Shown here piece after piece: positions 1 through 64,000 of a DNA stretch of 64,000 nt. This DNA comes from Anolis carolinensis (taxonomy: Eukaryota): contig NC_085843.1 of NCBI RefSeq assembly GCF_035594765.1, forward strand, positions 135,695,971 through 135,759,970, in the 5' to 3' direction. The notes under the pieces are model-generated. The model did not search any database. It worked only from the letters and a program-made list of their open reading frames with translations, and was not told where the DNA came from. Positions within the stretch are counted from its first letter, which is position 1; each line of letters starts with the position of its first letter. A program made the translations under genes and the position numbers.

Positions 1-24450: not shown

Positions 24451-25270
24451 ATTGTTGATGTTGTGTTCCTTGAAGTCATTTCTGATTAATGGCCACCTTA
24501 AGATAAATTTATTCAGAGAGAGATTTGCCTGTGGCTTACTGTGACACTGAAAGACTGTGATTTGTGCAAAATCACCCAGTGGGTTTCCTTTTGTTTTCTT
24601 TTTTTTTGGTATAAATTTTTATTATGATAGATGAAAAAAAGAAACATACAAACTTTGAAATTCAACAATCCAAATACACATATTATTTCCTCAGTTCCAC
24701 CACTGCCCCATTTTCAACCATGAACCACCACCCATGACTTTCGATACCACACTATATGGAACTACCATCTAACAAAAATCTTTCCTTATAAATCCTTATA
24801 AATGCTAATAAATCCCCCATTCGACTATTTCAATATTGATTTTTGTCTTCTTTTTTAAATACCTAAATGCCAGTCTCCATTTTCTAGTGAAATCTTCTTT
24901 CCTTCCCATATGCCATTAGAGATCTTGGCCATTTGAATATAATCTACTAATTTTCTTTTCCAATCCTTAACAAGTAGTTTTTTTTCCCTTCCAAGATTTT
25001 GCTGTTTGGTGGAATTGTATGGTGGTAATTTTTTTTGGAAAAAGATGACTATAGAAACCAACAAAATGATTAATAAGAAGATTAAGAAAAACCCAGAAAT
25101 GTGCTAATTGGATTTATTTCAGGAGATAATTGACAAAGAAGATGTTATGGCAGTGAGAACCACAACAGCAAAATCTTGGACCTAGTAGATTTCCATTGCC
25201 AAGAAGCATTTGAATTTTGGTATCTTAGCACCCAAGTCCAACACTCAAATCACTATACCATTCTGTCTCT
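24451..25270 (-). mobile_element. tRNA/CORE-type SINE interrupted by an L1 insertion
   Basis: SINE pieces 24451-24588 and 25181-25270 are colinear with other copies (gtgatttgtgcaaaatcacccagtgggtttcc | attgcc...tttgaa...caaatcactatacca). Confidence 0.7.
24589..25180 (-). mobile_element. L1-clade LINE 3' end with 5' inversion
   Basis: Poly(A) tail (T-run 24589-24607) and minus-strand ORF2 end (DWKRKLVDYIQMAKI). Inverted plus-strand segment 25007-25180 (WWNC...FW...KIKKNPEMC). 14-bp TSD cccagtgggtttcc / cctagtagatttcc. Confidence 0.8.
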
Positions 25271-28220
25271 TCATAATGCTTCTTCATACAAGACATAATT
25301 CCGGGCCAAAGTCTTCATTTGTACAGAGGAGCTCCATGCAGTTATAATTGCACATATATGTCTATTTTTAGCACAAGTTTCAGAAATGGAATTTTTCATT
25401 GTGCCACAGAAGCCCCTCCAGTATGCAGATATCATACTAGAACCCCTTTATTTCTGGACAATGTGATGAAACTTCATTGAACTGTCAAGCAGGGGAGATT
25501 AGAAACATGAAGGTAGAAATATGGTTCAACTGTGAATGGAGGAAGAAAAGTCAAATGACACATTTTTTAAAAATAAAGGGATTTGTTGATTCCAGCATAC
25601 ATACATAACTTTCATACATTGTTTTCACATATTCTCTGCTTATTACATGGAACAAAATAATCCATGCACAGTTTGTGAAGGTTATACGGTGGGGAATAAT
25701 TACAGACAAGCTGCAGAGCAGACAATGGAATGGATGTGATGAGAAGGCAAATGGATAATTAGAAAAGAAAGAGGAAAGATGAAAACTATGTGATGGGGAT
25801 AGGAAAATCAAAACAGGGTGTTGCAAAGCTTAAGGGAAAAACAACTATCCCAAATGCTTTTTCTATTCCATGGGATGAAGTCCTTGAAAGGTGACTGGAG
25901 AGGGCTTTTACTAGACATTTCCAAGAACCCTCCGTTTCCTCATGGAAACACAAGAAAACCATGAGAGAAGAGTTGGAACACTTAGTATCTAATAATGAAA
26001 TTAACACCCTGGAAAATATTCTTCCCAGGACTTGTGTTTCGGACAGTGCTGAACATTCTCTCAACAGCACCCAAGGGTTTGAATCTTATTTGCAGTTCAA
26101 TTGCTACAGTAAGCTCATTGGATCAATAAATCATAATCAATGTTTATGTAAGTTCAATTGATTTTAAGGCTCTGCTTTAGTTAGGACTGGGAAGATGATT
26201 AAGGTCCAGGAAGTTTGGCATATGTGGAACATGGTCATATCGAGGAACACTACATTTTCAAGGGATTTCTACTGGCCATCAGATAACTAAAGAAGTATTT
26301 CTAAGGAAAATGACACCCAGTGCATAATACAAATGTGCATTATACTGAACACCTTCAGAGCCACAACTGTAGAATAGCTTTTGCCCAACAATGTGTTGAT
26401 GTTGGTGCAAGTCTGAAAGCCTCCAAATAATGAAAAAGCAGTGTAACTGGACATAAAACACATTTTAGTTTGTCACATTTCCTTTTGGGTTTTTTTTAAA
26501 GTCATGATCACTAGGACTATTAAAATAACCGCAGCCATTTGTATTTTGCATTACAGGAAGCTCAAATGAGATTATTTACTTACCTTACTTTAGAAAGAGT
26601 CATCCTTATTTTTTTCTAATCGAGCTACTGAGGTCTCCTCCTGCATGTATTTTATGTACTAATATCAAATAAGCTATAATCCTCTTATGCTCAAGTCCAC
26701 ACAGCATATCAAATGCCCTTTTATATTTCTTTTACATCCCTTGCTTTAAACAGTAATGTGTTAAATGATATATAAATCAAAAAATAACATTTGTTTGATG
26801 TAAATGAATCCACAGTAATTTCCCATATATGTGCTTGAAATGTGAAAGAGGGAAAAAGCAAATACTTGGCTGACATTCAGAGCCTCTGATAAGGCTGTGA
26901 CGTTTGTATGAGACCAGAATGCTAAAAGAAAGAGCTTAAGTGTACTATGACATTCTGTAAAATATCTCAAAATGCAAATTCTTTATACTTTTCATATATA
27001 CTGTTCATTTCATGACTTACGGGTGCAGTGACCTATATGTCAACCAGAGGATTAGAGACAGGAGGTTTTAAGAAAAAAGTCTATCTCCCTGTTATAAAGT
27101 GGTGGCTTGTGGTCCTTGTCAGTCAGGAGGTTTTAATATGAATTTTAAAAGAACTTCTCAAATGCTGAACTCAATCCTCAAGATAGGTTCAACATCTTGT
27201 ATCATTCATCTAAACTTGGAAAGCATCATCTACAACTCATGCAAGGTAGCAGCTGAAGTTGCCTGGCAATGGAAATGTGTGGAAAAGTGGTCAGTGAAGC
27301 TATGAGATTTAGTTGCTCAAGGTAGGGAAATGGTCCAGGACTTTCTACCCTCCCATCTTAGTGCAGCTTTCCTGTACAAAACAGTTACTGAGAAAGGTTC
27401 AGGGTAGATAATGTGGCTTAGATTTAGATTCAATGTTTGTACCGGCTATATGTGCTAATAACAGTGTACATTCAAGCAAATTAGTATTCACCTTTTAATA
27501 AGGGTCAGTGTTATTATAATGTTGAAAAGTCGGCATGGGTAACACTATCAGCATTATTTTTGCCTGTGCTGTCACACTTTCAAAATTCAAGCCCTTCTCT
27601 TAACCTTAAGAGAGTGAGAATCTACCAGTTTTCTTCTCATGTTGTATTTAAAAATTGTGCAAGCATTCTTGTACTTTCAATGTTTTTTTTTTCTCTTCCC
27701 ATCTGGATTTTTAAAAAACATTAGGAAAAAAACTACACAATTCCCTAATATATCCATTCAGAACAGATCTTTTCCCCTTATAGATTCCCCCCTCCTCCTT
27801 GAAATGCATCACAACTTTGGGTAGTAATAGGTAGGATACATTCTATTCTGTTACAAGTTTCAGGAAGTGTGAACCTTATTTCTGTATGAAAATGTGAGTT
27901 CTCCAAATTATTTTTCTTTCCTTAATCCTCTTTAGCATAACTAGGTGGGAGCCAAATGGCTCAGAATAAGAACAAGCTTGTTAAGAATAATTCTCAGATA
28001 TCAAATCTTTCAACAGATAGAATTGAATAATATGTTCAACAAATAGCATGGATAATAACAGTCGTCATAGTTACTAAAGCTAAAATAGATAAACAGACAG
28101 ACTGTTATCCATAGGGACTTCCTGACTATAATCTAACTTCTATCAGAAAAGGAAAGTTATCACATTTATTTGTAGCAACATTACTCTACTTGGATGAGGC
28201 TATGGGACCCTTTCACATTA

Positions 28221-28421
28221 TTGTTGCTGTTGATAGCTTTGATATCATTCCCCACTTATGGTTTTTTTAAAGCAAGATTTGCTCAAAGGGTTTTTTCTTT
28301 CTTTCTCTGAGACTGAAGCTCTGAGTTTCACAGGTTCACACAATGGGTTTCCATGGATGAGCAGGGATTCAAAAGCTAGTCTCCCAGAGTTATAGTTTAA
28401 TGAACAAACCATTATACCATG
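28221..28421 (-). mobile_element. Decayed tRNA/CORE-type SINE
   Basis: gggtttccatgg...gggattcaaa (reverse B-box-like)...aaaccattataccat; same family as 20070. Confidence 0.6.
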
Positions 28422-31094
28422 TTAATTAGAGAGTTACTCTACACTCTGCAGCAAAATATTTCCACTTTCTGTGTCATGACATCATCCTGGGAGTTGTAGT
28501 TTGGAGACACACTAGAGCTCCCTGGTCATAGATTCTAAATTCTAAAAATCCCACAACTGCCTTGAAAGTTAAACTGCTAAAAATTAGGACTTTGAAAGGC
28601 AACTCTCCCTTTATTTTCTTTTAAATATGTGTTTTCTGTTATTTCCACACAATCCCGTAAACAGCTGTGAGTTCCTGAATAATTTTTTTTCAACTCATCT
28701 AGAATGACATGTATTTCTATTATCTCTCTGTGTGTCAACTGTTTGACAAAATACACACACACACATACACATACATACACACAACCCTAGGTCAATTTAT
28801 CCATGAGTCAGTATAAGTACTGTATATTAACCCTTATTATTATTTTTTTTTAAAAAAATCCATATCCTTGTCTCTATTTTCCCATAGCCTTTTGCAAGAA
28901 AATGGTGGTGGCCACTGGTTCCCTGGGAAGGTGCTTGCACTGGATTTGAGGGCCCTGTGCTGAATCCTAACACTTTATCCTTGGCATATCTACAGATCAT
29001 ATAAAAACACTAAATTTGGGTCTCAAAACATTCTTTCAATCTATATGTAAGATTAATTGATACATGAATGTAACTGATATATATGTAACTGTCTGATACA
29101 TATATATTAATTCAATCTCAACCTATTTTACCTTTTCTGATGTCCAGTGTACTTGCTTGTCTTCAATGAGTTTACCCACCATATTTTTAACACAAAATTA
29201 ATTGTGTCTTAGCTTGTCATAGCCCCTGAGGCTCAAGAGATCAATCAAGAAGAACTAAACAGCTATATATAGTTTGTCAGCTCAATTCACCAACCTAATT
29301 TTTGCAGTAATGAGACATGCAACATCACCTTAGTTGAAGATATCAGATTCTGAGTGGGCTCATACAAGAAGAAGGACTTTTTATTAGCTATCTTGGTCCC
29401 ATGCTGTTTAGTGCTTGGTATGTCAAACCAAACTCTAGAATTGACTTGGGAACAAATTGGAAACCAGTGTGATGCATTTCTTACTTCTCAATAAATACAG
29501 TTTCCCAAATGAGTTTGCACCTGTCTCTGTGCAGCAACTTTTGGTAATATCATCATTCCATTCTTTTTATGCATGCATCAATGATTGCTGCAGCTAAGAA
29601 AGAATTTTATGTGAAGTTAATTTGGTTAATCTCTATATATCTATAGATATATGGGTTATGTAGATATCTATAATATCTATAATTTGGTTAATCTTGCTTA
29701 CACAAGGTTCCACAGATGTTATTGAACTATAATCTCCATCCTTCATAATCATTATGATGAACAGTCAGTGATGTTGAGAACTGTAATCTAATAATGTCTG
29801 TGAGCTCAGAAAATATATCCTCTAGAATAATGTCAACTGAAGATTTTGCAGAATTCTCTTTCAGAGATTTCCATAGTTTTCCTGTCTCAACTTCTGTGGT
29901 TCAAAATAATTTTTTGTACACAAAGCATTGACTTTTTAAAAGTTTTTAAGCATCCTTGATTGCATTTAGTCATAGACAAAATATTATTGATAGCACAACT
30001 TAATATACACTGGGGATTATGTAGAGTAGAAATATTTATTTCACACCAGTGAGTATGTTTCTTTTCACTCTTTGTTTAGACAAATTAAAATATTACACAT
30101 CCAGGGATAGGTGAAAAAAGAAAGATGATTTGACTGAAAGACTGTCTTCAGATATAATGACTTTCCTAGTGAGCGGAAAGTAAGAGTGCTTCATATTTCT
30201 AGGTTCAAGCTCCCATTTTGAATATTACTAAAAGTGCAAAAAAAGAAGAAGTGTGAGTAGTCATACTTTCCATTCAGAAAATACAATATCAAGTATACAG
30301 CTATGACTTCATGACAAGTTATACAGAGAACACGTTTAAACCTCCTAACATTCAACTGCTACTGGTTTTGCCACTGGTTTTGATGGGAGCAGAACTTCAG
30401 TGTTAAGTTTAATGTTCTGGAAAAACGTGATTGCTTCTAAGTAAAGTGAAGGAAAAAAATCTTCTATTTTTAGCAGCTGTATATTCTTCTAATCTTTAAC
30501 CTTTTTGACCAGCTGCCTGGTCAGAGTTTCTGCCTCTCCACCATATACTTCAGGTGCAATGGTTTATGATCATTTTTTTTAGCTCAAAGGCCTTACAGTA
30601 TTCATTATCCTATTACTCCAAAGACTCTTGGACTTTCAAACAGTATATTGTTTCATCTGATGCATGATCTGAGGAGTAAATGTGCTCATCTCTATTCCCA
30701 GTACAATAGGTACCAATTCCTATATTTCCCCACATCCTCCTGAATAGCCCTGAAGAACAATTTCCACTCCAAAGAACAAAGTATGACACCTGACCCTTTG
30801 ATTGCACTTCCCATCCTAGTTGACCTGTGGGACCAAGAAAATGGGACCAAACATTGAACATTAGTTATACTTCGTGACATGTGTTAGACTTGGGTCAAGT
30901 TCCCATGGCGTAAAAAGATGAAATTTCTATTTTATGTTATTTTATTCCCTTTCCCACACACTTTTACATACTTTATATTTATATCTAAATTTAGGATCCA
31001 CTACCAAACCAGATATATCAGACTTTGAATCCTACTGGTAATATTGTCTCTCCTTCATCTCTTATCCTACAGCCATTCCACCAGGGTGAAAAGG

Positions 31095-31298
31095 TTGCCG
31101 TTATGTGCCTTCAAGTCATTTCCAATCCATGGGATTTCTAAGATGAACCTATCATGAGATTTATTTATTTTTTGGCAGGATTTGTTCAGGACGGCTGTGC
31201 CGTTGACCTCCTCTGGAACTGAGAGAGTGGGTTTCCATGCTGAGTAGCAAATTGATTTCTAGAGTCAGTCCAGTGTTCAAACCAATACTCTATGCTGG
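31095..31298 (-). mobile_element. Decayed tRNA/CORE-type SINE
   Basis: gtgccttcaagtcatttcc...gaacctatcatg...gtgggtttccatg...caaaccaatac. Confidence 0.6.
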
Positions 31299-33390
31299 AT
31301 CAGGCTGAAGAGGAAGAAAAAATAAGTTACATCATCATCCCCCCGAAAAGCTATCTTCATGCCACCAAACTGTCACTGTGTGGATGTGATAACTTTTAAA
31401 ACTTTTCATTGGGTTTTCTTATTTCTTTATTATTATTTACCCATAGGTGTTACTCATAGATAAGCCACTCTGAGAGCCTTTTCTGACACAAGACAAAACA
31501 TAACCTCTATAATAATAATTTGTGAGGGCCTAATGGATTTAGGACTTGCATTTAATTTGCTTAAATGGAGAGCTCTATTGTTAATTATCATACGGCTATG
31601 AAGGATCAGGTTTCAGCGGGCTGCAGCAGGTCAGTACATTTTTCAAGGCAAAGGTTTGTACTAAGGTATCTTTTTTCCCTACTACGCTGCCTTTGAAAGT
31701 TTGATTATATTGGGAACTCAACCAATTAAGCTGATCTAACTCCATTGTGGTAAAATGTTGAAGATTGTAGTTTTCAGATGTTCTATTTGCTAATCAGTGC
31801 ACATACATATATACAGATTTATGATGGCTATTTATTTGTTTGTTTTGCTGGCATTGCCCAACTTTCACCTCCTTTTTAAAGCAGAAAGACCTTGACGTGC
31901 ATTCATTTGGTGGCTATTATCTTTCCTCTGCCCATGCTCTTACAATAAGAGTATCTAGTGCTTGATCACCATGTTGCTTTGCAATCTGAATTTTTCTGAA
32001 CTTACATATATCACACAAGAGTACTTCAAAAGTTAACTAAACTTATATAAAAATAGGGGCATTAATAATGTAAAGTCCTTTAAAATATTAGGAAATAAGA
32101 ACTAAAGTGCACACAAAGAAATATATGTGTTTTAAAATAAGAACAGCTAAAAGTGAAAAAAATGAGGAAAATGTACAATTGAGAAAAATGTATAGATAAA
32201 TTTACATATTAGGGAAAGCGTCAGTCTGATACAAAATAATGCAGATGAGATTCAGAGATACAGAATGGAATAGACCAAAATTTCAAGTTCTTATATGGAC
32301 ATATTTATAACTGTTTAAAATTCTGTTTTGCCAAACCTTCCCATTAGACTCAGTCATTCAAAAGTACTCAGTAACAGTCTAAAACTTACCGAGGTTTTAA
32401 AAAGTGTAGCAAAAGATGGGACTATGACATTGGAAGAACTAGATTCGGTGTGTTACAGGTTAGAATATGTATTTTTCCCATCTGGTAAAAACAGGACCTA
32501 ATAATAATGTGCAGAACAGAACTAATAATGTGCATGCACAAATGAAACCTTGCAAAATTTACAAAAAAATCAGTGCAAACAATAAGTGCTTTGCTGATCA
32601 GGCAAGTGCTGAATAAGCACTCAAAGGCTAGTGATATGATAATGTCTTTTAACAATGTGTCAGACTCATCACATTAATTACATAATCAAATTATGGGAAA
32701 AGAAGTGATATGTACTATGCACCTCTTGGATCTTCCCAAAGCTTAACAAAGCATACTTCTTTTACAAAATAAGTTAGGCTCATCCAGCTGCTATCTTCTC
32801 CAGAGCATAATCCTAAGGGTAAAATGAATTGGATGAATGTTTAGGCATACCTGATCTAGAGTTGAAAAAAAAATGCTAGTGAAGCTTCCTGAGATCCATA
32901 TAGAAACCAAATATACCTTTCCTTGGAAATTAACACCTTTGCATGTTTTGTGGAGTGTGTTGGAGAAATTCAACTTGCACAACACCTAATTCCATTTCCA
33001 AATGAAAAAGTACGTATGGATAATCTTTAGTCAATAAGAAAAATTGGCACAAAGTTGATACATTATGCACTGCTCCTGCATTATGTGTCTAAAGCCTGCG
33101 AGTCTGTTTCTGGACACAATTCACATTTGTTATTGTTTATGCTGTTGTATTTTTAAAAGTCGGAAAACCTTTTAAAATGTAATGTTCTTGAGGAAAAAGT
33201 TATACAAGTGTTGTAAATTTTTGACAGGACTGTTTTAAAATGTGTTTTAGACATATGATATAAATTGTTTTACAAGTAAGCATGGTTTAGTTCTATTCCA
33301 GTGTTGAAATCTGTATGTTTTTAGCAATATAGTACTTCTTTAAAATTGTAAATTACATTGGGTTCAAATTTTAGGGGAAAGGCATTAATA

Positions 33391-33545
33391 TGTTGTTGAA
33401 GGCTTCCACAGCCGGAATCACAGGGTTCTTCTTGCCATGGCCAGAAGTATTCTCTCCTGATGTTTCACCCACATCTATGGCAGGCATCCTCAGAGATTGT
33501 ATGGTATATACATGGCCATACAGCCCGGAAAACACACAACAACCC
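33391..33545 (-). mobile_element. Short Penelope pseudo-LTR insertion with an inverted segment
   Basis: Perfect 13-bp TSD aaaggcattaata (33378-90, 33546-58). Sequence is shared with the 43008 and 60454 copies; 33510-33545 is in the opposite orientation. Confidence 0.85.
33456..33495 (-). ncRNA. Minimal hammerhead ribozyme core of Penelope (CpG-decayed)
   Basis: Minus-strand RNA CUGAGGA-UGCCUGC-CAUAGAU-GUGGGU-GAAA-CAUC-AGG fits CUGANGA / stem II / GAAA / NUH. Confidence 0.7.
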
Positions 33546-34482
33546 AAAGGCATTAATAGTCCTGTTTTAAGTGTACATAAATCTAGTTGAGGCCAATTTT
33601 TCTTCCTCTGTGTTTCAGCTGCTGTGTGTGCAGAATTTATGCTTTTAAGCATAAATCATTAAGAAGAAGATTTTTTTAAAAATCTATTTTTTTCAAGCAA
33701 CACTAGTCAATGACTTTGGTGGTATGAATATATTGCCATCTAAGATATTAAGCTCTCTAAGTGCACGAAACATAGCTTGATTGCAGTTCCCGCAGATCTC
33801 TGAAAATAAAAGATTGAAATGCTTTGAGTTTTCAGCTTCATTACATTGCCAATTTGAGACCTGGGTATATTTAGCAGAAATGCATTGCAACATCTAATGA
33901 GATGCCAGAAATGGAAGAGACGACTCTGAAGTTTCTGAAGGCACAGACTGTAGTGTATGAGATATTTTCCTTACATAACAAAAGCTTTAAAGTCTCCTTC
34001 TCCCGTGGAACAAATGTAGCCCTGTATTTTTATTTAAGCTAACACTAGTTGGGGTCCAGGACAATTCTAATGACATTCACGTTACACTAAATAGGCTAAG
34101 GCAATGGTCTCTATCCCCAAAGTATAATTTTGTTCTATTCAATGCTTGTATTTATGTGGCTGTTAAAAATCCTTTCCCAGTCCTGCAGCATGTTACAACA
34201 CTAGAATGGGAAAAATGGCAAATATCATAACAGCTTAGAAATCCATAAAATGCAATGCTCATCCAGAAGAGAGTAACTGTTGTTTTTGACAAAGGAAAAA
34301 AAACATTGGGTTCATAATTGCACTAGAGCTGGATGTTTATTGCTTGTTTAGATGAAGACATTCAGCACTACTCTTTCTTTGAACTGGAATTAATTCCTAT
34401 TTAAAATTATAACTAGATTATCCAAATGAGCTAGTAAGTCATTGTGAGAACTACTAGGACCATGAAAGGATATTACCACAGA

Positions 34483-35090
34483 CATCATCATCATACGCAC
34501 TCACTTATGGCCGAGTATGATTGTCTTCCAAGAGTAGAGTCTTGGCAGAGAATCCAGAAATGACTGTGGAGACCTACGACCTCATCACACCTCATAGAAA
34601 TTTCAGTGTCCTAAGATACTTCTGCCCCAGTTGAGCCACAGAACCCCACACTGCCCATCACATGATGTAGTCTCATTTCCAATGGGCTCCATTACTCAAC
34701 TGGGGCAGAAGCATCCTAAGACACTGCACTGCCAACATGGGAGCCTCCTCATGTTCCATTTGGAACAATGGGGCTGCCACAGGGGAAGCTGTATGGTGAT
34801 GCTTCCCAATGTGTGATGGATAAGCATCTGCTGGTGGTGAAGTGGAATGTTGGAATTACCTCATTGCCCCCCAATTTTCTATGGAGGCTGGCAAATCAAT
34901 ACAGAGGACCTTATCACATTGTGATGAGTTTCCTATTCTGGATCCGCATGGTCTTTCACAATGAGGACAGACATTTCCAGATGGAAGGCAGTCCCAACAA
35001 GGATTTGCCTGACATGCCTTCACTTGGCATGTTCCTTCTTTTCACTCTCTGTTTATGCCTCTTCAAAATACATAGCACTCTTGGTAACAT
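34483..35090 (-). mobile_element. RTE-clade LINE 3' end, interrupted by a MITE
   Basis: (CAT)n tail at 34483. Joining 34933+ to 34576 on the minus strand gives C-G-S-R-I-G-L-H-S-H, an RTE C-terminal zinc-finger-like motif. Confidence 0.7.
34577..34932. mobile_element. Harbinger-like MITE nested in the RTE fragment
   Basis: TIR ctcatcaca / tgtgatgag, 3-bp TSD cta. Confidence 0.5.
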
Positions 35091-36444
35091 AAAACAGTCA
35101 GAAACAAGTCAAGAATCAGGCTTTATTTCTGGGGATCAGAATAAAGATACAAAGCAGTTAGTCAAACCAGGAGGTAGGGGGAAGTAGGAAGAAACCAGGA
35201 TCAGAAATCAAAGGATACAATGGTGGGCATACAGGAAGACCATGAGTTTAAATATAATCTTTCCTGTGCAGGTTCATCCAATGGCCAGCTAAAATATTCA
35301 TGCATTTGTGTTTTTAGAAGAGTCTGGAGATGGAATCATTTTCTGAAACATGCCAAATATAATAAATAATGCAAGCTTTTTAAGAAGCGTTTTCATCATT
35401 GCACATTTTGTGTGATGGTGTGTTGGAGATCAATTTTGTCAATTGTATAAACTATTAAAATGAAGAATCCATATGTTTTGTATACTACCAGGACAACTGC
35501 ATACAAATTCAACAAGCACTTAACACTCCTAAGAAGCTGAACTCGAGTGGAAACTAGGCATATTTGTCTCTTGCACAAATGCACACTTCTTTTTTGTTAA
35601 CTCTACATATAAAATGTGTTTGTGAGTGCTAGATACTGATCAGTTAGATTAATGTGCATAGTCATTTGCCTTATACAGCAGATACATGAGTTCAAAGTGA
35701 ACATCAATGTGATCATGTCTAATATTTTCAGACCAAAACACAGAACTGTGTGATGCTATATCTTTTAAATCATGTTTACAAGATGTTAAAAGAAGAAACT
35801 TAAATATGTGCTTTGCACAGAGTTTTGGTAAGGATCATGAAGTCATCACTGACAGAAGTAATATTGTCTCCTTTTGTTGATCCGAATTATGTGCAAGAAA
35901 AGTAAACTGCAGTTTTAGGCTTCACATTATGAGATGACTCTAAGTACAAATATTTTTTAAAAGGTTAAATAAATGCGCACACACTGTTGTTGGCTTTAGG
36001 CCTCAATCACTACATCAAACAATAAATAAGTTTATTTGATCTCTCAGTATTTCCAAATACTGATGGAAAGATGACAAAATGGCATGGACATTCCTCTTCA
36101 TGGGAAGTATAATGCAGTTGTTTCTTTAATCATGAACACAAATGTATATATTCAACAGAATTGCTTGGAAAGATGGATATATTTCTGAAAATAATGTTTT
36201 AAATGGATTATGGCAGTTTCTACACTGGCTCAAAGATTGACTCTGATGGTGGCTACACAAACTGGGCTAAACCCTCTGTGATACTGTGTTGGTGTCCAGA
36301 CGGTCCAGCTGGGCTGAGATATTCAGTCCTGCTAGGTGTCATCTTGTCACTGCTGACACTCCCTGTCATACATGGAGTTCTTGGAAAACACTTGACAGCC
36401 ACAGACATGTCCACTGAGGTCATAACAGACTTATGGCTGATCAC

Positions 36445-36445
<1 letters not shown>

Positions 36446-36480
<35 letters not shown>

Positions 36481-36518
36481 CTCTATTTATAACCCACCCT
36501 ATCTCCCCAAGGGGAGTC
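36446..36518 (-). mobile_element. (CAA)n microsatellite plus L2-type 3'-terminal scrap
   Basis: (caa)n followed by tatttataacccaccctatctcccc, similar to the 61811 copy. Confidence 0.55.
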
Positions 36519-36808
36519 AACAGATGTGATCACAATTGCCAGGTGCTTGTAGGGAGCTTTGGGACTGTCATGGGAAAATGGTGGTGACATGAGAACAAAC
36601 CATTATTTTCCCTTGCACTAATCCGTGAAAGTGATGGTGTCTAGAAGGCTGCAAAACCTGCAGATATAATGGTGTTTTGTTCAGACTATAGAGTATTCCT
36701 CAATTTTGCTTAGTGCAGTTGAAATTTGGATTAATGGGAAAAACCCATTATTACTGGAAGTTCCCATTTGTCATGAAGACTGCCAGCACTGGATTTGGGA
36801 TGAACATA

Positions 36809-38000
36809 CAGAGTGGTCCCTCAAAATTTGTACACTGTATTTACTTGCCAATATTTTTGGAATAAATTTAAATAAAATTTCTATTTCAGGGTGGGAATGT
36901 TTACTATAAGTTTGAAAATATTAACAAGGTACAGTGGCAATGGCAGAGTGAGTTTAGAACACAGTCACCAACATGTCTCACTTTACGTATATTTGGGACA
37001 AATTTGAAATCAACTGTACTGTTGACATTATGAGCAAAAAAAGCTCCAAACAGCCACAGAGAGCAACAACTTTCAGTTACCTCCGCTGTGGTTTTACAAA
37101 AATGTACACGCTCACCACAAAAGTCTGTGAAACACTGTTCACACAAACCCAGAATTAGTCAATCAAGTGTACAAGAAAATTTTGAAAGGTGCAAAGTGAA
37201 AGGCATACATTCCAAGTTTGATGCATGATATGAATGTGGACGGCACAAATCAAAGACTTCAGTACTGTGAGTGGCTTGAAAGCATGGTGCACGATAATGA
37301 GGCCTTTGTAGGGAAGGGTGTCTATTTTGACAACACACAATTCAAACTGAATGGTACTTTAAGTGGCCACAATTCTGGTGTACTTGTCCTCTGAAAAGCC
37401 TCACATTCATCTTGAAAAAGACATTAATTTACTGGGATTTACTGGGTGGTGTGGTTTGTTATCCTAGTATTAGATTGGACCATTCTTCTTTGAAGGCACT
37501 AGTGTGCTGTATCATGATGTGCTTCAAACATTCATTTTACTTGCCATCCAAGAGTTGTATGGGGATGAAAGCTTTAACCTACAAGATGGCGTTCCACCCT
37601 ACTACCACTGAGATGTCAGGGTGTATCTGGATGAAACTCTGCCTGGGTGATTGAAAGGTTGAAGAGGTGCTGTTGAATTTCCACCATGGATCTGGCAACT
37701 CTTATCTTCTACGTATGGGATTCTGTTTATTGGAGGAAACCAGCTACACTGGGTGCTCTACAAGAAAACACTGCAATGTAGTGTGCAGCTATCATCCTGG
37801 ACACATTGCAGAACATAGTTCATAGAGCAGTTTGGTGACTTTGACAGTGTTTGGATGCCAACTACATTTCAAACATCTAATTGCATCCAACATTCAAAGG
37901 TACCTCTCATATCAATTTTACTTTTGTATAAATATAGTAGTTAGGATTATTGAGGAAGATTTTTCATGTCAAAGTGTGTATACATTTTTGGGCTATACTG
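36809..38000 (+). pseudogene. Fossil Tc1/mariner transposon (rosa/DD41D-like transposase), heavily decayed
   Basis: Remnant motifs YKFENI..VQ.QW.SEF.T.SPT (N-terminal HTH), FKLNGT..GHN, IGPFFFEGT and QDGVPPYYH*DVRVYLDETLPG*LKG*RGAVEFPP. TA flanks, with decayed TIRs cagagtggtccctcaaaatttgtacact / agtgtgtatacatttttgggctatactg. Confidence 0.85.
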
Positions 38001-38529
38001 TATTTTTGGTTTTGGTTTTGGTTTTAGTTTTAGTTTTTTAGTTTTTTTTAAAGGAGGAATATGAGAAGCTCAAACTGATTTATTAGACTACACTTTCTTC
38101 TGGCTCTGGCACCAGTCTACTTTAATGAAGATTATTTATTTAAATATCATTAGCTTAGAAAGCTGTAGCTGCAGTCACATAGGCATCCTTTTCAGATTTA
38201 ATTTTTATGCCAGTTATTGAAGGAAAAAAGTACCATAATAAACTTTCCAGGTTGTTAAATAGCAAAGGAATGGTAAACACAAGTGATGACTATAAAAATA
38301 ATATTAAGCACCTTCTATGCCATTAGGCTCTCAGCAGATGTCAGCTTCTTCGAAGTGCCCCCCCCCCCAACTGTGCCATTTCCTTGCTTGACAAATATGC
38401 CTCATTGGGTGTAAGGCTTGGGAAATGGTGAAGAGCTGTGCTTAAACAAACTAAAATCTTTCCTACTCCAGAAATTTGGTTGTCATTGACAGAGCAGTAC
38501 CAGATCAGGTTTTTACTCACTGGGACGCA

Positions 38530-38677
38530 GGCCACTACTACACTGCCATATAATCCAAATTTTCAAATCAGATAATCTACATTATCTGCTTTGAACTGGA
38601 TTATATGTGTCTATACTGCCATATAATCTATTTCAGAGGAGATAATCTGGATTTTATATGGCAGTGTTGAAGGGGTC
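38530..38677. mobile_element. Palindromic PIF/Harbinger-type MITE (family of 20470/20765)
   Basis: tacactgccatata ... tatatggcagtgt; flanks gca / tca. Confidence 0.8.
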
Positions 38678-38755
38678 TCAGAGACTCTGCAGTTTTGGGG
38701 ATTCAGTAAAATGGTCCATCCCAGGAGGTTCTAGATGGATTCTTCGTGACTCTTG

Positions 38756-38890
38756 CAGTGGTTCTCAACCTATGGGTCCTCAGGTGTTTTGGCCTACAAC
38801 TCCCAGAAACCCCAGCCAATTTACCAGCTGTTAGAATTTCTGGGAGTTGAAGGCCAAAACATCTGGGGACCCACAGGTTGAGAACCACTG
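38756..38890. mobile_element. hAT (Charlie-like) palindromic MITE
   Basis: TIRs cagtggttctcaacct / aggttgagaaccactg; whole element self-complementary. No TSD visible. Confidence 0.9.
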
Positions 38891-38968
38891 CCTCAGGGGG
38901 GTCAAACCCCTTGTTGATCCTGGACTGAAGAAATGACTATGACAATGGACATAATTGCTTTTGAGTGC

Positions 38969-39859
38969 TGTAACGCTCCTAAGCAGCGCGAACACTGGGA
39001 ACCAACACGGAGGCCAATAAACAATCTAATATCTTTATTAAAGCAATTAAAGTTTCAAACAAAAATAAGCAGAATAGATAGTCAAGCAGTTGACCTTTCA
39101 GGAAAGATCAAAATTAGTCCGAAAAATGAAAGTCTTATGTCCAGTATTAGAGTCCAAAGTCCAATAACCAATACACACTCAAACTTATTGGAAGTTTGAG
39201 TGGGGAAAGGAGCAATGTTCCTCAGGAAAGTACTTGAAGTGAAAGTCCAGAACAAGGTATCAAGGCAAGGCTATGACTGTTCGTGATGGATCTGAAATGC
39301 AGTCCAAACTTGACAAGGGATGAGACACAAGCCCGGTCTACTCGAGAGTAAGCGCGCCAGCAGGCCACTTGGAAGCTCAGGATCAAGAGACGATGTATTC
39401 TTCAGTCAGAAGTTAAGTTGACACCGCGACAGAGATTCTCGGTGCAGAACTTTTATTGAAGTCCAAGAGCTCCCCCAAAGCAGGTGCTTGACTCCCAAAA
39501 TCTTCCCAAGAGAAATGAGCTGCTAACAATGAGGCGCCAGATGCCTGCCTCCCCAATTCTTCCCAAGAGAACTGGCTTAGCCACAATCGCCTCGCTCTGC
39601 TAATCTCACACTTCTCCTTAAACTTTGTCTTTGAGAGCAGTCTGTTTTGAAAGTAGCCCTTCTATCAAACACTAAACTCTCCGGAGAGAGAGCCGGCACC
39701 ATCTCAAGGGCATTCCTAATTGGCTCTGGCACGGCAATGTCAACAGGAGACATCTGGAAAGGGATTTAATCTTGCTGAGGTGGGAAAAAACCCAAATCCT
39801 CTTCAGTTTGATCCACAATGGCTGCAGGATCAGGGGCCAAAGGTGCCTGAGACATCACA
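38969..39859 (-). mobile_element. Solo LTR (Gypsy-like), 891 bp
   Basis: TGT...ACA termini, TSD agtgc / agtgt, minus-strand AATAAA (39034-39). Both ends are homologous to the 44160 LTR. Confidence 0.85.
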
Positions 39860-39879
39860 AGTGTCTCCTTTCAGAGAGT

Positions 39880-40570
39880 GGAACTAACCTGCAATTTGAC
39901 ACAGACCTGGATGCTTTAATTAATACAGATCATGTGGATGTAATCTTAGTCCCTGCTTGTCCTATGTTAATAGATAGCTTTTCTCTTGTACAGCCTGGGG
40001 ACTTAGAAAGGATCCTCAAATAATTGATAGCCATCACATGCATGATAGATCCTAATTGTCCCAGATTTATCAACAAGACAGCCTGATGTTTAATGGTAGT
40101 GTGTAATGCCTCTGTCCAGACAGATACAGCCCCAGCCTGCCTAAAGGAGATAGCTATAAGGCATTCCCAAACCCCACATTATAAAAGCTAATCATTGTCC
40201 GATCTCCAGTACCACATTTTTGGGCACAGTTTTAAAGTGTGTGGTTATTTCTCAGCTCAGGATTTTTTGAATGAGACTGATTATATGAATTCATTTTATC
40301 TTGTGTCAGATCTGTTTATGGGGCAGAGGCAGCTTTAGTCACCTTAGTGGATGACCTATGCCATAAGGTAGACCTGGTTTGGGGGGGGGGAGGGGAGGGG
40401 AGAGGTGTCCCTGTAGTAGCACCAAACTTCTCAGTGGCATTCATTATCACCAACATTCTGGGCTTCTTGCTGGGGTGAGGCTGCAGTGGCTCCATTCCTT
40501 TCTAAAGGGACAAACCCATAGAAAAGGTGCTGGGAGAATCCTGTTAGATTCGTTGGCAATTGATCACTGG
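39880..40570 (+). pseudogene. Old degraded L2 ORF2 fragment
   Basis: VPACPMLIDSFSLVQPGDLERIL aligns with APACPILMDSFQSVQPEDVDKVL of the intact L2 (~17255). Also remnants PFLG, LVTLVDDL, LQWLHSFL. Confidence 0.8.
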
Positions 40571-40999
40571 GTTTGTGGAAGCCCAAGTCTGAATATGACT
40601 GTAGCATCCCCTCATACTCCCCAATAGAGCTGTGAAAAATTGACAAATGAAGATGAATTATTTCAAGTTTGTTCCTCTGCAGAGAGACTGAAAATGTCTG
40701 TATAGAGCTCATCTAGTCTTTGCATAGGCTAAAGAGCTTCAAGATATTGCTCTGCACAAAAAATCATGTGGATATTTTGTATTAATATCATGGTATTTAT
40801 GGATGTGCGCACATGCAAAAACACATTTTTCTAGCTATGGATTGTGTGTGTGTATGTACAACAGTGTTGCAAAAAGAGTGGCTATTTTTGTATGTGCAAG
40901 ATGAAAAAGGGAGAAATTGAGCCTACACTACTGTTCAGTCTTATTTCAGAATGCAAGACCCACTGCAATGCTAATCTCGGCGTACAACCCATTTCTCTC

Positions 41000-41057
<58 letters not shown>
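41000..41057. repeat. (AGAT)n microsatellite
   Basis: Directly visible. Confidence 0.97.
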
Positions 41058-41058
<1 letters not shown>

Positions 41059-42042
41059 CTATTCTTTTTTTACTTTTGTCTTTAGAATGACCTCTAATAG
41101 TTGTGTAAAAGACAATAACAATTAGTCTTACATAAATCACAACAAAATATGAAATGAATGAACAACAGGGCTGATTAATAGTCAATATTCGAACTCAGAA
41201 ATCATAAGATTAAAATAGATTTGTCTTAGATTAAAACAGATTAGTTTTATATTAAACCAATCTTAGATTACAATATATTAAAATACAATTAATATACAAT
41301 TAATATACAATTAATATAACTACTAAGTTAACCAGCTACAGAATGAATTATCCAATAAGAAAGAGATTTTCTATTTAAGCTTAATAGTTTAGAAAAGGCC
41401 AGTCTGAGAAGATTGTACTTGCTGCTATCTAGACATTTTTGTTCATTGCTCTTATGAATAATAAGAGAGATGTTCAAGAGGTTGAAATGGGTGCTGATGA
41501 AATATTGTTCTGCTATCTTTTTTATAGGTTAATTGACCATTTAAAATGCTGAACCACAACTGGCGAAAAGAAAATCCTCCAAATCTGTTGTATTTTTTGG
41601 AAGCAAATCTAGCTGAGTTTGGAAGATAATTGACAACCCAAAAGGTCATAAAGCATTTACATTAGCTTTTTAATAGTTAGCTTATAATTTCGTATTTAGT
41701 TAACATGTAATCCTTCTATGCATGGCTTACACAAAGCAAATCCTTAACCACATAATACTCAAAATCTTTTTGTTGTTCTTAATGCGAGTAAAACCAATGA
41801 ATGAAATAAATTTACCTACACAGTGACTCATCATGAAATAATTGATTCAATGTGTCTGTTTTAGCTAGGATTCACAAACAGGATTTTAGCATGCATTTTT
41901 GGAATGGGACATCTCTAACATTTTCATGTAGTTTTTCACATGTTTCATGTGCTTATCTTGGATGAGACAAAGCTGCATGAAGTATAAGTTAGAGTTATAA
42001 CTACACAAAAAGGCTATTATACAAAAATAATGTCTATTCTAG

Positions 42043-42044
<2 letters not shown>

Positions 42045-42092
<48 letters not shown>
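42045..42092. repeat. (TA)n microsatellite
   Basis: Directly visible. Confidence 0.97.
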
Positions 42093-42096
<4 letters not shown>

Positions 42097-42239
42097 CAAA
42101 ATATTTTTTTATATTTAAGATGTAGGCATAGGACGTATAAGCAGTATCTGAATGAATTTATGAACCATAGCACATTTCATGATCAGTCAGCTTCTCAATA
42201 AATATATAGCTAATGCCTCAAGAAAATACATGATTTGGA

Positions 42240-42452
42240 TCCTTACATAAATGTATCACGGATGTTCATGAAAATCTTGAAGAGACATGAGGACCTGTTA
42301 GATGTAGAAGTATTATTTGAGGGTAAATTGAAGACTTGATTTTCATGAAGTTTTGAATTCTCCCTCAAATAATAGTTCTACTTCTAACATGTCCTCACAC
42401 CTCTTCAAGAGTCACTCCAGAAGGCCAGAAACATCTGTGAACTATGTAAGGA
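42240..42452. repeat. Long imperfect inverted repeat (hairpin)
   Basis: Inner arms 42275-42340 and 42345-42410 are reverse-complementary around a tttc loop. Outer arms are tccttacata..cacggatgtt / aacatctgtg..tatgtaagga. Confidence 0.85.
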
Positions 42453-43007
42453 CAGGCAGTAGATGAGAGAGATGAGTAGAAGTGGAAATCACTTCCAAAT
42501 CAAAACTAGATTTTAAGTTAGCATTTTTGTTTGTCTCCCCACACAGGTAGAAGTCTAAGGTTCCATTGTTCAGAAGGAACCCTGAAGTAGTATCAGGAGG
42601 TAACAAAGGATTGCAATTAGGAGAAGAAAAGGACTAGAAACTTTCTTCCTGTAAGGATCTAACTTCAACTAGGATCCAACCCATATTATTCTCATTTGTT
42701 GTTGTTGTTGTTTTGTTTTTTAAAAAAAGAGCACTTGCATTTTTGAATATTCAACATCTTCATTCACAATTTTCCTCCTTTTTCAACTCAAACATATGGC
42801 AAGATGATAAAATAGGCTCTGCTAGAAGTTAGTGTGAATTTCAACCCACCTGAACTTGGAGGTTATAACTTTCATTCTAACATAAGAAGGTGGAATGAAA
42901 ATCAAAATAGTCATGAAATAGGATAACTTCAGGTATGTACAGAAGTTCCAAAAAATTCAAGAGTTTGGCTTACGCATATAATATACCAGTGATCTATATA
43001 CTCATTG

Positions 43008-43099
43008 GGTTGTTGTGTGTTTTCTGGGCTATATGGCCATACAGCCCAGAAAACACACAACAACCCTATGATTCCGGCCATGAAAGCCTTCAACAAAAC
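43008..43099 (+). mobile_element. Ultra-short Penelope insertion forming a loopless palindrome
   Basis: 12-bp TSD atatactcattg (42996-43007, 43100-43111) and a 60-bp palindrome at 43007-43066. Confidence 0.85.
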
Positions 43100-44159
43100 A
43101 TATACTCATTGCTTAACCAAGCAGTGATTCAGTTCATTGTTTTGCTCTCATCAGCTTGCTTCAACAGGAAAACACATGTCTTGTTTTATTTTTAAGTTTA
43201 GCATGTATGATTGTTCGTATTAAACATTTCCTCACTATCTTCAAAACACACATACATAGAACAATAGAAATAAAGTGCATAATAAGTGGCAATCATATGA
43301 ACATCCTGCCTTCTCCTGTCCCAACCAATGGTTACAAGAAGGAGATGGTTCCTTTATACCTTAACAGAATTGATAGGTTTGAATCAGCATTAGGCTTGAG
43401 CGATCCACGAAAAAATTGATTCTAAACTCGTTTCAAAAGTAGGGGGGCAGCGTTTCGTTTCTGATGTCATTTCCGAATTTTGCCCCCCCAAAAATTCAAA
43501 ATTAACGAAAATTCGTTAGTTTCAAAAGTAATTTGTTAATGGCGGAAGCGCATGCGCAGTGGCCCAAAACAGCCCGAAGGGGGGGGGGCTTTTATGGGGC
43601 TCTCCTGCACTCATTTTTTCAGCTATACTGATCAAATTTGGTACAGTGAGAGAACAGTTAGGGTTGAGCACTGCAGCTCAGGCAAGAAAGCCAAGAGAAA
43701 ACAATACACCCTCCCTGTGGCCCAAGCCAAGTGTTATTGCGGAGGATAATGGGACTTGCAACCTTTTGCCAGACTTTGCTAGGGTTTTGAAAGGAGAAAG
43801 AGATTTGCAGCAAGCGCAAATTGAGCACTGCAGCTCAGGCAAGAAAGCCAAGAGAAAACAATACACCCTCCCTTTTGCCCAAGTTGTTTTTCAGTGGATT
43901 ATGGGGAGTTTTGCCAGACTTTGCAAAATGAAAATTGGAATATTTGATTTCTTCTATTTGCAACTCACTTTAATGCCTATGCAAAGAAAAGTTTCCTAAT
44001 CAAACGAAACCCCACCCCGCACCAGGCAATATGGTGCAGCAGAAAAATTGCAGGGCTGGTGGGCAAATGGCAAATGCCAAGCTTGTGGGGAAAAAAGCCC
44101 ACAGGCCCTTTGGAAAAAAAACCCTGCACAAACACCCAACAGTTTTCCACCTCACCCAC

Positions 44160-45025
44160 TGTGATGACTCATGGGCCTTGTAGTCCTGTTCCTAGTACTA
44201 TTGTGGCAGACGAAGAGGAAAACATGGGGTTTTCGCCGGTTCAGCAAGAGCCGGGGTCTCTTCACCTGCAGGATATTGATGTTTGTCCTCAAGAATTCAG
44301 CCAAACAGGCCTTGGGCAGAACTCCCCCCCGTTTCCCAGAAAAGAATCTTATTCCAGAGAAAGGGGAAACAGAGAAGCTCAATTGAGGAGTTTACGCATT
44401 GCTGCCAGAAATCAAGCTGATTAGGCTTGCTTCCCTTGGGAAATTCTAAGGAGTCACACATCTGGACAGAGTTGGGTTTCGCTTCTCATTCTCTAGGGAA
44501 AGAGTTCTGTTGGCGGGAAAACGAGACCCAATATAGGTGATTGGCGCGAGGAATTCCTTGCGGAGTCAATTGATCAGCTTCAGGAGAGAGATCGTGTGTG
44601 GACTTCGTACCCCAGTTCCTTGCTTCTCGGATCAAGTTTTCAAGCCTTGCCTAGCCTTGCAGTTTTACCACGGACCCTGCTCCACGCTCATGTTTTGCCT
44701 TTGTTTCCAGTTATGAATCTAGCCAAGAATCAAGTTTAATTCCAGCCTTGTTGTCAAGCTTCATTGAACTCTAGGACTCTGCTAATTCCCCACACTATTG
44801 CTTGGCAAAGTGTGTGTTTCGGTCAAGTGGATTAAAACTTTGAACGCTAATATCTTATATTGGACAATACATTTTGGACTATATTTGACCTCTTTTGAAA
44901 GGTCTGCTTCTGAACTATATTCTTCACTTGTTTTTATTGCTTTTATATATTTCTTTAATAAAGATATTAGATAGAGATTGGCCTCTGCGTATGGTTATTG
45001 GTGCTCTGCTGCCAGGGTTCTGACA
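44160..45025 (+). mobile_element. Solo LTR (Gypsy-like), 866 bp
   Basis: TGT...ACA termini, perfect 5-bp TSD cccac (44155-59, 45026-30), AATAAA at 44957-62. Confidence 0.92.
44164..44424 (+). CDS. Putative LTR(U3)-encoded 86-aa peptide or pol C-terminal extension
   Basis: Open frame MTHGPCSP...EEENMGF...FPRKESYSRERGNREAQLRSLRIAARNQAD*. Homologous frames exist in the two other LTRs. Confidence 0.5.
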   Translation: MTHGPCSPVPSTIVADEEENMGFSPVQQEPGSLHLQDIDVCPQEFSQTGLGQNSPPFPRKESYSRERGNREAQLRSLRIAARNQAD

Positions 45026-46441
45026 CCCACCCACCCTTTTCTCCCGGTCTTCTAATCTTTAGCTCAGCCAAGGAAGCTGTGACGCAGCAATCTTGCCTGC
45101 CTGCCTGCCTAGAATCTCACTTCCACCCTCTCCAGATTCCCGGTGCAAATGCCACGAGGCTCCCAGTGCTCGCTCTTTTCATTCAGGACGTACAAGCCCC
45201 TCCCCTGAGTTAAACGTACTCTCTGATTGGCCACAAGGTGGAAACAACACGCTAGGTTGCCCCAGTGCACTTAAACAAGTTTGGATGATTTGCAAAACCT
45301 TTTTTTCCTAGCGAAAAAAAAGACGACATTAGAAAAAGGGCCTATCGCGGTTCGAAACCGCGGGATCCACACGAGTGGACAATATAGGTCGAATATTGCT
45401 TCACAAGTTACAAAACTAACGAATTAGTAACGACAAACGGGGAAATCGAATTATTTGAGCAAGCCTAATCAGCATGTATCACAGTGATAAAACCTATTTC
45501 AGGCAGCACCAGGAAGCTGAGTGGTAGAATGATAAGGCTTTGGAGGAATAAAGAAAGGCAGGATTTTGTACTTAAATGGTACAACAAGACTTTTTAAACT
45601 GTTGACCTTAAGAGAGATGTGTCATTGGGTTTCTGATTCAGATATCTAAATGTCTTGAGCTACCATGGATGTCTGAACAATGCACGGAGAGTGCAGTTCC
45701 CCACCAGGCTCTTAAATGGATCTAAATCTGGATGGATCCTTTAATAGCTTAATGACTATTCATACATTTTGATGGTGATAGATTTAATTCATCTGAACAT
45801 TCACTAATAGTAGGTAGTATAAATAACTCCAAAATGCAAGCTTGCAATACAGTGATGCCCATGTGTCTTTAAAAATAATGAAAATTAGGCAATTGTTTTA
45901 ATTAAGATATCCTGATGTTTTGGTGATATCTGGAGTATAGTGGTAATTATACAAAATGCCATCTCTTGCTAATTAGGCACATTCTGTGGTGGTCATGCAT
46001 ATTCATGCTCTCTGTTTTTTATTTCAACAAGTCATCACTCAGTGGAAATGATAAGGCTGCCCTCCAATTTTCTAGGCATAATTCCCAATCATATACTTAG
46101 AAAAACACATTTGAAGTTACAAATGCATCACAATTAGTCAGCACTACTTGTAAATGACCAATTTCGAGTAATGATTGCCATGCAAGAATAGCTGCAAAAC
46201 TACTTGGATATGCAACATATTTCTCTTTTATCTCATACAATCAATAGATAATGTAGACAATTAATACTTGAGTGGCTTTAAGCTCTAGCTTGATTTGTCA
46301 ATTCAGATTAATATACTAACACACAGAGCACCTTGTTAGTTCAAAGTGCTCTGAAAATGAAAAATGACTTGGAAACAACCTGACACAATGGGTATTGATA
46401 ATTTTAAAAGGCTTAGATAAACATGTTAAAATAGTTTGAAG

Positions 46442-46572
46442 CAGGGGTGGGGAATGAATGGCCTTCCTGATATTGGTCAATACTTCCCATCAACTGTTTC
46501 CAGTATAGCCCGTGGTGATGGATTATTACAGCTATAGTCCAATATCATCAGGGAACATTTCCTCCACTCCTG
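46442..46572. mobile_element. Old palindromic hAT MITE
   Basis: TIRs caggggtggggaa / ttcctccactcctg; TSD gtttgaag / gcatgaag. Confidence 0.7.
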
Positions 46573-47611
46573 GCATGAAGGGCAATAGTAGCACCAACAG
46601 AAGAACTACATGTTGCTTTACCACATTGACTGCCACTGATGGCAAAGCATAACATAAATTAGAGGACTTAAACTTGGATGCATAAAATTGAGGAATACTT
46701 TGAAATAGGGCTGATAATGTGCATTGATGTACATAGGTGTAAACCACATTGTAAGGGAAAATTGACTAAGGGACATTAGCTCTAGTGATCTTCCAGTGTG
46801 CATTGTAGCGGGGGGGGGGGGATTGAAAGTCCTCCACACCCTTGAAGCCATGGATCATGTGGATCTTGGAACCAACTTGAAGCTGATCTCTCAGGTGCAT
46901 ATAAATACTTCCAAGGCCTTGATCTGGTTCCTCAACATGACATGTGATCAGCTGCACATTCAATTTGCTTCCTTCTCTTACAATTTCATCCCACATTGTT
47001 TGATCATTGTAGATGTGCCCGAAATCCCTTTGGAAATAAACAACAATAGTGTGTCAAGAAAAATATTCCAATCTTAGTTTTCTTGTTGCACTATATTTCT
47101 ATTTGCATAGAAAACTCTTTTTAAAGAAATAAGAGTGCATTACTCAAAAAGGTCATCCTTGCCATCAGCCTGAAGTGAAACTATCATTCAACTATCTCCT
47201 TTTTACTATATTTAATTGCATTTCGTGTCTCTCTGAATTTTCTCATCTGAAACTATTTAATTTGTTTTCTTTTTTTGTAAATGAATGTTGTCATATATCA
47301 ATTTCAGAAAAGACTGTACTGTACTACCTCAAAATATTAAAATAGCTTTCATAGATTAATACATTGTTGTATAGCTTTATAGACTGCAGCAATCCCAAAT
47401 GCATGCTCCAATATGAAACATACACACCTAACAGAAAGTGTGAAGTCCTTAGTGAGTAGAAAGGCTCTCAGACTGCAAGATCTTTAATAATGTAGATTTA
47501 ATATTTGTAAATATATGAAGAAAACCTTCATCATGAAAGCATATCATGTTAGTATTCAACATTTACTGATCATCGCCTTATGATATCTTGTAACTATGTC
47601 TGAATTTTTAG

Positions 47612-48607
47612 CAGGGATGTGCATTTTGGGCAAACCACATCACATTTTTGATGTCTGGATTTCAGCTGGCCCAAATCCGCTTTTTCTGCAGCTGCCCAAA
47701 TTCGGGAGGGTAAAATGCAGTTTTTCTGTCCGGCCGCCAGAAGCTCAATTTTTGCTCCAGTAAGATCTGGCCCATTGGTGGTAATGGGGGGACTTTTGCA
47801 GCTCCCCTTTCCATCATTTTTATGGCTACCAGAACAAAATGGCCACAATTGGAGGACACATTGACCACTGATAGCCACCCCAAATTTCAGAACATTTGGG
47901 TCACCCACTGATTTCAATAACATTCATAATTTTTTTAGAAATAAAGTAACCTTTTAAAGAAAACCAGAAAGGTGTCTTGTTGGAGGATCTGATTGAGATT
48001 CAGTACCCCTCCCTCTCCCTCTGACTTTCACTCCCCTGAAATCCTGGCCATTTGACCAAGCAGCACCCACACAATGACACTATATGTGTTTGTGTGAGTG
48101 TATGCATTTGAAGTAGGCTTAGGTTTCTTGTGTGACAGAAGGAGCGTACACACAGAAGCTGCAAGAAAAACAATAGAGAACATCAAAGAGGAACCACAAA
48201 CAACTTACAGGAGCTTTTTATATATTTTTTAATGTTTATAAATAATTGTTTTGGGGAGGAAGGCTGCAGTGCTAGACTGGTCCACAAGCCACAGGACACA
48301 CAGGCACACACAAGCAAGGTGAACTGGGGCAGGGGTACATAAGCCTGAACTTGGGGCAGGAGAGGAAAATAAATAAGTCTTCACTGGCTTCGACTTGGTC
48401 TGGAATAAGGTTTTTGTACAAGATCTGGTGGACAAATGGCATGAGCACTTTGCACTATTTTAAATTTTGTATATTGTATATTATAATTGTTTTAACTGTT
48501 TTAATGTTTATTTTATTGTACTATGGTGTACCGGCATAAATTGCCAGTCTGTAAGCCTCCCTGAGTCCCCTCAAATGAGAAGGGTGGGGTAAAAATGATA
48601 GAAATAA

Positions 48608-48638
<31 letters not shown>

Positions 48639-49273
48639 ATGCAATAGTCAAAGAGGTGAATGAGAAGAAAAAGGGGCTTTTGATATTTTCTAAGTATTGG
48701 GGGGGCGGGAAGGAAGGTGCAGGATAGAGTACAGAGAGAAGCAAGAAGATACGGGTGAGGAGTAATTGAATTCTCACTGTGGGGACTCAGGGAAGTCAGG
48801 CTATTCCCTCCCTTCAGTAAACCACATCCTTAATGCATTCCTAGCCTCACTTCTCTAGCAAAATAGTAAAGAAAAGAATGACTTGAAGATATTAAACTAA
48901 GAAAATTAAATTGAATTGCCAAAGGAAAAGATTGGTATTGAGTCCAAAAACAAGCATAATAATCCTAAGTGTGATGGCATTGAGATAGAACACAGAGCTA
49001 GCTAGTACATGAGTGGCTTTCTTCTTCTGATTAGCTCAGGCAGGCAACAGTACTCATAACCCCATAGGGAAACCCATGTGCTCTCGGCTGTCTCTCCGCA
49101 CTCCATGTGCATAGCTGAAGGAAACAGAAAGCAGCGATTTTCAACAGCCACGTGGTTTGTTGTGGCTGAAGAAAACATGGGTGTGCCACCCATGCCATTA
49201 TGGACAATGTGGCAGCCAAAAATGCTGAATTATCTGGAGCCTGTTTTGAAAAACACATATGTGCACAACCCTA
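47612..49273. mobile_element. Old non-autonomous hAT element with a nested L2 3' end
   Basis: TIRs cagggatgtgca / tgcacaacccta; TSD atttttag / ttttttag (7 of 8 match). Confidence 0.7.
48389..48640 (+). mobile_element. L2-type 3' end with (TAAA)n tail
   Basis: gtaagcctccctgagtcccc...gagaagggtggggt stem-loop and a (aaat)n tail, similar to 19070-19145. Confidence 0.75.
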
Positions 49274-52200
49274 TTTTTTAGTATGTCATGTGAACTTTGC
49301 ATTCAGTTTAATTTACTGCTTTTTCCCTTATGTACATCGTTTCATCGTAGCGAAAGATGATACATTCTACAAAGATTTCTGCAATTCATGCACTTTAGAA
49401 TAACGATGTAAACAAAACAGTGCATGAAATGGTGCCTGAAGAAAAGTGTGCCTTTCAGCTAATGGGGGCTAATAATGGGGTCTAATGGGCCTGAGCGGCA
49501 CTCTATCAGAGGCGGAGGCAGCAGCGTGTGTGCAGAGCAGCCTCACTAATCAGGAAAGCTGCGGTTCCCCATTTGCTTTCTTCTCTGTCAGCCTCCTACA
49601 TCCCTTTCTGAAGCCCAACCCCACCCCCTATCTGCTTGAGGCAAATGGGAACTTGCTTTCCCAGCAGAACTTTGTGGCACAAGCTTTAAGGGAGCCTTGT
49701 GCTCCCTCCTGGGACATGATAGGAGTTGAGGTCTTTCTCTCTGTGTGTTTCTCACCTTCTTTCTCAGCCAATCAGAGGCTTGGTTGACTCTGTCCATTCC
49801 TCCTCTCTGGTGCCACGTGCTTGGCTTAGTTCAGTTCCTTTTTTTATTTTCACTGCTTCCCAGTTAGACTTGATTTACATAATTTATCCAGCTTTCCCAC
49901 CCCTCTGATAATGAATTGTCAGTAAGTAGCTCTTCTTTAATCAGAGAATTCAGCTCTCCACCTCTCTATATTTTACTACATTAGACCGTAAGATCAAGAT
50001 TTATACTTACTAATTTTCATCTTGTATGTTGTAATTAGCTTTGAATATCCAAGTCCATGGCTTTTGAATATTTAAAAAGATTATATGTCCTACATGTTAC
50101 ATATGAACATTGTCCCTGGACATTTGTTTTGCATGAGGAGAAACAATTGCATCTTATATTTGGGCACTGTTGTGATTTAGTATTAAACTACAAAGATAGC
50201 ACAATACTACCACTACATAGGATATCAGATGTACACTCAACAAATAATTCTGATGGATTTATGGTTGTTGTGTGCTTCCCTTCCCATTTGTGGGAAATAG
50301 CAGTCTAAACTTTATACAAATTGTGTATATATGCTTGAAGATCACCAGTCACCTTATGGTGAGCCTCATGAATTTAGTAGATAGTTTTTTCTTTGTTTTT
50401 ACAAAATTCTAGGAATAGTCAAATATATTTTTACTCTGAAATACTAACCAGAGCTAACCTTATCAAGCTTTGAAGATTAGATGGGATCTAGTGCCTTTGG
50501 AGCATTTAGGTATGCAAGTTACCCTCTCCTAATCTGATCCTTTCACGGAATCTGTGAATCCCTATTTAATATGCTAAAGTAATGTTGTGAGGGTGGAATT
50601 CTTCCAATATATGTATGTGAAAACACTTCTAAGCACAATTTTATGCATTTGAAAATAGCATGGAAACAATGAAACAGTTGTTTTGGGTGTGCTTTTATAC
50701 ATACCACTGAATGATATCTCGGCAGTTGCAGAATTACACAAGGGCATATGCTGTTGTATACTTCTTTATACTTCAGCACTGTTCTGCTGTGTCCATAGCT
50801 CTCAGTAAAGAGTCTAGGGAAGCTCTGTCTGGTGGCTTGCCTGCCAACAGATTTGTTAATTAGTTTCTGTTTGGCTTTTACATGGAATGTTTAGGTACTA
50901 TAAATAAGTCCTCATTGGAATACGTGTGAAAAAATACAAGTATTTTTAACATATGCAGACATGTGCCAACATACATATATATGTGAAACTGCTTTCCTTC
51001 CCATATGATTTCCCTTAAAGAACAGTATTGGAAGGCAGAGGGGAAAATATGTATAGATTCATTTTTTTTCCACCATGATTGTTGTCCTAATGCATCTCTT
51101 GGACTCTTTGCTAGATCCACTATGGATCTGGGGTTTCATATGGTTACCCGCTCTCCCATATAACTATTGTTGATAATGTGGTTTTCTACAACATGTAGCA
51201 TAATATCTAGCCCACACCTGTTTAAAAAATGAGAATAAAGAAAAAATTGGGAAGGCCATATAATTTGATTAATGGCTGATTTCAAGCCTGCTCAACATTT
51301 GGCTAGAGATTAGAATTAGGATGCTATAATTCATAGCAAGAATTCTGTATGAAAATGCCAGCCATGCATACATGCTAAAACACAGTACTTGACTGAAGTA
51401 TTACACCATTAAATTTCATTTGCTGGTATAAAGCTTGCATGTCTGTTTTTTCGCCCTTGTTCTTCACCTCCTTTGAGTTTTAGCTCTTAGTATAGTTGAA
51501 TTGTTTCTGTCAAAAAAAGGAAGGGGTTTGTGCCTATTAATGCTATCCAATTTAAAGCAAATCAAAAAGTTCAAATTGAGGATTCAATGGAATGCAGCAC
51601 TGGGGTAGAGGTTTCTACCATCAAGAAAAAGTGAATATTAGTTAATTTAGTTTTCTGTTACAGAACATGGATTTTTAATTCTCAGCTCCAAATGCAATTT
51701 CTTTTAATTCTATTTTATGTCCATCAAATTGTATTGTCCACTACGGATGAGCCTTCCATTGAACCTAGCATAAAATTTCTATTAAATTCCAGCTCAATTA
51801 GAAATGCCTTGTTTCATTATACATCCTATTTAAATGATTATTGGAGGACCAATCCCTCACAAAAGGGCCCACACGGGTGAATAAAAGCCGCTCCAATAAT
51901 CCACTTCTTTATGATTTAATTCACTAAATATTCAGTCATCCTTGTATGCTCTGAAAAGGACCCTTTAAGAATCCGAAATGGTTTTGTTGAGATTTGCATC
52001 TTGCCCATTGGAAAAAAAGCTAATCAAGAATGGAGGGGGTGGTATCTCAATAGCTGGCATGTCTGAGTGTCCTTGAAGTACCTTCAAACACAAGAATATG
52101 CTAAGTGTGCATAGTTACCAATGAAAACAAACTCTTTGCTTTCTGTTAAATATATGTGTGATAATCAGCTTTAGTGAATAAATGGTGACACCTTTCTGTA

Positions 52201-52290
52201 TATTTCTGGTTTCCTAGTATGGAAATGAGAAGCCATACAAAGTGGACTCCCGCACATGTCAATGATTTTGAGTGATGGTATTTGTGTGTG

Positions 52291-52557
52291 GGAGCCTCCG
52301 ATGGCCTAGGGGATAAAAGCCTTGTGACTTGAAGGTTGGGTTGCTGACCTGAAGACTGCCAGGTTTGAATCCCACCCAGGGAGAGCGCGGATGAGCTCCT
52401 TCTATCAGCTCCAGCTCCATGCAGGGACATGAGAGAAGCCTCCCACAAGGATGGTAAAAACATCCACATATCCGGGCAACCCCTGGGCAACGTCCTTGCA
52501 GATGGCCAATTCTCTCACTCCAGAAGCAACTCAGGTTGCTCCTGACATGGAAAAAAA
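52291..52557 (+). mobile_element. tRNA-derived SINE, full length, A-tailed
   Basis: A-box-like tggcctagggg, B-box-like ggtttgaatccc, A tail, TSD ttgtgtgtg (52282-90, 52558-66). Highly similar to the 56628 copy. Confidence 0.9.
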
Positions 52558-54009
52558 TTGTGTGTGAGAAAGAGAGTTTACGCATATTTGTATGTGTATA
52601 AATAAGAGTATAGCTATAAATGGGGTATGTATATATCTCTATATCTATTTATTTATAATAGATAGATATTTATATACATGGAATGCATTTGCATAGCAGA
52701 GAGGAGAGAAACTGCAGAGGCTGTGACCATATCCAATTTGTGACTATGGCCTTGTGTACGACTGGAATAACACAAGTTCTCAACTATGATATGTGAGCCA
52801 AAGTACATTTCCTAACCCTAGTATACATGAACAGAGATGCCTACAGAGATGTTGCAAAATGCCAACATTTGTAGTTAAATTATATTTAAATCCAAATTTA
52901 ATGGGAGGATCCTAAGTCAAGGCACACATAATCCAAAGCAAGGCAAATTATTTTGACATGTGAGATAGAACACCCTACACATCAGGAACAATCTCTGGCA
53001 GCAAAATAGAAAACTGAACAGCCAACAGTTTGCTGTCTTTTCACAATTCTCAGAATTTGTGGTCTGAAGCAGGTATGATAGTCCGCCTTATTTCAGTAAT
53101 TTGTTGTAAAATATCAAATGGCAGGCCAGGTTTACTTGTTTATTGGTGATCACTTAACAATCTTTATTATTGAAAGTCAATACAAATTGTAATGTGTTTT
53201 ACTTCAAAAGGAGGGAACATGATTCATGAACAAGGCACACTGGTTATGAGAAGGAAGCCACAAAGCATTAAGTATCCCTTTCAATTATATCAATACTGTT
53301 TTCTGGTGTAAGGCTGGCATTACTTCAGTACTCTCTAACAGGACAATAGTACATCTGAACCTAAATGAGAATCACAAGCACTCTCATAGTAATGCCCTGG
53401 TGCTTTGCTGGAGTGCTGCTGAAGTCTGTTTCTCACACACTCCTGTCAACAAGTTCTTCCTCATTAAATTAGAAATCTAATTTTATTTCCAGTAAGCCAT
53501 TATAAGTCATTAAATCATCAAAAGCTATTTGAATATAACTGCAGTTTTTTTACTTCCTTTTAATTGCATTGTCTATTTTTGAACATGGGATGTGTTTGTG
53601 TTGTGTGTTATGTACACATAAATCATAGTAATCCAATATGAATGTATTAATATAGATTGATGCAGTATGTGTGTGTGAGAGAGGGTGTTCAAATCTTTGA
53701 ATAGAAGATCTGCAGGTGACAGTAAGATTTGTTTCTATTACTTTATCTACTTAACAGGTGGCAGAACTGGTGCTTGAATCAAAGGCTGACATGATTCACT
53801 GATGGCTCTGTTTTTCACCAGGGAGTTAGTGCAATTGCTTTAAATATCACTAAGCCTTTAGTTGAGTTTTTGCATATCTAACAAAGATTTACAATAACCA
53901 CCATAGTGGTGTGTCCAAACAGCTAATGGACAACTTGAAATGTTATTCAGTAACACATTTTTTTGTTACAAAACATCAGTGATAGAAGGTATCAATTGGG
54001 ATTTCATTA

Positions 54010-54185
54010 GGCTTTTGAGTTCTGTTGTTGATGTTTTAAAAAGTGCTTTTAGGATGTTTTTAAGATGTTTTTAAAGATGTTTTCAATATGTTTTTTAAAT
54101 TGTTGATTTTAGCCGGTTCTTGTAAGCCGCTCCGAGCCCTAGGGGAGTGGCGGCATATAAGTTTGAAAAATAAATAAATAAAAAA
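54010..54185 (+). mobile_element. L2-type 3' end
   Basis: tgtaagccgctccgagccctaggggagtggcggcat stem-loop followed by an (aaat) tail. Confidence 0.65.
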
Positions 54186-54341
54186 TTACACTCGAGCATT
54201 TATCCACTTCAATCCACTTTAAATGCTGTGACTGTCTCCTGCAGAATTGTGGTGTTTGTAGTTTAGGGAGGCCCAGGGATTCTCTGGATGAGCAGTTTAA
54301 GGGTCCCTCCCTAAGTTGCAAACCCCAGAATTCCCCTGTTT

Positions 54342-54372
<31 letters not shown>

Positions 54373-55533
54373 TTGTTATTTCACTCTTCGCCCATGAAGG
54401 TATAAATTTTCCCATTTTACATCTATATTAGTATAATAACACAAGTTAGCCTTGAGGAAAAAATTGCATTAAGGTGTCCAAGTGACCATCATGGCTAAAT
54501 AGGAATTCTTGGTCAAGTCTCCCCAGGTTCAACCCAACTGTGCCCCCATGTGCACTAAAATGGAGTAAAATGTATATAGATTATTGACCTAAGTATTAAT
54601 AAATATTGAGAATATGATGAACTGATAATTTAGAGGTTTCATAAAAGAAACATTAATTTGAGAGTATGAAAAATAGATACCAAGATATTGTACATTTGTG
54701 GTTGCTTTGCCAGAAACAAAATTTTATCTGCAGGAAATATGTCTAATTGTCTATACAAAAAAATTATTTTCTGTGCAAAAAAAGTAATTTCAGTGTAGAA
54801 AATACTGGAATTGGGGACTTTATGTTATGCAAAATTCATATGTGTGTGACTTGCATAGAAAACAACTTTTTCGGAAAAAGAGTGTTATTTCTTTTATTGA
54901 ATGTACTTTTTGTACATGTGTAATACAACTTTGCATAGATGTTGCAAAGAATTTGTCCTAAATTGTGAATAAGCTTTTTAAACTGCTTTGTTTTTGATGA
55001 CTTTCTTGCTGTAGAGATCAATTATTAAAATTACTTGTTTCCTGGAGAGCAAAAACTCATTGAAGGAGTACATCACTACACCATATAGCTACAAGTTTGG
55101 AACTGTGAAAACAAGGACCTGCCTGCTACCATCCTTGATGTCCAGTAAATGTAGTTCTGCAACAACCTTAAAAGTGCCTGCATTAGAAGTTTATATCCAA
55201 TATATGCCACCAACATCATTCAAGTCAATGAAGGATTTTTAAAAGATGTGTTTTCCTTGTCTGACATGTCATAAAACCTTTTGTCCTGAAAAACAGAATT
55301 ATCTGCACAAACACTTTTTTTTTGCAAAATCACTGTTTCTAGAGCAAAAAATGAGGTGTGGAAATACAGTGATTGACACATTCATAAATTCATTTTTTAT
55401 GCTGCTAAGGTAAATTGTAGAATTGTGTAACAAAAATTATGAGAATGGGGAAAAGACATAACTATATATTAGGACTACAGTCCAACAGTGTAGCAATTCC
55501 ACCATGGATGTTGTGGCTCATTGGGTATCAGAG

Positions 55534-56458
55534 TGTTTTGCCCAGCCTGAGATTGGGCCAATTCAGCCAGTGATTGTTCCTGCACCTGCCTTGCCAGAGG
55601 ACTCTGGGTTTGGGCCTGAGATGCAGCCAGAGTTTGTCCCAGTGGATTCTCAGACCAGAGACAGAATGGTTGCAAGCAGGCATTGTGAACCACATTCCTC
55701 CCAGTAGCATTCCTCCCCGCAGTCAAGGTCAGATCTCCAGGTGCCAAATTGACATTCTAGTTTAGAGGAGGATAATGAGTTTGACAGGAAAGCAGCGATA
55801 ACTCATCGGAGGAGGGAACGAGAATGTTTGCGGAGAAGCAAATGGTTGCTTTTGAAGCAGTCTAATTAGTAGTTTTCTCATGAGAGGAAGACCTTGGATT
55901 TTCCTTAAAATGGCTTGCTTTCTCTGCCACAGCCAGAGGTGGCCACATTGCTTATTCAAGAAAGAAGGATCTTTGCTCTGTGCTCCTGTGTATTCCTGCA
56001 GCCGTGTATCCTGCTTCAAGTTCCAGCCTTGCCTTGGCCTTTGAACCCAGTTGGATATTCCAGTGACTTTGCCGTATGGTTTTTATTCCAATCAAGATCC
56101 TTGCCTTGTGTTTCATCATTGACTTTATACCTTGGACTACCTTGGAGTTAATCCTGCACTCTAGTCTTGTTTTCCTGTGGTTATCCTTGATTCATGCCTT
56201 GGAAATAATCCTGTTCGGACTATTCTTGATATCTCTTGGGACTTACTTTGATATTCAGTTTTGGACTATGCTCTTTGAGTGGTTTTTATAGATTCTTGCT
56301 TCATGAACTTCAAGTACCTTGCTCTTGTAGATTTAAACCTATTCTACTGACTCTGAACTTTATTGTGCTTTTGCTTGCATATAACCTTCAATGCACAACT
56401 TGCCTGCTTATATTTTGGGGCTCCAATGTGGTTTTGAGGTGCCTAGGGGTGCAAAACA
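55534..56458 (+). mobile_element. Solo LTR (Gypsy-like), ~925 bp, older
   Basis: 8-bp terminal inverted repeats tgttttgc / gcaaaaca; cagagtg spans both junctions (TSD overlapping the termini). Same internal reading-frame motifs as the other two LTRs. Confidence 0.75.
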
Positions 56459-56627
56459 GAGTGCTATGGGATCCTTTGAACAATGCTATGAATGCTATGG
56501 GATTTATTGTATAACAGGAACTTCAGTTACTTAATAGGATGACACATAGATTGACCCAATACACTATTTGGCACTCTATGAGTGATGTAGTCATGACATC
56601 ATAACTTTACAAATTAAAGTGTCTGAT

Positions 56628-56902
56628 TTTTTTATTATTATTTTTTCATGTCAGGAGCAACCGGAGTTGCTTCTGGAGTTAGAGAATTGGCCGTCTGCAA
56701 GGACGTTGCCCAGGGGACGCCCGGATGTTTTGATGTTTTTAACCATCCTTGCGGGAGGCTTCTCTCATGTCCCCGCATGGAGCTGGAGCTGATAGAGGGA
56801 GCTCATCCACACTCTCCCCAGGTGGGATTCGAACCTGGTAGCTTTCAGGTCAGCAACCCAACCTTCAAGTCACTTAGTCCACTACGCCATCTGGGGGCTC
56901 CC
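56628..56902 (-). mobile_element. tRNA-derived SINE (same family as 52291)
   Basis: Reverse complement has A-box tggcgtagtgg and B-box ggttcgaatccc, an A-rich tail, and duplicated target agtgtctgat (56618-27, 56916-25). Confidence 0.9.
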
Positions 56903-57856
56903 AGATCTTTGTATCAGTGTCTGATACAAAGAGTTGTTGGAGTATTTTCATTAGCACAATTTCATGCACAACATAAACTAGTGAACAGAAATTCAATTTT
57001 TGTCATTAGGACAAGGAATCTTGTTCTTACTGAGAATAACAAAAATGCTCATAAAGATCCCTCATCTTTGTACTTTGTATTAATAGTAGGGTTTTCCCTC
57101 ACGTTCAGAGGTTCAAACAATGTCCCAATAGTTTTCCAGTGTACTGTAATTTAATCCAATACTTCAGGCAGTGGATTTAGATGTGGTGGCTTGCATGTAA
57201 ATGACCATCAGTAGACAACTAAGGGTTATCGTAGTTATTTTGGAATTAACCATTACGCTGTGCCCTTGTGCATATGGTGACAGTGATAGACGTTAACACC
57301 CAACAAAGTGAATCCTGTTGAAAGACTTCATTAAGTAAAATGTCAATTTTGAAAGGTAGTGTGGTACATTTTGAACATTTGGCTTGGTCTAATAAAGCTA
57401 TAACTCTACATTGGATTAGGATTTCTTTTAAGTAAATATGTTAAGCACAGCTGCCTATTCAGATTTTTCTTAACCTTGAGTCTTCAACGATGGCCTGGTG
57501 TTCCCCTCTAGCAACTCATATTTAAGATAAATGGCCTCACTTCACTTAGTAGTAGGGCTTATTTTGATTATGAAGACCAAGGGGTATTATTGATTCATAT
57601 TAAGGGTCTTTCTTCTGTTCTGGCTAATTATTCAGAAACACTCATTCTGAATTAGGTCCATTCCTTTCTTTTGGAGTGAGTATACATAAAAACCTCACAT
57701 AATAACCTCAGGTCTCCAGATCAGGGCCTTTTGTAGATCTGACTTGTACATGAGACTATAGCAAGATTGTGGGGTTCATTGATTGGCTGTGTCACCAATG
57801 ATGTTTAGCTTTTAAATGCAATTTTAATTGTATTTTATTGTATATTAACTGCATTA

Positions 57857-58283
57857 GTTATTTATTTATTTCCATTATTTCTATGCCGCCCTTCTCACCT
57901 GAAGGGACTCAGGGCGGCTCACAGTCTGGCAAGATTCAATGCCAATATACAATACAAATATAAAATAAATAAAATTATAAAATAAAATTATTATTATTAT
58001 AAAACATAAACAATTAAACCAATTAAACAGTTTAGCATAATACAATAAATACATTTAAAACAATACAATATAAAATACTTAAACCATTCATCTGTAAAAC
58101 CTTGCACATGAACCTTAATCTGGACCGGGTCATAGCCAACACAATTCACTCATTAAACACTTGCTCACAAAGCCAGGTCTTCACCTTTTTCCTAAAACTC
58201 AGAAGGGATAGGGCCTGCCGGATACCACTGGGGAGGGAGTGCCACAGCCGAGGAGCCACCACTGAGAAGGCCCTATCTCTTGC
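57857..58283 (-). mobile_element. L2 LINE 3' fragment
   Basis: Minus-strand RDRAFSVVAPRLWHSLP...SFRKKVKTWL matches the intact L2 ORF2 end; 3' stem-loop and (TAAA) tail. Confidence 0.9.
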
Positions 58284-59499
58284 ACGGGGTCAGTATCTAT
58301 GGATTTATTCATCCATGTTTGATTAAATATGCTTTCTCTAGCAATTTTCTCCAGTACAACTCTACAGTATTCACATGACAGAAGTCCCTCATTTCAATTT
58401 GGTTTGCTATTATCCATGATTGTGTGTATTCCTTTGAAATCTGAGAATGTATCATCATGGATATGGGGGTTGTGTATTTCAAATATATGCATTTTTTATT
58501 AAATACCTATAATACATATTATACAATTGCAGGTTTTTAGCCTTCCTCTTTGCCAAAACGGAGTTAAAAGTAAAAAAAAAAAAATCAAGGGGAAAAATGC
58601 ACCCCCTCCTTTTTTTCTGAGGTAAGCTTGTCAGAGCTCTAATTTTTAATTCTCGTTTTGAGAATGTCATAGGTCCTTATTGCATCTGTGAGAGTTAATT
58701 ACTTGAAGTTGAATGGGGTCAACACTGACTCACAGCAGGGAAGATAAAAAGTGCTGAGCTGCTAAATAAAGGATACTTGGTGGAGAATTTTTTATTATTA
58801 TTAAGCAGAGGCTGACAAAAGTACAGATGTTCTTTTCGGGTGATATCTTTATGTCTCATCTGAATCCTTGCTCTTCATTCAGGATGAAATGTTCCTCTGT
58901 ATATTTTGTCCCTAATGCCTTTTGAAATAGTTTCATAATTCAAATTCAATGCACCCTAAAGCCAAGCTCCATCAAGACCTTTTGAACTGCTTTGGAATTC
59001 ATGCAAGGGAGTCTAATCCTGTGTTTTAAAAAACATGAAGAGTTGGAAAATAGTTTCCCTATGTGTTGGAACTGTTGATTTTTGTAACTATTCCATCTCC
59101 ACTGCTGTTCATCAGAGTGATATAATGAATACAGTATTATGTATGAACCTATGTTATTTATAAATGTGGCCTAGGCCTAATTTGTGAATATTAATTCACA
59201 CTTACAGTTAACTATTACAATGTTCTGGGAAGGAAAAGCTGAACATTTCTGAAGACTCTCCAAATTAGAAATTGTTGATTGCTGTTAAAATCCTAGTTAA
59301 AATGTACATTTGGATTTGTTAAAGAAATGAAAGGCAGATTCCACGGATTTGGAGAGTTTAATATATATTCAATTTTATTCATTTCTTTTCATAGTAGTGG
59401 GTTACTCAGTGCTCAAGATAATTTCAGAGCAATGAAAGATTATCTGAAGTTTGTGAAGTTTTTCAATAATTAATAATATGCATACACATTTTCTACATT

Positions 59500-60216
59500 T
59501 GAGCAATGAATTCAAACTAGAATCATAGAATCATAGAATCATAGAATAGTAGAGTTGGAAGAGACCACATGGGCCATCCAGTCCAACCCCCTGCTAAGAA
59601 GCAGGAAATCGCATTCAAAGCACCCCTGACAGATGGCCATCCAGCCTCTGCTTAAAAGCCTCCAAAGAAGGAGCCTCCACCACGGCCCTGGGGAGAGAGT
59701 TCCACTGTCGAACAGCTCTCACAGTGAGAAAGTTCTTCCTGATGTTCAGGTGGAATCTCCTTTCCTGTAGTTTGAAGCCATTGTTCCGTGTCCTAGTCTG
59801 CAGGGCAGCAGAAAACAAGCTTGCTCCCTCCTCCCTATGACTTCCCTTCACGTATTTGTACATGGCTATCATGTCTCCTTTCAGCCTTCTCTTCTGCAGG
59901 CTAAACATGCCCAGCTCTTTAAGCCGCTCCTCATAGGGCTTGTTCTCCAGACCCTTAATCATTTTAGTCGCCCTCCTCTGGACGCTTTCCAGCTAGAGGA
60001 AACTAGAGGAAAAGAGGTTCCACCTGCACATTAGGAAAATATTCCTGGTGGTAAGAGCTGCTCAACAGTGGAATATGCCATCTCAGAGTTTCTTTCTTTG
60101 GAGATTTTTAAACAGAGACTTTACGATCCAAAAGTTAGAGTACTTTGATTGTATGTTCTTCCATAGCAGGGAATTGGACTGGATGACCCTTGTGATCATA
60201 ACTTTATGATTCTATG
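59500..60216 (+). mobile_element. Older CR1 3' fragment acting as target of a younger antisense CR1
   Basis: gcaatgaattcaaacta | gaggaaaagaggttccacctgcacattaggaa...ttggactggatgaccct...tatgattctatg is colinear with CR1 616-868. Confidence 0.8.
59522..59994 (-). mobile_element. Young 5'-truncated CR1
   Basis: Near-identical to 407-868 in reverse, (catagaat)x3 tail, 8-bp TSD aaactaga (59514-21, 60000-07). Confidence 0.97.
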
Positions 60217-60453
60217 AAATAGCACATATATCATTCTGTGCAAAACCTGCATATTTTTTTCATAGAAAACAGTTTTTCTGCATAGAAAATATAGGCAGTT
60301 TGGGTGAAAAAATGTGTTGCTGGTACAATGTGTCTTGCTCACAAAATATTGACTGAGATCATTGAATAAATTGATGCCATTTTAATGATAAGAATCTGTC
60401 ATTATATTTACATTTGATGATCCTTCCCCCCCCCCCCCCCCGGCAACCCTACA

Positions 60454-60561
60454 GTTTTGCTGCGAGTTTTCCGGGCTGTATGGCCATGTTACAGAAGCAT
60501 TTCTCCTGATGTTTCACCCACATCTGTGGTAAGCAAAGCATCCTTAGAGGTTGTGAGATAT
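60454..60561 (-). mobile_element. Penelope pseudo-LTR fragment with a further-decayed hammerhead core
   Basis: ttttccgggctgtatggccatg...cctgatgtttcacccacatctg...gcatccttagagg, homologous to 33435-33495. Confidence 0.75.
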
Positions 60562-61754
60562 GACAACACACCTACCATTTTAGCTTGAATAAAAGCAACC
60601 CTTATCATATGAAGCATATAATATGGAGGGTTTGTAGTAGTGACACCTCAAATTGAAGTGTTATTATGTCATGAGAAAATTTCTATCATTAGGAACTGGA
60701 CAGTACATAGGCTATGGCCATTCTCATCAAGACAAATTATTTATTACTTCCCACAATATTAAATTCATGTGGTGGAGGCAAATGCACTCCCTAATCCAAT
60801 GTATGTGGCAGAGGCTGATCTCACTCCCCACAAGCCATAGGATTGTTGCAGGCTTATTGTTCTCCCTATGTTAAATTGATCTTCCAGATATCAGTATATA
60901 TGCTGAAATCCTACTGAACTTGCCACATGAAGTAGGCAAAGACCAACTTCTAAGCCAACTACAGAAGTTAGATGCCACTCAGACAGACCTAAGTAACTGG
61001 ATCTATCCAATCTTTCAGATCCACAAGAAAACCCATGTATAGCAATCATCATGACATGATACCTGTAGGAGAACCAGAAACAAAAAAAAACCATTAGGAT
61101 AGAAGCGAGACTTTAATAGTCAGAAGTAAAGTTGTGAATAGGTAGTGAAGGAAATTTACACATTACAGGCATGATCAGAACCCTAGGCTATTTGGGTAGA
61201 AATATTGCTTGGTTGGTTATAAAAGCAGCCTAATACCACAGGTTTTTACTGTTATTTTGGACCTGTTGAGTTTGGTCGGTGCCAATAGTAGATAACGTTT
61301 TTCAGCAGGATTTCCAAATATAATGAAAAACAATCATAAACAGGAGGGAAAAACTTCAAGGTTGGGGAAAAAACAAAACCTCTATTACATGAGAAATCAA
61401 AACTGATTGATTTTTTTTTTTCATTCCTAGCAGAATGTTTGCAGAATGTGCTATTAAAACATTCAATGAGATTCTACATTAGAGACATACCTAGTTGTGA
61501 AGGTCATGTCTCCTGATTCAAACCTGCCTTAACAACCTAAGCCGAACTGAGTGACAGAGATTATTTTCTTCTGCCAATTGGACTGCAGCAGAATGACATT
61601 TCCAAATGTCTCCCACTAGCGGTCTCTGTGTGACCACTCTCCAGTTTCTATTGACTGGATATTGATGTTGAGAGCGACTGGAAACATGATCCTTGCCAAT
61701 CCTAATCACTAGCAGAACACAACACACCTCCATTGCTCAATGTGGCTGCTAACT

Positions 61755-61756
<2 letters not shown>

Positions 61757-61812
<56 letters not shown>

Positions 61813-62010
61813 CTTTATTTATACCCCGCCACCATCTCCCCAATGGGGACTCGGGGCGGCTAACATGGGGCCATGCCCAGAGCAATACAACATAATAAGA
61901 TATAAAAACAAACATATCATAGCACCATTCAAAATACAATAAATAATAATAAACAGAACATCAAGAAATCAAAAAAACAATAAACATAATTAACATATTA
62001 ACATAACCTT
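61757..62010 (-). mobile_element. L2-type 3' end with long (TTA)n tail
   Basis: (aat)n at 61757-61810, then the tataccccgccaccatctcccc..ggggactcggggcggc stem-loop and AT-rich UTR. Confidence 0.75.
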
Positions 62011-64000
62011 GTTGGCTCTAAATGTAGTGGTGGATTACAAAGTGGTTATGAATTCATAAGGAGGAATGCCGTTGATAACCTACTTGGGAGAAAAGTAACA
62101 ATGAAAAATATTTCCCAATGGAAAAAAATTATCTCAGAAATTACTTTAATATCTAACTTTTTTTCTTTCCTTTTTCCAAACGCATTTTATTTTGCAGACT
62201 TCTTCAAGTCTAATAATGACTCCTGGGAACTTGATTTTTAAAGTAAAATAAGATTTCTTAGCATTAAAGCAGCATGACAATTATGTGTTTTGATTACTCA
62301 GGATGGAGACTGTGTGGCCCTCTTATTATACTGATACATAACTTCTGAAGTCCTCCATAGTTTATGGTGAGGGGTGACATGAGAGCTGTAGACCCAAAAT
62401 AAAAAACATGAAACTATTTCAAATATGCTCAATAGCATAGGAAAATTCAAGAAAAAGACTCTTCAATTCGTTTAAGCATTTTATTACAGTGCATGGCCCT
62501 ATCTATCATGTATTCAAGAGCACATATATAAATAAAATCCATGATCAGATATGTTTTGTTCTCTTATTTTATTTTCTTGGTTTCACCACTGTAATATTGT
62601 GTCTTAAGTCAAGATAAAAAATATCCCCAAAATAAACAGATACTGAGAAACTAAAGCTTAATACTGGTGAATCTCAAAAAATATCTTGTCTGTCAGCATC
62701 TCCTGCATGAATACAAATGTAGCCTATTTACTGACACATCAGATAAAATAATCCCATCTCACAGAGGGGAAAATGAAATTGGGAAATTGGAAAGATCCAA
62801 GATAGGGACGGTATAATAGGGTGCCCAATTTCAGGCAGCAGTGTATTCATTTTGTGAAACATGCCTACACAATGTAATATTGTTGCATGCATCATGGGGC
62901 TAGGTTCCCATGCTGGGACCAATAATGTTAAAGTTAAACAGTATAGCCATGAACAGCATAATAATTTATATATTTTGTTCAAGTAACTAAGAACTCGGCA
63001 AAGGTGCATACACATGTGTCTTTTACTTAAAGAGACAAGAAATGCTGAAGAACATACTGAAAGGTGGGTCAAAAATGAGTCTTAGTTTACACCTACACAG
63101 TTTTATCAGTTTGTGTCATTATTTTGGATGTTAGAACAACAGGCAGTTTTCTTCTTCAACCTTGAATCCATTCACAGCTGCAGTCCCCCCCCCCCCCCCG
63201 AGTTATTATCAGATGAATTGCTTCTTTGGCACTCTCAGCTGTTTAATAAGTATGAGTTCCCAGAAGAACATTTACAAGTTAAAGGGGAAGAAATACTGTT
63301 CTGCATATTAGATGATGAATGCCTAGCACAGCTTTAGACACCCAGCTATAAAAATCTATAACAGATTGTAACCCTACATCCAATTTGTATATGTCAAGAT
63401 AAATAAATAGTAAAGTACACCCTGGAAGAATATTACTATCACTGCTGCAATCTAACCTGTATGTGAATTTTGATCCAATTAGATCCACAGAATTGTGAGA
63501 TGCCATTGCAAAAGTATGCCTTTGGATATAGTTCTCTGGTAAGGGCTCAGTAAATCATATGCATTTTTGCTCCAAAGTATTCCACACCTGGGAGGGATAG
63601 GAGACAAGTAATTTGCTGGAACATATGTTGTTATTAGGACATACTAGCTCCTGAGATGGAAGCAGATAAGAGGTCAATGGAGTGAATTGTTACTGATCCC
63701 TGAGGAGAAGTTTGCGGTGACGGTTAGGGTTGTGCCCAGATCTGATTTTTAAAAATGGTCTTCAGCTTATTTGGCTTATTTGGTTGGTTGCCTGTAACGA
63801 TAAGGGTTTTGCGGTCATCTTTTTTTTCATCCAAAATAGACCATGCGGCTGCCAGTCGTGGCTACTTTCGGTTTCTATTCAGGAACTCATGGAACATGGA
63901 GAGGTTGCTGCATCCTTGCGCCAGGCTTTCCTATGAGCTTTGCCTGTTGCGCCAATCAGAATAGAAGGAAGTCGTTATGTGTCTAACCCAAGCTGATTCT

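What the first reader, a model, noticed from the sequence alone, without database searches (positions are those of the whole stretch)
44160..44424. Three diverged solo LTRs share a conserved LTR-internal peptide ending in an RRSxRL-like basic motif
Seen in sequence: each LTR has a reading frame from its first bases. LTR 44160(+): VMTHGP...IVADEEENMGF...FPRKESYSRERGNREAQLRSLRIAARNQAD* (fully open). LTR 39859(-): VMSQAP...IVDQTEEDLGF...FDRRATFKTDCSQRQSLRRSVRLAERGDCG* (one internal TAA). LTR 55534(+): CFAQPE...LPEDSGF...FDRKAAITHRRRERECLRRSKWLLLKQSN* (two internal stops; TGG may be CpG-decayed CGG). The last block aligns without gaps as F-x-R-[KR]-x9-R-[EQ]-x3-R-S-x-[RW]-[LI], with the stop 6-7 residues later. 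The nucleotide sequences differ widely, which points to protein-level selection inside an LTR. Established knowledge: U3-overlapping ORFs exist in retroviruses (HIV nef, MMTV sag), and RRSARLS is the nucleosome acidic-patch-binding motif of HMGN proteins. Inference: this retrotransposon lineage encodes an acidic/Pro-rich plus basic peptide in U3. It could be a pol/integrase tail read through the PPT or a separate ORF (ATG at LTR base 5 in two copies), possibly used for chromatin tethering.
Basis: partly seen in the sequence, partly recalled or inferred. Interest (0 to 1): 0.75.

Follow-up and report, generated by a model that had tools for sequence, protein, structure and literature searches.

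The report
Integrase tail hidden in lizard LTRs
In a lizard jumping gene, the integrase reading frame runs on into the element's terminal repeat and adds a protein tail kept by natural selection, ending in an HMGN-like motif that would likely help the element grip host chromatin.

Summary
The three window LTRs are solo LTRs of a vertebrate Tf1/sushi-type (V-clade) Ty3/Gypsy chromovirus in an anole genome.

The peptide is therefore the integrase C-terminal tail. It is in frame in 35 of 55 junctions.

It is not a separate LTR gene. The ATG is absent in 30 of 30 family-C LTRs, and the inferred transcription start lies downstream of the frame.

Selection acts on the protein: omega is 0.31 in the tail and 0.22 in the last block, against 0.88-1.03 downstream. 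Shared indels keep frame in 11 of 12 cases inside the tail, against 25 of 109 outside.

Among 49 3' LTRs, 22 read RRSAR[LI], matching HMGN and Dot5 at the arginines known to bind the nucleosome acidic patch. Binding is untested.

Pol read-through into the LTR is known from plant CRM elements. I found no report of this HMGN-like tail behind a chromodomain. Verdict: new variant of a known kind.

The parts
44160..45025 (+). Solo LTR, family A (young) of a Tf1/sushi-type chromovirus
   Evidence: TG..CA, 5-bp TSD CCCAC; 39 other genomic matches at 98-99% among the 40 scored; full-length copies L031-L033
44161..44424 (+). Passive copy of the integrase C-terminal tail (87 aa + stop): acidic/Pro part then basic part
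   Evidence: In L031 the same frame is the end of the 1369-codon pol frame; residues 1-57 have 9 D/E, 0 K/R, 8 P; residues 58-87 have 9 K/R
44332..44400 (+). Conserved F-x-R-K...RSxRI block (this copy reads LRSLRI)
   Evidence: omega 0.22 for this block across 16 3' LTR copies
44530..44537 (+). TATA-like element about 30 nt before the inferred start
   Evidence: sequence; similar AT-rich box at the same distance in the 23 of 49 3' LTRs that match the start block; function inferred
44560..44569 (+). Inferred 5' end of the element RNA / self-primer block (U3-R border)
   Evidence: 10-nt exact complement of the sequence just after the 5' LTR in L031 and L032; no such match in L033
44957..44962 (+). 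AATAAA poly(A) signal near LTR 3' end
38969..39859 (-). Solo LTR, family B
   Evidence: TG..CA, TSD ACACT/GCACT; 39 other matches at 92-95% among the 40 scored
39577..39858 (-). Tail frame in LTR B, one internal stop at 39768-39766; RRSVRL block 39669-39601
39418..39427 (-). Homologue of the start/self-primer block in LTR B (LTR position 433)
55534..56458 (+). Solo LTR, family C (older); ends and TSD degraded
   Evidence: 39 other matches at 84-94% among the 40 scored; flanks
55534..55869 (+). Tail frame in LTR C, internal stops at 55705 and 55750; RRSKWL block 55780-55848

Best explanation
The peptide is the last part of the pol reading frame of an anole chromodomain-bearing Gypsy retrotransposon, running through the polypurine tract into the 3' LTR, and its HMGN-like RRSxR[LI] motif likely helps tether the integration complex to nucleosomes. 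Shown: the architecture gag / pro-RT-RH-IN-SH3-chromodomain-tail, the in-frame junction, and purifying selection on the tail. Inferred: transcription starts near LTR base 401, so only the 3' LTR copy is in the RNA and translated, and solo LTRs inherit the frame passively because U3 is copied to both ends. Predicted: about 75 residues of disordered acidic/Pro tether followed by a basic helix. Inferred mechanism: two-point nucleosome reading, with the group I chromodomain on methylated H3K9 and the arginine motif on the H2A-H2B acidic patch. My odds: integrase tail 0.93; some chromatin-binding role 0.6; acidic patch specifically 0.4.
For: 35 of 55 chromodomain-PPT-LTR junctions are in frame, and the commonest linker lengths 68, 65 and 53 nt all keep frame (binomial 4e-6, copies not independent). 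UniRef Anolis models P0002, P0156 and P0157 end the same way. Tree-based omega on 16 open copies: chromodomain 0.105, tail 0.316 (0.314 on a DNA-only alignment), last block 0.22, other frames 1.45-1.59, LTR after the stop 0.88-1.03. In 49 copies not filtered for open frames, shared indels are multiples of 3 in 11 of 12 cases in the tail against 25 of 109 downstream (Fisher 4e-6), single-copy indels in only 1 of 8, and the LTR-start-to-Ser distance keeps frame in 43 of 49. Motif arginines switch between CGN and AGR codons. Motif columns in 49 copies: R 48, R 44/K 4, S 47, R 41, L/I 49; 22 of 49 read RRSAR[LI]. HMGN RRSARLSA, Dot5 RRSARIAT and Dsup RRSSRLTS bind the acidic patch through these arginines (PMC13347269 and bioRxiv 2025.01.06.631586, passages). 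Aromatic cage F, W, Y/F is kept in 16 of 16 chromodomains.
Against: No binding, protein or integration-site data. 20 of 55 junctions are out of frame, including the single B-start (L095) and C-start (L104) 3' LTRs found by pattern. No intact element with a family-C LTR was recovered, so read-through for C rests on homology. Some off-frame lengths recur (64 nt x4, 67 nt x3, 66 nt x3). The motif sits inside a predicted helix (residues 138-164), whereas HMGN/Dsup motifs are recalled as lying in disordered regions; that model is weak overall (mean pLDDT 52.9, chromodomain misfolded). Family A, the youngest, has RRSLRI and family C RRS[KR]RL, not RRSARL. Other squamate tails lack the motif: 0 of 69 single-chromodomain proteins with tails of 60 aa or more had [RK][RK]S.R[LI] (many are junk gene models). 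The 16 copies for omega were chosen for open frames, and the 10-nt self-primer match is absent in L033.
Confidence: 0.5

Rival explanations
1. It is the integrase tail, but the basic block works as a nuclear localisation signal for the pre-integration complex, not as a nucleosome anchor.
For: Two basic clusters (R-[KR] ... RRSxR) at a fixed spacing resemble a bipartite NLS (consensus recalled). Ty1 integrase has a C-terminal NLS and beet CRM integrases a potential one (PMC3605345 passages and reference titles). Other squamate tails end in basic clusters without the RRS motif.
Against: The motif is Arg-only with a near-invariant Ser (47 of 49), L/I (49 of 49) and an upstream Phe, more than an NLS needs. 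The spacer is 13 residues and never gapped.
Confidence: 0.22
2. It is the integrase tail, and its basic helix binds nucleic acid or another host protein (as proposed for the plant CR domain), the HMGN likeness being convergent wording.
For: Predicted helix with conserved R68, E72, R75, R79 spaced i, i+4, i+7, i+11 on one face. The CR domain is described as a helix with a basic TRARAR/K motif behind a poorly conserved tether (PMC11302176 passages).
Against: Exact RRSAR[LI] in 22 of 49 copies; no partner identified; the structure prediction is weak.
Confidence: 0.2
3. It is a separate small U3 gene translated from the ATG at LTR base 5, like nef or sag.
For: ATG at base 5 in 30 of 30 A, 30 of 30 B and 39 of 49 3' LTRs; the LTR frame stays open in several off-frame junctions.
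Against: No ATG in 30 of 30 C copies and 10 of 49 3' LTRs that keep the peptide. The ATG is part of the TGTGATG terminus. The frame is upstream of the inferred start site. In-frame fusion to pol is the majority state.
Confidence: 0.05
4. The conservation reflects a DNA promoter motif or mere descent, with no protein selection.
For: U3 carries promoter elements; the three LTRs are homologous.
Against: Omega 0.22-0.32 only in this frame, third positions most variable, CGN/AGR switching, frame-keeping shared indels.
Confidence: 0.02

Closest known systems
V-clade (Amn/Sushi; Tf1/sushi group) vertebrate chromoviruses, including the Anolis element of Piskurek et al. 2009 (title seen in a reference list only; paper not held)
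   Same: Gypsy domain order, chromodomain at the integrase C-terminus, no tRNA PBS but a self-priming complement, AATAAA close to the LTR 3' end, 5-bp TSD, anole host.
   Different: An 85-110 aa selected tail encoded in U3 behind the chromodomain was not described in the passages I saw; I could not check whether Piskurek 2009 or Butler 2001 mention it.
Plant CRM group A centromeric retrotransposons (CR motif) and beet Bingo elements (PMC3059260, PMC3605345, PMC11302176; passages)
   Same: Pol ORF extends into the 3' LTR; in CRM the LTR encodes a putative targeting motif, a basic helix on a poorly conserved tether.
   Different: In CRM the CR motif replaces the chromodomain and reads TRARAR/K; here a group I chromodomain is kept upstream of the PPT and the LTR adds a second, RRSxR[LI] module. 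No centromere link tested.
HMGN / Dsup / Dot5 nucleosome-binding motif (PMC13347269; bioRxiv 2025.01.06.631586; passages)
   Same: R-R-S-x-R-[LI] with the critical arginines and serine conserved; RRSARLA and RRSARIA are the commonest forms here.
   Different: Here it is C-terminal on a retroelement integrase, in a predicted helix with a fixed upstream F-x-R; binding not tested; no homology beyond the motif.
Foamy virus Gag chromatin-binding site (search listing abstracts only)
   Same: A retroelement protein that engages nucleosomes to guide integration.
   Different: On Gag, in a retrovirus, different motif, not LTR-encoded.

Membership tests
Ty3/Gypsy chromovirus | gag, then PR-RT-RH-IN order between two LTRs with TSD | tested here: met
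   L031: (TSD GTAAC; 5' vs 3' LTR 2 mismatches of 867)
Ty3/Gypsy chromovirus | Chromodomain at integrase C-terminus after GPY/F-SH3 | tested here: met
   Pfam SH3_Tf2-1 1125-1183, Chromo 1208-1256; aromatic cage in 16 of 16
Tf1/sushi group (V-clade) | Self-priming: post-LTR sequence complementary to the RNA 5' end instead of a tRNA PBS | tested here: met
   10-nt complement at LTR base 401 in 2 of 3 full-length copies; feature per PMC6317226 passages. tRNA 3' ends were not searched.
Tf1/sushi group (V-clade) | RT phylogeny groups with Amn/Sushi | not tested
   No named reference RTs were fetched; membership inferred from host, chromodomain and priming
CRM group A (CR motif) | Pol extends into 3' LTR | tested here: met
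CRM group A (CR motif) | CR motif in place of a chromodomain; tRNA-Met PBS; plant host | tested here: not met
   Chromodomain present, self-priming complement, lizard genome
HMGN-like acidic-patch motif | RRSxR[LI] with arginines 1, 2 and 5 conserved | tested here: met
   R 48, R 44, R 41 of 49; 22 of 49 RRSAR[LI]
HMGN-like acidic-patch motif | Arginine-dependent binding to the H2A-H2B acidic patch | not testable with these tools
   Needs a binding assay
Independent U3 gene (nef/sag type) | Own conserved start codon and separate transcript | tested here: not met
   ATG absent in 30 of 30 C copies and 10 of 49 3' LTRs; frame fused to pol

The most novel reading that the evidence does not exclude
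Anole chromoviruses have evolved, inside their own promoter repeat, an HMGN-mimic arginine anchor that together with the chromodomain makes the integrase a bivalent nucleosome reader (H3K9me plus acidic patch), switchable by phosphorylation of the motif serine. LTR-encoded integrase tails with lineage-specific terminal motifs would then be a general, overlooked targeting module of vertebrate chromoviruses, convergent with the plant CR domain.
Probability: 0.3. Interest if true: 0.75.

Novelty: new variant of a known kind. Interest (0 to 1): 0.52.

Why it matters
How vertebrate LTR retrotransposons choose insertion sites is little known. This gives a short, selected, directly testable candidate module: a 30-residue peptide with a textbook acidic-patch motif on an integrase that already has a chromodomain. 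If it binds, it would be a transposon integrase using HMGN mimicry, which I did not find in the searches named, and an animal parallel to the LTR-encoded CR domain of plant centromeric elements. It also shows the first 260-340 bp of thousands of anole LTR hits to be former coding sequence, which explains why several Anolis gene models end in this peptide.

Tried and rejected
Complex prediction of anole H2A + H2B + the last 36 tail residues of L136: no answer, score 0.02, not evidence either way. ESM Atlas: no usable hit. Pattern searches for intact family-C 3' LTRs found only L104/L105, a different C-start subfamily in a degraded copy. Tail-only searches of the protein collection found only Anolis carolinensis entries (3, 6; word-limited, so absence elsewhere is weak). 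Profile search of representatives: 150 hits, 0 of 69 long tails with the motif, shuffle mean 0.18. The first codon model fixed kappa at 1 and gave control omega 0.71-0.78; it was replaced by a model with free kappa. The AlphaFold model misfolds the chromodomain, so no fold search was run. Earlier findings of the scan: none on this sequence, genome or idea; eight word hits were unrelated. Piskurek 2009 is not held. Literature searches without a listed paper on this tail: (listings only; one search showed 20 of 250). Supplements were not read. Rejected: DNA-motif conservation, separate U3 gene, CRM membership.

Full report
OBSERVATION. The three peptides are in the sequence as described. LTR A is 44160-45025(+) with TSD CCCAC, B is 39859-38969(-) with TSD ACACT/GCACT, and C is 55534-56458(+) with degraded ends. 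The F-x-R-[KR]...RSx[RW][LI] block is gap-free and 6-7 residues from the stop in each. Each LTR has many relatives: 2807, 1477 and 1290 first-look candidates, 40 scored per search. The host is Anolis carolinensis or very close, since an A. carolinensis UniRef model carries the peptide at 97% identity.

WHAT THE ELEMENT IS. Three pairs of family-A hits 5.3 kb apart were fetched. L031 has a 343-codon gag frame and a 1369-codon pol frame. Pfam finds protease (weak), RT, RNase H, H2C2, rve, SH3_Tf2-1 and Chromo, in that order. Its LTRs differ at 2 of 867 bases; L032 and L033 differ at 3 and 7. After the 5' LTR lies a 10-nt exact complement of LTR bases 401-410 in L031 and L032, but not in L033. 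A TATA-like box lies about 30 nt upstream of that block, and 23 of 49 3' LTRs match the block at positions 373-428. Self-priming is the mark of the Tf1/sushi group (PMC6317226 passages), whose vertebrate members form the V-clade (PMC2774666 passages). No RT tree was built.

THE PEPTIDE IS THE END OF POL. L033 does the same in its last frame; L032 has a stop at tail codon 28. To generalise, I took 66 loci with chromodomain-LTR junctions, 57 after removing identical chromodomain starts, 55 with a recognisable PPT. Of these 35 are in frame, 13 off by -1 and 7 off by +1, and the commonest linker lengths keep frame. B-like subfamilies include in-frame junctions (L123, L125, L131), but the B-start copy L095 and the C-start copy L104 are off frame and degraded. 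No element with a true family-C LTR was found. UniRef Anolis models already end with the tail without remark. The ATG at base 5 is part of the TGTGATG end. It is absent from 30 of 30 C copies and 10 of 49 3' LTRs and lies upstream of the inferred start site. A separate gene is unlikely, and solo LTRs are passive carriers.

SELECTION. I used 16 of the 22 junctions that are open from chromodomain to tail stop (three near-duplicates and three with partial or run-on ends were dropped). Pairwise omega was 0.07 for the chromodomain, 0.29 for the tail and 0.80-0.82 downstream. A tree-based model with free kappa gave 0.105, 0.316 (0.314 on a DNA-only alignment; 2dL 114 against omega 1), 0.22 for the last block, 1.45-1.59 for the other two forward frames, and 0.88-1.03 for the LTR after the stop. 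These copies were chosen for being open, so I also tested 49 of the 55 junction LTRs without that filter (two rearranged, one far-out and three near-duplicate copies dropped). Shared indels were multiples of three in 11 of 12 cases inside the frame and 25 of 109 outside; single-copy indels were in 1 of 8; and the distance to the motif serine kept frame in 43 of 49 across ten lengths from 217 to 274 nt. Within family C, 3 of 3 shared indels kept frame. Within family B, 0 of 2 did. Motif arginines use both CGN and AGR codons.

ANATOMY AND MECHANISM. The chromodomain keeps the three aromatic cage residues in 16 of 16 copies, the type said to read methylated H3K9 (PMC3059260 passages). The tail has an acidic/Pro half with no K/R and a basic half. 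AlphaFold2 leaves residues 63-132 of the chromodomain-tail model disordered and makes 138-164 a helix, but the model is weak and misfolds the chromodomain. Across 17 diverse tails F58, R68 and S77 are invariant and R60, R75, R76 nearly so. In 49 copies the motif reads R(48) R(44) S(47) x R(41) [LI](49) A(47), and 22 are RRSAR[LI]. HMGN RRSARLSA, Dot5 RRSARIAT and Dsup RRSSRLTS bind the acidic patch through those arginines, and serine phosphorylation is proposed to weaken HMGN binding (PMC13347269 and bioRxiv 2025.01.06.631586 passages). I therefore favour a tethered second nucleosome-binding module on integrase. This step is inference. An NLS or a nucleic-acid-binding helix are live rivals.

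RANGE. Tail searches returned only A. carolinensis. Chromodomain relatives from six other squamates continue into acidic tails, three with basic ends but a different motif, and another set ends in SP[EA][YF]. These suggest read-through is wider and the motif lineage-specific, but no DNA was seen.

COMPARISON AND NOVELTY. Pol extending into the 3' LTR is known in plant CRM group A, where the LTR encodes the CR targeting motif, and in beet Bingo elements (PMC3059260, PMC3605345 passages). The CR domain is described as a basic helix on a tether (PMC11302176 passages). An Anolis chromovirus was described in 2009; I saw only its title. Eight literature searches (listings only, subscription journals mostly not held) showed no paper on an HMGN-like integrase tail. 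The element class and read-through are known. The selected LTR-encoded tail with an HMGN-like motif behind an intact chromodomain appears undescribed.

VERDICT. Observation confirmed; interpretation partly supported; new variant of a known kind; interest 0.52.

Noticed in passing
proteins P0001, P0003, P0024, P0158: Four Anolis carolinensis gene models (two cation-transporting ATPases, a LINE-type RT, a ZNFX1-like protein) end in the LTR tail peptide; probably annotation artefacts, exonisation not excluded.
   Followed up: no
proteins P0018, P0036, P0051, P0028, P0022, P0118: Chromodomain proteins from Rhineura, Vipera, Crotalus, Podarcis, Salvator and Naja continue past a G/D-S/G/N-V-M-type junction into an acidic/Pro stretch; the first three end in a basic cluster without RRSxR. 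LTR location inferred, no DNA seen.
   Followed up: partly
proteins P0025, P0091, P0100, P0115, P0123, P0139, P0144, P0154: A second set of chromovirus proteins has a short tail after the junction ending in S-P-[EA]-[YF], a possible different LTR-encoded terminal motif; hosts unnamed or not looked up.
   Followed up: no
junction set: Out-of-frame junctions mostly differ by 1-2 nt from in-frame lengths in G-run-rich linkers, and some recur (64, 66, 67 nt), which may be slippage, assembly error or non-autonomous sub-lineages.
   Followed up: partly
L020, L029, L070, L119: A second related LTR tail lies within about 1.5 kb of the LTR that brought in the locus; possible clustering or nesting of insertions.
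   Followed up: no
window 406-869 and 59531-59994: Two 464-nt copies at 98% identity in opposite orientation, a young repeat.
   Followed up: no
window 14473-14937: Three tandem copies of a 149-nt unit at 94-98% identity, before a GC-rich stretch at 16-19 kb.
   Followed up: no
window 43664-43883: A 63-nt direct repeat at 157-nt spacing just upstream of LTR A.
   Followed up: no
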